Below are positions 1 through 64,000 of a stretch of 64,000 nt of DNA, piece after piece. The stretch lies in the NCBI GenBank assembly GCA_963787835.1, contig CAWBEI010000002.1, positions 512,001 through 576,000 on the forward strand, written 5' to 3'. Position 1 is the first letter of the stretch, and the number at the start of each line of letters is the position of its first letter. The translations under genes and the position numbers were made by a program. The notes beneath the pieces are model-generated. The model saw only the letters and a program-made list of their open reading frames with translations. It searched no databases and was not told the origin of the DNA. The DNA comes from Ignavibacteriota bacterium (GTDB taxonomy: Bacteria > Bacteroidota > Ignavibacteria > Palsa-1295).

Positions 1-571
1 CCACATGGAGTGATGTCTGATACGATTGCAAGAAAAGCATCCCTACATTTGCTCCGGCAATGGCATGCCACCGTTTTGCGAACTCATAATAAAAACCGCC
101 ACCAATTCCAGCTTCACCGATCGTTGCAAGCAGTTCATGGCGGATGCTGAACGGCGTAAGCGTGTGATTGACCGCGTCATAGCTCAGATCGCTTTCGGTC
201 CAGTTGAATTCCGGATGGTGATACTGCAGGAACAAACTCGGCTGAAAACTCCAAGGATCATTATCACCCCAGAGTGGCATATCGGCAAGGAATCGAAATC
301 CATAATCATTGCCGGTTCCCATCGAGTATTCATCACAACCGATCAAAGCTATTGGCGCAGGGATCGTCGCTTCATAATAATCCCCCCAACCATAATTGAT
401 CTGGATTCCTGCTCGGAGCGGCTTATGCTCGATCAGGAAAGAACTTTCGATCAGCGTATCCTTCATCACAAGGGAATCTCGCCGGGCACTGCTTGGAGCT
501 TGCGCCCGCACGCCGGCAGAGGCAAGGAGAAATATGCTCACATATAGATACAGGAGATTTCTTCGCCTCAT
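1..571 (-). CDS. Exported/outer-membrane protein, N-terminal part (runs off the window edge)
   Basis: Manual translation from ATG at 571: MRRRNLLYLYVSIFLLASAGVRAQ (signal peptide), then an open frame with beta-strand-like aromatic segments to position 1. Not in the ORF track. Confidence 0.7.
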   Translation of the reverse strand, partial: MRRRNLLYLYVSIFLLASAGVRAQAPSSARRDSLVMKDTLIESSFLIEHKPLRAGIQINYGWGDYYEATIPAPIALIGCDEYSMGTGNDYGFRFLADMPLWGDNDPWSFQPSLFLQYHHPEFNWTESDLSYDAVNHTLTPFSIRHELLATIGEAGIGGGFYYEFAKRWHAIAGANVGMLFLQSYQTSLHV

Positions 572-752
572 TCGCACTAATAGAAATTTCAGCCATGCAG
601 GTAGCACTTCCCTTTAACGGGTCAGAACCATGATAATTTCCCGTGCCAGAAAATTAGGAAGCTCGCTCCGACCTAAGGAAAGTATTTCCTGCGATCCAAG
701 CGAGCTTCGGGATGAGATGTACTACAACTATTTTTCTTGACCCAGTGAACGG

Positions 753-1427
753 TTAGTGCCCTGGACTGATTTTCGGCGGCTCAAGACTTACTGGCCCTCC
801 ACCGGCTGCACCACTAACTGGTTCTGAATCTCTGGTTTGAACCGCATTCTGTTGGTGGTTCATTGCATGGGCCGATCGAGAGTGAACTACAGGTTTATTC
901 TCCGCCGACTTCATTTCATTGCTGATCGGAGCAGAAGAAACATTCGGAGCCACATTCGTCGATGGCAATTCTTTCACAGACGGAGAAACCGGCTGGGCCA
1001 TACGAGTAACTTGCTGAACCTGAGGTACGACGGGATTAACGACCGCGCGTACTCCATATCCCACAAGCGCCGCAACCGAGAGGCTGGCCACAGTAACGAG
1101 CGTACTCAGCTTCGTGGCAAATAGCGCCTTGATAACGCTGCCCGAAGATGCCGCCTGAACCGTACCCGCTTTGGTCGCGCTTAGTCCCGAACCGCTTAGA
1201 CCGGCGCCGAGGCCGAGCGTCGCAAAGACTGCGCCGCGAAGGTTACGCGGAGGGTTCAGAACTGCTTCATCGTGATGAAGAACTTTTTTCAGCACGAGTT
1301 CCGAGCGAAAGGACTTTCTGAGCGCCTCGCTGGAGGCGAGCGCGATCAGGAATTCCTGCTCATGTTCGGCAGAGAACTCGTTATCGATGTATGAACTGAT
1401 TCGATCGTCGTGTGTCATAAAATTCAT
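753..1427 (-). CDS. Putative anti-sigma factor
   Basis: Directly downstream of an ECF sigma. N-terminal ISSYIDNE anti-sigma-like helix without the Zn ligands, a hydrophobic TM segment and a low-complexity tail. Confidence 0.7.
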   Translation of the reverse strand: MNFMTHDDRISSYIDNEFSAEHEQEFLIALASSEALRKSFRSELVLKKVLHHDEAVLNPPRNLRGAVFATLGLGAGLSGSGLSATKAGTVQAASSGSVIKALFATKLSTLVTVASLSVAALVGYGVRAVVNPVVPQVQQVTRMAQPVSPSVKELPSTNVAPNVSSAPISNEMKSAENKPVVHSRSAHAMNHQQNAVQTRDSEPVSGAAGGGPVSLEPPKISPGH

Positions 1428-1495
1428 TCGATTCCATTAATCCTGAAAATCAAGCCTGAACATCCGCTTGAATCGGCGTACTCCAGGTTCTGGCT

Positions 1496-2143
1496 CTACT
1501 CCGTTTTCCGGAGTTCCAGCCAGGCTGCGATCATTTTTCTCAAACGCTCGCGTGCGCGCCACGCCCTTGTTTTTGCGGTCACAGCAGGAGCTCCGATGAT
1601 CTCGGATAGCTCATCGTACGAATACCCGAAGTACTCATGCAAAATGAACGCCTCTCGCTGTGCTGCCGGAAGCCTAAGTAACGCTCGTTCGAGCATATCG
1701 CGCAGGTCCGAATCTTCCAGCCCATCGCCGCGCACCGCAAGTTCCGTCTCGGGCGTATCGTCGATCGAGATGTTCGGCAGCAGCTTTCGGTCGCGGATGG
1801 CGTTCAGCGAAAGATTTCGTGCCACCGTAAATAGCAGTCCCGAAAATTTCAGGACAGTCTTTCGCTCGCCGCGGAGTCGGTACATCCGTGTCCAGACATC
1901 CTGAAAGACATCCTCCGCATCGCTCCTCGATCCGACGAAACGCACTACATATAAGTAGAGCGGACGTTCGAATGCATCGTAGAGCGCCCGGAAAGCCTCG
2001 TCGTTCCCATCCAGAAAGCTGTTAAAGGCTTCTGTGTCGGCATCGGTGGAGGGGGGCACTGTGCCAGGATCAAATTCCGAGACGCCAGTCGATAACTCGG
2101 CTGGAAAAACATCATAAATGCTCTCGTTTCGATCTAATGGCAT
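1496..2143 (-). CDS. ECF RNA polymerase sigma factor
   Basis: Region 2 AEDVFQDVW...VARNLSLN; region 4 LPAAQREAFIL...SYDELSEI...KTRAWRARERLR. Confidence 0.95.
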   Translation of the reverse strand: MPLDRNESIYDVFPAELSTGVSEFDPGTVPPSTDADTEAFNSFLDGNDEAFRALYDAFERPLYLYVVRFVGSRSDAEDVFQDVWTRMYRLRGERKTVLKFSGLLFTVARNLSLNAIRDRKLLPNISIDDTPETELAVRGDGLEDSDLRDMLERALLRLPAAQREAFILHEYFGYSYDELSEIIGAPAVTAKTRAWRARERLRKMIAAWLELRKTE

Positions 2144-2304
2144 AGCTTAGGAACCCCAGAAATCCGACTTTTGCGCCCGGCGCATCCGTTTTGCACCATA
2201 CATCGCCGCCCGATCAACTGGTAATTCTATCCCCCTCCCATGAGCGACACGGCGATAGACCCAAAAGTTACAAGCAGTATCAAAAAAACGCATTTTGTCT
2301 CCAA

Positions 2305-2621
2305 GAAATGCTTGGCAGTGTGTTTGTTCTTTTGGAGTTCATGAACTGTCGCGTTATAGACTCGGAAACGCCATCTGTTCTTTCGGCAAAGTGCCATCAT
2401 ATTTTTTTTACATATTCATTTAATGAACTTTTTTCTCGCTCGAATCAACTATTCATGAATTCAAGCGTCATTACGTTCGAAATTCCCATCCTTCTTTAAT
2501 CTTTAAGATCCATCCTTTCTTAATCCTGAAAATCCTGTAAATCGTGGTCTAATTTACACTTTCCGAAACAGGTGCCCATAATCCCACTCTCAAACATACA
2601 ACATCCCAAACCCAAAAGCAA
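2305..2621 (-). other. Diverged copy (C) of the GGCACCT non-coding element
   Basis: Minus strand reads TTGCTT-N17-TATGTT, ATGGGCACCT, then AGAACAGATGGCG-N28-GAACTC, matching blocks and spacing of the copy at 22474. Confidence 0.5.
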
Positions 2622-2653
2622 GGAAAATCTGAATATAATTGAATTTTTTCAGC

Positions 2654-2799
2654 GCCGTTAGGCGCGGCCCGTTTGTAGAAAATGATCGTTTTATGAAATC
2701 GATCGAGCTCCGTAAGAGCGGGCACAGGTCGCTCCTACGGAGCTTGAAATGCCTAAATGGGATAATTTCTACAAACTGGCCACGCCTACGGCGTTGTCA
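2654..2799. repeat. REP-like composite palindrome
   Basis: Inverted arms GTTTGTAGAAA/TTTCTACAAAC and GAGCTCCGTAAGAGC/GCTCCTACGGAGCT; a shorter relative lies at 36364-36451. Confidence 0.75.
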
Positions 2800-2827
2800 T
2801 TGTCTGAACCTGGAATTCTGAGATAAT

Positions 2828-2886
2828 GTGTACACCGGGTTTCAACCCGGTGCGGGATTCTTCACCGGGTTGAAACCCGGTGTACA
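2828..2886. repeat. Nested palindrome doublet (REP-like)
   Basis: TGTACACCGGGTTTCAACCCGGTG...CACCGGGTTGAAACCCGGTGTACA, a perfect inverted pair. Confidence 0.85.
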
Positions 2887-2897
2887 CTTGAAACAGG

Positions 2898-5366
2898 TTA
2901 CCGCATCAACACCACCGGCTGCGTCTCCACCTGCCCATTTATCCGAACGAGGCATTCATACATCCCCTGTGTAGCGCAGGCATTCTTGCCTGCGTCCCAT
3001 GAGAAGTTATGCTCTCCAGCACCCAACTCACCCGAAAACAGCCGCGCAACCTCCACGCCAAGCATATTCACAATAGAGACCTCCGCATATCCGGCGGATT
3101 GCGAAGCGAAGCTGATTTGTGTGGATTGCGAGAATGGATTGGGCGCTGCCGTTACTATTGAAGAGAACTCCGATTGTGGCTCAACTCCTGCTACCCCGTT
3201 AGCCGTACCGATAAGTGTAATGTTTATTCTCTTTGCTTCCGATACTATTCCAATGTTAGCAGTATAAACTCCCGGTTGCGTTGGCGTGAATAGAACTTCG
3301 AACGTGAAGTGCTCGCCAGGATTTAGGATTACCTCACTTGATAGATCGCTGGTGATGAAAGCATTTTGCGATTGTGTAATCGGAAATGACTCGATAGTGA
3401 CTGCCGCTTTTCCATCATTCGTTATAGTTACAAATTGCAAGGAATCTTTACCCACCGGGATGGTACCAAAGTTGATCGTGTCGGCACTTGCGCCTAAAAT
3501 GTAAGGCGATGTAGTCATTTCGGAAAGTGGACGCCGCCAGATTGTGGGAGATGATGAACTGTAAGAGTTAATGGAATAAGCGCTGGCGTAGAGCATGCTC
3601 TCAAAGATCGTTAGGGCCCTAACGGAAGTATCTATCATTCCGGAGTCTTGTTCAACCCAATTATCTCCATTATCATAAGAAACAAAAAATCCATTCTGGG
3701 AACCGGCAAAAAACATCGAGTCAAACGACATTATAGCTGAAATATCTTCCAAAGAATCACCTATAAGCACCCAAACCTGGTTATGGATACTTGATCGATA
3801 CATACCGGCAAAATCAGAAATCGCAAAAATAAAAGTATCGATTGAAGTCACAAATTTTAAGTCACCTTGTGGTGTACTATGTGAAACCCACGTCTGTCCT
3901 TCATCGCTCGAAATGAAAATTCCCCATATGACACCATAAGGAGGACTGGAACTCTCTACCATAATATCATTTCCCGCCGCGCTGAGAGCTAATACTTGTA
4001 ATTCAGATGACAACCCATTATTTGCCTCGTTCCATGTTGCTCCACTATCTGACGAGACAAATACACCATTACTCTTGGTACCAGCAAAGAGTTTGGAATT
4101 TTTTGAAATAAGAGATACAACATAATCTGCCGGCAATCCACTGTCTCGAGGTATCCATGTATTTCCATTGTCAGTGGTAAGAAATACTCCGTTCGACCCT
4201 GCGTAAAAATTAGGCCCAAGAGAAGCAATAGAAGAAATCGTGTTCAAAGTAGAATTTGCCAGTGCATGAACTCCATCCAGATAAAATGACCATGTATAAC
4301 CGGAATCCTTCGATCGGAGAATAGCGCCGCCTACATTAGCGTAAAGAGTGTTGCCGCAAGGCATAAGCGAAGAAGCAGGTACGGATTCTCCCGTATTAGC
4401 AAGAACCCAACTTTTGCCAGTATCATACGAAATGAATACACCATAACTACCAGTACCAGCAAAAAGAGTTTCGCCATTGGAAGTAAGAGAAAGAATCCAA
4501 TCCTGCGGTAGCGTGAGCGGACTTTGCCAACTCGATCCATCATCTGTGGAATAAAACAGACCTTGAGGCGTACCCGCAAGAATGGTATTACCCAAAATAG
4601 TCAGATTAATAATCTCTGTCCAACCAGGATTATTTGTTAGTGTTTCCCACGTAACTCCCAAATCGGAAGAGATTAAGATAGTACTGAGAGAGGTTCCAGC
4701 CAATAGATTTCTCCCGTCTGCTGAAAGACAAGCAATCTCAGATGCAGCCGATCCCGAATCGACATAGCTCCAATTATTTCCAAGATCCGAGGAGCGAAAC
4801 AATTTTCCTGTATTCGTTCCCACAAAAAGGGACGAATCTATTACAGCAAAACCGGAAACCACATCACTGTATGGATTAATGTTTATACTATCGCTTACAA
4901 TTTCCCATGTAAGTCCTTGATCCGTGGAACGTTCAATGTCGGTTGTCGGCGGGACAGTGGTATTAGTTCCCACAAAAATGGCACCATCACTGCCTATATA
5001 TGAACTTATATACGGGCTTTCAGCTTGCATTTTTCCTCTCTTTATCCATTCGGAACTACTGTCAGACCAGAGGTATATGGCAGAATCGGTAGAGAGCAAG
5101 ATTATGCCACCGCCGCCTATCAGTGCAGTATTGCCGCCGAGACTGATGCCTTTATTTGAAGGTATCCAGTTTAAACCATGATCAGTTGTTCGGGAGAGTC
5201 CGTACCCTGCAGCGAATACGAAAGTTTCTTGTTCGTTTGAAGCTGAAGTTTGTATCTCTCCTCCATAAAGCCCATTCATCGGCTGCCACTGCGCGCGCAG
5301 CACACACGTCGGCATCACCGCAAGTGCGGCGAAAAGAGCGAGAGTAAGAAGACGTTTCGGGAACAT
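2898..5366 (-). CDS. BNR/Asp-box repeat beta-propeller protein with Ig-like (choice-of-anchor D-like) domain and T9SS CTD
   Basis: Signal peptide; many SxDxGxTW repeats; INFGTIPVG...TITNDG Ig domain; C-terminal PNPF...NMLGVEV...GMY. Confidence 0.9.
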   Translation of the reverse strand: MFPKRLLTLALFAALAVMPTCVLRAQWQPMNGLYGGEIQTSASNEQETFVFAAGYGLSRTTDHGLNWIPSNKGISLGGNTALIGGGGIILLSTDSAIYLWSDSSSEWIKRGKMQAESPYISSYIGSDGAIFVGTNTTVPPTTDIERSTDQGLTWEIVSDSININPYSDVVSGFAVIDSSLFVGTNTGKLFRSSDLGNNWSYVDSGSAASEIACLSADGRNLLAGTSLSTILISSDLGVTWETLTNNPGWTEIINLTILGNTILAGTPQGLFYSTDDGSSWQSPLTLPQDWILSLTSNGETLFAGTGSYGVFISYDTGKSWVLANTGESVPASSLMPCGNTLYANVGGAILRSKDSGYTWSFYLDGVHALANSTLNTISSIASLGPNFYAGSNGVFLTTDNGNTWIPRDSGLPADYVVSLISKNSKLFAGTKSNGVFVSSDSGATWNEANNGLSSELQVLALSAAGNDIMVESSSPPYGVIWGIFISSDEGQTWVSHSTPQGDLKFVTSIDTFIFAISDFAGMYRSSIHNQVWVLIGDSLEDISAIMSFDSMFFAGSQNGFFVSYDNGDNWVEQDSGMIDTSVRALTIFESMLYASAYSINSYSSSSPTIWRRPLSEMTTSPYILGASADTINFGTIPVGKDSLQFVTITNDGKAAVTIESFPITQSQNAFITSDLSSEVILNPGEHFTFEVLFTPTQPGVYTANIGIVSEAKRINITLIGTANGVAGVEPQSEFSSIVTAAPNPFSQSTQISFASQSAGYAEVSIVNMLGVEVARLFSGELGAGEHNFSWDAGKNACATQGMYECLVRINGQVETQPVVLMR

Positions 5367-5417
5367 GGTTTGCTACATTGCAAAGCCGCACGGGAAGTTA
5401 AAAGTGCCCGATAATCA

Positions 5418-5810
5418 CTATTCGAGGATGGTAATTTTGATCGGAGAATCAATGCCGCGAAAGTGACGATCGATCGTGATAAACTCCAGTCCGAAAAGCT
5501 CCGCTACAGCAAGTTGGTATGCATCGTCGAATCCTAAGCGATGCCGCTGGTGGATCGCAATTAAAAGAGAATATTCGGTCGAGGGCAATGCGAGCAAATA
5601 GTTCCGTACGAGCACATCGTTCAGGAACGCCTGAAAGAGCATTGCCTTTTGCTGGCCGAGCAGTGTGACTCCGATAGAGTGTAATGCAAAATCGGTAAGC
5701 GCGGACACTCCACGATATTGGCGTAACAGATCTTCGCATACGCTCCAACGCTTCTGCTCCAGCAGAACTTCGAGAAAAATGTTGGTGTCTATCAGGATTC
5801 GAGCCGCCAC
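5418..5810 (-). CDS. vapC: PIN-domain (VapC-type) toxin
   Basis: ILIDTNIFLE, FDDA and TID acidic motifs; overlaps the small upstream gene. Confidence 0.9.
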   Translation of the reverse strand: MAARILIDTNIFLEVLLEQKRWSVCEDLLRQYRGVSALTDFALHSIGVTLLGQQKAMLFQAFLNDVLVRNYLLALPSTEYSLLIAIHQRHRLGFDDAYQLAVAELFGLEFITIDRHFRGIDSPIKITILE

Positions 5811-6034
5811 TCGGATGCCTTATGCTGAAGTTCGACGGACGTGTAGTGATCGCGGAGTTCCTTGAGTCCTCCGGCCCAGTCGAACGAGTAATCGTCATTC
5901 GTCTTTTGCAGCCGTCGTGCTGCGCGGAGCTTTTCTGCAAAGTGCTCCAATTGTGAGCGAGCCTCCGAAGGCAGCTCTTCAAATATTTCGACTAATTCAC
6001 GCGTGCTCATCTTCATTAAAGCAAACACTTCCAT
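5792..6034 (-). CDS. Antitoxin, DUF2281-like
   Basis: Small ORF overlapping the PIN toxin; C-terminal FDWAGGLKELRDHYTSVELQHKASEWR motif. Confidence 0.75.
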   Translation of the reverse strand: MEVFALMKMSTRELVEIFEELPSEARSQLEHFAEKLRAARRLQKTNDDYSFDWAGGLKELRDHYTSVELQHKASEWRLES

Positions 6035-6118
6035 GCACTAAGGGTTCCTTCTATACATTCGTCTGCATCTCTGCGCATGATGCATAAGTTCATTCAGAAA
6101 TTATGGAGATGGTAAATA

Positions 6119-6144
6119 GTCATTCCCGCTTTCGCGGGAATGAC
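6119..6144. repeat. GTCATTCCCGC...GCGGGAATGAC palindrome
   Basis: Perfect 11-bp arms; same family at 49723-49821. Confidence 0.8.
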
Positions 6145-6188
6145 ACGAATCCATCTGCGTAATCCGCTTTAATCCGCGTAATCCAGGT

Positions 6189-6737
6189 TTACAATCCGAA
6201 ATTCAGCGTGGCGATCCCACCCCATCCGGTGATCGGCGCAACGCCGTTGGATTCGCCGATGTAATTGACTCCGATGCCGAGCGAGAGCATTTCGGGAACG
6301 ATCTCGAATTGATACTGCGCCTGCGCATCGTACGCAAGGGAGTTATACGACGAGATGTTCGTGGAGATCGAAGTCGGTATGCTTGGCGGCTGCGACGTAG
6401 TGGCTCCAAAGCCCACTGCACCCGAAACCATGATATGGAATAAGGTAAAATCCCCACCGCCGAGAATTCCATTCTCGCGAACAAAGGCATTGCTCTTGCC
6501 CCAATCGACATGCCGGTATTCAAGGAAGAACGTCATGAATGAGCCTCGCACGGCGAAGAAATCGTTCGTGCCAAATCCTACGGAACCGACACCCGAAAGG
6601 CTGGAGGTTTGCCCGCCTCCGATGGCAGTAGCGCTGATCACAGCACCCGGCACCTGCGCGTACGCCTCATCGATAAACGAGCTTGTTATGCTTAATGTGA
6701 GGAAAAAGAAGAGAGTTAGAACTAATAGCTTTTTCAT
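6189..6737 (-). CDS. Small outer-membrane beta-barrel-like protein
   Basis: Signal peptide, Gly/aromatic amphipathic strands, C-terminal LNFGL. Confidence 0.65.
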   Translation of the reverse strand: MKKLLVLTLFFFLTLSITSSFIDEAYAQVPGAVISATAIGGGQTSSLSGVGSVGFGTNDFFAVRGSFMTFFLEYRHVDWGKSNAFVRENGILGGGDFTLFHIMVSGAVGFGATTSQPPSIPTSISTNISSYNSLAYDAQAQYQFEIVPEMLSLGIGVNYIGESNGVAPITGWGGIATLNFGL

Positions 6738-6791
6738 AATGATCGGTTTTTGGTATATCTTGTCATACGCGACAAGTGCTGTGCCGATTCA

Positions 6792-7316
6792 TCATTGCTG
6801 AAATGGCTTCGTGACAAATTGTTCAGACTTCCCCCGTGGTATAGAAAGCGTTTTCCATTCGGAACCCTTCAAATGCTTACCAATATACACAATCTGTCCT
6901 ACATGGTAGCCATAATGGCTGATCTGCCGTAGGATCGCCTCCATCACCGTGTGGGATTCACTACGAATGAAAATTTCTTTATCGAGATCGCTGTCGGTCA
7001 GCGGGCGGATCGCAGAGAAAACGAGATCCCAGCCAGCACCCCAACGCTTCTGCAATTCATCGAGCGATAAGCGTTGCTCGATAAATTCCCCATCGCGGTT
7101 GCGATCTGGCTTTTCACCATCGCTCGTGAGGAAATCGGTAAAACGAGAGATCATGTTGCCATACAGATGCTGCACGATGATGGCGATAGAATTCGATTCC
7201 GCGTCGGGCGACCAATGGATCTGTTCGTCGTTCAATTGCTCCAATGTTTTCGTTCCAAGCGAATGAAGCTGCTCGAACCGGTCGAGCGAAAGAGTAAGGA
7301 AAGTTTTGTCGTTCAT
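6792..7316 (-). CDS. DUF1572/DinB-family protein
   Basis: SNSIAIIVQHLYGNMISRFTDFLTSDGEKPDRNRDGEF; HYGYHVGQIV. Confidence 0.9.
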   Translation of the reverse strand: MNDKTFLTLSLDRFEQLHSLGTKTLEQLNDEQIHWSPDAESNSIAIIVQHLYGNMISRFTDFLTSDGEKPDRNRDGEFIEQRLSLDELQKRWGAGWDLVFSAIRPLTDSDLDKEIFIRSESHTVMEAILRQISHYGYHVGQIVYIGKHLKGSEWKTLSIPRGKSEQFVTKPFQQ

Positions 7317-7351
7317 AATTATTTGTTATTCTTAATCTGATTGGCAGCGGC

Positions 7352-7963
7352 TCACGAGCGAAAGAACAGGCCCAGTCCGAAGACTCCTTCCATGAACGTG
7401 ACCGAATTTCGTCCGTATGCCTGAATGCGGTTCATCCCAACGTACTCCCGGAATTCCACATAGAATAATTGGTCCGACCATCCGGCGCCAGCCGTCACTA
7501 CCGGCGAGGAAAAAGTCGCCGCACCATAGTATTGTTTTAACGCGATGTTACTTGCGGAATCGGTAGTTCCCAAAGCATATCCGGCCCCGGCGCTGGCGAA
7601 TACGTTATTCAAGAAATAGTATCGCAGCACCAGACTATTGATCTCGACGCTGCTCGAATAGCTTAAGTTCTCATAGCTATACGGATCGGCCAGGATCGAA
7701 TGCTCATACCGATAGACGCACTCGAACCGCCCAAGAAAGCTCATGCCGCCTGTGAGTTCCCAATGCGGAATAATGAGCGGGATCTGTCGCGAGGGCGAAA
7801 CAATGCCGACCCCAAGCGCAAGATACACATGTGGATGGAAGCCGGACGCGGTATCCGGAAAAGGACGCGATCCGTCGTCCGCATTAAAATTGAATTGTGC
7901 AAAGCTTGACCGTGCTGAGAGCGCGATCAATAAGCAGGATCCGATAATAACCCTTTTCATCAT
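7352..7963 (-). CDS. Outer-membrane beta-barrel-like protein
   Basis: Signal peptide from MMKRVII; amphipathic strands; aromatic C-terminus; ATGA overlap with the upstream gene. Confidence 0.65.
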   Translation of the reverse strand: MMKRVIIGSCLLIALSARSSFAQFNFNADDGSRPFPDTASGFHPHVYLALGVGIVSPSRQIPLIIPHWELTGGMSFLGRFECVYRYEHSILADPYSYENLSYSSSVEINSLVLRYYFLNNVFASAGAGYALGTTDSASNIALKQYYGAATFSSPVVTAGAGWSDQLFYVEFREYVGMNRIQAYGRNSVTFMEGVFGLGLFFRS

Positions 7964-8559
7964 TGTCCTGCAAAACTTCCCACATCCCAATCCTTCTTTG
8001 CCAATTCACTGCGGAAATGCTGAACGTACATCAGATAATTCGTCGAGCCATCGAGGACCATCTTGCGCTCATACTCATTGAGCGGACGCAAAATCTTCGC
8101 GGGAATACCCGCGACAAGCATTCCCGGCGGCACGACGGTCCCGCCGAGCACAACAGCCCCGGCTGCTACCAACGATTCTTCACCGATCACCGCGCGGTCG
8201 AGCACGACGGCGTTCATGCCGATGAGCGCCCGATCTTTAACAGTGCAGCCATGCAGCACCGCGCCATGACCAACGGTCACTGCTTCACCGACCCATGTAG
8301 GATTCGAGAAATTGGTAACATGGATCGTCGCGTTATCCTGAATATTGGTATCCTTCCCAATGCGAATGCGCTCGACATCCCCGCGAATAACCACATTGAA
8401 CCACACGCTCACGTTCTCGGCGAGTTCCACATCGCCAATGACTCGTGAACCAGCCGCAAGAAAAACACTTTCGTGGACTTTGGGAATTTTACCGTCGAAC
8501 GCATAGAGCTTGCCGGTCTCAACGGATGATTCAATGGGGAGTAGTTCTATTTCGCGCAT
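7960..8559 (-). CDS. Gamma carbonic anhydrase family protein
   Basis: Hexapeptide repeats; IRGD, TNIQDN, TVGHGAVLHGC. Confidence 0.95.
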   Translation of the reverse strand: MREIELLPIESSVETGKLYAFDGKIPKVHESVFLAAGSRVIGDVELAENVSVWFNVVIRGDVERIRIGKDTNIQDNATIHVTNFSNPTWVGEAVTVGHGAVLHGCTVKDRALIGMNAVVLDRAVIGEESLVAAGAVVLGGTVVPPGMLVAGIPAKILRPLNEYERKMVLDGSTNYLMYVQHFRSELAKKDWDVGSFAGQ

Positions 8560-8592
8560 GATATTATGAACAACAGGCCGTGCAGTGGGCGT

Positions 8593-9531
8593 TCAGCTTC
8601 TCGATCGGGCTTTTGGCGCGTGTTTGACGCTCCCAGCAGCATCGTTTGATGGGCCCCTGCGCGTGCGAGGGATTCTTACAAGCCCATGCCGCTCCTTATA
8701 AAGCCATCCCACTTCCGCACCAATGAGAAATGCAAGACTGGCATAGTATAACCACAGTGCAATACCGGCGAGAAACGCGTAGGTCCCATAGAGCGTCCGA
8801 ATGGAACTGATATGTGTCATGTAATACACGAACAATAAGCGCATGGCTTCCGTAAGGATGACGGACGTTGCAGCAGAAACATAGATCACCTTTCTCGGTA
8901 GCCGTTCATGCGGTAGCATCCAAAATAACACTCCATACAGCACGATCGAAACAGCGAGCGTCAGGAAGCGTGGCACCGTCGTATTTACGATCGCGGCGAG
9001 CCATTGCGGCAGCACTTCCGATCCAAGCCGCTGCATCAAATTTACTACGGGCGAAAGAAAGGTTGAAGTGAGCAAGAGCACAAGAACGAGGATGATCAGA
9101 ACAAAATCCAGCAGCTTTTGAAAGACCATGTTCTTCTTCGCGTTCTGGTGAAAGACAATATTGACCGACGTGCGCAGCGTCGAGAACAGGATGCTCGCCA
9201 GCCAAAAAAGCGTTATCCCGCCGACAATTCCGGCAATGGTACTATTGTGGCCCATTTTCGAAAGCTCACCCACTAACCACGCCCGAACGTCATGCGCGCT
9301 GATCGGGATGGGAAACGATGCCGCCACATAGCTGACCACATACCCTACCGCTCGGCCTCTTGAAAGAGCTGCTGAGAAAAAATAAAAGATCACAAGAGAA
9401 AGTGGCAGCACGCAATACAGCACGTTGAATGCAATACCCGCCGCCAACAGGAAATAGTGATCCTCGTCAGCATGTTTATAGATGCCTACGATGTAATACC
9501 TGATCGATTTTGCGATGCGGGTTAGATTCAT
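8593..9531 (-). CDS. YihY/virulence factor BrkB family membrane protein
   Basis: LAAGIAF, multiple TM helices, LYGTYA...LWLYY...LIGAE. Confidence 0.9.
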   Translation of the reverse strand: MNLTRIAKSIRYYIVGIYKHADEDHYFLLAAGIAFNVLYCVLPLSLVIFYFFSAALSRGRAVGYVVSYVAASFPIPISAHDVRAWLVGELSKMGHNSTIAGIVGGITLFWLASILFSTLRTSVNIVFHQNAKKNMVFQKLLDFVLIILVLVLLLTSTFLSPVVNLMQRLGSEVLPQWLAAIVNTTVPRFLTLAVSIVLYGVLFWMLPHERLPRKVIYVSAATSVILTEAMRLLFVYYMTHISSIRTLYGTYAFLAGIALWLYYASLAFLIGAEVGWLYKERHGLVRIPRTRRGPSNDAAGSVKHAPKARSRS

Positions 9532-9666
9532 TTGCTTCAAAAATACGACACCGCCACGCTTATCATCCTGAGCGGAGCAAATCAGGGTCACATTAACTCA
9601 TTTCATATTATCAAATCTTTTCCTTACGGATTGCTGTTTTCTCATACTTCGTTATTTTACGCTACT

Positions 9667-12600
9667 ATGAACCATCGTCTCCTACTCTTCGTCGCTACAT
9701 TTCTTCTCTCTATTCCAGCTCTTCGCGCATCTGCGCAACAGCCGGACACGATCGTCGTGCAAACTCTCACCTTTGATTCGATCGGCCGCGCCGGATACTA
9801 TCAATTCCCGGATACGGGTTCGTTCGAGAAAGTGATCATGCAATACACGATGCGCTGCCATAATGCGCTCATTTCCAACGATAACAGCCCCAATCAAGGC
9901 TGCGGCCAATGGGATTACAACTGCGAATCCTACATCTGGGACTCGACTCGAACCGATTCGCTACTCAATTATGCCCCTTCCGCGATCATTTCCAATTACC
10001 CGGAGTATGCCAAATTCTCATACACTACGATAGGGACTTCATCCATCACACGAAGAGACGAGAAGCTCGTAAGCTATCCAGCCGGAACAACGTTTATCTC
10101 GGTTACCGGCGATACCACACAAACAATTCCGGTATGGCATCAGGAATGGACTAAACCGTATCAGCGAACGCTCTACGTTTTGCCTGCAAGTAAGAACGTG
10201 TGGAGAGGCGTGAAAAATGCTTCGCTCATCCAGGGGCTCATCTATAAATCAGGAATAGGTTCGATGTACGATTTCCGGATCAGGATGCACACCGTTAAGC
10301 CAGGCACCTACAATACATTATCTATTTTCGCAGACACCAGTTTTGTAGAGGTCTTTCATGCTTCGACCCTTTACACATCAAAACCTGATACGCTCTTTTT
10401 TTACAATCCGTTCAAGTGGGATACTACTTCGGACGTCGTGATGGAACTAAGCTATGCGGGCACTGGAAGCCAAAATGCCGACACGTCCTCCGAATCGGCG
10501 CTCAGTTTTGCAGGCTCCGAATTTGTGCCGGTTCCCGCTACCGCGCTCAACCAGATCTACGATCACGTCTCCATCGCTTTTTGGGCCTACGGCGACACCA
10601 GCTACCTCCCCGGTACTAATTGCGTCTTTGCGGAAGGCCTGGACAATTTGAAAAACAGACAGATCAACATTCATCTTCCCTGGAGCGATGGAAACGTATA
10701 TTGGGATTGCGGCGGTGATTCGCTTGGGAACTACGACCGCATCCAGCAAGCACTTCCGAAACGGTATGCCGCAGGCAGATGGAACCATTGGGTCTTCACC
10801 AAAGACGCCATCGCGGGCAAAATGTCGATCTATTTGAATGGAGCACTGTGGTTAAGCGATACCGGAATGCACCGACCCATTCATGCAACAGAAATGCTGC
10901 TCGGCGGCGCAGCAAGTTCCGGAATAGGGTACTATGGCGATGTACGCCAATTTGCGATGTTCGATGCGGTGCTTGATTCGAGCCAGGTCACGCAGATCAT
11001 GATGCAGGATAGTGCGATACCCGCACTTCAGCCCGTCACGTATTTCAAGTTAAATGAGGGTTCTGGCGGAACTATCGCAAATGCTGCATACCTGATGCCG
11101 AACTCGAGCGTCATCGGAGTTCCAGTCTGGCACTTCGTAAACGCGAAGGATCTCCCGAATAATTTTGGTGCTTCGAGCTTCCAACCATCGTTCGTATTCC
11201 CTAATGTTACCGTCCTGCAACTTTCCGATTCTGCAAAACCACAGATCGCGGACCATTATACCTACGATACCATTCCCGATCATGCACATATCGTATCGAA
11301 CTATGCCATCGGCCACAACTATGCATTCAATGCGAACGACAGCGTGTATGCAACCGATACGATCTATGGAGATTATCTCGCTACAAAATCCTACACGTAT
11401 GACGAGAGCGGAAATAAAGTGGATTCGGTAAATGTCGCCGCGCAGGACACGGTACGCCCCGACACCCTCTTTTATTTCACGCGTGGACCGCAAAAATTCG
11501 AATTGATGTCATTCGTCACTCCGTATGGACTTGGCCTGGATCTTGGCAAGACCGGCAAAATGTGGGAATTCGATGTGACCGATTACCTTCCTATCATGAA
11601 AGGATGGCATCGCCTAACAATGGAGCGCGGCTCCGGCCAGGAAGAGTTCGACCTTAAGTTCCTATTCATTAAGGGAACCCCCGCACGAAACGTGATCGAT
11701 CTGGATCAAATCTGGCCGATGACAGAGGAGAATTATCAAACCATCCAGTCCAACTTGCGCTATCAGCCGCTTTCTGTCTATCTTGAGCCAAGCGCAAAGG
11801 CATACAAATTGCGTTCTTATATCACCGGCCACGGTCAGCAAGGGGAATTTATTCCGCAGACGCATTATATTTCAGTCGATAACACGAAGTACGAACGGCT
11901 TGTCTATAAAATATGCTCGCTCGATCCGCTCTATCCACAAGGAGGAACATGGACGTACGACCGTTCTGGATGGTGTCCCGGCATGGCGACCGATCTCGCT
12001 GAATATGAGATCACGGGAACCGTTACACCCGGAGATTCTGTGACGATCGACTATGGAGTAGAGCCAGGGCCTACCGGCGATTCACGCTATGACCCCGGTA
12101 CGCAACTTGTCAGTTACGGCCCACCCAATTTTACACTCGACGCTGCCATTGTGAACATTCAGCGGCCATCGCCACTCATTGCGTATGGGCGTATCAATCC
12201 TGCCTGCGACCGTCCCATTGTGTTCATCAAAAATAATGGCTCCCAAACGCTGACCTCACTTCAATTCGATTATTATGTCGATAACGGGCCGCACGAAACT
12301 TTCCAATGGACGGGCAGTCTTCCGTTTTTGGATACAGCATCCGTTACACTTCCTGTGGACTCCCTGAATTTTTGGACTTCCGCAGATTCGGGCGGTTTCC
12401 ACGTCGATATTTCCAAACCCAACGGCGGCACCGATCAATACGATCAGGACGATCATTACTCTACTTCGTACAAACAACCTCCGGCGTATAACGGCATCGT
12501 GGTCGTAAATTTATATACCAACAACGACCCACAGGATAATTATTATGAAGTCCTCGATCATGATGGCGACACCGTATTCTCGAATGGTAACTTCGATGCA

Positions 12601-13101
12601 ACAACCTCCTATTACGATTCACTGATCCTTCCGGTCGGTTGCTATACTCTCGTCTTCCATGATGACGGCGAGGATGGACTTTCCTATTGGGCCAACCCGG
12701 ATCAAGGAAACGGATACCTTAGGCTTCGGCAAACCTCAAAGACAGGAAAAATTCTTAATACATTCAATCCCGATTTTGGTATGGGCGTCCAGTATGATTT
12801 TTCAATTGTTAGCTCGCCACTTGCCGTTGGAACAACCCAACCCCAGTTCCGGCATGTTGGGCTTTACCCAAATCCTACGGCTGGCGAACTCAATATCGAT
12901 CTCGAAGGAATGCCGGATGGGATGATCACGCTGGAGGTGATCGACGCGACCGGGCGAACACTCCGACGAGAGCAGCGATTCACCGATCCTTTAGGAGCGC
13001 TGCACTCCGGCATGGATCTAACTGGAATCCCCGCAGGAAACTACTTCTTGCGAGTTACCACCACCGACGGCCAAACAACTCAGAATTTCGTAGTGGAATA
13101 G
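9667..13101 (+). CDS. Peptide-N-glycosidase F-related protein with LamG domain and T9SS CTD
   Basis: Signal peptide; CGQWDY, FELMSFVTPYG, ITGHG, YPQGGTWTYDRSGWCPG motifs; LamG WNHWVFT; CTD LYPNPT...GNYFLRV. Confidence 0.85.
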   Translation: MNHRLLLFVATFLLSIPALRASAQQPDTIVVQTLTFDSIGRAGYYQFPDTGSFEKVIMQYTMRCHNALISNDNSPNQGCGQWDYNCESYIWDSTRTDSLLNYAPSAIISNYPEYAKFSYTTIGTSSITRRDEKLVSYPAGTTFISVTGDTTQTIPVWHQEWTKPYQRTLYVLPASKNVWRGVKNASLIQGLIYKSGIGSMYDFRIRMHTVKPGTYNTLSIFADTSFVEVFHASTLYTSKPDTLFFYNPFKWDTTSDVVMELSYAGTGSQNADTSSESALSFAGSEFVPVPATALNQIYDHVSIAFWAYGDTSYLPGTNCVFAEGLDNLKNRQINIHLPWSDGNVYWDCGGDSLGNYDRIQQALPKRYAAGRWNHWVFTKDAIAGKMSIYLNGALWLSDTGMHRPIHATEMLLGGAASSGIGYYGDVRQFAMFDAVLDSSQVTQIMMQDSAIPALQPVTYFKLNEGSGGTIANAAYLMPNSSVIGVPVWHFVNAKDLPNNFGASSFQPSFVFPNVTVLQLSDSAKPQIADHYTYDTIPDHAHIVSNYAIGHNYAFNANDSVYATDTIYGDYLATKSYTYDESGNKVDSVNVAAQDTVRPDTLFYFTRGPQKFELMSFVTPYGLGLDLGKTGKMWEFDVTDYLPIMKGWHRLTMERGSGQEEFDLKFLFIKGTPARNVIDLDQIWPMTEENYQTIQSNLRYQPLSVYLEPSAKAYKLRSYITGHGQQGEFIPQTHYISVDNTKYERLVYKICSLDPLYPQGGTWTYDRSGWCPGMATDLAEYEITGTVTPGDSVTIDYGVEPGPTGDSRYDPGTQLVSYGPPNFTLDAAIVNIQRPSPLIAYGRINPACDRPIVFIKNNGSQTLTSLQFDYYVDNGPHETFQWTGSLPFLDTASVTLPVDSLNFWTSADSGGFHVDISKPNGGTDQYDQDDHYSTSYKQPPAYNGIVVVNLYTNNDPQDNYYEVLDHDGDTVFSNGNFDATTSYYDSLILPVGCYTLVFHDDGEDGLSYWANPDQGNGYLRLRQTSKTGKILNTFNPDFGMGVQYDFSIVSSPLAVGTTQPQFRHVGLYPNPTAGELNIDLEGMPDGMITLEVIDATGRTLRREQRFTDPLGALHSGMDLTGIPAGNYFLRVTTTDGQTTQNFVVE

Positions 13102-13132
13102 AAAACTCTATAAAAAGGATGTTTTCGTATTC

Positions 13133-13278
13133 TGTCATTGCGAGAAGGAATCACGGAGCGATAGCGGAGTAATTCCGACGAAGCAATCTCTTCACTTCGA
13201 GACTGAGATTGCTTCGTCTCCTTCGGCCAGCATCGTCGGCGATGCGCCTCCGGTCGCCGAATGCTCCTCGCAATGACA
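13133..13278. repeat. GTCATTGCGAG-type palindromic element
   Basis: Terminal TGTCATTGCGAG/CTCGCAATGACA with inner CGAAGCAATCTC/GAGATTGCTTCG; second copy at 58771. Confidence 0.85.
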
Positions 13279-13424
13279 TTATGCTAAAGGAACCGAAGGG
13301 CACGGCTTTTTGTCTATTCGCGCTCTGGGAATGCTGTCCGGTAGGATTTTCTTGATCCTTCCGGCTTTTTTTTGGAAAATAAGCAGATTTCAGCGAATAT
13401 CTAAGTGACACGGGCGGGCAACGC

Positions 13425-13497
13425 GCGGGAGTAACTCAGTTGGTAGAGTCACAGCCTTCCAAGCTGTTGGTCGCGGGTTCGAGTCCCGTCTCCCGCT
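13425..13497 (+). tRNA. tRNA-Gly (TCC)
   Basis: Cloverleaf: GCGGGAG/CTCCCGC acceptor stem, anticodon loop CTTCCAA, GTTCGAGTC. Confidence 0.97.
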
Positions 13498-13507
13498 CTT
13501 TATTGGC

Positions 13508-13580
13508 AAAGATGAAATATTAAAGATGAAAGATGAATTTCATCCTCGGTTTCATCTTTCATCTTTAATATTTCATCTTT
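13508..13580. repeat. Inverted heptamer tandem repeat hairpin (AAAGATG)n/(CATCTTT)n
   Basis: Seen directly, just after tRNA-Gly. Confidence 0.85.
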
Positions 13581-13587
13581 AGTACAG

Positions 13588-13842
13588 GTGACGCCACCAA
13601 AACTATGCGGCGATTGCGGGACGCAGATGGATGTCAATCCAGAGCTGTTCGCACTGCCAAGTTTGGATCCGATTCCGAATCCGAATGGTGGCATCACGCT
13701 GAATTTTAATTTTTCACGTGCGCTGCCCATAACGGCGTACGTCTGCCCGAACTGCGGGCGGTTCAAGTTCATGTCGGCGATCTTATTGAATAATATCGAA
13801 GGGATGCCGGCCCCTCAACCACGAGCTTCGGAAGAAGCATAA
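13588..13842 (+). CDS. Small putative zinc-ribbon protein
   Basis: CGDCG...CPNCG; GTG start. Confidence 0.65.
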   Translation: MTPPKLCGDCGTQMDVNPELFALPSLDPIPNPNGGITLNFNFSRALPITAYVCPNCGRFKFMSAILLNNIEGMPAPQPRASEEA

Positions 13843-13907
13843 CTGCTGTTCAAGAAGTTTTTTGCTGCAAAGCGTAACAGCTTCTTGAAGAAGCGAAGGA
13901 TCCTATC

Positions 13908-14057
13908 ATGAGAGACATTATCACACTCGAGTGTACCGTCTGCAAAATGCGGAATTACTCGACCACAAAGAACAAACGCAAGCAATCGGGCCGCGTAGAA
14001 TACACGAAATTCTGCCCGAAGGATAACAAGCGGACCCTGCACAAGGAGACGAAGTAA
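13908..14057 (+). CDS. rpmG: 50S ribosomal protein L33
   Basis: Manual translation [49 protein letters not shown]; too short for the ORF track. Confidence 0.97.
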
Positions 14058-14060
14058 CTC

Positions 14061-14124
14061 GTAGGCGTAACCTTTAGGTTACGGTGTGATCGCTTCGCCA
14101 CCGTGACCTAAAGGTCACGGCTAC
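14061..14124. repeat. GTAG-type REP doublet
   Basis: GTAGGCGTAACCTTTAGGTTACGG...CCGTGACCTAAAGGTCACGGCTAC; relative at 52036-52110. Confidence 0.85.
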
Positions 14125-14128
14125 CCAT

Positions 14129-14202
<74 letters not shown>

Positions 14203-14210
14203 CGAGCTAA

Positions 14211-14292
14211 AAAATTATGAATTATGAAAGAGGAATTATGAAAATAATTCGCCAAACCAATCTCATAATTCGTAATTCATAATTCATAATTT
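14211..14292. repeat. Inverted heptamer repeat hairpin (AATTATG)n/(CATAATT)n
   Basis: Seen directly, after tRNA-Trp. Confidence 0.85.
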
Positions 14293-14300
14293 CCCCTACG

Positions 14301-14534
14301 ATGGCTGAAACAACAGTAATACAACCGGGCGAAAAGCAAGGGCTTGGAAAAAAGTCCTTCTCGTTCTTTACAGACGTTGCGCGCGAAATGCGCAAGGTAA
14401 GCTGGCCCAAGCGCGCAGAACTTCAGGATGCGACCGTTATCACGCTGGTACTCTGTGTGGTGCTCGCACTTTTTACGTTCGGGGTCGATAAGATCTTTGA
14501 AACGATCATTCGCGGAATTTTCAGGTTATTCTAA
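14301..14534 (+). CDS. secE: Preprotein translocase subunit SecE
   Basis: EMRKVSWP motif plus TM helix; precedes nusG. Confidence 0.95.
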   Translation: MAETTVIQPGEKQGLGKKSFSFFTDVAREMRKVSWPKRAELQDATVITLVLCVVLALFTFGVDKIFETIIRGIFRLF

Positions 14535-15088
14535 TGACAGCAGAACCACAAGCGATCGCTTTAAAATGGTATGCACTCCGAACCTTCACTGGCTCGGAGG
14601 CGAAAGTCAAGGCCTATATTGAGGACGAGATGAAGCGTCGCGACCTCACCGAGCGCGTGCCAGAAGTTGTGATCCCGAATGAGAAGGTCTATGAAGTTCG
14701 CGACGGAAAAAAGAAGGTAAAAACCAAGAGCTTCCTTCCCGGCTATATTCTCATCGAAGCTGCGCTCGATAAAAAACTGATCGATCTTATTCTCTCCATT
14801 CCCGGCGTCGTCAGCTTCGTCGGCCCGACGAAAACACAGCCCACCGCGCTCCAGCCCGACGAAATGCGCCGCATTCTCGGCAAGGTAGAAGAAAAACGCG
14901 GACTGGAGTCACCGGAAGTACGTTACCACATGGGCCAGCCCGTGAAGGTAATCGATGGACCGTTCTCCGGCTTCGGCGCTCAGATCAAAGAGATCAACGA
15001 AGACAAGCAGAAGCTGAAAGTTGAAGTCTCCATCTTCGGACGCAAAACACCCGTCGAGCTGGACTACACGCAAGTCGAACCGGAGTAA
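14534..15088 (+). CDS. nusG: Transcription factor NusG
   Basis: WYALRTFTGSE, FLPGYILI, KOW VIDGPFSGF, VSIFGRKTPVEL. Confidence 0.98.
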   Translation: MTAEPQAIALKWYALRTFTGSEAKVKAYIEDEMKRRDLTERVPEVVIPNEKVYEVRDGKKKVKTKSFLPGYILIEAALDKKLIDLILSIPGVVSFVGPTKTQPTALQPDEMRRILGKVEEKRGLESPEVRYHMGQPVKVIDGPFSGFGAQIKEINEDKQKLKVEVSIFGRKTPVELDYTQVEPE

Positions 15089-15093
15089 ATCAG

Positions 15094-16428
15094 GTGCGAC
15101 GCGCGCTTTTTGTCCTCCTGATCGCGCTCGTTCCATGCACTATATTTGCGCAAGGCTACCGCGGCCGCGATTTCTGGATCTGCTTTCCGCAAAATGCGGT
15201 CATCGAACAGAATCACACGCTTCATCTCTCCATCTATATTACTGCTGAGTCGCGCGCGATCGGCTCGATCACAAATTTATTAGACAGCACCACTCAAAAT
15301 TTCTCGGTTGAATCTGGCGCATCCATTGAACGGGACATCGATACCGAGATCGAGATCGGTTCATCGGAACGATCGCAGCGTAATTCCGTCCACATTGTAA
15401 GCGATCAGGACATTTCGGTCTATGTCGTCGATCACCGCCCCGCATCTACCGACAGCTACATGGCGATACCAACAGAATATTTAGGAAAGGAATATGTGGT
15501 CGCTGGATATACCACCCTACGCTATGGTGGTATCAGATTTGGATTTACTTCCCAAGCCACGTTCGTTGCGACCGAGGATAACACCTGGATCGCGGTTCAT
15601 CTTGCAGGAACTACTACCGGAGGACTCCCTAAAGGACGAACCCTTATGTTCGGATTGAATCGTGGCGAGACGTATCAAATTCAAGGCGGATACGAGAGTG
15701 GGGATCTCACGGGTTCCACCATTTCCTCGACGAAGCCCATTGCGTTCTTCACCGGTCACAGATGTGCACAGGTGCCAAGCGAAGTCGAGTTCTGCGATAT
15801 GTTGCTGGAATCGGAACCACCCGCAAATGACTGGGGAAAAGCATTTGTGCTTACAAAATTCGAGGGTAAAGACTATTCGGTGGCGCGAGTAATCGCAAAT
15901 GCCGATTCCACTCAGGTCTCGATAAACGGAGCCAATGCCAAAACGATCAACCGTGGCGAATTCTATGAAGTGGACACGTTGTATCACGATGCGATCATTA
16001 CCACGAGCAGACCAGCACTCGTTGCGCAATATTGCACAAGCTCGGACGCCGATACGATCAAAATTGGAGATCCGTTCATGCTCATCGCAATCCCAAGCGA
16101 TCGGTTCACCAAAGAAACGACAACCACATCCGTCGTCGATACTCGATTCGAGCATTTTCTGAATATCGTTGTGCCTGATTCCGGCGTTACTTCTCTCAAG
16201 ATCGACGGAATGATGGCAGCACTTGGATCATTACCACCGGGAGTTTCCCTTTCTTCGAAACGAATACTTGCCGCTGCCAGAGCGACCGTGTTTGCATTTC
16301 GCGTCCCATCCGGCCGGCATATGGTAGAGTGCAATGCTCCAGTAGCTGTTTATTCTTACGGCTTTGGAGTAGCCGATCAAAATTACGACTCCTACGGCCA
16401 CTCCTGCGGAATGCGGCTGGACAAATAA
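15094..16428 (+). CDS. IgGFc-binding-domain exported protein (no T9SS CTD)
   Basis: Signal peptide; GRDFWICF, LGKEYVV, LNRGETYQI, DLTGSTISSTKPIAFFTGH, GDPFM. Confidence 0.85.
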   Translation: MRRALFVLLIALVPCTIFAQGYRGRDFWICFPQNAVIEQNHTLHLSIYITAESRAIGSITNLLDSTTQNFSVESGASIERDIDTEIEIGSSERSQRNSVHIVSDQDISVYVVDHRPASTDSYMAIPTEYLGKEYVVAGYTTLRYGGIRFGFTSQATFVATEDNTWIAVHLAGTTTGGLPKGRTLMFGLNRGETYQIQGGYESGDLTGSTISSTKPIAFFTGHRCAQVPSEVEFCDMLLESEPPANDWGKAFVLTKFEGKDYSVARVIANADSTQVSINGANAKTINRGEFYEVDTLYHDAIITTSRPALVAQYCTSSDADTIKIGDPFMLIAIPSDRFTKETTTTSVVDTRFEHFLNIVVPDSGVTSLKIDGMMAALGSLPPGVSLSSKRILAAARATVFAFRVPSGRHMVECNAPVAVYSYGFGVADQNYDSYGHSCGMRLDK

Positions 16429-16522
16429 TTATCGTAAACTTGCCATTAGGTGCGATAATAGCCATATAATGCCCTTTTTTGAACTAACGGAAGCCCCTTC
16501 GGGTTACAGGCGCGCCTTCCAG

Positions 16523-16607
16523 AAAATGATGAATGATGAATTATGAATGATGAAGTGGGAAGGAAGTTAAAGAAATCAACATAATTCATCATTCATAATT
16601 CATAATT
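16523..16607. repeat. Inverted heptamer repeat hairpin (AATGATG/AATTATG) in the fusA leader
   Basis: Seen directly. Confidence 0.8.
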
Positions 16608-16614
16608 GTCAGCA

Positions 16615-18711
16615 ATGTCACGCAAACAACCTTTAGAGCGCACGCGAAATATCGGGATCATGGCGCATATCGACGCCGGTAAGACCACGACCACCGAGCG
16701 CATCCTCTTTTATACCGGCCGGGTTCACCGCATGGGCGAAGTCCACGAGGGCGGCGCAACTATGGACTGGATGGAACAGGAGAAAGAGCGTGGCATCACG
16801 ATCACGTCTGCCGCCACAACCTGCACCTGGCGCGATACCGCGATCAACATCATTGACACCCCAGGCCACGTTGATTTTACCGTAGAAGTCGAGCGTTCGC
16901 TGCGCGTACTCGATGGTGCGGTTGCGCTGTTTTGCGCGGTTGGCGGAGTAGAGCCGCAATCGGAGACGGTGTGGCGTCAGGCCAACAAGTATGGTGTGCC
17001 CCGTATTGCGTTCGTCAACAAGATGGATCGCGTCGGCGCAGACTTTTTTAACGTCATCACGATGATCAAGGAGCGGCTCGGAGCAAATCCGGTTCCGATC
17101 AATCTCCCGATCGGTGAAGGCGAAATGTTCGCCGGCGTCATCGACCTGGTCGAGAACAAGGCGCGCATGTATAATGAAAGCTCCCTTGGCACAACGTGGG
17201 ATGAAATTGAAATTCCCGAAAAGCTGAAAGAACACGCCAAAGAATGGCGTACACGCCTCTTTGAATCTGTTGCAGAAATTGATGACACGCTGCTTCTGAA
17301 ATATCTCGAAGGCGAAGAGATCACGCGTGAAGAAGTGATGCGCGTGCTTCGTTTGGCTGTTATCGATTCGAAGATCATTCCCGTACTTTGCGGGTCGGCG
17401 TTCAAGAACAAGGGCGTGCAGGATCTGCTGGATGCCGTCGTGGATTACCTCCCAAGCCCCGTCGATGTCGGCGCGATCGAAGGGCATCATCTGAATTTGA
17501 CCGATCACATCAAGCGCGAGCCGGACGATAAAGAAAAATTCGCCTCGATCGCGTTCAAGATCATGACCGACCCGTTCGTCGGGAAGCTCACGTTCTTCCG
17601 CGTGTATTCCGGTACCTTGAAATCAGGTTCCTATGTATTGAATTCCGTGAGCGGACGCAAGGAGCGCATCGGGCGCATCCTGCGCATGCACGCGAACCAT
17701 CGTGAGGATATTGAAGAAGCTTACACAGGCGATATTTGCGCCGCTGTCGGACTCAAGCAAACACGCACCGGCGATACGCTCTGCGATGAGGATGATCCCA
17801 TCGTGTTGGAACGAATGATCTTCCCGGAACCCGTTATTTCGCTCGCCGTCGAGCCAAAAACCAAAGCAGATTCCGAAAAAATGTCGGAAGCATTACAAAA
17901 GCTTGCCGATGAAGATCCTACGTTCAAAGTGAAAACGGATGAAGAGACCGGGCAGACCATTCTTTCCGGTATGGGCGAGCTGCATCTGGAAATTCTGGTC
18001 GATCGCATGAAGCGCGAATTCCGCGTGGAGGCCAACGTCGGTAAGCCGCAGGTCGCGTACAAAGAAACGATCCGCAAGAAAGTTACACAGGAAGGCCGCT
18101 TCATTCGCCAGTCTGGCGGACGCGGTCAGTTTGGTCACGTCTGGATCGATGTCGAGCCGAACGAGCCAGGAAAGGGTTACGAGTTCGAGAATGCCATCGT
18201 CGGAGGAACGATCCCGAAGGAATATATTTCCCCGGTCAGCGCGGGCATTGTCGAAGCGATGAAGAATGGCGTGCTCGCCGGGTATCCCGTCGAGGACATC
18301 AAGGTTCGTTTGTTCGATGGCTCGTTCCACGAAGTCGATTCGAGCGAAATGGCGTTTAAGATCGCAGGCTCCATGGCCTTTAAGGAAGCCGCGCGTAAAG
18401 CGAATCCCGTTATTCTGGAACCCGTGATGGATGTCGAAGTCGTGACGCCGGAAGATTACATGGGCGACGTGATCGGCGATCTCACCAAACGCCGTGGCAA
18501 GATCGAAAGCATGACTGCGCGCTCGGATGCACAGGTCGTAAAAGCCTCTGTGCCGCTCTCGGAAATGTTCGGGTATGCGACGGTGATGCGCTCGATGTCG
18601 CAGGGCCGCGCGATCTACTCCATGCAGTTCTCGCGGTACGAAGAAGCGCCGCGCGCCGTGCAGGAACAGATCATCGAAGCCCAAAAGGGCAAGAGCGGGT
18701 CGGGATCGTAA
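16615..18711 (+). CDS. fusA: Elongation factor G
   Basis: [26 protein letters not shown]; full length. Confidence 0.99.
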
Positions 18712-18722
18712 TCACGAATTTC

Positions 18723-19070
18723 AATCCCGAAAGGACGGCATATTTGCAGCCCCGGACGTGAGTCCGGGGTTTTGCGTTTTGTATAAACGCGTAGGTCGGT
18801 GCTTCCATCGTGGGCGATGGAGCCAGCCCGACAATCCCCGAGAACGAAAGAAAAAGTGCCGTAGGGACGTGCTGCGCACGTCCTTTGTGCCGGAGCGCTA
18901 ATTCCAGATTTTGGATGATCTCAAATTCGTTTGACATTCACCGGGGCGGACGTGCGCAGCACGTCCCTACGGATCCAGCTCCGATATGAGCGGCATATTG
19001 GTAGCCCCGTGCGTAAGCGCGGGGTGCGCGGGATCTTTTTAAGAGCCAGAGTCCCGGAGCGACGACACAA
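18723..19070. repeat. Cluster of REP-like palindromes (left boundary of the accessory patch)
   Basis: CCCCGGACGTGAGTCCGGGG; GTAGGGACGTGCTGCGCACGTCC (18861) with its inverse (18948-18970); AGTCCCGGAGCGACGACACAAA. Confidence 0.8.
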
Positions 19071-19073
19071 AAA

Positions 19074-19294
19074 AGTGCCGGAGGCACGAAGTACCCGCAG
19101 CCCAGGGTGGAGCGAAGCGGAACCCTGGGTAACGAATAAAATTAGAGTTTATTAGCCCTGAAAGGGCGATGTTTGCCGCCGGGATTTTACAACGCCCTTT
19201 CAGGGCTTGGGAACATAAAACGCAACGCTAACCCAGGGTTCCGCTCGCAAGCTCGCTTCACCCTGGGCTGCGAGTACTCCGTCGCTCCGCGACT
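19074..19294. repeat. Non-autonomous REP composite (MITE/REPIN-like)
   Basis: GCAGCCCAGGG...CCCTGGG, AGCCCTGAAAGGGCG/CGCCCTTTCAGGGCT, ends GGGCTGCGAGTACTCCGTCGCTCCGCGACTA. Confidence 0.85.
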
Positions 19295-19300
19295 AATTGC

Positions 19301-20197
19301 TCATTCAATTATTGGAACTATCTGAATTTTGTTGGACAGTTCGGTACGACCGAAACTTTTCAGGAAGGATTGCAGGGCGTTGAAGCCGGATTGGTCAGGT
19401 ACGACGATTTCCAAAACATCCTCATCGTTGAACGTTAAGTTGAATTCGGGCTTTAACCATTTATCGTCAGAACCAGCGTCAATAGTTTCGTCGCCCTTAA
19501 AACCATGAGGAGACAGTGCGCGCCATTCCCTCTCATCATAATTGCGAATGCGCTCTCCGGTTGGGAGATTTTCTTCGTAGCAGCGCATATAGGAGTCGCG
19601 ATCCTCAAGTTCATTGTGGAGCCTGCGTATAGCCCACATTAGAGCACTGAAGGTTTGCCGCATTGCTTCATCTTCTGGCAGGTTGCCATCTGCAATCGCA
19701 ACTAATTCCCGCATGTATTTTTCGAGTTTGCCGTGTTCGGTTCGAAGAGCCGTTGGGTCCATTGGCGTTCCATCTCCATATTGCTCAGAGAGTTCACGGA
19801 GTCTTGATGCCTGCAACATTTGCAAATAACTTCTGTCCGAACTATATGGCTCCGGCAACACGTCCGGCAAATGATTTAAGTTCTTGAATGCTAAGTACGA
19901 GCCTCCGACACCTACGGAGTCAGTATGCACATAACGGACGGGCGAAATCCGATTTTTTATTCCCCATTCCTTTGTCAAACCAATGGCCACCGGACGCGCT
20001 TTGCGAAGGTGTGGAGCGTCAGATGAAGGCAGGTCGCAAAAACAAACAACATAATTGGTCTGCGTGTAAGGAAACTTGGGGTATGGAACCGTTTCGACCT
20101 GTTTAGAATAGCGGAACCCGCCACAGGCCAGAATCGATTTGCATGCCTCTAATGATGTATAATGGAAAAGCGTGTCAGTACTGATCTTATTGGGCAT
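19301..20197 (-). CDS. AbiGi-family abortive-infection protein
   Basis: TLFHYT, VCFCDLP, IGLTKEWG..N.ISPVRY and YDEREWR motifs. Confidence 0.75.
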   Translation of the reverse strand: MPNKISTDTLFHYTSLEACKSILACGGFRYSKQVETVPYPKFPYTQTNYVVCFCDLPSSDAPHLRKARPVAIGLTKEWGIKNRISPVRYVHTDSVGVGGSYLAFKNLNHLPDVLPEPYSSDRSYLQMLQASRLRELSEQYGDGTPMDPTALRTEHGKLEKYMRELVAIADGNLPEDEAMRQTFSALMWAIRRLHNELEDRDSYMRCYEENLPTGERIRNYDEREWRALSPHGFKGDETIDAGSDDKWLKPEFNLTFNDEDVLEIVVPDQSGFNALQSFLKSFGRTELSNKIQIVPIIE

Positions 20198-20222
20198 ATC
20201 CCCTCCAAAATTTTACATTATT

Positions 20223-20640
20223 TTACGCCTTCAAAAACCCCAGCTCATACACCATTGGCTGTAACTTTTCCGTCAATGCTTTGTAGGCCGATTCGAAGGG
20301 TTTGAAGCTGACGGGCGGGAAATCGCCGCTTTCGTTACGAGCTTGCAACGCCTTGCGGATTTGATACCACCCCACATCCGCGCGGTTTAGTTTTAGTTCT
20401 TCGCGGACGGTGTGAACGTCAGTATCGGCAAAATATGCTTTCCACAATGCTTTTCCGGCTTCGAGCACTGCGCTGGCTTCTTTCGAGAATTTCTTACCGC
20501 GCATATATTGCACCATAAAATCGCTCTCGAACCTGTCGGGCGCGCCGACCTCTTTTTCAGTGAAGGGAATGAAATGGTTCACGATGCTCCACTTCTTTCC
20601 GTTCCATTCTAAATCGTTGGCGCTGGCGGTGAGGTTGCTG
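20223..20640 (-). pseudogene. C-terminal fragment of a large restriction-modification-like protein (resembles the Borrelia BBE02 family)
   Basis: WSIVNHFIPFTEKEVGA..RFESDFM, DVGWYQIR, L.PMVYELGFL; the 5' part is cut by a REP element. Confidence 0.6.
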
Positions 20641-20650
20641 CCTAAGAATT

Positions 20651-21171
20651 TAGTCCCGAAGGGATGGTGTACTCGCAGCCCAGGGTGTAGCGTAGCGGAA
20701 CCCTGGGTTCGAGGTAGGTATAAATTTCTAAGCCCCGAAGGGGCGATGTACCTAATCATCGTCCTTCAAAAAATATTTTGGATCGTATTCAATCCCTGCC
20801 GCTTTCAACATATCCTCAAACTCTTCTTGGAACGTCTTATGACGATGATGTTCCTCTTGATTTTCGATGTATTGCGCGACATTCTTGAGATGACTTGCGC
20901 TTACGCTGAATACACCATAACCGCCTTGCCAGCTAAAATCTTTTCCTAATTTTGATTTCAACCAAGCCGATGATTTCGATTTTATCTCACGAACGACGGT
21001 TGCGACCGACGATTCACGACCGAGATCGATCAGGAGGTGCACATGATCAGGCATTCCGCCTTCCATAATCAATCGCGCCTTGCATTCGTGCAAGATCGGA
21101 GGTTAACCCAACATTCCGTCCGCCGCGGCGGACTCCATGTTGGGCTGCGAGTACTCCGTCGCTCCGCGACT
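20651..21171 (-). mobile_element. REP-flanked IS200/RAYT-like element remnant
   Basis: Left half (20651-20747) and right half (21103-21171) of the composite repeat flank a tnpA remnant. Confidence 0.8.
20752..21093 (-). pseudogene. tnpA: IS200/IS605-family (Y1 HUH) transposase, 5'-truncated
   Basis: GGMPDHVHLL (HUH), FSWQGGYGVFSVS, YIENQEEHH; the N-terminal strand is missing. Confidence 0.9.
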
Positions 21172-21181
21172 ATTGAATCTC

Positions 21182-21378
21182 AGTGGCGAAGCCACGATGT
21201 ACTCGCAGCCCAGGGCGCGCGAAGCAAGCCCTGGGTCATGAATTTTAACAAAATCAAGCCCTGTAAGGGCGGTGTACTTCGCCCTTTCAGGGCTTGATAA
21301 AAATAAGAATGGTTCCGTTAACCCAACATTCCGCTTCGCTCCATGTTGGGCTGCGAGTACTCCGTCGCTCCGCGACTA
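21182..21378. repeat. Second non-autonomous REP composite
   Basis: Same architecture and identical 3' end as 19074-19294. Confidence 0.85.
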
Positions 21379-21817
21379 AGATTCGCCAACAAGTGCATCC
21401 ATGATTGGAATATTTCTCCGGCGGGAATTATCGTGCAAGCAACATGTCACGAGATTATCGTATGAATTATCCCCGCCTTTTGTGACAGGCTGAATGTGAT
21501 CGAGCGTCGCGCTGAATCGTGTTAGCTGCTTACCGCATTTGTAACACTTGTAGCCGTCCCGTTCGAAAATCTTGAGACGATTTTCAGCGACATTGTAAAA
21601 GAGTGCCGAATTCCACGACCGAGTGACGAAACAAATACCAATAGAATGCGGCCTCGTATGGTAACAATCGGGGCTGAAGAAAATCCACAATCTGACAGAC
21701 GATACCTGGATGTTCGAGAGCGTCGAAGTTTCTCTCGAACGAATCCGGAGCGGCAGCCTTTGAATCCGTTTCGATCTCGTTAAGCAGTTCTCGAATTTTT
21801 TCGATTTGTTCTTTCAT
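21376..21817 (-). pseudogene. HNH endonuclease, frameshifted or internally deleted
   Basis: N-terminal frame (MKEQIEK...) switches near 21600 to a frame with FERDGYKCYKCG...LDHIQP..KGG.NSYDNLVTCC. Confidence 0.75.
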
Positions 21818-22265
21818 ATTTTTACAAAATTACGAATAAACTCATCTTCCTGCGTTTCGATCTTGAAGGAAACGAGGTGCGTACCGATATACTGCGAGAC
21901 GGTGTCCAGCGCTTCCTGCGTAACGTCGCTCGCCCGCTTGCCCCACTTGATCGTCTTTTTTTCGAGGAACGGAATAACGTCCGCGCTCTTCATTATAGCC
22001 GCTTTCTGCGTATCGACCACCGCAAGAAATGGCGGAACATACTCGCCCTTGTTCAATGCCTGCTGCACATAATGCAGACCGCCGCGGCGGACGTGAACAT
22101 CGCATAACTGGAAAGCTTGGAGTTATCCTTCGCCTCGAACCAAATTTCTTTGGTTTGAATATCGATCAGGTTTTTCGAATACCCCTTCAACCCCAGCGCC
22201 TTGATGTAAATATCCTTCACATCCTCCTCGCTTTTGCACTGTTTCAGTTTTTCAAAGAGGGTCAT
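21814..22265 (-). pseudogene. N-terminal fragment of the same restriction-modification-like protein, frameshifted
   Basis: SEEDVKD...ID...WFEAK PD-(D/E)xK-like start; frame break at the palindrome at 22079-22090; continues QQALNKGEYVPPFLAVVD. Confidence 0.6.
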
Positions 22266-22267
22266 GC

Positions 22268-22349
22268 GTGTGAAGGGTTATGGATTGGGTTATGAATTCG
22301 GGATTGATGCTTTGCGGGCGCGGGAAAGAACATAGTGGGCACCTATTTC
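22268..22349 (+). other. Partial 3' copy (D) of the GGCACCT element
   Basis: GTGTGAAGGG...TTATGAAT...AAGAACATAGTGGGCACCTATTTC resembles the 3' half of the copy at 36086. Confidence 0.45.
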
Positions 22350-22369
22350 GTGTTCCATCCATCCCACGA

Positions 22370-22462
22370 TTTGTGCCGTCCCTCCGGGACTTTTAACTCT
22401 AAAAAAATCGCTAACCCCGGACTCACGTCCGGGGCTACGAATATGTCGTGCCTATCGGCACT
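22370..22462. repeat. REP-like right boundary
   Basis: TTTGTGCCGTCCCTCCGGGACT and AACCCCGGACTCACGTCCGGGGCT are near-exact reverse complements of sequences at ~19050 and ~18746. Confidence 0.8.
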
Positions 22463-22473
22463 AAGAAAATAAT

Positions 22474-22731
22474 TTGGAATTTTGAGGCGTCTCGGAAAAG
22501 TGTCGTATATTAGGTGGTGAGATGATGGGCACCTATATCAATTACGAATTAAGAATTACGAATTAAGAGTAGGGGCTCGGGGTTCATTGACAATCGTCGG
22601 CGGTGGCTTTCGTTATGAACGAGTCCTTTGAGAAAATGGATTTTACTATTCTTTCAGAACAAATGGCGAAAGCAGCTCGGAAACGAGGGGTCTTCGGGAA
22701 CTCACAAGAAAAAGAAATGGCACCTATTTCC
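22474..22731 (+). other. Conserved dispersed non-coding element, copy A (candidate ncRNA or mobile promoter)
   Basis: Long identical blocks shared with the reverse complement of 36086-36354. Confidence 0.75.
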
Positions 22732-22854
22732 AATAGAACATTAGTAAGGGTGGTAAACATTTTTACCTACGTACCGGGAAACGGGAAGGAGCAAAATTCG
22801 TTGTGAAGGTACTCTGGCACGTTTAGCCGGAACATCCTCCATAATCACGACACG

Positions 22855-24114
22855 TTGCCTTTGATCGAACCACCCTCCACTCCCACTGGAAATCCGGTCC
22901 CGCCGGATCTGCCACCCGATCCACATATCATGGATTACGTGGTGCTTGCGACCAGCCGTAAGTGGACTATGCTTGCGATCACGCTCCTGTGCGGGTTTGG
23001 AGCGCTGGCACTTACCTATATGTTGCCACAGGTGTTCATGGCGCAGGCGACGTTGCTGCCGCCGGATCGGCTATCCTCCTATAACCTTCTATCGAAGTTC
23101 AAGTCGGGTTTCGCCTTGGAAATGTTGAAGGAGGTGGAAAATCCCTCCGTCGATCTGCTCCAGAATATTCTGGAATCCCGTTCGCTCGATGAGCGGCTCG
23201 CTCAGGATAGTGCGATCCATCGCTATTTTAGCGCGCAGGGTCTGCATGGGAAAGAGTTGGTCCTTGCCGTCCAAAAATCGATCAAGGTTTTACCAGGATT
23301 TTCGAAAGTGGATGTTCAGGGAACCGTGGGTACAGGTTGGTTCCCAACCGGAGCGCAAAAGGAGAATGCCAGGGTAATGTCATCGTATTTCACGAATCTG
23401 GCGATCGACTGTATGGATAGTACGCTCCGAGCGGCTATTCGTTCTTTGGCTCACTCGACGATGCTGTTTGCCGATTCCGATTATGCGCTTAAGAGCCGGG
23501 AATTGGATTCTCTTGACCGCGTTCAGGAAGCGTTTGAGCAAGCCAACGGAGTCGTGAAATTGGAGGCACAAACCATAGCTTCCATCGAGCATTTGGGCGA
23601 ACTGAAAGCTGCTCGCGATGAGGCAGAGATCAAACTCCACCTCCTCGAATTGGACTTGTCCGATGATGACACTAAAAAGGAAGAGGCCGTTGCAAAGCTG
23701 AATGAAGCTGAGTTCGTCGCCAACACGTATGAAACGGAACGGCAGATCGGCCCCGCATTCGACTCGCTTCCGGAAGTAAGCCGGCGTTATGCAGAATTAC
23801 TTCGTTCCAGGAAAGAATTGGAACCGATTGTTTCCTTCCTCCGAATAGAAACCGAGCAACAGCGGATCTTCGAGGTTCGAGAAAAATCCTTTATCACAGT
23901 TTTAGATCCTGCGGAACCTCCGGAAACCCGGATTAGCCCGATACGATCCCAGATGGGAATTCTGGGATTGATTGTCGGCGCCGCTCTTTCGATCCTGTAT
24001 ATGGCCTTCTATGGGCTGCGTCTTTCCTGGAAGAAGGAGCGAAAATCGCGCAATGAGACCAGACCGGAAGTATTAGAAGCCGCAAAGAGCATCTTTGCCC
24101 ATAATAACCTATGA
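22855..24114 (+). CDS. Wzz/GumC-like polysaccharide chain-length determinant
   Basis: Two terminal TM helices, AQATLLPP, coiled-coil middle, VLDPAEPPE..SP.R. Confidence 0.85.
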   Translation: MPLIEPPSTPTGNPVPPDLPPDPHIMDYVVLATSRKWTMLAITLLCGFGALALTYMLPQVFMAQATLLPPDRLSSYNLLSKFKSGFALEMLKEVENPSVDLLQNILESRSLDERLAQDSAIHRYFSAQGLHGKELVLAVQKSIKVLPGFSKVDVQGTVGTGWFPTGAQKENARVMSSYFTNLAIDCMDSTLRAAIRSLAHSTMLFADSDYALKSRELDSLDRVQEAFEQANGVVKLEAQTIASIEHLGELKAARDEAEIKLHLLELDLSDDDTKKEEAVAKLNEAEFVANTYETERQIGPAFDSLPEVSRRYAELLRSRKELEPIVSFLRIETEQQRIFEVREKSFITVLDPAEPPETRISPIRSQMGILGLIVGAALSILYMAFYGLRLSWKKERKSRNETRPEVLEAAKSIFAHNNL

Positions 24115-25508
24115 GCAACATACGGATCCCCGAGCATGCTCTCGATCGCAGAAGGGTGTTCTTCTCGATACGGATGGTAAAGTATTTCCTTTGCTGGCTG
24201 CTCCTCTGGCAGGATGGGATGGTTCCCGGTTCATTACTTCAACTCCGGACCTTCATCCCCATACCGCACGACATCACGATGATGGAGGTGTTAGCCGCAA
24301 TGCTGTTCATCGTAGTACTTATCGAGCGTTCGATCACACTGGATTTCACGATACGGCGATCCTATTTCAGCGGTCCACTCCTGTTGATGGCGCTGGCGTT
24401 TTTTATCTCATGGTGCCGTGGGAGTTATATGAAACAGCAGATCGCGTTCATCCTGGAATTCCACGATGCCTTTGAACTTCCATTCACATTCCTTCTTATT
24501 AGTTCCGCATTTCGCGATGAACAAGACCGGGAAATGCTATGGAAGCTGCTGTTCTATGCCATTATTGCAAAGGCATTCGATGGAACATACATCTACTTCT
24601 TTTCCGCCCGGCCTGAAAAATATTGGGGCGTGGTGCAGTCCTGGCGGGATGGCTACCTTCTCGGAATCGGATCGATCGGGTTCCTCTTGTTGCTCCAATA
24701 CCACGGAACATATCTTCGACGTCTGAAATGGCTCATGATCGCAACCTTTCCTGTACTGGCGCTCACCTTTGTCATGAGCTTCCGGAGAACATTTTTTGTC
24801 GGGGCCTTCATTTGCATGGTGGCAATGTTTTTTACTCTTCCGAGTGAAAAACGAAAGCTGCATCTGTTGTTAGTAGTTTGTGTGTTGGGAGGATTTCTCC
24901 TCACCGTCTTTCTGACCAACCCTCTGGAAGTTGCCACGCGTCTGACCGGTATCGTTGCACCCCAGAATGAAGGTTCTGCCTTCATCCGTCTGATGGAACT
25001 TCCAAACGTCGTGCAAAATATCCTGAGAAATCCCATTTTCGGTGTACCGGTAGGTATCCCCTGGACGACCTACTACCGCATGCCTGTCTCCGCAGTTTAT
25101 ACGACGCTTGGCACGCATAATACGTATCTGTACTGGTCTCTTCGAGCCGGTATCGCCGGCTCCATTGCCTTTATCTGGCTGATCTGTAAGATATGGAAAA
25201 CTGCCCTCATCAACTATCGGCTTCGAAAAACAGAGGAGGACTTCCTGTTCAGCCAGTGGGGTATTCAGATGATGATCATGTATCAAGTAGCTTGCTTTTT
25301 TGGACTCATGTATGGTGATGCAATGTCTGGTGTTATGTCAGTGCTGATGACGGTCTTTCATCTCCAAACCAAACACCTTACTGGACGTTCGAGTCTGCGA
25401 GAGGTGGCATTCCTGAAAACGATGCGAGCTGGAGAACTCGTTTATAAAGAACCTTTCCTCCGCAAGCTGTATGGTCTTTATAGGAAACGTCCTCTCGCTA
25501 TTCAATGA
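24111..25508 (+). CDS. O-antigen ligase/polymerase family membrane protein
   Basis: Multiple TM helices; SFRRT, NPIFGV, HNTYL..G motifs. Confidence 0.8.
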   Translation: MSNIRIPEHALDRRRVFFSIRMVKYFLCWLLLWQDGMVPGSLLQLRTFIPIPHDITMMEVLAAMLFIVVLIERSITLDFTIRRSYFSGPLLLMALAFFISWCRGSYMKQQIAFILEFHDAFELPFTFLLISSAFRDEQDREMLWKLLFYAIIAKAFDGTYIYFFSARPEKYWGVVQSWRDGYLLGIGSIGFLLLLQYHGTYLRRLKWLMIATFPVLALTFVMSFRRTFFVGAFICMVAMFFTLPSEKRKLHLLLVVCVLGGFLLTVFLTNPLEVATRLTGIVAPQNEGSAFIRLMELPNVVQNILRNPIFGVPVGIPWTTYYRMPVSAVYTTLGTHNTYLYWSLRAGIAGSIAFIWLICKIWKTALINYRLRKTEEDFLFSQWGIQMMIMYQVACFFGLMYGDAMSGVMSVLMTVFHLQTKHLTGRSSLREVAFLKTMRAGELVYKEPFLRKLYGLYRKRPLAIQ

Positions 25509-25518
25509 GCTTAGTTCC

Positions 25519-27984
25519 TTACACTAATCTTCTACGCCAATAGATTGCGCACAGGAGAACTATAACTGCAGTAGCCACTGAGCACCCTGCACCAATAATG
25601 GCACTGTATGGCTTGAATATAAAAGAAATATGATGTTGCCCAGGACTTAGAAAAACCGCACGCATCGCGAAATTTGCTCGATAGATCGGCTGTTCGCGGC
25701 CATCCACATAACACTTCCAGCCAGGATAATAGGTATCCGACAGCACGAGATAAGCAGGTCTTGAAGGATTCGCAGTAATATCAACCTCGTTATCCTCTTC
25801 TTTTATAATGTGTGTCGTGTCTGGAATGGCTCCAATTGCCGAAGAATTATAAACGTTAGGTGTAGGACCGGAACTCGCTGTAAAGAGTACCTCATTATGA
25901 TCGTTGCTTTCATCAAAAATAGCAGTGAGCACAGCCGAGTCGTTGGGCAGAACCTTTGAGCGATAATACAATGTGGCCCGGTTACGCACGCACGTATCCG
26001 AATAGATCATCACCGCTCCCGAATCAGCGACAGGCAAGGTTCCCGGCGGAACAACACCAGGCACGAACATCAGGTATTTCACTCCCATGAGTCCCAGGGC
26101 GTGTGTATGCGGCGATGAACCGGAAATGGTATCGAGGTATGGATAAAATGACCGTAGAACTTCGCTTTCATACCCGGTTACTTCGGAGATGCCATACAGC
26201 GAAGGAATGTTATCAAGAAAAAGGTACTGACGCCCCGGATACCCGCGTCGGACAATAAAGGCGCGCTCATCGCCAAGATGGGATTTCAAGTATGTAATGG
26301 AGCTGTGTGTCGGTTGTAACGGGAAGCGATGTGGATCGAGCATTGGGAGATAGCTGAACCACCAAAAAATACTATGAAGAAACGAACATGCAAACAGCGC
26401 CATAATAAAATAACGCTGATAGGAATGTGACCATCGCTTCCAACGCAGGAACAACAAACATACTGCAAAGACTACCCCAAACGGAACGAGCATCATCGGC
26501 GAAAGAACAGAATAGTGCTGAAACGTGTCAGCGACGCGATCGTGAACCCAGCCAGCATTTCCATCTGCGAACGGTGTTCCTGCAGCATGCGAGAAAAGGA
26601 ACGATTCCATTGCGGAATGGAGCGTGGGAATCAAGGCCAAAAGCAAATTTAAAAGTATCAACAGCGTAAACCCAGCGAGTCCAGCGCGAACGGCCCACCT
26701 AGCCCATTTTCGTCCCCGTTCGCGGAGTTCAGCGTTGGTAAGAAACGCTTCGAGCCGTTCGGCAGCAAGAACCGCAAGCCCCAGCGTTCCGACAATAAAA
26801 AAACGATGATACAGCCACGCAAAGAGCGGTGTAAAGATCGGTAGCAGAAATCCCGCGGCTACAAGCCAGACGTAGGGACGAACATCCTTTTCCGAAGAAC
26901 GCATACTGAATATGGCCCATACCCCAAGTAACATTTCGGCAAACCCAAGATATCCACTGAAATCCATCGGATATAGCCCCACCAAGGATGTCACGCTCAT
27001 GCTTCGGACGATCCCCATCGTTTCAGGCACAAAAAAAGTGAGAAGCAAGAGAAATGAAAGCAAACGATTGATCAACGAGTACGAGTGCGCGTGTGCCGGA
27101 GAGTAAAGGGTTCCATGCTTCGTTACTTCTAAAAACAGTTCCATCGCGGGCACCCACATAATAGCAGCAAGTGCTAGCGCCACGCCCAAAGGGATTCCAA
27201 TACTTCTAAATACTTTTCGCATCCACAATCGCAGCCGCATGGTCCACAATGCTTCCGAAGACGCTATACCCCGTGCAGACCATCCAGCATTCACTATTAC
27301 AATGGTGATCGTCGCGAACCCGACAGACTGAATGGTTGAGCCGAGCAACGCGAGGCCAAGAAAAAACCCTGCGGCCAACAAATAGCTGGGCGATCCCTTA
27401 CGATGATATAGGAATGACATCGCAAGTGAGAACGGTATCCAGCAAAAAGTAGCAAGTGCCCATAAATTGAGCAGATCGGTAAGAAACATCCCATTGAATA
27501 TCCACGCCGATGCGAACATGGTGGCAATAATGCGTCGCCTGCCATGCACTCGGAGCAGCACATACATTCCTACTCCGGCAGTAAATAGCTCCAGGATTAT
27601 GATCATGTTGAATGCGAACGGTAGGTCGAATGGAATAAGAAGGAGATTAAAGACATCGTATGTTTGCCGCGATGTGGCATACTGCGGGTATCCATTCAAG
27701 ATAAGAGGGTTCCAATAATAGAATTCCCCGTTGCGGAACGCGTGTTGCGCAGCGACCTTCCACGGGTAGCTCTGCATCAATCCATCGGTAAAATTATGAT
27801 TGTATGCTTGCGGAGGGCCGAATTCGCTCGAAAACGGAAGCGTCATCGTATCGAATTGATCGGTAGGCAGCAATAAGCGCCCCTCGAAGAGAACCGGCCA
27901 AAAAACGATCACGATGAGGATCCCAAGGAACGAGAGGCAAATCGCGTCTTTCCAACAGCGCTCGAACAGGCGAATTCTCATCAA
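25519..27984 (-). CDS. YfhO-family membrane protein (GT-C-like)
   Basis: WNP...GYP; C-terminal YLVLSDTYYPGWKCYVDG...IYRANFAMRAV. Confidence 0.9.
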   Translation of the reverse strand: MMRIRLFERCWKDAICLSFLGILIVIVFWPVLFEGRLLLPTDQFDTMTLPFSSEFGPPQAYNHNFTDGLMQSYPWKVAAQHAFRNGEFYYWNPLILNGYPQYATSRQTYDVFNLLLIPFDLPFAFNMIIILELFTAGVGMYVLLRVHGRRRIIATMFASAWIFNGMFLTDLLNLWALATFCWIPFSLAMSFLYHRKGSPSYLLAAGFFLGLALLGSTIQSVGFATITIVIVNAGWSARGIASSEALWTMRLRLWMRKVFRSIGIPLGVALALAAIMWVPAMELFLEVTKHGTLYSPAHAHSYSLINRLLSFLLLLTFFVPETMGIVRSMSVTSLVGLYPMDFSGYLGFAEMLLGVWAIFSMRSSEKDVRPYVWLVAAGFLLPIFTPLFAWLYHRFFIVGTLGLAVLAAERLEAFLTNAELRERGRKWARWAVRAGLAGFTLLILLNLLLALIPTLHSAMESFLFSHAAGTPFADGNAGWVHDRVADTFQHYSVLSPMMLVPFGVVFAVCLLFLRWKRWSHSYQRYFIMALFACSFLHSIFWWFSYLPMLDPHRFPLQPTHSSITYLKSHLGDERAFIVRRGYPGRQYLFLDNIPSLYGISEVTGYESEVLRSFYPYLDTISGSSPHTHALGLMGVKYLMFVPGVVPPGTLPVADSGAVMIYSDTCVRNRATLYYRSKVLPNDSAVLTAIFDESNDHNEVLFTASSGPTPNVYNSSAIGAIPDTTHIIKEEDNEVDITANPSRPAYLVLSDTYYPGWKCYVDGREQPIYRANFAMRAVFLSPGQHHISFIFKPYSAIIGAGCSVATAVIVLLCAIYWRRRLV

Positions 27985-27993
27985 AATATAAGG

Positions 27994-28380
27994 TTACAAC
28001 AGAACGAGGGTCGTCATCAAGTGTTCAAGTTCCTCAGCTGGATTCGTGCAGATTCCAGAGTGCACTTCCGAAGTTTGGATCATCGTGCTTTTCGGCGAAA
28101 CAAGCCAGTGCCAGCGCTCATGTTGGGGAAGTTCCCCAATCGGCCCTGCGCCAATTCCACCCTCACAAATTTTTGGAACAAGCGATAAATGCCGCTCGAT
28201 CTCTGAAATATCAACTTCCGGAAAAAGAGACCTCAGGCGATCCAAATCAAGATGAGCACGCGCATCCAGATAGCGAAGCGTTCGCGCAAACACGATCACG
28301 CCCGCGTTGATAAATTCCGCGCGCTCGACACGCGGAACAATGCGAATCACCGCATAATCAAATGAGATTAGCTCTGGCAT
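27994..28380 (-). CDS. DUF3037 protein
   Basis: FDYAVIRIVPRVERAEFINAGVI, WLVSPKSTMIQTSEVHSG. Confidence 0.9.
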   Translation of the reverse strand: MPELISFDYAVIRIVPRVERAEFINAGVIVFARTLRYLDARAHLDLDRLRSLFPEVDISEIERHLSLVPKICEGGIGAGPIGELPQHERWHWLVSPKSTMIQTSEVHSGICTNPAEELEHLMTTLVLL

Positions 28381-29137
28381 TTATTGCTTCCCGTTCAAAA
28401 ATATTCGATGACTCAAGCCGCTTCATCAGAAAATCAAAATATGCCCCTCGATGGTCCCTAATGCTCTCGAAAAAAGGCTCGCCTTCCATCCATTCATCGG
28501 GAATAAGCTCAACAATCGATTGAAATATATCTTTATTTAGTATTCTTTTAAATTTTTCACTGGCATCATTAATGTTTTCGGCAAAACGAAGTAGGACATG
28601 ATCCTTGACCGCCACGAACGGACTTCCAAATTTATCGGAAGCCGTCTCCCATTGATGATGGAAAAAAAGCGATGCTCCGTGATCGATCAAATAAAGTTTC
28701 TTATGCCACATCAGCATATTCGTGTTGCGCGCCGTACGATCGACGTTCATAATGAACGCATCGAACCAGACAATTTCCGATGCAAGACTTGTATCGATGG
28801 TGTTCGCTACGGGATCGAACGTGATGGAGCCCGGAAGATAATCCATAGCAAGATTAAGCCCAGCGCTGGATTCAAGAAGCGTTCGGATCTCATAGTCAGG
28901 TTCGTTGCGACCCAACATGGGATCGAGCTGCATAAAAGCCAATTGCGGCACCGGCAACCCTAGTGCTCTGCCAATTTCACCTGCAATCAGTTCAGCAATG
29001 AGCGCCTTCCCACCCTGCCCTGCTCCACGGAATTTTAGGACGTAAAGCCCATCGTCATCCGCTTCAACCAGAGCAGGCAATGAGCCACCCTCCCGGAGCG
29101 GTGTGACATAGCGGGTTGCGCGGAGAGTTTCAAGCAT
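28358..29137 (-). CDS. HipA-like kinase
   Basis: YVTPLREGGSLP, YVLKFRGAGQG, NVDRTARNTN, LIDHG. Confidence 0.9.
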   Translation of the reverse strand: MLETLRATRYVTPLREGGSLPALVEADDDGLYVLKFRGAGQGGKALIAELIAGEIGRALGLPVPQLAFMQLDPMLGRNEPDYEIRTLLESSAGLNLAMDYLPGSITFDPVANTIDTSLASEIVWFDAFIMNVDRTARNTNMLMWHKKLYLIDHGASLFFHHQWETASDKFGSPFVAVKDHVLLRFAENINDASEKFKRILNKDIFQSIVELIPDEWMEGEPFFESIRDHRGAYFDFLMKRLESSNIFEREAINARANLI

Positions 29138-29201
29138 TGGACATGAAACAGTAATGTTGCGGGAGTAGTCTCCCGCTATCTCACGTTTTGCTGAACTCAT
29201 T

Positions 29202-31283
29202 ATGCCGAATTTCAAACGCACCCTCATCACCGCCGCGCTACCGTATGCCAACGGACCGCTGCATATTGGCCATTTGGCTGGCTGCTATTTGCCCGCAGAT
29301 CTTTATGCGCGCTACAAACGGCTCGTCGGCGAAGAAGTCCTTTTTATCTGTGGCTCGGATGAGCATGGCGTACCCATCACGATCTCGGCCGATAAAGAAA
29401 AGGTCTCGCCGCAGGATATTGTTGATCGCTTCCACAATCTTAACAAAGCTTCATTCGAGAAGCTTGGAATTTCTTTCGATTATTACGCTCGCACGACCAG
29501 CCCGGTTCATCGTGAAACTTCACAAGAATTCTTTCTAACGCTATTCAATGGCGGCTTCCTTATTCCACGCGAGGAACCGCAGCTTTATGACGGAGTTGCA
29601 AAAATGTTCCTACCCGATCGCTATGTCGAAGGAACCTGTCCCGTCTGCTCGAACCCGAATGCGCGCGGTGACCAGTGTGAGAACTGCGGCACCTATCTCA
29701 ACCAAACGGAACTAATAAATCCACGCTCGAAAGTGACAGGGTCGATCCCTGTTGTTCGTCCGGCTAAACACTGGTATTTTGCTCTCTCGCGTTTTCAGAA
29801 AGAGTTAGAGCAATATATTGAATCGCATCACGATGATTGGAAGGAAAATGTTCTCCAAGCCGCTCGGAGTTGGCTGAAAACCGGACTGCAAGACCGCCCC
29901 ATCACCCGCGACCTCACATGGGGCGTACCCGTACCGCTTCCAGATGCTGAAGGCAAAGTGCTCTATGTGTGGTTCGATGCGCCCATCGGTTATATTTCTG
30001 CAACGAAAGAAGCAGTAGGCAATGACAACTGGCGCACATGGTGGCAGGATGATGCAACACAATGGATCACATTCCTCGGAAAGGATAATATTGTTTTTCA
30101 TACGATCCTTTTTCCGGCCATGCTTTTGGCCCACAATAATGCCGACAAAAGTCATCGTTTTATCCTTCCCGAGAATGTTCCTGCAAACGAGTGGATGAAT
30201 CTGGAAGGCCAAAAACTTTCGAAATCGCGCGGATGGACAGTTGAATTGCATGAAATCGGACAACGATATTCTCCTGATGTGATTCGTTATGCGTTCGCCA
30301 CCATGCTCCCAGAGCAAAAAGATTCCGATTTCCAGTGGAAGGAATTCCAGGCGCGTGCGAACAATGAGCTTGCAGATATTTTTGGGAATTTTGCAAATCG
30401 TGTACTTACCTTCGCTTCCAGGCATTTCGAGAACAAGATCATGGGCAATCGCAAGGAGCTTGATACTGAAGGCCAGGCCCTGCTCGATGGATTTGGCGTT
30501 CGAGCAAAGGAGATCGCCGGAATGTACGAGCGTTTCCGCCTGCGCGATGCAACTGCGGCTACAATGGATCTTGCTCGTTCGGCCAATAAGTATTTTAACG
30601 ATGCGGCACCGTGGAAACTTATCAAAGACGATCGGGCACATGCTGCGCAAGTTATTCGCTCATGCATTGAAGCAGTTCGCGCACTTGCGGTATATTTTGC
30701 GCCGATCACGCCCAACGCCAGCGCGCAATTATTGAAAACGCTTGGAGTAAACGCAACCGAAGAAAATTGGTCGAATGCGCATGAGGCAAAACTACATGGA
30801 CAAACAGAACTTGGCCCCATCGAAATTTTATTCCCAAAGATCGAGGATGAAACTGTGATCGAAGAAATTAAACGACTTGAAACAATGGCGGAAGGTGTAA
30901 CAACGCGCGAAGTTGCTGCGGCTGTCGCTACTAAACCAGTAGCCACGCAGGAATCGGGACTTATCACCATCGACGATTTCAAAAAGATAAAACTTCGCAC
31001 CGCAAAAATTCTCGAAGCAGAGCGTGTGCCGAAATCGAAAAAGCTGATAAAGTTACAAATCGTTTTAGGCGAAGAAAAACGCCAGATCGTTGCTGGAATT
31101 GGCGAGAAATTTACACCCGAAGAGCTGATCGGCAAAACGATCGTCGTCGTTGCAAATCTTCAGCCCGCAAAACTCATGGGTCAGGAATCGAACGGGATGC
31201 TGCTGGCAGTGAATGATGAGAGTGGGCCAGTTTCACTTATCACAAGCGAGGTCGAAGTAGCAAGCGGACTTGAAGTCCGATAA
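29202..31283 (+). CDS. metG: Methionine--tRNA ligase
   Basis: ALPYANGPLHIGH, Zn knuckle, KLSKS, C-terminal tRNA-binding domain. Confidence 0.98.
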   Translation: MPNFKRTLITAALPYANGPLHIGHLAGCYLPADLYARYKRLVGEEVLFICGSDEHGVPITISADKEKVSPQDIVDRFHNLNKASFEKLGISFDYYARTTSPVHRETSQEFFLTLFNGGFLIPREEPQLYDGVAKMFLPDRYVEGTCPVCSNPNARGDQCENCGTYLNQTELINPRSKVTGSIPVVRPAKHWYFALSRFQKELEQYIESHHDDWKENVLQAARSWLKTGLQDRPITRDLTWGVPVPLPDAEGKVLYVWFDAPIGYISATKEAVGNDNWRTWWQDDATQWITFLGKDNIVFHTILFPAMLLAHNNADKSHRFILPENVPANEWMNLEGQKLSKSRGWTVELHEIGQRYSPDVIRYAFATMLPEQKDSDFQWKEFQARANNELADIFGNFANRVLTFASRHFENKIMGNRKELDTEGQALLDGFGVRAKEIAGMYERFRLRDATAATMDLARSANKYFNDAAPWKLIKDDRAHAAQVIRSCIEAVRALAVYFAPITPNASAQLLKTLGVNATEENWSNAHEAKLHGQTELGPIEILFPKIEDETVIEEIKRLETMAEGVTTREVAAAVATKPVATQESGLITIDDFKKIKLRTAKILEAERVPKSKKLIKLQIVLGEEKRQIVAGIGEKFTPEELIGKTIVVVANLQPAKLMGQESNGMLLAVNDESGPVSLITSEVEVASGLEVR

Positions 31284-31284
31284 C

Positions 31285-32046
31285 CTACTTCTTCAAAAAA
31301 TTCGCTATCCCCTTCTTCGTATCCTCCGTCCCACGCGCGAGCGCATTCATGCTCGCAGCATATTCCAATCCTGCTTCGAGGCTCATCCCATGCTGCGCGG
31401 CAAGCAGTGATTTTGTCAGCGCAATCGCGGATTGTGAATTCTTCGATACTTGTATTGCATATTGCTGAACCGCCGCTTCGAGCGAGCCGCACGGCACAAC
31501 ATATTGTGCAAGCCCCAGGGAATACGCTTCTTCCGCACTTATTTTTCTCGCGCTCAGGAGCAGTTCGCGTGCATGTTGCTCCCCAATTTTGCGAACGAGG
31601 AAGATCGAGACAAGCGCGGGAATAAATCCGATGGCGGTTTCGGTGTAACCGAATTCAGAATCATCGGCGGCGAAAATTACATCGCAGACGGTGGCGAGTC
31701 CACACCCACCTGCAAGAGCCGCGCCGTGAACTTGCGCGATGGTGAATTTCGGGAAGGTATAGATCTTCCACAACAGATCGCGCAGCCTGCGTGAATCGGC
31801 AAGATTTTCTTCCGGTCCATTCTCGGAGATCTTCTGAAGATAAGCCAGATCCGCGCCCGCGCTGAACGTATTGCCCTGCCCCTTGAGGATAACGACGCGA
31901 ACATCCTCGTCGCTTTTCAATTCATCGAACGCTTGCGATAGCTCGCCGAGAAGTTCCGGCGAAAGCGCGTTGCGTTTCTCCTCTCGCGTCATCGTGATGG
32001 TGGCGAGGGGGTGGTTTTTTATGATGGTCAGGAGTTCGTATGGCAT
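31285..32046 (-). CDS. Enoyl-CoA hydratase family (methylglutaconyl-CoA hydratase-like)
   Basis: KRNALS, FSAGADL, ALAGGCGLATVCD. Confidence 0.92.
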   Translation of the reverse strand: MPYELLTIIKNHPLATITMTREEKRNALSPELLGELSQAFDELKSDEDVRVVILKGQGNTFSAGADLAYLQKISENGPEENLADSRRLRDLLWKIYTFPKFTIAQVHGAALAGGCGLATVCDVIFAADDSEFGYTETAIGFIPALVSIFLVRKIGEQHARELLLSARKISAEEAYSLGLAQYVVPCGSLEAAVQQYAIQVSKNSQSAIALTKSLLAAQHGMSLEAGLEYAASMNALARGTEDTKKGIANFLKK

Positions 32047-32062
32047 AGATAATAAATATTAC

Positions 32063-32878
32063 TTAGAAGTCAAGCGAGAGTGTAAGTGACGCATTCTCAT
32101 CCCCAAATGAGGGATAAGAGTTCGTTCTATATGTCCACCAAAACTCAAAAAGAAAATGGAGCCTACAAAACTCCAGACCATTGAATGCAACTGGCCCACC
32201 TGTTGATAAAAATATTATCGGCTCGGCGTAGAAAGCAAATTGGGATGAAGTTTCGTGAGCAGAGGATATTTGTGCGGAATCGTATTGTATAAATTCATAA
32301 TTCGTTACATTTCGGCTCAGACTATACAACCGCTCATATCCGATGCCGAGACCGACACCGCCGCTGGCACCATCGCTACCACCAATCCCAATATTCTGCT
32401 GTATACCTAAACGAAAGACATGTAATGATGTTGTGTCAGTGTACCCTGATGAGGAGGAATATGGAGAGTTATAACGCACATAACTTATCTGATCGGAGCC
32501 CGTTCCAAGCCCTGCAAGTAAATAGGCTTCGTAATGTGCCCAATGAATGGTATCGTAATATCCTAGGCCGATCTCTCCAAAACGATTATTATAGTTTTGA
32601 GGATTAGCCGGTGCTTCTCCAGCCCAAGCAAGACCAGAGAATCGATCAAACTGAAAAGCTGCATAAGTGGCAATGTGATCCCATGGAGCATACACTGCTT
32701 CACAATCAAAACCACTCGCATATGGGAAATCAACTCCTCCGCTCATATTCAATTCACCTTGATGAGTAATCAATGGCGCGGGTGGACGATTCGGTACATA
32801 AGACTGAGAAATGCATCCGCTTGAAAATGGAAGCAGAATCAAGAGAATTGCAACATTGCGTAGGTTCTCCATCTTCAA
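32063..32878 (-). CDS. Hypothetical lipoprotein/outer-membrane protein
   Basis: Lipobox-like FSSGC; aromatic strands; C-terminal F. Confidence 0.7.
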   Translation of the reverse strand: MKMENLRNVAILLILLPFSSGCISQSYVPNRPPAPLITHQGELNMSGGVDFPYASGFDCEAVYAPWDHIATYAAFQFDRFSGLAWAGEAPANPQNYNNRFGEIGLGYYDTIHWAHYEAYLLAGLGTGSDQISYVRYNSPYSSSSGYTDTTSLHVFRLGIQQNIGIGGSDGASGGVGLGIGYERLYSLSRNVTNYEFIQYDSAQISSAHETSSQFAFYAEPIIFLSTGGPVAFNGLEFCRLHFLFEFWWTYRTNSYPSFGDENASLTLSLDF

Positions 32879-32894
32879 TCATACTTACATAATC

Positions 32895-34025
32895 CTACCC
32901 CGCAAAATTCGTCACCTCTTCGATCAGTGTGGAAACTATATCTTCTTCCTTAATGCGGCGGATCATCACGCCTTTGCGATAAAGAATGCCAACCCCTTTA
33001 CCGGCGGCTATGCCAATATCGGCTTCGGAGGCTTCGCCGGGGCCATTTACCACGCATCCAAGCAATGCAACTTTCACCGGCTTCTTGATATGCGCGACGG
33101 CTGCTTCTAACTCTCGGGTAACTTTAAATAGATCAATCTCCAAACGCCCGCACGTTGGGCAGGCGATGATCTCGACATTCCGCGATGTTAATCCGAGCGT
33201 ACGCAGAATTTCCTTGCCGGTCTCGACTTCTTTCTCAGGCTCATCGGTAAGGGAAACGCGAATGGTATCGCCAATGCCATCTGCAAGTAGTGCACCAATT
33301 CCCACCGAAGATTTGATCGAGCCAACGCGCGTCGTGCCAGCCTCGGTCACACCAAGATGCAACGGATAATCCGTGCGCTGTGCAACGAGCCGATAGGCAT
33401 CGATCATGAGCCGCACATCCGTCGATTTTACACTGATGATGACGTCCTGAAAATCAAAATCCTCGCAAATTTTGACATGGCGCATCGCGGATTCGTACAG
33501 CGCCTCGGCAGTCGGATAGCCATGCTTATCCAAAATATCTTTTTCCAGCGAACCGGAGTTCACGCCAATGCGAATGGGAATCCTTTTCTCTTTCGCTTTA
33601 CCGAGCACTTCATGGATACGCTCGATCTTGCCAATATTGCCAGGATTGAGCCTTACTTTCGCGACATTTCCTTCAATTGCCTTTAATGCAAACACATGAT
33701 TGAAATGAATATCGGCAACAACGGGAATATTCGATTGACGAACGATCTCGCCAATGGCTTCGGCTGCTTCCCAATCGTTGACGGTCACACGCGCGATGTC
33801 GCAACCGGCTTCTTCCATGCGTGCGATCTGCGCAACGGTTGCATCGACGTCGCTCGTCTTCGTTTTCGTCATGGACTGCACGGAGATCGGCGCGCCATCG
33901 CCAACGGGAATGTTCCCGATCATCACGCGCCGCGATTTGCGGCGCTGGTGCAACGCAGCGTCCTCATGGACATTCGGGGAATGACCGTTCGTCGTTGCCG
34001 ATAGGATGGGAAGTATTGAGTCCAA
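32895..34025 (-). CDS. ispG: HMBPP synthase IspG
   Basis: ISVQSMT, VADIHF, RLNPGNIG, CPTCGR, GCVVNGPGE. Confidence 0.97.
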   Translation of the reverse strand: MDSILPILSATTNGHSPNVHEDAALHQRRKSRRVMIGNIPVGDGAPISVQSMTKTKTSDVDATVAQIARMEEAGCDIARVTVNDWEAAEAIGEIVRQSNIPVVADIHFNHVFALKAIEGNVAKVRLNPGNIGKIERIHEVLGKAKEKRIPIRIGVNSGSLEKDILDKHGYPTAEALYESAMRHVKICEDFDFQDVIISVKSTDVRLMIDAYRLVAQRTDYPLHLGVTEAGTTRVGSIKSSVGIGALLADGIGDTIRVSLTDEPEKEVETGKEILRTLGLTSRNVEIIACPTCGRLEIDLFKVTRELEAAVAHIKKPVKVALLGCVVNGPGEASEADIGIAAGKGVGILYRKGVMIRRIKEEDIVSTLIEEVTNFAG

Positions 34026-34047
34026 TGTATTAATTCGTAATTCGTAA

Positions 34048-35013
34048 TTATTTCTTCTCTTCCATTCTCCGAGAAGCCTCGAAAAGAATATCCCGCTCGT
34101 CGTTCGTGAGGTTTTGATACCCGGTCGCGGCGATCTTATCCAAAATGCGGTCTATCTCTTCCTGCGTAATCACCCGTGCTTGCTTCACATCCTGAATTTT
34201 GGTATCTGTTGCACGGGCGCCATAACTATCGATGTCCCGGTAATCGGCATCAACCACCCCACCTGGCTTTTTTCCAAAAAAGCCACCATTCTTCGGAGCA
34301 TTCGCTGAACCATTGCCCCATTGAGATTGAAGTGGCTTCTGACGCGAGGCAAGGATCTTACCGCCCGACATGATCAACATATAGACCATGCCCGTCACTG
34401 CACCGCCCAAATGTGCGAGATGCGCTACATTGTCTGACGAATTATACGTCGAATAAATTTCGATCGCGATCAAAATGGGAACGACAAACTTAGCGCGAAT
34501 GGGAATGAAGATCGGGAAAAAAATGAGTCGCATTTCTGGGAACATCACCCCGAACGCTACAAGCACTCCGAATATCGCACCTGATGCTCCGAGCATAGGA
34601 CCACCGCCCATCCCGAAAAATCCGGATAACAGCAAATGAGCCATTGCGCCGCCTAATCCGCATACAAAATAATAGATCACGAACCGCCTTGTACCCCATG
34701 CCTGCTCCACTTGCACTCCGACCCACCAGAGCATCAGCATATTAAAGAGAATATGCGTAAAACCCTCGTGAAGAAACATGTACGTGAAAAGCTGCCACGG
34801 AAGAAAATGCCCCGAATTAAGCGGCCAAAGTGCAAAATATTCTACAATGGCATCCCGGAGTGGAAGACCACCTGCGAAATGCAAATCGCCAAAAAGCAGC
34901 TCGATCAAGAAGATAGCTACATTGCTCCCAAGCAAGAATTTTATTCCTGCCGGAAACATCGAAAAGCCCGACATACGCGGGCGTTGATACTGCTGCTGTG
35001 GATTCCAGGCCAA
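34048..35013 (-). CDS. Rhomboid intramembrane protease with C-terminal DUF6576-like domain
   Basis: HILFNML, GASG, AHLGG, IDRILDKI...GY..LT..E. Confidence 0.93.
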   Translation of the reverse strand: MAWNPQQQYQRPRMSGFSMFPAGIKFLLGSNVAIFLIELLFGDLHFAGGLPLRDAIVEYFALWPLNSGHFLPWQLFTYMFLHEGFTHILFNMLMLWWVGVQVEQAWGTRRFVIYYFVCGLGGAMAHLLLSGFFGMGGGPMLGASGAIFGVLVAFGVMFPEMRLIFFPIFIPIRAKFVVPILIAIEIYSTYNSSDNVAHLAHLGGAVTGMVYMLIMSGGKILASRQKPLQSQWGNGSANAPKNGGFFGKKPGGVVDADYRDIDSYGARATDTKIQDVKQARVITQEEIDRILDKIAATGYQNLTNDERDILFEASRRMEEKK

Positions 35014-35190
35014 TTAAATTACGAATTTCGAATGACGAATTACGAACTGAGGATTCCGAATTTGGGCAAACACCGAACATTGAGGTTTCGCGCCATGAGA
35101 GATTACGACGATTCAGCAGATTAGTTATTGGGACTCTGAAACTGAATTCCATCTCATAAATCCCATTCATCCCATACATCCCGGTTCAGA

Positions 35191-35694
35191 TCATCCCATA
35201 AAAAGATACGGCTCCCAGTCCTTATCGACCCTGCCGATGAATTGCCGCAGGAACGTCACATGGTTCGGGCGGATGGGACGGCGGGCCAGCACCATCTGGG
35301 CTTCATCTGGCGTCTGGCTGCCTTTTACGTTATTGCACCGAATGCACGCGCTGACCAGATTTTCCCACGAATCCTCGCCACCACGGCTTTTCGGCATGAT
35401 GTGATCGACAGTGAGCGTAACGCTCGTCGCGCCGCAATATTGGCAGCGGTGACCATCCCGCCGCAGAATATTCTTCCTCGAAAGGATCACCTTCTTGAAT
35501 GGCACCCGAACATACGAGGATAGCCGGATCACGCTCGGAAAGGGCATCGTAACAGAGGTCGAGTGAACGGCCTTTCCCGTCATGCTGCTGACGAGTTCCG
35601 CCTTATCCAAATACAGCAAAATGATCGCCTTTTCGACATTTGTGATCGCTAATGGCTCGTAATTGCCATTGAGAATGAGGACCTTACCACCCAG
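35191..35694 (-). CDS. HNH endonuclease (conserved VLILNxxYEPL family)
   Basis: RRDGHRCQYCG, LTVDHIMPKSRGG, WENLVSACIRCN; the frame extends upstream to KVLILNGNYEPL. CTG start inferred. Confidence 0.85.
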   Translation of the reverse strand: MGGKVLILNGNYEPLAITNVEKAIILLYLDKAELVSSMTGKAVHSTSVTMPFPSVIRLSSYVRVPFKKVILSRKNILRRDGHRCQYCGATSVTLTVDHIMPKSRGGEDSWENLVSACIRCNNVKGSQTPDEAQMVLARRPIRPNHVTFLRQFIGRVDKDWEPYLFMG

Positions 35695-36085
35695 TTTGGA
35701 GTGCGCCTGACTAAATTCCTGATCGTCTTCGGGGGTGTCGAATAACCCCAGCGAGCGCGGCTGGGAGGAGCTAAACTTATGGCGATGCTCCGGAGATCGT
35801 GGGCGATGCTCCGCACCGGATCTCGTTCTTCGAGACCCTAACGATGCGGGTCGCTTATATTTGTGTGCTTCGAATGCGGCAGACTCCTTCTAATCACTAT
35901 TTGTAATGTTCCGAATGCGTCACCAGTTCCCCTAACCAAATTATGCTATTGTTGCCTATAAAAAAACGCATCTGAGCTTCCTGGACTTCTATCCTGCATT
36001 TCATGAATCCGAGCGTTTTCTTTCACCCCGAAACGCATGGTTCCCGTTTTTCATGCTTCATAATTCATACTTCATAATTTCCCCA

Positions 36086-36354
36086 GGAAATAGGTGCCAT
36101 TTCTTTTTCTTGTGAGTTCCCGGTTATCCACATCGCACCCATCGAAATTCGCTCATTTTTGCCATTCGTTGAAACAAGTATTCATAAAAGTCCCTTCACA
36201 CAGAACTCGTTCATAACGAAACCTACCACTAATTGTCAATGAACGACCTAAGCCCCTACTCTTAATTCGTAATTCTTAATTCTTAATTGATCAAGGTGCC
36301 TATCATCTCACCACCTAATATACGACACTTTTCTCGCCCGCCACGAAATTCCAA
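36086..36354 (-). other. Conserved dispersed non-coding element, copy B
   Basis: Reverse complement matches 22474-22731 in blocks. Confidence 0.75.
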
Positions 36355-36363
36355 TTTTCGGGA

Positions 36364-36451
36364 AGTCCCGTTAGGGACGGCCCGTTTGTAGAACGCGATT
36401 ATTTTTTTTGTATCAAGGTTCTACAAACGCGCCACGCCTACGACGTTGTCA
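36364..36451. repeat. REP-like palindrome, family of 2654-2799
   Basis: CGGCCCGTTTGTAGAA...TTCTACAAAC..GCCACGCCTACG. Confidence 0.75.
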
Positions 36452-36506
36452 TATATGCATCCAAAACAAATCCTATCCCCAATCCCGAAAATCCTGTGAA
36501 TCGTGG

Positions 36507-38564
36507 TCAATGCGCCACCACCACGCTCCGCGACTGCACATACCCTCCCGCCGACACCCGAACAAAATAGATTCCCGATGGAACGTTCGTTACATCGACC
36601 GAAATCCCATTGTGTAGGGACGTGCTGCGCACGTCCTGCCCCCTTCCTAACGCATCATACATTTCGATAACCGGCTGAACATTCCCCGATAGCTGCATCG
36701 TGATCTCATCCTGCGCCGGATTCGGCTGAATGCCCATAATGCTGAACGGTGCTCCTGAGTTCGAGGCAGTCACTGTATTTACCCCAGCCAGCGTATCAGC
36801 CACACCGACGCCAACGGCGCGGATCGTATCGACTTGAGCGGACTCGCCATCAAACCAATAGATGAATATACTTCCCCGCTCGGTATCCGCGATCGTGGGC
36901 TTGAAGGAAAGTGTGAATGACCTTGGAATGCTGCCCGGCGTAAAGCTCGTGGTGATATTTGTAAAACTAAAATCTTTAAATTGCGTGCTATCCGGATAAA
37001 AGATCATGCTATCAACGGTAGCCTGCTCGCAGCCATGCGCGGCGACCGTAAATGTATCTCGCTTGGTAGCAGCTTCGCGTAACTTTTGCGAACCGAAATC
37101 ATAAAGCGAATTTGTAATGAGATCGAGAAGACTGGGATTTGGCTGGATGACGAGTGTTACATGAAACGTCGTGTCAGCGTCTAAATAATCATCGTCGGTA
37201 TAATGAGTATGAATGGTGAGCGGATATGTGCCTGGTTTTTTCGGAAGGAACGTGACCCATGCCGAGTTTGCCTGACCGGTACTCCACGGATAATTCATGC
37301 TCGAAACAGAGTAGGTTGCTATGCTTGAATCGATACCATCAATTGTTACGTCTGTAAGCCCACCGTAGTCGTTCTTGTCTGCTATGAATTGAAGCCAGAG
37401 CGAAAGCGAGGCAGAGTCGCATAATTTAGTTACAAGCGAATCGCCGGAAGCACCGGCCATCAGAGTATGCCCTGTCGTCACCGTGGAATGCACCACCGAA
37501 GAAAGTGTCCCATCACCACCGTCCGTGGTTTTCCAAAGATTGTTTTGGTAATCGACCGCATAAACCACCGCGCCGTGACCTGTTACAGAGAGCGTTGCGC
37601 CAAAGTTAATATTATCGGGCCCCCCGACGTTCGTCCATGTCTCGCCATAATCAGTTGAGCGTTCCAATCCAATGTTGGCAGGCACACGTGTAGGAACGCT
37701 CGGGTCTTGTATTCCGCATTGAACATAAACCACAAAGCCATCACCGCCGCCTACATTGATATTAGTTCCAGCGACACCATTTCCAGTATCACGTGACCAT
37801 ACCGTAAAAAATGAGTATCCCCCGTCGGTGGAACGTTGAATAATGCTTCCATTAGAATATGGTGCAGATGCATCAAATGAAAAAATGTAATTGGGATTGT
37901 GTGGTATTGCATAATCAGACTCTCCTGGAGTATATCTGCCGGCTGAATTTTGCCATTCGATCCACGTCTGACCTAAATCCTGAGACGTAATGTTGATCTG
38001 TGAAACAAGAGATTCACGATTACCCGTGATAATTATCGACGAATTATTAGGATGCCATACCCAGGTCTTCCCTTGGTCTGTGGAATAACCATTAGGATAA
38101 AAAATTGCCGAACCAACTGCATAAAGTTGTCCATATTCGGTATCCGTTGAAATGTGTGACCAGGTATTTCCGCTGTCCAGCGTCTCGTAGATTCCTGCCA
38201 TTTCATCCTCAGGAATGTAGCCGCTGTAGTCAATGTACGGGTATGGCGCTGCACTCATATATCCCTGAGAAGGTGAAACGAAATACATACTACTAATCAG
38301 ACCCCAATGATTTTGGAGATTTCTATCCCCGAGATTCATCTTAATCCAATTCGTGCCGCCATCTGTCGTGCAGTAAACAGCAAGTGTGTCAGTGGCCCGC
38401 CAGCTCTCTCCTTGCCCAATGGTAAAGACAAAGCCATAATTCTCATTCAAAAAGTAAGTACCAATGTTTTGTTGGAACGATGCGATTTGTGTCCACTGCG
38501 AGTCTGCCCTGGAAGTGGCAAATAAAACCAACGAAAAAAGAAGGGATTTGACGAGGGTGCGCAT
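36507..38564 (-). CDS. BNR-repeat protein with T9SS CTD
   Basis: Signal peptide, TxDGGxxW repeats, IQPNPA...YDALGR...GIYFVRV. Confidence 0.88.
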   Translation of the reverse strand: MRTLVKSLLFSLVLFATSRADSQWTQIASFQQNIGTYFLNENYGFVFTIGQGESWRATDTLAVYCTTDGGTNWIKMNLGDRNLQNHWGLISSMYFVSPSQGYMSAAPYPYIDYSGYIPEDEMAGIYETLDSGNTWSHISTDTEYGQLYAVGSAIFYPNGYSTDQGKTWVWHPNNSSIIITGNRESLVSQINITSQDLGQTWIEWQNSAGRYTPGESDYAIPHNPNYIFSFDASAPYSNGSIIQRSTDGGYSFFTVWSRDTGNGVAGTNINVGGGDGFVVYVQCGIQDPSVPTRVPANIGLERSTDYGETWTNVGGPDNINFGATLSVTGHGAVVYAVDYQNNLWKTTDGGDGTLSSVVHSTVTTGHTLMAGASGDSLVTKLCDSASLSLWLQFIADKNDYGGLTDVTIDGIDSSIATYSVSSMNYPWSTGQANSAWVTFLPKKPGTYPLTIHTHYTDDDYLDADTTFHVTLVIQPNPSLLDLITNSLYDFGSQKLREAATKRDTFTVAAHGCEQATVDSMIFYPDSTQFKDFSFTNITTSFTPGSIPRSFTLSFKPTIADTERGSIFIYWFDGESAQVDTIRAVGVGVADTLAGVNTVTASNSGAPFSIMGIQPNPAQDEITMQLSGNVQPVIEMYDALGRGQDVRSTSLHNGISVDVTNVPSGIYFVRVSAGGYVQSRSVVVAH

Positions 38565-38733
38565 GATACGTTTTTCCTGAGAGGATGATGGAAGCTTTCT
38601 AATGAAGAGGTTCTTCCTATTGTTTAAAACGCGCTGGGTCGCTCGGGTTACAAAAATAATTTTATTATTTTTTAGAAATGCCCTTTAAAGCCTCAGAACG
38701 CTGATACCGCCTCCATAATTATTCGATCTGGGT

Positions 38734-40032
38734 TCAATGTACCACTTCTACTTTCGCGAACTGATCTCCCATTCGCAGAAAATAGAGTCCGGCTGGTAAT
38801 CGCGAAACATCCATCACGGCTCTTATCCCGTCCATCGTGGCATTCATTCGCTCGCATCCCATTACATCGAAAAGATGGAGAATTCCGGTTACTCCACCAG
38901 TAATTTGAAGCTCACCCGTCGCCGGAGTGGGAAATACCGAAAAGACACTACCGGAATTCATAGCACTTTCCACTACACTCGCAGCCGATGTGTCCTCCTC
39001 CCAAAGACCGCCATCAAAAAGTGCGCCATTGCCATACGTCATTCCCGCAATAGTAATGCCCTTAGAACTGTAAAATCGGTCATTAGAAAAATTCGTTCTG
39101 TATGATGGGCCTCCCTCGTTTTCCCAAGTAACACCTGAGTCCATGGAAACATACATCCCTGAATCGGTTTGAATGAACAGTCGCGAAAGGTTGCCTTGGA
39201 TTATGCCTGTCCCGGACGGTGCAATAAAATTGAAATGTGAATCCTGAACGGGGCCAAAATTCTTGGTTACCCTCCACGTCTGGCCGTAATCATCGCTACG
39301 GCGAATTATGATATTTCCAAGATCCGCTTCAAAGCAGATGGAAGTACCGGGAATTGTAAGAGGTTGAGTACACCAAACTGGCGTTTCCACGGTATGCCAT
39401 GATAAACCGCCATCCGTTGTTCGCATAATTCCAGTATATCCCTTGGATGTATCACTGGTTCCGGGATAGACTGCGACAATTCCGACAGAATCCGAGAAGA
39501 ATGAAAAGCCACCTGAACTGAGAGTGGTAGCCAGTTCCCAAGTATTTCCTAAGTCTTTAGAAACCTTTATCCCTGTGTCAGACGTGCTGAGAAAAAGCAA
39601 GTTAGTAAGTTCACAGTAGTGAACCGCTAATGCTCCCGTAATCGACCCAGGTACGTCCTGTTGAGTCCACGTTTCTCCACCATCCGTAGTTCGGTAGCAC
39701 GCGTCTGTATTGCCAAACATCGAGAACCATCCTGTTAAACTGTCCTTAAAGCAAATATCAGTGACATAGTATTCGGCGAAAGACTTACCTTTGTCCCATA
39801 CGCTTCTCCATGATTTTCCTCCATCGGTCGTCTTATGCAGTTCGGATTCCGTCCCTACAAATCCAATTCGATGTGGGCCAGGCAGATCAAGAAAGTACAC
39901 ACACGTAATATATTCTCCGATCTGATTACCCATACCATCTGAGGCCTTGAAATCAGCAATTTCCCGCCACTGAGCGTTCACATCGCTACTCAAAAGCGAG
40001 AGAACGATAAAGGCTGCCGTGGCGAGTCTCAT
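38734..40032 (-). CDS. BNR-repeat protein with T9SS CTD
   Basis: Signal peptide, TTDGGxxW repeats, VFPTPAT...LPAGLYFLR. Confidence 0.88.
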   Translation of the reverse strand: MRLATAAFIVLSLLSSDVNAQWREIADFKASDGMGNQIGEYITCVYFLDLPGPHRIGFVGTESELHKTTDGGKSWRSVWDKGKSFAEYYVTDICFKDSLTGWFSMFGNTDACYRTTDGGETWTQQDVPGSITGALAVHYCELTNLLFLSTSDTGIKVSKDLGNTWELATTLSSGGFSFFSDSVGIVAVYPGTSDTSKGYTGIMRTTDGGLSWHTVETPVWCTQPLTIPGTSICFEADLGNIIIRRSDDYGQTWRVTKNFGPVQDSHFNFIAPSGTGIIQGNLSRLFIQTDSGMYVSMDSGVTWENEGGPSYRTNFSNDRFYSSKGITIAGMTYGNGALFDGGLWEEDTSAASVVESAMNSGSVFSVFPTPATGELQITGGVTGILHLFDVMGCERMNATMDGIRAVMDVSRLPAGLYFLRMGDQFAKVEVVH

Positions 40033-40043
40033 TTATTTTTCAT

Positions 40044-42989
40044 TTATCTCACTAACATCAACTCCTTCGAACGAATATTCTGCCCGCCGTCAAGAGCCGT
40101 GGTCGCAACGCGGAGCATGAGTGCGCCGGTGGGAAGGTTTTGCGGGAGCGCGAGGTCGCGGTCGTTGGTGCCGGAGGTGCAACTCATAGTGCCACTCCAC
40201 AGCGTGCGGCCAAGAATATCGGTAAGCGAAAGGTTTAGGGTGGCGCCTATCGGCGTTTGTATCACCAGATGCAGGTTATCTTCGTTCGTGATCTCAGCGC
40301 GCTCGATGGCAATGGGCTGGCCGAGCAGCGCAGTCCGCAGGAGCGAATCGCCGCATAGGTTCTGCCCGAGAAACAGCGTGGTTGCCTTCGGCGAAACGTA
40401 ATCGATCTGGCATCCGGCATTCGTTCCGGAAAGGGAACTGGAAACCACGATCGGCGAATAGGAGGAATCGGCAACAAAGGTCTTGAACCACAAATGTGCA
40501 AGAATTCCCGGCGTGCTCGCAAGCGCCGCCAGCGAAGTAAAATGCAGCGTGTCGGTCGCAATGCCATACGAGATCTTTGGCATCGGCCACGTGGTGGTAA
40601 GCGTTCCGTTCAGGTCGGCGTGGTCGTAGGTCAGCACGTTGTGGTCGTAGGTGAGGTACAGATCGAATTGCAGGACGTCGGAAGCAGCAGGAAGCCCCGT
40701 CAGGCCAATATCCGCCAGCGCCTGATCGCCCAATGAAACCGAGGACGTGGTGATCGTCAGCATGGTGTGCGTGGTGTCGGCATTACGAACGATCGGGAAC
40801 ACAAGCGCGTAACTGTGCGAGAGCGTATCTCCGCACCGGAGGTAATAAATAGTTACATGGATGGTATCAGCGCCGGTCACGTTCTGCGGCTCGAATTGCA
40901 AAAGCAGCAGCGAATCGCTCCCGGAAAGCGCGCCTGGGGAAGGAACTTGTAACTGATACATACCCGTCGCCTGCCCGCTTTCGGTATAAAACACATTCGT
41001 AAGCAACGCTCCGCGCGTTGAGCTGATAAAATGCTCCGTCGCGGTATCGAACGCTACCACGATCTTCGCAAGCACGAAGCCATCGCTCGCGGTAACGACA
41101 GAATCCGTGGTGATCGCAATGGTAAGCGGCTCGCAAACGGTCGCAGCGGTATGCGAGAGCAGAAATTGCCTATCGAGCGAGTCGGTGGAGGGCTCGATCG
41201 CAAACGTCACGGGCTGGATGGAAAGGGATTCCGTATCGTCACCGCAGTAGCTTGGGGTGGAATTGTTCCCAACGGTCGTTGCGGTAACGGATTTCCATCC
41301 CGAGAAGATCAACCGGAACAGATCGCTGCCGGTAATGAACGGATCGCCATAGATCGTTACCGTTGCAAACCCCGGCGTTGACGAATCCACAGAATAACTA
41401 CCATTGTTGAGAATGGCTCCCGGCTGCAAGCCTACAAGATGCAGCGTAGTGGGATCGTAGGTGATCGGGACCGTCAGCGAGATCAGGTTCTCGCCATTGG
41501 GAACGGCCGGAGCGAGCGTTGCATCGACATTGAAATCCGAGCAGGTTTGCACAGAATCAGCCGTAAGCACTACAACATGGGAGGTCGTATCCCGAATGGG
41601 CATTGTGCCGGCCGTGCAGGCCATGAAGGAATAGGCATCGCCCGCATCGAAGCCGGTGACGAGTGCGAAGAGCGGGTCCGGCGATATGATCTCATGTTCC
41701 CCCGGCGGAATCGAAGGCGTAAGCGCGCTGTAATTACCTCCGTTGATGACCGAAGAGAGAGCGCCCGTGAGCGAGAGAGGCGTGCCATCGAGCGTAGCAG
41801 TGGCAAGGTCAGCCGTCGGGCAAATGATGGGAACCCAGTGCAGGAACGTGGGAGGAAGCTCCGGCGTATTCCAGATCAGGGTATCGGTGTAATACTCGGT
41901 ATCGAGCACGGTAACGAGTGTTGGATCGCCGACGAAGGTACCTAAATTAAAGTCATAGAAATCGCTCCCGCGCGTCAATTGATGCGCTTCGACAAGGAGC
42001 GGGTTGCCTTGCAGATCGAACGTGTGGATCTCCGCAGTTCCGGAAAATTCTGCAGCGACTCGGCCATTGGTCGATGTCGCAAACCCACCGTTGAACTGCG
42101 CGTAGAAATCCCGGTCGCTCGTGAGCACCATCTGCACACCGGAATCCGAATTCCCAAGCGGCTCTACGAGAAAGTGCGAACCCCACCACTTCTTTCCGAT
42201 CAGCTCATCCATCAGTTCGTTGCAGGACTGATCCCCGACCGGTACATACCCACAGGTGAGTCCGGAAATAACGCTGACAGGCTTTGTCGATTGAATCTTC
42301 GACCCGGAAAGCGAAGGATCCGAAGGATGATCGGAAGTATCCGCTTTCACGATGTAGCATTCTCCGTGGTTGAGCGTAACGGTGACCGGCATGCCGCCCG
42401 GCAACCCGTTCAGGTTGCTGATCGAGGGAGTGATTGTCACCAGTGTGGAATCGTATGCGGCTGTGATGAGAAATTCATTGTTGTTACGCTCCGAGAATTC
42501 ATCCGCCGGGTCATCCCAAATGCCCCATCCGAAGGTTACATAACTTGTGTCGAGCGCATTATCTGGAAGTATTTGTGTGGCATCGCCGGCATCGAACACA
42601 TAATCGTGAAATACAAGATTAACCGGTTCCGTGGTATGGATAATCAGCCCCTTGTTGGTTTTGCCAAGATCGTTCAACTGCAGAAGATTGTATGGCAGAT
42701 CGATGACGGTCGCCGCGCCCGGCCCAAACGAGAAATCCTGAATATAACCGGATGGCGAAATAACCACGCCACAACCCGAAAACTGGCTCACGACCGTAAG
42801 CATAAGCGTCGATTGCTGGGCGGACGCACTGCTATCGCCAACGAGATCGTCAGCACCCTGAATGATTCCAAAGCTAAAGTTCTGTCCGGCGCGCGGAAGT
42901 ATCGTCTGGCCATTGCCAACAGACGCAGAAAATACTACCCCTGCGACGAGAAGCATAGCACAGGAATGCGACATGAACGATCGGACCAT
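40044..42989 (-). CDS. IgGFc-binding-domain protein with cohesin-like domains and probable T9SS CTD
   Basis: LNHGECY, LSGSKIQSTKPVSVISG, ITYDPTTL/LTYDHNVL, TDILGRTL. Start codon uncertain. Confidence 0.8.
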   Translation of the reverse strand: MVRSFMSHSCAMLLVAGVVFSASVGNGQTILPRAGQNFSFGIIQGADDLVGDSSASAQQSTLMLTVVSQFSGCGVVISPSGYIQDFSFGPGAATVIDLPYNLLQLNDLGKTNKGLIIHTTEPVNLVFHDYVFDAGDATQILPDNALDTSYVTFGWGIWDDPADEFSERNNNEFLITAAYDSTLVTITPSISNLNGLPGGMPVTVTLNHGECYIVKADTSDHPSDPSLSGSKIQSTKPVSVISGLTCGYVPVGDQSCNELMDELIGKKWWGSHFLVEPLGNSDSGVQMVLTSDRDFYAQFNGGFATSTNGRVAAEFSGTAEIHTFDLQGNPLLVEAHQLTRGSDFYDFNLGTFVGDPTLVTVLDTEYYTDTLIWNTPELPPTFLHWVPIICPTADLATATLDGTPLSLTGALSSVINGGNYSALTPSIPPGEHEIISPDPLFALVTGFDAGDAYSFMACTAGTMPIRDTTSHVVVLTADSVQTCSDFNVDATLAPAVPNGENLISLTVPITYDPTTLHLVGLQPGAILNNGSYSVDSSTPGFATVTIYGDPFITGSDLFRLIFSGWKSVTATTVGNNSTPSYCGDDTESLSIQPVTFAIEPSTDSLDRQFLLSHTAATVCEPLTIAITTDSVVTASDGFVLAKIVVAFDTATEHFISSTRGALLTNVFYTESGQATGMYQLQVPSPGALSGSDSLLLLQFEPQNVTGADTIHVTIYYLRCGDTLSHSYALVFPIVRNADTTHTMLTITTSSVSLGDQALADIGLTGLPAASDVLQFDLYLTYDHNVLTYDHADLNGTLTTTWPMPKISYGIATDTLHFTSLAALASTPGILAHLWFKTFVADSSYSPIVVSSSLSGTNAGCQIDYVSPKATTLFLGQNLCGDSLLRTALLGQPIAIERAEITNEDNLHLVIQTPIGATLNLSLTDILGRTLWSGTMSCTSGTNDRDLALPQNLPTGALMLRVATTALDGGQNIRSKELMLVR

Positions 42990-43205
42990 GGGATGCAGCT
43001 TATTTCTTATTTCTATCGAACGTTTGAGAGCAGGAAAGTAGTGTCCGGCATGAACGACAACGACGAAGTCCGGCCACAATTTTTATTATCCTCCAAGGTT
43101 ATCTACGGATGACCTAATAACACCTAATACCATAAAAGGTAACGCAAATACATATTAAAACCGTTGCTTACTGAATTCACATCCCCAAAATGCCGTTTAA
43201 CCTAC

Positions 43206-44345
43206 ATGACCGATCATGCGCCGAGGCAGATTCAACAAAATCCCCGAATTCAGGAGGCTCTGCGCACATTGTACCGCTGGGCAAACGATCGGGATTTCCT
43301 CGGGCACGACCCGCACGATCTGCTAAATGCGCCGCTGTTGCAGCATGTTCATAATCCGACTGCCCGCCTAATCGCGTTGCAGCTTGGGCGCCGATCTGTT
43401 ATTAATTTACATACGTTGCTAAGCGTCCCACACGCGGAAAATCCGAAAGCACTCGCGCTTTTCATGATGGGCCTGCTGCGAGCACGGGAACAGATCACGC
43501 CCGATTGGAAAGTAGATGCCGCAAAAATTGGTGACCGTCTGCTCAACTCTCAGCACGCGAATGGTGGCTGGGGTTATGCCTTCCCCTGGCAATCCCGAAC
43601 GCATTTCCTTCCAGCAAACACGCCGAATATTGTGACGACATCGTTCGTTGGCACAGCCCTGCTCGAACTTCAGAAGCATTCTGCATCGCCAAGGTTATTA
43701 GACGCCATCCATCGCACGGCGCAATATATTGAGTCGCTCGAAACTGGAAGTTCTGCCTTTGGCTATGCAGAGAATGATCCGCAGATCGTGTTTAACGCAT
43801 CGCTTCTAGGTGCAGAATTTTTATTGAAGGTCGGGTTGCTATTTGCAAATCCTCAATATGTAGAACAGGCTCGTCTGGCGGCGGAATTTGTCGCGGATCA
43901 TCAACGGGCGGATGGTGGGTGGGACTACGGCCTCGAACCCTCGCAACACTGGACGGATTCGTTCCATACCGGATTTGTACTTCTCTCGATGAAATCTATT
44001 GCCGATACCATCGGAGATGGACGACTCAAAACATCGACCCAGCGTGGATTCGAATACTATCGCACCGCGTTCCTCGAACCGGATTTTTCCATTCGCTATT
44101 TCCCCGGCAAACGTTACCCGATAGATTCACATGCACTTGGGCAAGCAATGGTAACATTCGAAACCTTCGGCGATCATGAAACTGTGTCACGAATTGCGGA
44201 ATTCGCTCTCCACAATATGCGATCACCGCAGGGATATTTCTATTATCAAAAGCACCAGTTGTTCACCAACAAAATTCCGTATATGAGGTGGTCGAACGCA
44301 TGGATGTTTCTGGGACTCTCATCAGTACTGAGTAGCGAGCAATGA
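43206..44345 (+). CDS. Alpha/alpha-toroid protein typical of surface-polysaccharide loci
   Basis: WGYAFPWQSR, Q.ADG.WDYG, DSFHTGF, PYMRWSNAWM. Confidence 0.75.
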   Translation: MTDHAPRQIQQNPRIQEALRTLYRWANDRDFLGHDPHDLLNAPLLQHVHNPTARLIALQLGRRSVINLHTLLSVPHAENPKALALFMMGLLRAREQITPDWKVDAAKIGDRLLNSQHANGGWGYAFPWQSRTHFLPANTPNIVTTSFVGTALLELQKHSASPRLLDAIHRTAQYIESLETGSSAFGYAENDPQIVFNASLLGAEFLLKVGLLFANPQYVEQARLAAEFVADHQRADGGWDYGLEPSQHWTDSFHTGFVLLSMKSIADTIGDGRLKTSTQRGFEYYRTAFLEPDFSIRYFPGKRYPIDSHALGQAMVTFETFGDHETVSRIAEFALHNMRSPQGYFYYQKHQLFTNKIPYMRWSNAWMFLGLSSVLSSEQ

Positions 44346-45478
44346 GTACCGAGTTAAAAAATAATGAAGGAATACCAGACGAGCCCCACTCGGTACTCGG
44401 TACTCGCCCACTCGGTACTCAAATATGGATCGACATGGAGAATTCCCCGCATGTCCCATTCTTCCTGCCGATCATTCTGGAATTGGAACGAAATGGTTGT
44501 GAAGTGATCCTCACCGCTCGTGATTTTGCTCAAACCCGCGAGCTGGTCGAACGCGCAGGGCTGAACGCACGAATCATCGGCGGAGAATATGGAAATAATA
44601 CAGCGATAAAATCGCTGGGGCTGCTTTTTCGTGCGCTTCGTTTAGCATGGTTTATGCGGGGACGCAAAATTTCGCTCGCCGTTGGTCATGGCTCGCGTGG
44701 ATTGCTGCTTGCTTCGCGAATGCTCGGGATAACAGTTCTTGAACTTTACGATTACGAAGGTGCAAGCGTCCGGCTCTTCAATCGTCTCAGCAATTTCGTG
44801 ATGACCCCGGAAGCTATTCCATTTTCTACCCTCGAAACGCTCGGACTATCGAAAGAAAAACATCTCGTCTATCCCGGATTGAAGGAGGATGTTTATGCCA
44901 GCGATTTCAAACCGAATGGCAAAATAATTAGCGAACTTGGCCTTGATCCATCTCGTATTCTCATCACCATTCGCCCGCCTTCGAGCACGGCGCATTACCG
45001 GAGTGAGGAATCATTCCGGTTATTCGGTGGAATTATGGAGATCATTGGAGATCGTGATGATATTCAAATTGTTTTTCTTCCTCGAACAAAAAACCACCCC
45101 CCAGCCCCCTCCTACTCCGCTTCGCTTCGTAGGAGGGGGAGTATTATTACCCCTCCTTTCGCCGTCGATGGTTTGAACCTTCTCTATCATTCCGATCTTG
45201 TTATTTCCGGCGGTGGCACGATGAACCGCGAAGCTGCCGCGCTTCGCATTCCGACAGTTACCATCTTCAAAGGCCCAATGGGGGCAGTCGATCAATGGCT
45301 GATAGACTCCGGCAAAATGATCGCGATCGATAATGCAGAGGAAATCGTGCCGATGCTGCGAAAACGGCAACCGACTATTACTCGATGTTCAGACTCTGCT
45401 AAATATGTTATTCTCGATGCGATTTTGAACATTGCAAATGGTAAAGCATCCTCGTCCCGAAGGGACAGAAGGAAATAG
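44342..45478 (+). CDS. DUF354 family GT-B-like protein
   Basis: IWIDMENSPHVPFF, LTARD, ISGGGTMNREAA. Confidence 0.88.
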   Translation: MSTELKNNEGIPDEPHSVLGTRPLGTQIWIDMENSPHVPFFLPIILELERNGCEVILTARDFAQTRELVERAGLNARIIGGEYGNNTAIKSLGLLFRALRLAWFMRGRKISLAVGHGSRGLLLASRMLGITVLELYDYEGASVRLFNRLSNFVMTPEAIPFSTLETLGLSKEKHLVYPGLKEDVYASDFKPNGKIISELGLDPSRILITIRPPSSTAHYRSEESFRLFGGIMEIIGDRDDIQIVFLPRTKNHPPAPSYSASLRRRGSIITPPFAVDGLNLLYHSDLVISGGGTMNREAAALRIPTVTIFKGPMGAVDQWLIDSGKMIAIDNAEEIVPMLRKRQPTITRCSDSAKYVILDAILNIANGKASSSRRDRRK

Positions 45479-45635
45479 CCGAGGACGTAAGTCCCCGGAC
45501 GGGAAGGTAACGCGATAAAAGAGTCCCGAAGGGACTGAAGAACGGGATTTCTTTCGCCCCTTCGGGACTTTGAATAATAACCTATTTCTCCGGGGGCTAA
45601 CGCCCCCCGGCTATTTCCTTCTGTCCCTTCGGGAT
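45455..45635. repeat. REP-like composite palindrome
   Basis: CCCGAAGGGACAGAAGGAAATAGCC...GGCTATTTCCTTCTGTCCCTTCGGG. Confidence 0.85.
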
Positions 45636-45642
45636 TAACTCC

Positions 45643-46218
45643 ATGAATATTCGATTACTGATTATTGTTCTCTTCGCGCTTTCCACCGGCTGCAAAATGA
45701 AAGCCGAGCAAAGCCAAATGAACGCAACTTCCGACACAATTTTAACGAAATCCAGCATGACTATCACCTCAACCGCTTTTCATAACGATTCCACCATTCC
45801 ACAAAAGTTCACCTGTCAGGGCGAGGACATCTCCCCTGCGCTTGCTTGGACTGGCGCTCCAGCAGAAACGCAAAGCTTTGCCTTGCTCTGCGAAGACCCC
45901 GACGCTCCCGGAGGAACATACATTCATTGGGTCGCCTATAACATTCCCACGACCGAACGCGGACTTGCAGAAAATTTCCCAAAGCGCGATAAACTCCCCA
46001 ACGGCACACGCCAGGGCATTAACGATTTCAAACAAATGGGCTACGGTGGTCCGTGTCCGCCACCGGGGAAGGCGCACCGGTATTACTTCAAGCTTTACGC
46101 GCTCGATGCGATGCTCAACATTCCCGGCGAAGCAACCCGCGATCAGCTCCTGAACGCGATGCACGGCCACATCCTCGCCGAAAGCGAGACAATGGGTATG
46201 TACCAGAGGAAATTATGA
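45643..46218 (+). CDS. YbhB/YbcL (PEBP/RKIP-like) lipoprotein
   Basis: Lipobox LSTGC; DPDAP, HW, GYGGPCPP, HRYYFKLYALD. Confidence 0.93.
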   Translation: MNIRLLIIVLFALSTGCKMKAEQSQMNATSDTILTKSSMTITSTAFHNDSTIPQKFTCQGEDISPALAWTGAPAETQSFALLCEDPDAPGGTYIHWVAYNIPTTERGLAENFPKRDKLPNGTRQGINDFKQMGYGGPCPPPGKAHRYYFKLYALDAMLNIPGEATRDQLLNAMHGHILAESETMGMYQRKL

Positions 46219-46259
46219 ATTACGAATGACAAATGACGAATTTGAGAAGGGCAAATCAA

Positions 46260-47112
46260 ATGAAGCAATTAACGCTATTAATCCTTCTTTCGACCATTAT
46301 TGGCTGTACTGTTGAGATACATGAGTCGCAGCTTCTTTCTCCAAGCAGAGCTTCTATTTTACCGAATGACTCGCTTTCTTTTGGTATTCTTAAGGGTGAA
46401 AATATTGCTGTTGTTTCAGAACCCGGTGTTACTCTTCGGGGTATAAGCCTTCAAAATCCGTCGGCGAATAAAACGATCATCTACTTCTATGGAAATGGCG
46501 GTAAGCTCATAAATAAGGATATAAGAACGACTCTGGATTCGCTTGCGATTAAGTTGGATGCTAATTTTATCTCCTTCGATTATCGAGGATACGGCTTTAG
46601 CGATGGCGACGCATCACTCTCTGCACTTTTGACAGATGCCTTTGAAGCTTTACGATACGGTAAAAGCTCGCTGGAGTTCGAACCAGCCGCTGTATGTGTT
46701 TGGAAGATCAATTGGGGCAGGGCCAGCAATGTTTGTGGCGAGCGAGCGAAAATGCGCTGGGATGATACTTCAATCTCCGCCAGCGTCAGCATCCGAAGTC
46801 ATTCCAACTTGGACAGGCATGATGCCGTGGTACGAAAGTATCTTCGTTTCGCTCAGGCCGGACAGCGCTCTGGCTAACCTCAAACCTCAGACAACCGATC
46901 TCGCAGCCAAAATTAGCGTTCCTACTCTAATTATTCATGGCTCTAAAGATGATTTTGTCTTGCCAAAATTTGGCAAAGAACTATTCGAGAAAATCGTATC
47001 TAAGAATAAGGACTTTATCGAGATTCCTGGCGTCGGCCATTGGGATTTGATCCCGTACAGGTCACCCGTCGTTGATAGCATAAGGTCATTTTTCGACCGA
47101 ATAAATAAATGA
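46260..47112 (+). pseudogene. Alpha/beta-hydrolase lipoprotein split by a frameshift
   Basis: Frame 1 has YFYGNGG and DYRGYGFS; frame 2 has GRSIG, IIHGSKDD and GH. The switch lies near 46641. Confidence 0.8.
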
Positions 47113-47265
47113 AAGGATATTGTTGTGGATGATGGAATTCTAAAAGGGAATCCAGTCATTCTTCATTCTTAATTAACCCTGCCACCATTTCCCTTCTAAT
47201 TACTCTTACCTATCGTGGACGCATCATCGCAAGGATGATCCCCACAACCGCGGTACACTTTACGC

Positions 47266-47985
47266 ATGAACGAAACTGACGAGGTCGGGAGTCTATCTAC
47301 TATAGATAGTCTTCCGTTTGCTGGGCACATTGGCACGAGTCCATCGGGCTTGAGCCACGCTGGCACCAAACAGCGCGAATTTCTCGCGCTGCTGATGCCT
47401 GTGCTCCCAAAACTCTCGCGTTTTTGCCAGGCGATGTGCCGCGATAAACACGGCCCCGACTGGAGCAGCAATGCTGAACGCGCGAAAGAGCTCGTAAGCG
47501 AGACGATCCTGAAAGCCTACGAACACTTCGACAAGATCCGGGAGCCAAATGCTTTTTTGAGCTATCTCTTCACGATCGCAAGCCGTACCAATCGTCACGA
47601 GCGTGTGAGAAGCAAAAGATGGCAGCCGATCTCTGATATTGAAATGGAAGCATTCGCAGACGAACGGAATGCGCCCGATGCAAACGCCGATGTCGCTCAT
47701 CTTTACGCGGCACTCGCTAAGCTTCCTAAAAAGCAGCGCGAAGCCATCATCATGAGCGAGATCACAGGATTAAAATTGGAGGAAGTGGCGAGCATTCAAT
47801 CGTCGTCGCTTTCAGCAGTGAAATCCCGCGTGTCGCGCGGACGCAAAAAGCTCGCAAAACTGCTCGGTGTGAATGAAGAATCAGTTCCCGCTCCGTCGGT
47901 CGGATTAAATCCATCGAACGGAATGGGTAACGGTGGGAGCTTCTATCACACAAAGTTCGCTTTCGAAGCCAAAGAGAAAATATGA
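47266..47985 (+). CDS. ECF RNA polymerase sigma factor
   Basis: ELVSETILKAY..F, FLSYLFTIA, LPKKQREAIIM, VKSRVSRGRKKL. Confidence 0.93.
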   Translation: MNETDEVGSLSTIDSLPFAGHIGTSPSGLSHAGTKQREFLALLMPVLPKLSRFCQAMCRDKHGPDWSSNAERAKELVSETILKAYEHFDKIREPNAFLSYLFTIASRTNRHERVRSKRWQPISDIEMEAFADERNAPDANADVAHLYAALAKLPKKQREAIIMSEITGLKLEEVASIQSSSLSAVKSRVSRGRKKLAKLLGVNEESVPAPSVGLNPSNGMGNGGSFYHTKFAFEAKEKI

Positions 47986-49712
47986 AGAATTCAAATACAT
48001 CTCTGAACGATCTCTTCCGCTCGGCTGGGTCCGAGGCGGAGAAGGATGTTCTCTCGCAAAGCGAAGTCGAGCGGCTGCTTCAGTCAGGCAGGCGTAGTGT
48101 ACCGGTCACACAATCCATTGGGCAGCAGCTTGCACAGCGGCTGCTTTCCACACCACTAAAAATAGGAATGACCGCCATGACTACCGCAGCATGTATTACT
48201 CTCGGACTAATCGCCTTTTGGCCGCAAACATCCTCACAGCCTGTCACTAAAACTCCCATTTCACCCAACGTGGCTTATAGTTCACCTGGGACGGATGCGG
48301 CTACACAGCATTTTGCGACACTGCCAACCAGCAAACCATCATTTGTTGTAAACCCAACAACAGTAGCCACCCTGGCGAATGCAATAATTCCCGCAACCCC
48401 CATTGTAACTGCCGACAGCCTGCAACCCGTCGAGCTTTCGCCCGACCAGCTTGCCAAGCTCGGCATTGTGCTTGAAGATAACGGAGATATTGATTTTTAT
48501 ACGAAAGTCAAGACCACAGGCGAAGTGAATAAATTCGAATTTCCTCCATCATGGGGTATGATTCTGCATCTTGGAGAAACATTCCCTGCGAATGAACTTG
48601 CCAGCATTAATATTCCGACTTATCCACCACGCCTCGTTACACAGCCTAACGGCGCAAAGCGGCTTTTCACTTTCGAAAGTTATTCTACTACGCTTACAAC
48701 TTTGGTTGGGGACCCTAAAACGAATGTACAACACTTGCGTAACGAAATAAATATCATGCCAGCGGGATATGATTCGATACAAGAGAACCCCAATGATGAG
48801 CGGGTCTTGGTCAAGATATTCAGAGACTCAAGCCTGTTAAATTTGGATTCGCTCTCTAAGATTTCGAATGCAAGTTTTAATTTGGACTCACTCTCTAAGG
48901 TTTTGAGTAAAAGTTTTAATTTGGATTCACTCTCTAAGATTTCAAGAGCAAATTTTAACTTGGACTCACTTCCTAAGTTCCCCAACGGAACAAATAATTG
49001 GAGTGCAGATATGCGCGTGTTCGTCAACCATGATCCCAATAACATTGAACATCTCGTGAATGCGATCCATACCATTGACAATGCGGACTCATTCGCTAGC
49101 AAATTAGAGCTAACGGTAGACGAGCTTCACGATTCAGCCGCCACTTCGAATATCGATGCGGATCTCCATGTTGGTAATGTTGAACAAAACCAATTTGAAA
49201 CAATTGTGAGGGCTGTAGGTAGTGCGTTGTCGGAAAAAAACATAATTCAATCCGATTCAGTGATTCGCAATAATGATTTGAATCTAAGCGATTTTTTGTC
49301 AAAATCAATTAATCTCAATCATCTCATCCCCATCCGCGTCATTAACCTAAAGAATGCGGAGCATCCAAACGAACTCATCTTCTGGTATGAGCCAACGCCG
49401 GAGCTAACGGCTGCGATGCCTGCGGCGGTGAATTCCAATCCTGTGCCGCAATCGAAACAGCTTGCGATCTCGGTCTATCCGAATCCGACACTTGGCCCTG
49501 CAACGATACACTATGAACTGGCGGATGCACCGAAAGCCTACTTCAGCGTGCGTAACCTTCTCGGCCAGGAAGTGCTGAACGGCGGCATCACCTCGGGCAC
49601 CACCGGCGATGCACAGCTCGATCTCTCGCAGCTACCGGCCGGCGTCTATCTCCTCGTAACCACCACCGACAATGGTGAGCGCGATGTGGAGCGGGTTGTG
49701 GTAACGAAATAA
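47982..49712 (+). CDS. Anti-sigma-like membrane protein with C-terminal T9SS sorting domain
   Basis: ATGA overlap with the sigma; ~60-aa hydrophilic N-terminus, one TM, Pro/Thr linker; CTD ISVYPNPT...NLLGQEV...LPAGVYLL. Confidence 0.8.
   Translation: MKNSNTSLNDLFRSAGSEAEKDVLSQSEVERLLQSGRRSVPVTQSIGQQLAQRLLSTPLKIGMTAMTTAACITLGLIAFWPQTSSQPVTKTPISPNVAYSSPGTDAATQHFATLPTSKPSFVVNPTTVATLANAIIPATPIVTADSLQPVELSPDQLAKLGIVLEDNGDIDFYTKVKTTGEVNKFEFPPSWGMILHLGETFPANELASINIPTYPPRLVTQPNGAKRLFTFESYSTTLTTLVGDPKTNVQHLRNEINIMPAGYDSIQENPNDERVLVKIFRDSSLLNLDSLSKISNASFNLDSLSKVLSKSFNLDSLSKISRANFNLDSLPKFPNGTNNWSADMRVFVNHDPNNIEHLVNAIHTIDNADSFASKLELTVDELHDSAATSNIDADLHVGNVEQNQFETIVRAVGSALSEKNIIQSDSVIRNNDLNLSDFLSKSINLNHLIPIRVINLKNAEHPNELIFWYEPTPELTAAMPAAVNSNPVPQSKQLAISVYPNPTLGPATIHYELADAPKAYFSVRNLLGQEVLNGGITSGTTGDAQLDLSQLPAGVYLLVTTTDNGERDVERVVVTK
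48837..48977 (+). repeat. 39-bp in-frame tandem repeat (~3.6 copies)
   Basis: Encodes (F/L)NLDSLSKxxxxx. Confidence 0.9.
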
Positions 49713-49722
49713 TTATTGAAAA

Positions 49723-49821
49723 CTGGATCCCCGCATTCGCGGGGATGACATTTGTAAGAATTCTTGGCGCGAAGCGGGACAACATCACATTCTTGTCATT
49801 CCCGCGAACGCGGGAATCCAG
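49723..49821. repeat. Doublet of GTCATTCCCGC...GCGGGAATCCAG palindromes
   Basis: Two inverted copies. Confidence 0.85.
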
Positions 49822-49831
49822 TAATACAAAT

Positions 49832-49866
49832 AAAAAACGAGAGGCAAGTTTGCCTCTCGTTTTTTA
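49832..49866. terminator. Bidirectional intrinsic terminator
   Basis: AAAAAACGAGAGGCAA-GT-TTGCCTCTCGTTTTTT between convergent genes. Confidence 0.85.
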
Positions 49867-49891
49867 TTTGCAGTAATTAAATCAGTTTTAA

Positions 49892-50033
49892 TGTCATCCT
49901 GAGCGTAGCAAAACTCAGTCCGGCCCAAGCGGACTGAGTTTTGCGAAGTCGAAGGATCTGTTGCGGTTATAGCAGAGATCCTTCGACTCCGTTCGTCCCT
50001 CCTTCGTCGGGCCGAACTCCGCTCAGGATGACA
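49892..50033. repeat. TGTCATCCTGAGCG-type palindromic element
   Basis: TGTCATCCTGAGCG/CGCTCAGGATGACA ends; inner GAAGGATCT/AGATCCTTC. Confidence 0.85.
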
Positions 50034-50052
50034 ACTTAAACTGATTCCTTTT

Positions 50053-50793
50053 TCAATTCGCCATCACTTCCACCTGCCCATCGAGCGAATAGGCAAGTTT
50101 GCCGCCGGCGGAAAGCAGTTCGGCTGGAATGTTTTCGGCACAACGCGAGCCTTTACCAATTCTATGCGCGTGCCGTAAGTCGTTTCCCAGTTCGTACTCC
50201 ACTAACCGTACGATCGTATGATGAATATCTTCCATCGAATCGGCCCCGTCGATCACATGAATGCGGTCGGGATGCTTTTGTGCCATCGACATATAGCCTT
50301 GCACGACATGGCTAAAAAATAAGCGGCTTTCGGATTCCATCCGGTCATCGCCCATGCCTTTGCGTCGCTGAATAGCCATTTCGATCGGCACATCGATGAG
50401 GAACGTAATGTCGGGAATCAGTCCTCCTGTGGCAAGATCGTTCACGCTGCGAATATAAGCAAGCGGCAACCCGCGTCCGTAACCCTGATAGGCGATCGTG
50501 GAATCGGTGAAGCGGTCGCAGATGACGACAGCATTGCGTTTCAGCGCCGGTTCGATCACTTGTTCGACGAGTTGTGCGCGGCTGGCGGCAAAAAGAAGTA
50601 GTTCCGCAGCATGAGAAACGGGAGCCTTATGTTTGGCGTCGAGCAATATCGATCGTATCTGCTCCGAGAGATCGGTTCCGCCTGGTTCCCTGACCAGCAC
50701 TACTTCGATCCCTTGGTCCGTCAGGCGGTCGGCAACTAATTTCGCCTGTGACGACTTTCCGCTTCCATCAATACCTTCAAATGTTATAAGCAT
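50053..50793 (-). CDS. tmk: Thymidylate kinase with C-terminal extension
   Basis: ITFEGIDGSGKSSQ, REPGG, DRFTDSTIAYQGYGR. Confidence 0.96.
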   Translation of the reverse strand: MLITFEGIDGSGKSSQAKLVADRLTDQGIEVVLVREPGGTDLSEQIRSILLDAKHKAPVSHAAELLLFAASRAQLVEQVIEPALKRNAVVICDRFTDSTIAYQGYGRGLPLAYIRSVNDLATGGLIPDITFLIDVPIEMAIQRRKGMGDDRMESESRLFFSHVVQGYMSMAQKHPDRIHVIDGADSMEDIHHTIVRLVEYELGNDLRHAHRIGKGSRCAENIPAELLSAGGKLAYSLDGQVEVMAN

Positions 50794-51026
50794 ATTATTT
50801 CCTTCCCTAACGCAAGGAGCGCGCATCATGGGTGATGCTCGGCGAAGAAGGAAACGAGTACCCACGCAGCAAGTGAATAGCACTGCTGCCCATTCACTCG
50901 TCACCGCCTACCCGTTGCTTGCCTCACGATATTCGTTGTTACGATATTCGTTTTTAAAACGATGATTCGTTGTTTAGTGAGAATCTACGTATTTAAGAAC
51001 GACGTTTGCCCGTCATTCACTTCCAC

Positions 51027-51054
51027 AATATAGCAATTATTTTGCCAAAGTCAA
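51027..51054 (-). promoter_or_regulatory. Sigma70-type promoter upstream of tmk
   Basis: TTGACT-N16-TATATT with TG extended -10. Confidence 0.6.
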
Positions 51055-51153
51055 GCGCAAGCAAAAAGTTGAAGACCCGATAACCCTAATATTGCCTGTT
51101 GAAACAAATATCTAGCTCGTTCGTTTTTCCTTTACTAACTTAGAAATATTATT

Positions 51154-52032
51154 ATGGATATACTCACACAGACTCATACCAGAGAATTAGATCGCATCGT
51201 TAATGGCGAGATCACCATTGAAGGCGGCGGATTTCAGGTGCGCCGGCCCTTCCCGACGCGATCACTCGATCATGTCGATCCGTTCTTGCTGCTCGATGAA
51301 GCTGGGCCGATCCAACACAACCCCGGTGACGAAGATGGTCTCCCCGACCACCCCCACCGCGGCTTCGAGACGCTTACCTATATCCTCGAAGGCGAAACCC
51401 GCAGCCACGATTCTACCGGCTTCGCGGAAGACTTTTACGCCGGCGATGTCGAATGGACGACCGCCGGACGTGGCATCATCCACGGTGGCGGCCCGACCGA
51501 GTACACCAGCACGCATGGCGGCTCCATGCGCGGATTCCAGCTTTGGGTGAATCTTCCGGCAGCAAAGAAGATGATCCCGCCGCAATCGCTGCGCATTAAG
51601 GCAGAGTCTATTCCAGTCATTCAGGATGCGGAAAGCGGCTATGCCCTGAAAGTTCTTGGCGGCGATGCCGCTGGCCTGCGCGGGCCGATCAATACCACCT
51701 GGCCCATTCTTTATTTGCATTATGCAATTCAACCCGGCGGCCATGCATTGCTCGATGTACCGGCAGGGCAGAATATTATGCTTTATGTATTTCGCGGAGG
51801 TATTAGCGTCGGCAAAGATGCCTCGCAACTAAAAGCAGGCCAATTGGGAATTCTTTCCGATGGCGATCAACTTGCCATCGCGAATACGTTGGATGATGTT
51901 GCCGAACTCATCGTGCTCGGCGCAGAGCCGATCAATGAGCCCGTCGCGCGCTACGGCCCGTTCGTGATGAACACCCGCGACGAGGTCTTCCAGGCCTTCG
52001 ATGATTATAATGCGGGGAAGTTCGGATTGTAA
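51154..52032 (+). CDS. Pirin family protein
   Basis: DPFLLLD, HPHRGFET, TAGRGIIH, FQLWVNLP, GPFVMNT. Confidence 0.95.
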   Translation: MDILTQTHTRELDRIVNGEITIEGGGFQVRRPFPTRSLDHVDPFLLLDEAGPIQHNPGDEDGLPDHPHRGFETLTYILEGETRSHDSTGFAEDFYAGDVEWTTAGRGIIHGGGPTEYTSTHGGSMRGFQLWVNLPAAKKMIPPQSLRIKAESIPVIQDAESGYALKVLGGDAAGLRGPINTTWPILYLHYAIQPGGHALLDVPAGQNIMLYVFRGGISVGKDASQLKAGQLGILSDGDQLAIANTLDDVAELIVLGAEPINEPVARYGPFVMNTRDEVFQAFDDYNAGKFGL

Positions 52033-52035
52033 TTC

Positions 52036-52110
52036 GTAGGCGTACCCTTTAGGGTACGGCGAAATTAGAATATTAGAGCATATTCGCCGTGACTTAAAAG
52101 TCACGGCTAC
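52036..52110. repeat. GTAG-type REP doublet
   Basis: Same family as 14061-14124. Confidence 0.8.
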
Positions 52111-52140
52111 AAAAAAGGGCAGGCTAATCGCCTGCCCTTT
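52111..52140. terminator. Intrinsic terminator-like hairpin
   Basis: AAAGGGCAGGC-TAATC-GCCTGCCCTTT. Confidence 0.65.
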
Positions 52141-52228
52141 CGTAAACTGAAGTTTGCGCTACATTTCTGTACTTCGTATTGAAACTGAGGTGAGACGAAC
52201 TGGGCAGAACAAGCGTTCTCTGTCTGTC

Positions 52229-52615
52229 ATGCAAGAGACTACTATTACACACGATACTCCATCGATCCTCAATGCGAGCGTCGTGAACGATACCTTGATA
52301 GAGAGCATTACACAGCGAATCGTCGAGGCGATACATCCAGAACGCGTGATCCTTTTTGGCAGCCATGCGCGGGGGGATTCTCAGTCCGATAGCGATCTTG
52401 ATGTCTTCGTTGAATGGGAAACCGCAGAAAGCAGGCTCGACCGGTATATGAAGGTGCTCAGCCTCTTTCACGGACGCCACTGGTCGATGGATCTGATTGT
52501 GATGACACCTAAAGAGGTTGAGGATCGGAGGAATTCGCGGCATTCGATTGTGCCCATCATCGAACGAGAAGGTAAAGTGCTTTTTGACCGATCGAAGGCG
52601 ATCTCTAATGCGTGA
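52229..52615 (+). CDS. Minimal nucleotidyltransferase (MNT antitoxin)
   Basis: ILFGSHARGD...SDLDVFV. Confidence 0.9.
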   Translation: MQETTITHDTPSILNASVVNDTLIESITQRIVEAIHPERVILFGSHARGDSQSDSDLDVFVEWETAESRLDRYMKVLSLFHGRHWSMDLIVMTPKEVEDRRNSRHSIVPIIEREGKVLFDRSKAISNA

Positions 52616-52982
52616 TCACGAATACTGGTTGCGAATCGCTGAAGAAGATCGGACTGCGATTCAACATCTTTCCGCAAGTAATGGGCCGTGGCGCATCGTA
52701 GTATTTCTCGCTCAATCTGCAGCAGAGAAATATCTGAAGGCGTTTCTTACATTCTTCGACGCCAACCCAGAACGGACGCACGATATGAATAAATTACTTG
52801 CAGAGTGCCAGGCGTTCGATCCAGAACTCCGTGAGTTCGAAACAGACTGCGCGCATTTGTCACTCTTCTCGGTCGATTCGAGATACCCGGTTTACGAAGG
52901 GGATTATGACGAGGATTCCGCAATGTTAGCCGTCGCAGCATCGGAACGAATTTGTGACGCCATTCGAACGCGGATTCGATGA
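52608..52982 (+). CDS. HEPN domain protein
   Basis: AEKYLKAFL, THD, RYP; overlaps the MNT gene. Confidence 0.9.
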   Translation: MRDHEYWLRIAEEDRTAIQHLSASNGPWRIVVFLAQSAAEKYLKAFLTFFDANPERTHDMNKLLAECQAFDPELREFETDCAHLSLFSVDSRYPVYEGDYDEDSAMLAVAASERICDAIRTRIR

Positions 52983-52990
52983 TACAAAAT

Positions 52991-53018
52991 AAAAAAGGGG
53001 CCGATAGCAGCCCCTTTT
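52991..53018. terminator. Bidirectional intrinsic terminator
   Basis: AAAAAGGGGC...GCCCCTTTT between convergent genes. Confidence 0.75.
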
Positions 53019-53040
53019 GATCATATAGAAAAACGTTTCA

Positions 53041-55017
53041 TTACTGCCCGTTCTTCTCGATGGTAAACTCCACGCGGCGGTTAAGCTGGCGGCCTTCCGG
53101 CAGCGAGTTCGGGAACTTCGGATCGTTGACGCCATGGCCCTGCGCGGTAACGTTCGCCGGCAGCGAAGTCATCATGCGAAGCGCTGAGATCGCTCCGTTG
53201 GCGCGTGCTTCCGAGAGCGTTTGGTTGTATTCCCGCGTTCCGGTGGAATCGCAATAGCCATCGATCCTCACGCCCGTCGCACCTGCACTGATGCTTTCGC
53301 TGATGAGTTCCAGCATCTGCCGCGCACGCGGGTTGATGTCTGCTCGGTCAAAGTCGAACGAGAGCATCGCGTATTTTTCGAGATTATTCCGATCGACCGT
53401 TTTTGCTTTGATCTGGGTAAACCCATCGGCATGACCGGTCTGCCCTTTATCATCCGTGACGGTCAGCGTATAATGAACCGGCTGGTTGAGATACTGCTGT
53501 GCGTTCGGGATATCCTCGGTGGTCGTTGAGGGTGGCGCTCCGGTTCCCGAAAGCGGAGGCGCAACTTGTTCACCATCTTTATCGAGTGTGATCGTCCAGC
53601 TCTTGTAATTTCGATTCGATGGATCCGGTGTGATCGTCACATTATATTGCACCGTCGTCGCGCCGACACTGAGATTCTGCCGGTTTTCGATCTTGACCGG
53701 AGCCGTCAGCCCTGGATCGTTCGAGGTGATCTCCACACGGCGATTTTCCGACATACCGGCTTTTGTAACAGGGTTCGTCGGGATCTCCGGCAGGTTGCGC
53801 TGATCGATCGTAATACGGTTCGGGCTAATGCCCCAGGTGTTTTCCAGATAATTAGCGACCGCAGTGGCACGCGCTTTCGAAAGTTCAATATTGTTCTTTT
53901 CCTCTTTCGAGTTGGAATTACAGCCGGTAACCTTGATGGTCATATTTGGATTATTTTTCATACGCGATCCAAATACATCCAGCGCTTCGTGGTTTACTTC
54001 GAGCGCATTTTTTCCATTGAGCGCCGATTGCTCGCTAAACCCCGTCGCGCCACTCTGGCCGTATCTCGATGGAATAACGGCCGAACCTTCATCAAAGAAA
54101 ATGTAAGGCAACAGCGGCATCGAAGAGCGATTATGCAGCGCCTGTTGCGGCGATACGAGATCGTTCGTTGGCGAGCCATCCGGCATCACGCCGTGCGCGG
54201 TGATCGTTGCAGAGATCGGCTCAGGCGGCGGTGGGGGTGGTGGAGGGCCGGCAAGCGCGAACTTCAAACTTACGCCAAGGGAGATCGTAGAAGGATCCAC
54301 AACGAAGCCATCATTGCTGGCATAATTCCCAAGCGGATAATTAAAGAACGCCTCCGGACTCAGCCAGATCGTGTTGTCTGCATTCATGGGGATGTCATAT
54401 CCTGCTCCCACTTTTATCCCGGCAAGGAATTTGGAATAACTGGGAAGGTTCCCTTTCACAGATCCATTCGTGTAGGAAAGTGCCTGGATCGGAGTAGAAA
54501 GATTGAACCCTCCCATGACATGAAAATTGCTGAACGAATACTTTGCGAGCAGATCCGCGCCAATATCTGCTATGGAAAGTAACAGTAACTCGTTCGACAC
54601 GGTTGGCCCCGGTGTCGGCGTCGATTGCTGATTCCAGCTTAAGCTCCTATTGTTGTAAGCGATTCGCGGTACGAACATCCAGTTCGTCGCGAATGGAATT
54701 TCAGCAAGGATATGGAACTCCGGATTGATCTGAGTCGAACCGGTGGTATATCCATAGTGAGAATATAACGGATCGCCAACCGAGTCGCCGGTACCGGCTG
54801 TGCCGGAGAGCTGCGAATTGATGTTCAACGCCCCGCCGAAACCGAGCGTAAGCGTATGGGGCCACGTGACATTCGTGCCATCCGACGACGTTCCGCCCGT
54901 TTGCGCACACGCATTCCGTGTGGAGAAAAAAACGGTGAAGAACGCGAGCGCTACGATAGACGAAGCAAGGCGCGACGTCCAGCGGCGAGGGATAATACGA
55001 AGTCTATAAGGTTCCAT
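53041..55017 (-). CDS. OmpA-family protein: beta-barrel, poly-Pro linker, two OmpA-like domains
   Basis: LSKARA..V...NRRVEI and LSEARA...NRRVEF. Confidence 0.9.
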   Translation of the reverse strand: MEPYRLRIIPRRWTSRLASSIVALAFFTVFFSTRNACAQTGGTSSDGTNVTWPHTLTLGFGGALNINSQLSGTAGTGDSVGDPLYSHYGYTTGSTQINPEFHILAEIPFATNWMFVPRIAYNNRSLSWNQQSTPTPGPTVSNELLLLSIADIGADLLAKYSFSNFHVMGGFNLSTPIQALSYTNGSVKGNLPSYSKFLAGIKVGAGYDIPMNADNTIWLSPEAFFNYPLGNYASNDGFVVDPSTISLGVSLKFALAGPPPPPPPPEPISATITAHGVMPDGSPTNDLVSPQQALHNRSSMPLLPYIFFDEGSAVIPSRYGQSGATGFSEQSALNGKNALEVNHEALDVFGSRMKNNPNMTIKVTGCNSNSKEEKNNIELSKARATAVANYLENTWGISPNRITIDQRNLPEIPTNPVTKAGMSENRRVEITSNDPGLTAPVKIENRQNLSVGATTVQYNVTITPDPSNRNYKSWTITLDKDGEQVAPPLSGTGAPPSTTTEDIPNAQQYLNQPVHYTLTVTDDKGQTGHADGFTQIKAKTVDRNNLEKYAMLSFDFDRADINPRARQMLELISESISAGATGVRIDGYCDSTGTREYNQTLSEARANGAISALRMMTSLPANVTAQGHGVNDPKFPNSLPEGRQLNRRVEFTIEKNGQ

Positions 55018-55942
55018 ACTGCTTAGGTCCTGCGATTAGTTATATGAAAACCCAGCGGACGATCCTCGGAAGCGTCGAACCTCTTCATTCAAGAGGCTCG
55101 ATGCAACTCCTATTTTGCCACAGCCCCCAAAAGCAGGGTGCGCAAAAAATGCCCGATGAGTGTAAATTATCAAAATCTTGTTTCAAGCAATCGGCGCCCG
55201 AACATCGGTGATCGATGTAAAGCGCGGTTAAAATGAAGGCCATCCATTGAAGGATCGGATTGAGATCATACTCCATATTTTTTCAAAACATGGGAAGTAG
55301 AATCGAAGCATCCGATCGCGTAACGATCACGATCGAAATTGCATAATGCCATTCCAACCGCCGCGCGAAGGATGGGCAACGCGAAATCGCACACTTGCCA
55401 TAGGGACTTATCTCTACGAATAGTATCAGAAACTGTTTCTTGATAATGCATCCGGCTTTAATGAACAAATACTCAAGTATAAGGGTCACATGAGCGAGCG
55501 ACTACCGGAATGGAACTATAATTCTCGAGGCTACCCATCGAAGATCATCATTCATCCCACGAAGTAAGGATCTAGCGCGTCCGATTCCATCTGCTGGATC
55601 ACGCTCGGACATCTTCTGAAAAAAACCCTTTTCCAACACTGTACAATAGCTGTACAAAGATGAAAATATTGTCTCAAAATGAGACGCGATCAAATTGGGT
55701 GTCTTGAAATAAGAATGCTTCGATTTTTATTGTCCCGTTCTGGTACAGGTGTGTTTTTTTGAGACGAAAAAAAAGTGAAAATATTACGATTCTAGCCGAT
55801 TTCCGCCAATTTCGTGAATTACTCTACCGAGGTTTTCGTCTAATTGTGTGAAGAAATAAAATTGATTTCGCGTGATCATTTTAAGCCCAGATCACCATAC
55901 TTGAAGTGAGAATTATAGTGAAGTATTGCAGCAAATAATCCG

Positions 55943-56521
55943 ATGAAGATCCTTCTATCATTATTAGCCATATCGATGGTTCTCGCAGGACGAGCGGGAG
56001 CCCAGACTTCGGCTGATAATCATCCTGGGAACCTTGCCTCCCTTGGTGGATTGCCATCGTATATCTCGACCGTTGAGGACCCAAGCGGCATCAACGCTCC
56101 GAAGATCGATGCTAGATCTTCGGCGATCCCATCGGAATCGAAAACCTATAAAAGAGGCATTATCCCCGATAGTTTGGTACAGGCTACCGAACGGCTTGTT
56201 TCCAATCAATCCAATGGCTCTACCGAATTGCTGCGTTCCGGGAAAGTCCTGGACCTTAGCACAACGATGAGCGGAGGAAGTGGCCTTTTTGACAGGGAGT
56301 CGATCAACGTTCATGTGGCCTATAATGCTCGCCCGGTGGGCGGCATTCTGAACATCCGTGTAGAACTCGTGCCCGTCTTCGGAGGAATCGGTTCAGCGGT
56401 GCGCCCGACGATAAGCCGGGATTTTGCCCAGGCCGTCGATGATTTTGATGATGATTTCATTACCCAGACGATCCTGAAACTTACGGTCGATCTGGCTTCG
56501 GAGTTGGGTACCAACCAGTAA
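55943..56521 (+). CDS. Hypothetical exported protein
   Basis: Signal peptide ending AGA-Q; 192 aa. Confidence 0.65.
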   Translation: MKILLSLLAISMVLAGRAGAQTSADNHPGNLASLGGLPSYISTVEDPSGINAPKIDARSSAIPSESKTYKRGIIPDSLVQATERLVSNQSNGSTELLRSGKVLDLSTTMSGGSGLFDRESINVHVAYNARPVGGILNIRVELVPVFGGIGSAVRPTISRDFAQAVDDFDDDFITQTILKLTVDLASELGTNQ

Positions 56522-56751
56522 GTGTTAGATATCTTTCCGGTCTTTGAGATAGACATCGCAGTAATAAATTAAAATGCGCCTGGAAATCCAGGCGTTTTTT
56601 TCGCCCAAGATCGATACCGCAGGTCTCGCGTTCGTTCAGTACTTTTGGAAATCGCATTCGAACGAAATCGAAACAAGGAAACAATTCGACGGTCTCTTTG
56701 GTAGTGTTGCTGACAAAAGTAAGAATACCAGTGCACTTAAAGAGACTCACG

Positions 56752-57543
56752 ATGAAGAGCCCACGATATCTCCGGTCGGTAACGCACGCGCTGCTTGTAG
56801 TTCTGTCTATTGTTAGTTTTTCAACAACCAGTCTCTCGCAAACTCGAAAGGATTTCCTCCAGCCTGGCGAAGAACTTGTCTATAAGGTAAAGTATGGCTT
56901 TGTCAAGCTCGGCACTGTCGTCATGCAGACCGGCAACGTTTCCTCCGATGGCCTGGTCAGCACGCACCTGCATTTCTGGACCGCCGATATTCCGTTCCTG
57001 AATGCCAAAACGACGGATAACGAGCAGTACTATGCGGACGATCTTTGCGTGCGTTCCTTCGAGGAACATAGCATCAATGGAGATGATAAATTAGATGTGT
57101 TCTCCACCTACGACCGTGCAACAAAAACGCTTCAGTATGCCGATGACAAGCGGAAGAACGTGATCAAGCAAAATGTCGAGCCGTATGACGATGCGCTCGG
57201 CGTGCTGTTTAACATGCGAGCCTGGAGCGGAGCAGCAGGGCACAAATACATCTTCCTCATTCACGAGGTTACTGACGTAAAACCTATTACCGTCGATTTT
57301 TCGAATGAAATATCAGAAGAGGAAGTACCGGCGTTGAATGATAAAAAAGTTCGAACCCGTGTGCTGCACGGAACCATGGATTTAGGCGGTTCCGCGCCGC
57401 TCGGCGCCGATGGCTCCTTCACCGCGTATGTTTCCGATGACAATGCGGCGGTGCCGGTGCGAATCGAAATGAAGATCGCGATCGGCTCCATCACGCTCTC
57501 ACTCGATAAGATCAAACGCACCGGCTGGGTAGCGGAGAAATAA
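56752..57543 (+). CDS. DUF3108 family exported protein
   Basis: GEELVYKVKYGFVKLG, SDD..AVPVRI....IGSI. Confidence 0.8.
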   Translation: MKSPRYLRSVTHALLVVLSIVSFSTTSLSQTRKDFLQPGEELVYKVKYGFVKLGTVVMQTGNVSSDGLVSTHLHFWTADIPFLNAKTTDNEQYYADDLCVRSFEEHSINGDDKLDVFSTYDRATKTLQYADDKRKNVIKQNVEPYDDALGVLFNMRAWSGAAGHKYIFLIHEVTDVKPITVDFSNEISEEEVPALNDKKVRTRVLHGTMDLGGSAPLGADGSFTAYVSDDNAAVPVRIEMKIAIGSITLSLDKIKRTGWVAEK

Positions 57544-57545
57544 TT

Positions 57546-58316
57546 ATGAAACATTTCGACCACATCACGATCATTGGCAAAAGCCGAACCGGAACATCCC
57601 TTGCAATGGCGATCAAAAGAAGCGCGGGAATAAAACTTTCGGCGCAGATCCCCGCGCGTCAGGCGAAATATCCTCGGATCAACTCCGAAATAATCATCAT
57701 TGCAACCAAGGATGATCAGATCGCCGGCGTTTCGGAAAAAGCGATCGCCGCTGCATCGAAAAAACTTCGGCTTATCGTGCATCTTGCCGGGTCACTTCCG
57801 AGCACAACATTATCTACCCGCCCAGGCGTGGCTCGGCTGACGCTTCATCCCATACAAACATTCACCGAACCAAGCGGACATCTCTTCCGCGACATTTACT
57901 GGATGGCATCCTCCAGCAACCGCGAATCGCTCAAATGGGCCAATGAGTTTGTAAAGGGCCTTGGCGGAGTCGGTATCATTCCACTGAAAAGTGAAGATTT
58001 GCCGCTCTATCATGCCATGACCGTTTTGGGGTCGAATTTTATCACACTTCTGTTTTCCGGCATTGAACGAATCTCCAATGAACTTGGGGTACCCGCGAAA
58101 CGGATGAAAGCAGCTTTGCGTCCCTTGGCAAAACAATCACTCGAAAATGCGATAGCAAAACCCGCAAGTTCGGTTCTTTCCGGACCCATCGTCCGTAAGG
58201 ATTCGACCACCATTCGTAAGCACCAGAAGGCGTTAAATGCGCTCGACCCTCAAATCATGGCCATTTATGATGCTTTTCTGGACTACGGCGTAACACTCGG
58301 AACTCCGAAACGTTAA
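57546..58316 (+). CDS. Rossmann-like/DUF2520 oxidoreductase (PanG-like)
   Basis: [28 protein letters not shown]. Confidence 0.88.
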
Positions 58317-58404
58317 CAATAGACTGGCTGTTAAGCACGGCCAATTCACAAAGCAATCAATATTAATCGGGTACGGCAACATCCGTCAGCCCAAAGGAGC
58401 ACAC

Positions 58405-58653
58405 ATGAAACAAGGAATCCATCCAAATTACCACACGGTCACGGTCCATTGCGCAGGCTGTGGAAACGAGTTTGATACTCGCTCAACTACCCCGAACGAT
58501 ACACTTCGCGTCGAAATTTGCGCAAATTGCCATCCGTTCTTCACTGGCAAGCAAAAGCTGGTCGATACCGCAGGACGCGTCGAGCGCTTCCAAAAGAAGT
58601 TCGCAAAGCAAATTGCCGAGCGAAAAGAGAAGCAAGCCGCTGTGCCAGCATAA
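58405..58653 (+). CDS. rpmE: 50S ribosomal protein L31 (Cys-containing)
   Basis: [33 protein letters not shown]. Confidence 0.98.
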
Positions 58654-58683
58654 TTACGAATTAAAAATTACGAATTAAAAATT

Positions 58684-58709
58684 GGGGACGGAAATCGTCC
58701 CCTTTTTTT
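58684..58709 (+). terminator. rpmE terminator
   Basis: GGGGACG-GAAA-TCGTCCCC-TTTTTT. Confidence 0.85.
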
Positions 58710-58770
58710 ATCCGCTTTTTTCGGGGGATGATTCTGGCGTATTTCCCATTAATTCTTATTTGATAACAAC

Positions 58771-58905
58771 GTCATTGCGAGAGGAACATTCGGAGCGAAG
58801 CGGAGAATGTTCGACGAAGCAATCCCTTCATATTCAGCGCAACCTTCGGGGATTGCTTCGTCAAATCGAACTCCCTTCGGTCGTTCGATTTTCCTCGCTA
58901 TGACA
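58771..58905. repeat. GTCATTGCGAG-type palindromic element
   Basis: Same architecture as 13133-13278. Confidence 0.8.
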
Positions 58906-58924
58906 GCATGAAAATTTTTGTATA

Positions 58925-60088
58925 GTGGCTCAAACCTTTTCTAACATCCTCATTTATGAGGACGCTATCGCTCGAAGCCGGAAATTCCTTCCGCTGACGT
59001 ACACGCGCTGTGTTGCTGAACTTCGTTCCGGCACATTCACTGGCATCGAGCGCATGCAGACGCAGTTTCCCGACGCGCGCATCTATCTTCACGCTCTTCC
59101 TGAACTAATGGATGTTATTTCCGGGCGTTACTCGCTTCCTGTGAATGAGGTTCCCAAAGGCAGCACACTTCTCGTCAATGCTCGTGAGTCGTTAATTTTC
59201 AACACCAATGATGGAAATGTTCATGACACGTTGCCGCCGGAATTATCCAATAAAATAATGTCCGGCGAGCCGATCGATGTCCAAGGTAACAATGCCCCCG
59301 AATCGCTTTGGGATATTATTCATTCAAATACTGAGACGATCGAAGCTGATGTTGAATTGTGGGCGAAAACTCACTCAATACTTGAAAGCCCCTCACTTCC
59401 GAACTGCACTATTATCAATCCCGAAAATCTTTTCGTACATCCAACAGCGCGCATCGATAGCGGTGTTGTGCTTGATTGCTCCGAAGGCCCAATTATTATC
59501 GAGGATGGCGTGCGTATCATGCCACACACAACGATCATGGGTCCTGTATTCATAGGCAAAAATGCTATTGTAAAAATTGGCGCAAAAATTTATGGCGGAA
59601 CTTCCATCGGCCCGGTTTCGAAAGTTGGAGGGGAAATTGAGAATTCGATTATTCAGGGATTTTCGAACAAGCAGCACGATGGGTATCTTGGCCACAGCTA
59701 TCTGGGGTTGTGGGTTAATTTAGGCGCCGGAACGAATACCAGCGACCTAAAAAATGATTATTCACCCGTCCGCGTCACGATAGAAGGTGAAGAATTCAAC
59801 ACAAATTCTCTCTTCGTCGGGCTTTTGATGGGCGATCATTCGAAAAGTGCGATAGGTACACAATTCAATACAGGAACAGCTATTGGTGTAAGTTGCAATA
59901 TTTTTAGTTCAGGCTTTCCTCCTAAATGGATCCCAAATTTTTCGTGGGTTGGAGAGAATGGAGTTGAACCCTATCGCTATGAAAAAGCCATCGAGGTTGC
60001 AAAAACTGTCATGCACCGCCGAGATCAGGAACTCCCCGCCGAAGCAGAAGCGATGCTAAGAGATCTCTTTAATAAAAGAAATCTTTAA
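58925..60088 (+). CDS. GlmU-related sugar-phosphate acyl/nucleotidyltransferase family protein
   Basis: LPLTYTR..ELR.G; left-handed beta-helix; NKQHDGYLGHSYLG.WVNLGAGT. Confidence 0.88.
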   Translation: MAQTFSNILIYEDAIARSRKFLPLTYTRCVAELRSGTFTGIERMQTQFPDARIYLHALPELMDVISGRYSLPVNEVPKGSTLLVNARESLIFNTNDGNVHDTLPPELSNKIMSGEPIDVQGNNAPESLWDIIHSNTETIEADVELWAKTHSILESPSLPNCTIINPENLFVHPTARIDSGVVLDCSEGPIIIEDGVRIMPHTTIMGPVFIGKNAIVKIGAKIYGGTSIGPVSKVGGEIENSIIQGFSNKQHDGYLGHSYLGLWVNLGAGTNTSDLKNDYSPVRVTIEGEEFNTNSLFVGLLMGDHSKSAIGTQFNTGTAIGVSCNIFSSGFPPKWIPNFSWVGENGVEPYRYEKAIEVAKTVMHRRDQELPAEAEAMLRDLFNKRNL

Positions 60089-61002
60089 TTGTCATACTCC
60101 TTCACTTCTTCCAACATTACTGTTCCAAGCCTGGCTAACACTTCCCTGATCTTCTTTTTGCTCTCGTATTTCACCGGCACGAGCGGCAGCCGGTAATATT
60201 CCTGAATGATGCCGCGCATGGCAAGCGCGCACTTCACTGGCCCCGGATTCGATTCGACAAAATTCACCTTCATCAATTCGAGCAGTTCATAATGGATCGC
60301 CCGGGCTTCCTCGAACTTTCCTTCCAGCGCAAAACGAACCATCCGCGAAAATTCACCAGGCATCACGTTCGATGTTACACTGATAACGCCCTTCGCACCC
60401 AGCGAAATAAGCGGAACGGTCAAATTATCCTCGCCGGAAAGCAGATTAAACCCAACCGGCGCATTGCGGATGATCTCCATGCACTGCGCAAGATCGGCGC
60501 TCGCCTCTTTTACCGCAACAACGTTCTCAATGTCCGCACAGCGAAGCGTAGTCTCCGCTGTCATATTCAATCCAGTGCGGCCGGGAACGTTATACATCAC
60601 CACAGGCAGTCCCACTTCCGCAACGGCGCTGAAATGTGCAAAGAGACCGTTCGGAGTGGGCTTGTTGTAATACGGGGTAACAACGAGCGCCGCGTCCGCG
60701 CCGAGTTCCATAGCCTCTCGCGTATTGTGGATCGAACTGCGAGTGTCGTTCGTGCCGGTTCCTGCAATGATGACCGCGCGATGATCCACATATTCTACGA
60801 TCCATCGAATGATCTCCCGCCGCTCCGAGGCGGTGATCGTCGGATTCTCGCCCGTCGATCCTAGCGGCACAAGCATCTCAACGCCGCCATCCAATTGATG
60901 ATCTACAAGCCGCGCCAGCGATTCGAAATCGACCGAGCCATCTTCATTAAATGGCGTAACGATCGCGGTTCCCGTACCTCGGAGTTTGTGGTGCATGTTC
61001 AT
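60085..61002 (-). CDS. dapA: 4-hydroxy-tetrahydrodipicolinate synthase
   Basis: TAIVTPF, GSTGE, PYYNKP, YNVPGRTG, KEAS. Confidence 0.97.
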   Translation of the reverse strand: MNMHHKLRGTGTAIVTPFNEDGSVDFESLARLVDHQLDGGVEMLVPLGSTGENPTITASERREIIRWIVEYVDHRAVIIAGTGTNDTRSSIHNTREAMELGADAALVVTPYYNKPTPNGLFAHFSAVAEVGLPVVMYNVPGRTGLNMTAETTLRCADIENVVAVKEASADLAQCMEIIRNAPVGFNLLSGEDNLTVPLISLGAKGVISVTSNVMPGEFSRMVRFALEGKFEEARAIHYELLELMKVNFVESNPGPVKCALAMRGIIQEYYRLPLVPVKYESKKKIREVLARLGTVMLEEVKEYDN

Positions 61003-61739
61003 GTGCGTTCTAATATTTGTTTGATGTTTTCCTCGAATCGATATAGTCCCGAACGCCCTACGATCCATTCGGCAGCTCGCACTGCTCCCGAGGCAAACCC
61101 TCGACGATTCTTGGCCTGATGTGTTAGCTCGATTGAATCTTCCTCAGAATCGAAGCCTACCGTATGCGTGCCGGTGATAGCCCCAGCGCGAATGGAACTA
61201 ATATAAAGCGTGTCGGGCGAAATTGCTTCCGCTCTTGGCAATTCCGACGCTACTTTCGTTTTGGATGGTAAACCTGAAAGCACTGCTTCGCTGATGCGTA
61301 ATGCAGTCCCACTTGGAAAATCCTTTTTGCCGCGATGGTGTGCTTCCACAATATACGCATCGTATCCGGCATCGTTTATCATCCTCGATGCATCCCGTAC
61401 GATCTGCAAAAAAAGATTTACCCCCACGGAAAAATTCGAACCGATCACGCAGCCAATTTCAGCATCATCGACCATTTTGCGGACCTTCTCTAATGCGTCA
61501 TCCCATCCGGTTGTACCGATAACGATGGACAACCCGGCATCCGCGCAAAGTTTCACATTTGCCTGGACGGCATTCGGCTGACTGAAATCGATCGCTACAT
61601 TCGCACCGGATTTGCGAAGTGCATCTGCATTGGCATGGTGATCAATATCGAATGTAGCAGCAATGCGGTGTCCGGCAGCCAACGCAGCGGCTTCGATCTC
61701 GCGGCCCATCTTGCCATAACCGAGTAAGGCGATGTTCAT
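60999..61739 (-). CDS. dapB: 4-hydroxy-tetrahydrodipicolinate reductase
   Basis: GYGKMG, GTTGW, NFSVG, EAHHRGKKDFPSGTA. Confidence 0.97.
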   Translation of the reverse strand: MNIALLGYGKMGREIEAAALAAGHRIAATFDIDHHANADALRKSGANVAIDFSQPNAVQANVKLCADAGLSIVIGTTGWDDALEKVRKMVDDAEIGCVIGSNFSVGVNLFLQIVRDASRMINDAGYDAYIVEAHHRGKKDFPSGTALRISEAVLSGLPSKTKVASELPRAEAISPDTLYISSIRAGAITGTHTVGFDSEEDSIELTHQAKNRRGFASGAVRAAEWIVGRSGLYRFEENIKQILERT

Positions 61740-62085
61740 AATGCAAAAATACGACAATCGCCAATGAGGGACAATTATCTTCTGTCAAGCCCAATGGTAA
61801 AACCAACCGCCATCCCGCTGCTTGTGTGATTATTACGTTGAGTAAGCTCAAATGTATTCGAGAGAAGTTCCTGGGCAAGCTGCTGGGCAAGACGAGAGTC
61901 GGGAACGTAAGAGGCAAGCTCCGGGCCGCTGTGCGCAGGAGAAAGCGCCGGCGTAAGCGCCGGGGAATCGGAGTAAGAATCGCGGGGTAGGTCGTGACCG
62001 TTCATTGGTTCTCCAATAAGATTTATTACCGGATTGCAACCCTCAGCGAGGCGGGAAAAGTTCGCGGTTTTTGGCCTATCCTGCC

Positions 62086-63369
62086 TTATAGTGTCACGAA
62101 GAACAGTACTACCGCGATCAACATGACCGCCGTTGCTGCCCACCCCAGCCATCGCCATATTCGTGAGATCGTAAACGCACCCATGATCTTCGGGCGCGAG
62201 GCCATCAACATAATAACTACCATGATCGGCGCGGAGATAATGCCATTGATCACCGCCGACCAGAAAAGTGCACGAATAGGATTTAAGCCAATATAGATAA
62301 GACCCATCCCAAGCAAGGTGGCAAAAATAAGCACGCCATAAAACCGTTTTGCATGGGAAGGTTTATCTTCCAAACTCCCATGAAAATTTAATGCTTCACC
62401 CACAGCAAATGCCGCAGAGCCTGCCAGCACCGGCACAGCAAGCAATCCCGTACCGATAATTCCTACGGAAAAAAGTAGAAAACAGAACGATCCTGCAAGC
62501 GGGCGCAATGCTTCGGCGGCTTGCGATGCCGTTTCAATTTGTGTAATTCCGTGTGCGTGCAGCGTTGCTGCCGTGGCAAGAATAATAAAGTAAGCAATGA
62601 GATTCGAAAAACCCATTCCGAGCAGCGTATCGCGTCGGATCCATCGAAGCGCTGCCGGCGCTTCTTCCGGATGCTGTAGAAGTGCGTTTTGATCTTTGTG
62701 CGTCCGGATGTCCTCGACCACTTGCGAAGATTGCCAAAAAAAGAGGTACGGACTGATCGTGGTTCCCAATAATGCAACGAATGTTGCCATGTAGCCTTTA
62801 TTCCAAGACATCGTGGGAATTAATGTCGCCTTGAGCACATCGCCCCATTGCACATGCGCGAAGAATACAACCCCAATGTACGCCAGAAGCACGAACGTCA
62901 ACCATTTCAACACGTTCGAATATTTGCGATACGGAACGAATACCTGAAGGACGATCGAAAGCAGGGTAAATCCAACAGCGTAGATATGCTCGCTTCCACC
63001 GAAGAGCAATGTTGCTGCAGAACCCATCGCGCCAATATCGGCGCCGAGATTGAACACATTCGAGATGAGCAGCAGCAATACTAACGGAAGCGCAACTTTT
63101 TGCCCATAGAATTTCCGCATGTTTGCGGCAACACCGCGCCCGGTCACACGCCCGATCTGACCGCAGATCATTTGGATCGCAGACATCAGCGGCCAGGTGA
63201 AAACCATCGTCCATAGTATCGGATGCCCAAGCTGTGCGCCAGCTTGCGAATAGGTAGCAATGCCGCTTGGGTCATCATCGGCAGCGCCGGTGACCATCCC
63301 TGGCCCCATCCATTCCAAGAGCGAGGTTCCTTTGCGCAAAAGGGAGTTGGGACCTGTTTTCTTTGCCAT
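62086..63369 (-). CDS. NRAMP-family divalent metal transporter
   Basis: GPGMVTGAADDDPSGIATYSQAGA, LGTTISPYLFFWQ. Confidence 0.93.
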   Translation of the reverse strand: MAKKTGPNSLLRKGTSLLEWMGPGMVTGAADDDPSGIATYSQAGAQLGHPILWTMVFTWPLMSAIQMICGQIGRVTGRGVAANMRKFYGQKVALPLVLLLLISNVFNLGADIGAMGSAATLLFGGSEHIYAVGFTLLSIVLQVFVPYRKYSNVLKWLTFVLLAYIGVVFFAHVQWGDVLKATLIPTMSWNKGYMATFVALLGTTISPYLFFWQSSQVVEDIRTHKDQNALLQHPEEAPAALRWIRRDTLLGMGFSNLIAYFIILATAATLHAHGITQIETASQAAEALRPLAGSFCFLLFSVGIIGTGLLAVPVLAGSAAFAVGEALNFHGSLEDKPSHAKRFYGVLIFATLLGMGLIYIGLNPIRALFWSAVINGIISAPIMVVIMLMASRPKIMGAFTISRIWRWLGWAATAVMLIAVVLFFVTL

Positions 63370-63393
63370 TATCGAGAGCTTAACACATTTAGC

Positions 63394-64000
63394 TCAAAGA
63401 TATTGCTTAATTGCGCTTATCGAATTCGAAGTAATGTCATAAAGGATATTTTTCCCTTTCGTCTCATCGCTCGCGGCGGCAAGTTGGAATCCGGGACGAA
63501 GCGATCGAGCAGCCCACTCGCCATCTGCGCGAATGACCATCAGTCCAGCTTGCATATCATCGGTGAGATGTTTATCAAGCAAAATGCGAGCAATCGCGCG
63601 CTCGCAGGCTTCCTCTGGCTCGACCCCCTGTCGGATCATTTCGACAATATGAAATGCCGAGCACGCTCGCATCATGAGTTCGCCATTTCCGGTGGCGACG
63701 GCAGCAGCAATTCCTCCGGCGACATAAAGTCCAGCGCCGATTATGGGTGAATCCCCCACGCGGCCTTGCATTTTGAAGGCAAGCCCGCTCGTTGTGCAAG
63801 CTCCTGCAAGGTGTCCAGCGTTATCCATCGCCAGAATGCCGATAGTATCATGGGATTCATTTTGCTTTCGCCCAACTCCGTCACGGCTGATCTCAGATTC
63901 AGTTCCCTTTTCATCCACACTGACAAAAACATATTCATGGTCACCTTCTTCGGCGCGGCGAAGTCGAACATGCAGTTTATCCGGCTGGGCGCTCCATTGT
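63394..64000 (-). CDS. Glycosylasparaginase/isoaspartyl peptidase (Ntn hydrolase), C-terminal part
   Basis: HDTIG, CTTSG, GRVGDSPIIGAG, TGNGE; frame open to the window edge. Confidence 0.9.
   Translation of the reverse strand, partial: QWSAQPDKLHVRLRRAEEGDHEYVFVSVDEKGTESEISRDGVGRKQNESHDTIGILAMDNAGHLAGACTTSGLAFKMQGRVGDSPIIGAGLYVAGGIAAAVATGNGELMMRACSAFHIVEMIRQGVEPEEACERAIARILLDKHLTDDMQAGLMVIRADGEWAARSLRPGFQLAAASDETKGKNILYDITSNSISAIKQYL

Follow-up and report, generated by a model that had tools for sequence, protein, structure and literature searches.

A dispersed, gene-less repeat with a predicted LexA-controlled promoter lies at the edge of variable islands in an Ignavibacteriota genome

We found that the genome under study (G000; 3.57 Mb, 7 contigs) carries a real, apparently undescribed family of gene-less repeats, 51 full and ~20 partial copies or ~70 in all, which sit at one edge of variable DNA. 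Each copy starts with a conserved predicted promoter, and its GGCACC boxes are most likely operators of the SOS repressor LexA. The element is likely a damage-triggered anchor for gene exchange, and not a guide RNA, because a predicted LexA-switched promoter stands at the fixed end of a swappable island. Our best explanation, which we hold tentatively, is that the copies serve as SOS-switched DNA anchors for one-ended island replacement by recombination. No description of the box, the element or the operon discussed below was found in the open-access literature. Related genomes are named G001, G002 and so on.

Results

A multicopy repeat family

Two full copies, A and B, lie as an inverted pair in the window, the 64,000-nucleotide stretch that was analysed (Table 1). 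The blocks that an earlier sequence-only reading had listed for them (22474-22731 on the plus strand, 36086-36354 on the minus strand) are present in both, segment I1 being 89% identical over 107 nt and I5 100% identical over 37 nt. Throughout G000, pairwise identity of copies is 79-87% over 230-260 nt and higher in the blocks. The element profile gave 79 nhmmer matches in this genome, and the head pattern gave 81 matches vs 9 and 14 in two shuffles; a body motif follows 70 heads, the lexA leader counted in. As that reading had stated, the copies share no open reading frame (the box-to-box lengths of 94 copies are divided 31/32/31 among the three frames), terminal inverted repeats were not observed, and no known family is recognisable, an Rfam search with gathering and E-value thresholds returning no element match. 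Its heptamer-array block ending AAGAGTAGGGGCT is no family feature, because only 2 exact copies exist, and the spacers that it took as largely unrelated fall into a few shared classes of quantised length.

The orientation of the copies is largely independent of neighbouring genes and weakly related to GC skew (43/70). On the largest contig (G000:C2), the minimum gap between any two of the 35 copies is 9.6 kb (mean 53 kb).

Anatomy of the element

The extent proposed earlier lies inside that of the family, which pairwise alignments carry to an AT-rich left edge ~45 bp before the -10 box TATATT and which loses conservation ~15 bp after the second GGCACC. A -35 of the TTGAC or TTGCWT type is present in 25/51 copies; copy A belongs to the class without it. 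The left GGCACC stands at a fixed distance from the -10 and is followed by a variable segment, often a heptamer array, and then in order by the GTTCATTGA block, a core of TTC-N5-GAA dyads, GGGAACTC, an A-rich run and the second GGCACC. The variable part after the first box consists mostly of the genome's own heptamer or other repeats. We counted 137 TTC-N5-GAA dyads in 51 copies vs 7.3 in shuffles, a number that shared descent inflates. Type II copies have a different middle module, which is present in the lexA leader too, and this leader (L011:2116-2320) shares modules with the family at 84-91% over 45-56 bp. The earlier suggestion of a mobile promoter or shared leader thereby gains some ground from the -10 box conserved in every copy and from the modules common to the lexA leader, and the earlier interpretation as a whole is partly supported.

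Two further observations concern the modules. In the genus of G000 the lexA leader is long and made of element modules, with operators in 16-bp tandem; the lexA leaders examined in other genera are short. Back-to-back heads occur at G000:C2:461329/461405, C4:49400/49587 and C5:197858/198140, where a second predicted SOS-boxed promoter points away from the element and into cargo (methylase, SIR2-like and unassigned genes).

Table 1 Positions of the element, its parts and its neighbours. Coordinates refer to the window unless a contig or locus is named.
Feature	Position	Strand	Remarks
Copy A, full element, AT-rich left edge to end of conserved tail	22461..22739	+	box-to-box 191 bp
-10 box TATATT, copy A	22506..22511	+	each position 94-100% conserved in 51 copies
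Predicted left operator GGTGAG-ATGATG-GGCACC, copy A	22516..22533	+	10/12 matches to predicted LexA box; over predicted transcription start
Heptamer array, variable segment, copy A	22540..22569	+	repeat type seen elsewhere in window
GTTCATTGACAAT block, copy A	22582..22594	+	missing from 10/94 copies
Central core, copy A, two TTC-N5-GAA-type dyads (22609-22619, 22624-22634)	22608..22634	+	predicted protein-binding sites
TGGCGAAA and GGGAACTC blocks, copy A	22664..22703	+	spacings 46 or 56-57 and 31-32 or 42-43 bp
Right GGCACC, copy A, half-operator only	22719..22724	+	followed by TATTTC-N5-GAA
Copy B	36078..36367	-	-10 36322-36317, left operator (predicted) 36312-36295, right half-operator 36098-36093; box-to-box 202 bp
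Partial, divergent copy	2327..2603	-	upstream of ECF-sigma-like ORF
Extra GGCACC half-site	22338..22343	+	190 bp upstream of copy A left box, before first minus-strand cargo ORF
REP-type hairpin (Rfam Acido-Lenti-1)	22415..22462	+	abuts copy A left edge
Cargo island, promoter side of copy A	18729..22450	-	AbiGi, Y1 transposase piece, HNH piece
wzz-like core gene downstream of copy A	22855..24114	+	in G002, element here with different cargo
T9SS-secreted protein gene, promoter side of copy B	36507..38564	-
HNH gene downstream of copy B	35191..35619	-
GTA-like head and lysis operon	G000:C2:822553-841105 (L379 covers 826000-845999)		terL, portal, protease, HK97 capsid, adaptor, SLT lysin
SOS-boxed 230-360 aa protein genes	G000:C2:1412325, 1382383, 5519, 9766; L311, L312, L318, L323, L328, L330, L344, L346

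The GGCACC boxes are predicted SOS operators

GGCACC is half of the palindrome GGTGCC-N6-GGCACC, a relationship that the sequence-only reading had missed. With at least 9/12 matches, this palindrome occurs at all 18 lexA and all 15 recA promoters examined in the Kapabacteria-like family, also in relatives without the element and often in 16-bp tandem at lexA, and only 2/21 promoters of other families reach the same score. A canonical LexA is encoded (TIGR00498, 193.5 bits; cut-off 110.95). Because the boxes are halves of the palindrome found at the family's lexA and recA promoters, they are most likely its LexA operators. A matrix derived from other genomes gives the left box at least 5 bits in 46/51 copies vs 0.045% of background, although this matrix is not independent because its seed was taken from these same promoters. 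The right box is a half-site that scores below 0 with the palindromic matrix, and the sites of ssb, recQ, AlkD-like and Bro-N genes do likewise. Genes for ssb, dinB, recQ, AlkD-like, Bro-N and methylase proteins have a body-less head, consisting of the -10 and a half-site, in front of them, and the divergent dinB and DUF72 genes are separated by a region with half-sites.

Known LexA boxes are palindromic operators over the promoters of lexA, recA and repair genes, and the predicted arrangement here is the same. The TGC-N8-GCA geometry of the box presumably resembles that of the Fibrobacter box; a Fibrobacter-type motif was not found in a search of the open-access literature. GGTGCC-N6-GGCACC differs from all LexA boxes given in the available parts of PMC3091678 and PMC8565304. 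If the operator call holds, an uncultured Kapabacteria-like family gains a new SOS box, and a gene-less repeat, not repair genes, accounts for most of the high-scoring intergenic LexA sites predicted in G000.

Several SOS boxes overlap an apparent start codon, ATG GGC ACC (L301, L342, L349, L353, L359), which suggests nearly leaderless SOS genes. Outside the family, lexA promoters (L032, L033, L036) carry another candidate palindrome, GTAGA-N5-TCTAC-like. We also observed a SOS-boxed multicopy family of 230-360 aa proteins without a Pfam match, with 4 copies in G000 and at least 6 in G046; its candidate identity is possibly an ImuA/RecA-fold protein.

Helical phasing of the body argues against an RNA

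The box-to-box lengths cluster near 147, 158, 169, 180, 191, 202, 213, 225 and 235 bp, and these ~11-bp steps had escaped the earlier reading. The best period is 11.1 bp (R = 0.63, n = 51), two segments that are each unphased sum to a phased length (permutation p = 1e-4; 40/51 copies), and compensation of the two segments is seen in relatives as well (p = 0.005; 32 unique triples). These phasing statistics are overstated because the copies are related by descent; unique lengths alone give R = 0.32 at 10.5 bp (p = 0.02). A period of 11.1 bp lies near the helical repeat that repressor loops have in vivo. The fixed core measures 101, 111 or 122 bp, and several type II spacings (115, 116, 141, 149 and 150) are out of phase. 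The copies showed no IHF-consensus enrichment and no A-tract periodicity, and a loose Xer/dif pattern revealed no clear site in them.

Length steps of a DNA helical turn are not what one would expect if the copies made a multicopy, SOS-induced non-coding RNA of ~200 nt acting in trans. Such an RNA would suit the strong conserved predicted promoter of every copy, an orientation mostly independent of neighbours, and two inverted hexamer pairs that are 87-96% pairable. We nevertheless consider it improbable. The RNAalifold consensus of 41 copies reaches -0.83 kcal/mol and the folding z is -1.19, with no consensus fold. Anchored counts over 94 copies gave substitutions that are nearly all stem-breaking and none that is compensated. 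A GTTCAT/ATGAAC stem had been proposed from the sequence; in it and a second stem, 0/12 proposed pairs change on both sides, and 10 copies that lack the GTTCATT block still keep ATGAAC. No terminator was found on the sense strand of copy A, Rfam gave no match, and the polarity of the cargo described below would be left unexplained. The scaffold-plus-guide non-coding RNA suggested earlier, and a structured RNA in general, gained no support: neither covariation nor a consensus fold was seen, and the variable part is mostly genomic repeats. The element collects a pile-up of many copies in the unstranded contigs of RNA run X6 and equally in the DNA run, a pattern that carries no information on expression.

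Copies cap variable islands on one side

The copies are polar, with variable DNA (defence, T9SS, REP/RAYT) on the promoter side and core genes opposite; this capping of islands on one side was also absent from the earlier reading. At 44 loci of relatives (41 distinct), a G000 homologue lies downstream in nearly all, and the upstream flank usually has no G000 homologue or one from another G000 copy. We compared 800 kb of G002, roughly 20% of its sequence, with G000. The upstream 3 kb was 76% unaligned and the downstream 14% (higher upstream in 13/14, p = 7e-4), and 15/15 copies lay at islands or breakpoints, with 0 within 548 kb of collinear blocks. Islands also form without the element, because 27/36 islands and 19/29 breakpoints carry none in either genome. 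In G000, upstream GC is lower in 59/69 copies, and T9SS-tail-like genes make up 27/171 upstream vs 10/222 downstream. For the sister family of G001, strong core matches lie downstream in 14/17 and upstream in 6/17, a count that omits 3/20 heads leading straight into genes.

Collinear islands with an element are ~2-6.5 kb long. Cargo genes run both ways (30 toward, 21 away); among them are those for restriction-modification, Schlafen helicase, RhuM, AbiGi, SIR2, T9SS proteins and Y1 transposases, and a homologue of the copy A cargo island is found, with an element, at another site in G002. The 25 island boundaries have no common far end, and three empty sites retain no box. A site-specific integrative unit with a GGCACC core should leave one core at empty sites and was rejected on this ground. 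Copies at the same locus are replaced: where a relative also has a copy ahead of the gene in question, it ranks among the three best matches of the G000 copy in just 5-6/18 cases per segment, copies at one locus are usually different variants, and in one G002 copy the head matches the upstream partner and the tail switches. Separately, cas1-cas2 genes were noticed in variable DNA of G002, a few kb from an element on its upstream side (L145:18439-19743).

The right end of the element is sharp and its left end is not shared. The stretch 40-90 bp before the -10 contains a REP end in 34% of copies vs 9% of controls, with REPs abutting the left edge in a single orientation, and Y1 transposase ORFs lie at most 6 kb upstream of 4/70 copies, with 9 Y1 loci in G000. 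These features would agree with a non-autonomous transposon whose only end is the element and which an HUH enzyme (RAYT/Y1 or rolling-circle type) mobilises in trans; it would capture upstream DNA at variable length and be licensed to move by the SOS promoter. We regard this as rather unlikely. The copies showed neither a GC-rich hairpin at an end, nor terminal inverted repeats, nor a duplicated target; G000 gave no Y2 transposase match, and neither did the control genomes; among recombinase and transposase families only Y1 recurs beside copies; and the REPs form families of their own, present at hundreds of other sites.

One island splits two genes of the same orientation, and its element faces the downstream one. 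This arrangement, the lexA leader built of the same modules, and the 30 of 48 full copies that point into a gene (48 being those with a downstream ORF call, and the calls crude) would suit portable promoters re-supplying genes cut off by islands, or decoys that buffer LexA, in either case spreading passively. There is little to recommend such an account in the remaining 18/48, which face a convergent gene end, many within 11-85 bp of the stop; the earlier statement that full copies point into unrelated genes holds for the 30 and not for these. Several downstream genes, moreover, are housekeeping genes (rplJ, rpsL and thrS, named from N-terminal sequence) ill-suited to SOS repression, and complete relatives manage without expansion. 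We judge it improbable.

One head with different bodies across the family

The same element family occurs in four close relatives of G000. The head is present in 35/35 family genomes (1-40 exact matches; control 0-2), and the tail of the G000 element in 5/35. G001 and G038 have this head too, in multicopy elements whose bodies are not that of G000; different bodies behind one head expanded in separate lineages of the family. Three genomes show no expansion of heads over control (G008 4 vs 5, G010 11 vs 8, G011 5 vs 9, counted with a spacer range that includes the true 13 bp). One GTDB pattern scan, which was too loose, yielded the full element in only 3/116 loci, two of them in Ignavibacteriota records. 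IMG/VR gave 0 matches to the element tail pattern and 0 relatives of terL, and its 10 matches to the head pattern are chance-like.

The sister element of G001 (L289-L308) has a TCATTGAAAAC...GTTTTCAATGA inverted repeat and a box-to-box length of 140 bp in several copies. The third body, in G038 (L334, L336, L352-L358), stands before thrS and rpsL in 2/8 copies, like G000 copies, and one stretch of it may be loosely dif-like.

A conserved GTA-like head operon in the same family

A single HK97-type capsid gene was found in 31/35 family genomes and in 0/134 other class genomes searched. It belongs to a single-copy, syntenic operon (Table 1) under purifying selection, with conserved gene order, variable genes interleaved and dN/dS of 0.06-0.29. 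A full predicted operator heads the operon in G000 (strong, 16.3 bits), G002 and G003, and a half-site does so in G015. Terminase_6N misses the operon terL, which PHROGs detects; two ORFs that follow the adaptor gene stayed without an assignment. No integrase or replication genes were recognised among those neighbouring ORFs that were annotated.

Given the selected, SOS-boxed GTA-like head operon that the family retains, packaging could start at the copies, which would then be LexA-gated, pac-like sites of an SOS-controlled, domesticated GTA-like particle. Damage would then lead the terminase to cut at the element and to package one way over the cargo, which would arrive with the end copy, and the particle could be carrying the copies as selfish passengers. 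Besides the restriction of the capsid to the family among the class genomes searched, the conserved and selected operon and its predicted operator, this reading draws on the ~2-6.5 kb length of collinear islands with an element and on the core length, which is close to the ~100 bp that a TerS ring is proposed to wrap in the available text of PMC6854486. We think it unlikely, although it is the most probable of the rivals. Between the element profile and the operon leader, nothing but the box matches (E = 0.07); a pac site would lie in or beside terS or be homologous to that region, and the similarity is confined to the box. G008, G010 and G011 keep the capsid without the head expansion. The protein in the TerS position, upstream of terL, is acidic and a predicted helical hairpin (pLDDT 65) with no predicted HTH, and fold and family searches with it gave no match. 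G000 and G002 are discordant in terL (64% identity vs 93% for portal) though both share the element, and no tape-measure gene was found in G000. Finally, no discrete start sites of GTAs were known as of 2019, according to the available text of PMC6854486. The link between operon and element is circumstantial.

If packaging is true, damage would switch on the head operon and ~70 chromosomal start sites together, and islands of defence and surface-protein genes would be exported one way with a recombination anchor attached. The family would then have a site-directed gene transfer agent, a new route of island shuffling, and the idea that GTAs lack discrete start sites would be overturned.

Discussion

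How might a one-sided anchor work? We infer that LexA binds the boxes and that a second protein may occupy the TTC-N5-GAA dyads, the two together holding the module as a closed loop or wrap. Upon damage, LexA would be cleaved, the promoter would fire and RecA would be abundant. Incoming or intragenomic DNA ending in a copy would undergo a crossover with any resident copy within the conserved tail, and REP repeats, T9SS paralogues or microhomology would serve to join its far end. Cargo and element would thus move as a unit, new sites would arise, and inversions between copies would occur. The polarity of the copies could also be explained by a packaging start or a transposon end. For recombination at an anchor, the one-sided link to variable DNA offers a testable account of island turnover without integrase or transposase.

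Several known systems share parts of this design. In integrons with an SOS-controlled integrase, the attI/Pint region places a LexA-boxed promoter at one array end, pointing away from the array, and the element likewise has a predicted LexA-boxed promoter at one end of variable genes, pointing away. It differs in its ~70 sites and its cargo in both orientations (30/21), no attC-type sites were noted, and the three tyrosine recombinases of G000 are XerD, an XerC-like protein and a phage-type integrase; all three fall below the TIGR02249 (IntI) cut-off, and none is an integron integrase. One-ended transposition from oriIS of ISCR/IS91 elements involves a fixed end with an outward promoter, variable DNA opposite and no target duplication, all of which the element resembles. 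Unlike them, it has predicted LexA boxes at both module ends, and no Y2 match was obtained (control genomes likewise gave none).

MITEs, Correia/ERIC and REP/REPIN-RAYT repeats are also short, multicopy, intergenic and lineage-specific, and Correia repeats carry promoters. The element, in contrast, is not a hairpin, and the terminal inverted repeats and target duplication of a MITE or IS end were not found. Nor does it have the GTAG-footed GC-rich hairpin or doublet of REP/REPIN: REPs abut the element, and both they and the heptamer arrays are distinct repeats, inserted next to it or within it.

In the available parts of PMC6854486 and PMC12946183, the pac regions of phages SPP1, SF6 and P22 are phased, protein-binding DNA of ~100-200 bp with a promoter, like the element. 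Pac regions and GTAs have a one-directional effect on flanking DNA, as seen here, and GTAs such as RcGTA and FpGTA have a domesticated head operon, which this family has too; known GTAs package without discrete start sites in these same sources. The element differs from pac in that it is neither in or beside terS nor homologous to the operon leader.

By the loose definition given by Nijveen, Matus-Garcia and van Passel (2012, PMC3575422), the element counts as a putative mobile promoter, as its copies share at least 80% identity over 50 nt and have non-homologous neighbours. In the available text of that paper, such promoters are homologous, promoter-bearing non-coding DNA beside unrelated genes, as here, and their mode of movement is unknown. 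However, those families are mostly pairs (PMC3575422), whereas the element has ~70 copies in both orientations and, unlike them, combines a predicted SOS operator, phased spacing and variable DNA on one side.

Follow-up and report, generated by a model that had tools for sequence, protein, structure and literature searches.

FlgM, which acts on sigma28, is a soluble anti-sigma factor that carries an export signal and is exported whole from the cytoplasm, and in the lambda holin/antiholin gene a dual start gives long and short forms with different roles. A conserved internal start is likewise reported for FhaL/FhaS of the Vibrio cholerae T6SS, whose long and short forms differ in role (PMC13389060). 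In Dma/Reo, the closest known family to the locus described here, the head of Dma1 is reported to bind its sigma (PMC10927553), and the cognate sigma falls in group ECF21. RsiV, the partner of SigV (ECF30) in Bacillus subtilis, is described as anti-sigma factor, receptor and inhibitor (PMC5014341). In Porphyromonas gingivalis, PorA, a protein with a type IX secretion system (T9SS) C-terminal sorting domain (CTD), influences an ECF sigma, SigP, via the two-component system PorXY, and this sigma controls T9SS genes (PMC7712824). In the open-access literature searched, at the level of abstracts plus the main text and part of the supplement of PMC7826278, no description was found of an anti-sigma factor that has a T9SS CTD at its end or an internal start.

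The window, i.e., the whole stretch of 64,000 nucleotides of an Ignavibacteriota bacterium that was analysed, contains a two-gene unit made of an ECF sigma factor and a single-pass partner. Its features are as follows:

47180..47210, + strand: operon promoter, predicted ECF type, -35 TGCCACCATT, -10 TACTCTTACC (conserved motif)
47247..47259, + strand: 5' leader block directly ahead of the sigma start, predicted to supply the 5' arm of a long-range mRNA helix (invariance, complementarity)
47266..47985, + strand: ECF sigma-70 factor, 239 aa (TIGR02937, PF04542 and PF08281 above cut-off)
47982..49712, + strand: long form of the partner, 576 aa, a predicted anti-sigma factor whose gene overlaps the sigma by ATGA
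47982..48167, + strand: cytoplasmic head, aa 1-62, predicted sigma-binding part (conservation, dN/dS, two predicted helices)
48096..48104, + strand: 3' arm of the predicted long-range helix, codons Ser39-Val40-Pro41 of the head (AGTGTACC)
48164..48179, + strand: putative internal ribosome-binding site (AGGA 48164-48167, 9-nt spacer, ATG of Met66 48177-48179)
48168..48227, + strand: single transmembrane helix, aa 63-82 (hydropathy; no conserved signal-peptidase I site)
48177..49712, + strand: predicted short headless isoform, 511 aa, from Met66 (conserved internal start)
48228..48383, + strand: disordered linker rich in Pro/Thr/Ser/Gln (low pLDDT, family lengths)
48408..48677, + strand: core domain, N-terminal half, aa 143-232 (pLDDT mostly 84-96)
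48678..49301, + strand: variable insert within the core, aa 233-440 (length and identity in homologs)
49302..49421, + strand: core domain, C-terminal half, aa 441-480, with LxPIxV and LIFWYEP
49458..49709, + strand: T9SS type A CTD, aa 493-576 (TIGR04183, PF18962, fold, dN/dS)
49832..49865, no strand assigned: hairpin resembling a terminator, flanked on either side by A and T runs, at the end of the two-gene unit (read from the sequence)

The sigma ORF scores 68 bits against TIGR02937 (cut-off 42.9), and the Pfam domains sigma70 r2 and r4_2 are above cut-off. As the first-pass annotation had it, the two genes (47266-47985 and 47982-49712) are coupled by an ATGA overlap, and the pairing, whose conservation it had proposed as a check, recurs in the relatives. 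An ECF sigma is directly upstream of the partner in 40 of 46 family ORFs (29 of these 40 loci with the 4-nt overlap) and in 21 of 22 members of four other families of the class, although the family loci are kin and not independent, so that the counts overstate significance. Four of the six exceptional ORFs are cut by contig ends, one has a miscalled start with the sigma in fact present, and in the last the sigma is fused to the C-terminal part of the partner. Since 40 of the 46 have their sigma in place, the pairing is not due to chance.

The domain order first annotated for the partner (a head of ~60 aa, one transmembrane helix, a Pro/Thr linker, a domain of unknown identity, then a type A CTD) was recovered by profiles, hydropathy and pLDDT. 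The head, with LNDLFRS in the window protein, keeps the motif LxxLFxxARxE-P-S-xE-xxLL across 40 aligned sequences; its dN/dS is 0.44, its frame is open in all 40 genes and in many relatives Met1 has a strong Shine-Dalgarno (SD) sequence of its own, all of which supports a translated and conserved head. The partner has one clear hydrophobic segment at aa 61-80 (Kyte-Doolittle 1.78), and by hydropathy every full-length homolog is predicted to have a membrane helix separating its head from the export tag. The absence of an ordinary N-terminal signal peptide, also claimed at first, held up. Scanning with a home-made cleavage-site position weight matrix (PWM), built from 159 signal peptides of the same genome, revealed no conserved signal-peptidase site in the family (best-site median 2.1), similar to 13 other anti-sigma helices (median 2.2) and far from true signal peptides (5.5). 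Cleavage at Thr83-Ser85/Gln86 was considered and rejected, the site not being conserved. By this PWM, the partner lacks the cleavable N-terminal Sec signal peptide of T9SS type A cargo. The linker has pLDDT <50 at aa 80-142 and is 42-86 aa long in the family (median 53). The CTD scores 40.8 bits against TIGR04183 (cut-off 23) and 35.8 against PF18962 (cut-off 27), its fold is matched best by the CTDs of the T9SS proteins PorU, mirolase, NucA and PorZ (Z 10.4-11.4, rmsd 1.9-2.5, 75-84 aligned), and its dN/dS of 0.10 denotes the strongest purifying selection in the partner gene. Between linker and CTD, the core module without its insert is predicted to fold at pLDDT 91. The insert is 108-354 aa long in 53 homologs, with a mean identity of 18% vs 46-60% for core and CTD, and contains a 39-bp tandem repeat (48840-48977). 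Core and CTD have been duplicated together, with two modules in a paralog and three in locus L042. No Pfam family was found for the core in more than 1 of 32 members; Glyco_hydro_47 gave a weak match, below cut-off, and was rejected. Foldseek returned no match to the core at E<=0.001 in the PDB and viral libraries, the best VIA match had only Z 3.0 (rmsd 3.0, 64 aligned) and the Atlas gave no usable one, but absent matches do not prove a new fold.

These features place the partner close to Dma, which is likewise encoded directly after its ECF sigma and has a short cytoplasmic head, one inner-membrane helix and a disordered periplasmic linker (all predicted for the partner), followed by a C-terminal module addressed to the outer membrane. 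However, this module is a T9SS type A CTD here and an 8-stranded outer-membrane beta-barrel in Dma; besides, the partner has a folded core with a variable insert and a conserved internal start, the latter not mentioned for Dma in the passages of PMC10927553 covered here. With RsiV it would share an ectodomain that is both sensor and effector, but the sigma reaches only 55.9 bits against the SigV model NF053879 (cut-off 190), the partner has neither an RsiV-type Pfam domain nor a conserved signal-peptidase site, and a second start, not cleavage alone, would supply the effector copy. PorA is another T9SS CTD protein influencing an ECF sigma, although it acts via a two-component system and is not described in PMC7712824 as a membrane-anchored anti-sigma factor. 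The partner resembles FlgM as an anti-sigma factor carrying an export signal, but its head would stay behind the inner-membrane helix, unlike a soluble protein exported whole. FhaL/FhaS and the lambda holin are not anti-sigma factors, whereas the start at Met66 takes away just the part predicted to bind the sigma, the head.

This start is conserved. Met-Thr/Ser is found at the beginning of the helix in 42 of 43 homologs and a Met near it in 82 of 84 CTD-ended representatives, with the caveat that one search profile used for homologs itself favours Met-containing matches. An SD core lies 4-16 nt upstream of the internal Met in 31 of 42 genes, while 2000 synonymous recodings gave a mean of 4.4 and a maximum of 12, and other internal ATGs have one in 33 of 573 cases. 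The internal AGGA appears in three codon registers, which are distributed across separate clades in the sigma tree: 13 genes have Lys-Gly or Ile-Gly at 9 nt, 12 have Arg-Arg/Arg-Asn with AGG at 8 nt and 6 have Lys-Gly at 6 nt; AGG and AGA account for 5.8% and 7.6% of the Arg codons in the genome. The codon after the Met is ACA, ACT or TCA in 40 of 42, and mean folding energy is weakest at this point (-2.6 kcal/mol vs -3.5 to -9.5 in other windows). Among the genome's 15 membrane proteins encoded downstream of a sigma, only the two CTD-ended ones have SD and ATG at the helix. Within the subfamily, the Met66 position is kept in 33/33 CTD-ended proteins and in 1/4 relatives in which a barrel-like C-terminus follows the same head. 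Elsewhere in the class, 15 of 22 members of other families have the Met (7 lack it), 11 of them with an SD core. It is also found in 37 of 45 other head-bearing matches without a CTD, many of them fragments, and is therefore not tied only to T9SS. The 16S tail has a canonical anti-SD. On the other side, 11 of 42 internal starts have no SD core, genome-wide SD use is weak (13% of 278 unambiguous starts vs 6.8% of internal ATGs) and Bacteroidia ribosomes are reported not to read SD (PMC9976891). Conserved Met-Thr/Ser together with an SD core in three registers makes two isoforms, long and headless, likely. A true start near the MTAMTT segment, giving an ordinary signal peptide, had been set against the original reading: the second start is supported, but so is the first, and from the second no ordinary cleavable signal peptide results.

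Upstream of the sigma, a promoter motif with the consensus TGCGACTTTT-N12-TCTCTTAC is present in all 40 loci with upstream DNA, the window's copy being the third-best PWM match of its genome (25.4 bits). Out of 30 loci with the pattern in the family, 26 precede the sigma ORF and two more a sigma 5' end, i.e., this conserved ECF-type promoter is almost confined to positions before these sigma genes. It is similar, not identical, to the ECF30 motif of SigV/RsiV (TGCAACA or TGAAACTTT / CGTC or CTCTAAT, from the supplement of PMC7826278), and its use by the sigma is predicted. The best match of the genome (29.7 bits) precedes a different gene, secreted and TPR/redoxin-like, so the regulon would be wider than the operon alone.

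The operon mRNA has a further peculiarity. In the subfamily, 47247-47258 is invariant in 11/11 loci, 47251-47259 is the exact complement of 48096-48104 within the head, and the latter segment is equally invariant (11/11), synonymous positions included. Within the operon, the segment that pairs best with the sigma start region is 48096-48104, and the best-pairing segment falls in the head in 17/40 loci (3.1 expected) and in 11/11 of the subfamily; a test with a longer leader was confounded by GC-rich palindromes and was replaced by this one. The long-range helix also appears in the predicted global fold of 17/40 loci, and in 2, 4 and 1 of 40 after recoding of the head, yet the global fold predicted for the window's locus does not contain it (probability about 0). 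No covariation was seen in its core across the 11 subfamily loci because the core is invariant. Pairing is weak in a third subfamily (1/18 at p<=3/60) and does not carry to distant families (3/21, 1.6 expected, several sigma starts there being uncertain). By predicted pairing, the sigma start region of the subfamily is complementary to head-coding mRNA, and elsewhere this is weaker or absent.

With a probability of about 0.45, we consider that these loci form a conserved unit in which an ECF sigma is held by the long form of a single-pass partner with a T9SS tag and a second start, and in which the headless form becomes the main product once the autoregulating sigma is freed. Pairing, domain order, internal SD-ATG, promoter motif and T9SS translocon genes are seen directly in the sequence. 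The partner is best read as a variant of the Dma-type anti-sigma factors, both sensor and product, like RsiV. Very probably, translational coupling to the sigma would give rise to the long form, which would bind the sigma through its head, and it is nearly as probable that ribosomes also start at Met66. Rather likely, both forms are inserted into the inner membrane without cleavage, and their CTD makes the outer contact at SprA-PorV, the role of the Dma beta-barrel. More tentatively, at a little under even odds, an outside ligand would bind the core and variable insert, triggering proteolysis of the long form and freeing the sigma. The freed sigma would likely transcribe mainly its own operon, so that the output would be more of the same ectodomain, mostly headless, which might act as a decoy or surface binder, compatible with RsiV being both sensor and inhibitor. 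In the subfamily, there is an even chance that the mRNA pairing shuts off translation of sigma and long form and leaves the internal start open. Against this reading, the short form lacks a basic n-region, with no Lys or Arg within its first six residues in any of 42 cases, and its signal-peptidase site is not conserved either, so that its exit from the inner membrane is hard to account for. New relative to the first-pass annotation are the conserved second start, the promoter by which the sigma would regulate itself, the pairing predicted for the mRNA and Dma/Reo as closest family.

The T9SS of this genome bears on the alternatives. SprA, PorU and four PorV-family genes are above cut-off and there are 255 CTD ORFs, but profile searches, in which only the GldM model had a positive control, did not find GldK, GldL, GldM or GldN, and GldM is in no sampled genome of the class (103/401 genomes of the phylum have it). 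With no GldK/L/M/N motor found, export by this T9SS is hard to account for, which also weighs against the preferred reading. One alternative, which we find doubtful, is a secretion-sensing switch. Here the tethered CTD would vie with about 250 cargo proteins for access to SprA-PorV, and whether or not it is engaged would decide if the long form is cut and thereby how active the sigma is; the headless form, as a competitor for the translocon, would fix the threshold. The canonical and strongly constrained CTD, the many CTD ORFs, the narrow range of linker lengths, the reported loading of substrates on SprA-PorV without energy (PMC10994853) and the PorA precedent favour it. However, promoter PWM matches of at least 17 bits omit sprA, porV and porU and include a single CTD cargo gene, a weak match at 21.6 bits; GldM is missing throughout the sampled class; and a flux sensor needs no variable insert of 108-354 aa. 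The FlgM-like secretion-flux signal originally proposed is thus not the best reading, no motor having been found that would pull a tethered substrate. As for a T9SS substrate tethered in the inner membrane, the constrained CTD and the presence of SprA, PorV and PorU speak for this part of the proposal.

Improbable too is a static tether like that of Dma, with the CTD docked stably in an outer-membrane partner in place of the barrel, sensing envelope spacing or damage, and the short form as a mere spacer or buffer. The same head and helix do occur with a barrel-like C-terminus (P0036-P0038, P0073), about seven other sigma partners of the genome, judged by eye, end in a barrel-like way and no motor was found to extract the CTD, but the core domain, the variable insert, the joint core-CTD duplication and the loss of Met66 in 3/4 barrel-ended relatives are left unexplained. 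A family search with P0038 gave mostly head matches, and metagenome scans recovered no DNA of barrel-ended or Bacteroidia-like relatives. Finally, an ordinary secreted cargo starting at Met66, with a non-functional upstream extension as head and a sigma that merely regulates the gene, is very improbable: internal start signals are strong and gene callers sometimes pick such a start (P0010), but the head is open and conserved in all 40 aligned genes, Met1 has its strong SD in many relatives besides the ATGA coupling, and the segment after Met66 has neither basic n-region nor cleavage site.

Returning to the sigma-holding long form and its headless twin, the boldest version would be an mRNA-switched sensor-effector circuit, in which the transcript gives sigma and anti-sigma, then folds its sigma start onto the stretch encoding the anti-sigma head and yields only a headless, T9SS-tagged binding domain of new fold, handled by a T9SS without the known GldLM motor; taken as a whole, we regard this as unlikely. 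If the preferred reading is true, an anti-sigma gene would encode its own headless twin by means of a start conserved across an order-level bacterial lineage, the amount of inhibitor would be uncoupled from the amount of sensor domain, and the T9SS would join the Dma barrel as an outer anchor or exit in trans-envelope signalling. The family also brings to attention a domain that matches no fold, and leads to T9SSs that serve about 250 cargo genes and in which no GldKLMN motor can be recognised.

The ECF sigma gene and its partner have the layout that the first-pass annotation described, from the ATGA overlap to the type A T9SS sorting domain (CTD):

47266-47985, forward strand: ECF sigma, 239 aa (contig C2 of its genome)
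47982-49712, forward strand: partner, 576 aa, sharing the ATGA overlap with the ECF sigma gene
Partner aa 1-62: hydrophilic head

The head is followed by a single hydrophobic segment, a Pro/Thr/Ser linker, a middle region and the CTD, which scores above the cut-offs of both family models and finds its best structural matches in T9SS CTDs. AlphaFold2 was confident for aa 143-232, 441-480 and the CTD, with low confidence for the linker and much of the insert that interrupts the core domain. In an insert-free module from a relative, the two conserved halves of this core fold as one domain (pLDDT 91, pTM 0.85), which gave no family or fold match in a Pfam family search or with Foldseek on the PDB and viral libraries. 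The variability of the insert (108-354 aa, 18% identity) suggests ligand binding. A 39-bp tandem repeat (48840-48977; 3.5 copies, NLDSLSKIS-like) expands it in the window. Outside the operon, an alpha/beta hydrolase just 5' of the sigma promoter is split into two overlapping ORFs (46233-47112; frameshift or sequence error), and repeat-like palindromes lie 3' (49720-49820 and 49890-50040).

A protein search recovered 40 proteins, the two organism-named ones being Candidatus Kapabacteria or Kapaibacterium. The core domain was matched by 46 ORFs in 44 loci of this genome and its relatives, 40 of them directly preceded by an ECF sigma (29 with the 4-nt overlap); of the other six, four run into contig ends, one has a miscalled start, and in one a sigma is joined to the tail of the partner. 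Four further families of the class contributed 22 family ORFs; every one is CTD-ended, and 21 have a sigma before them. The pairing, for which the first-pass annotation had considered that it might not be conserved, is conserved. Among 401 phylum genomes (three candidates scored per genome), strong matches were confined to this class; one representative, known from the protein alone, carries a Bacteroidia MAG name. Other layouts also occur: L037, L038 and L043 hold two tandem pairs each, the partner of one relative (L042:3533-6823) has three core-plus-CTD modules, and at L064:4727-5788 the N-terminal part of a sigma is joined in frame to the C-half of a partner's core and its CTD, probably by deletion.

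Leu8 and Met66 (ATG 48177-48179) are the only invariant positions in 40 aligned head-helix segments, and the helix starts with Met-Thr or Met-Ser in 42 of 43 genes (Met-Ile in the remaining one). An SD core precedes this internal Met in 31 of 42 genes, against a mean of 4.4 and a maximum of 12 in 2000 recodings that left the amino acids unchanged; for other internal ATGs the figure is 33 of 573. Three registers of the AGGA occur, among them Arg-Arg encoded by the uncommon codons AGG AGA; this points towards selection acting at the nucleotide level. These registers sit in separate clades, though kin are not independent. The following codon is ACA, ACT or TCA in 40/42 genes, and local RNA folding is weakest at the internal start. 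Distant families have the Met in 15/22 and the SD core in 11/22, and within the window's subfamily Met66 is retained in all 33 CTD-ended proteins versus one of four barrel-ended ones. Met1 is real as well: purifying selection acts on the head (dN/dS 0.44 from four close relatives), and a strong SD stands at Met1 in many relatives, though it is weakened in the window itself. Against an internal start count the weak use of SD across this genome and the statement that Bacteroidia ribosomes do not read SD (PMC9976891). A conserved signal-peptidase site is absent from long and short forms alike, and a basic n-region is missing from the short one. A stem-loop lies 30-55 nt 5' of the internal start in the subfamily (48120-48149), and two paralog-type genes (L061, L073) have a palindromic element within the head codons.

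The bipartite motif TGCGACTTTT-N12-TCTCTTAC, which resembles that of ECF30/SigV, was present 5' of the sigma in all 40 loci having upstream DNA. Searching 35 family genomes with a strict pattern yielded 32 matches, and with its reversed control two; among 30 loci read, 26 matches stood before a sigma ORF, two before a sigma 5' end and two before something else. We infer that the sigma is autoregulated. The motif is weaker in distant families (5/21 with at least 14 of 19 matches). A PWM found 12 matches of at least 17 bits in the own genome, the top four preceding a secreted TPR/redoxin-like gene, the two sigma genes and, at lower strength, one CTD gene, with no match assigned to sprA, porV or porU. 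The genome-best match (L148:5740-7624, C2, minus strand) stands before a gene with a signal peptide. This gene and a TPR/redoxin-like ORF overlap in different frames; together they look like a single gene that has been split, a candidate target for these sigmas.

The operon mRNA may also pair with itself. Positions 47251-47259, just 5' of the sigma start, are exactly complementary to 48096-48104 in the head codons, and both arms are invariant across 11 subfamily loci, synonymous positions included (invariant codons at 3/14 invariant head-helix residues versus 3/59 in the sigma). Within the operon, the sigma start region found its best duplex partner in the head in 17 of 40 loci, where 3.1 were expected, and in 11/11 of the subfamily. 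Global folds contained the long-range helix in 17/40 loci, versus 2, 4 and 1 after recoding; it was absent from that of the window's own mRNA, its core showed no covariation, and the pairing was weak in one subfamily and did not extend to distant families. We regard it as a likely, though local, refinement.

We favor, at a probability of roughly 0.45, an autoregulated sigma whose partner is made in two forms: the long one would hold the sigma (predicted binding), and the headless one (511 aa) would be the main output. This sensor-and-effector logic is like that of RsiV (PMC5014341), set in a frame like that of Dma, anti-sigma factors that span both membranes (PMC10927553). The partner would work most like Dma but lacks the barrel of that group. 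The literature searched described neither an anti-sigma carrying a T9SS CTD nor one with an internal start. That the partner senses T9SS load, close to the secretion-sensing switch first proposed, we consider unlikely. SprA, PorU and four PorV-family genes score above cut-offs and an iterated profile finds 255 CTD-bearing ORFs, while GldK, GldL, GldM and GldN went undetected in this genome, which is 98% complete; the GldM model is positive in 103 of 401 phylum genomes and in none of the class's sampled families. In F. johnsoniae, substrate loading on SprA-PorV is energy-free and exit needs the motor (PMC10994853), so a tethered CTD could dock here, but would lack a known source of pulling force. 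A static tether seems slightly less probable still. Ordinary cargo is very improbable; the partner is predicted to lack the cleavable signal peptide of T9SS cargo.

A head-plus-helix profile gathered 140 representatives: 84 CTD-ended, 11 with the core and no CTD, and 45 that are fragments or have different tails, including barrel-like ends as well as GIN (DUF2807) and FGE-sulfatase domains. The head, joined to such varied outer parts, is therefore a module, as expected of an anti-sigma domain. Sigma-70-family ORFs number 22 in the own genome; two of their partners are CTD-ended (that of the window and an 828-aa paralog of two core-CTD modules), and about seven, judged by eye, have a head, a helix and a barrel-like C-terminus and are Dma-like. 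The paralogous pair L073 (C2:361389-364480), whose partner carries two core-plus-CTD modules and therefore one internal CTD, shares promoter, internal SD-ATG and predicted mRNA pairing with the window's pair. Similar heads and helices with the same internal Met occur on FGE-sulfatase (P0121, P0145) and DUF2807 GIN proteins (P0142, P0149, P0166, P0167). Sigma partners in Bacteroidota may have the dual start more generally.
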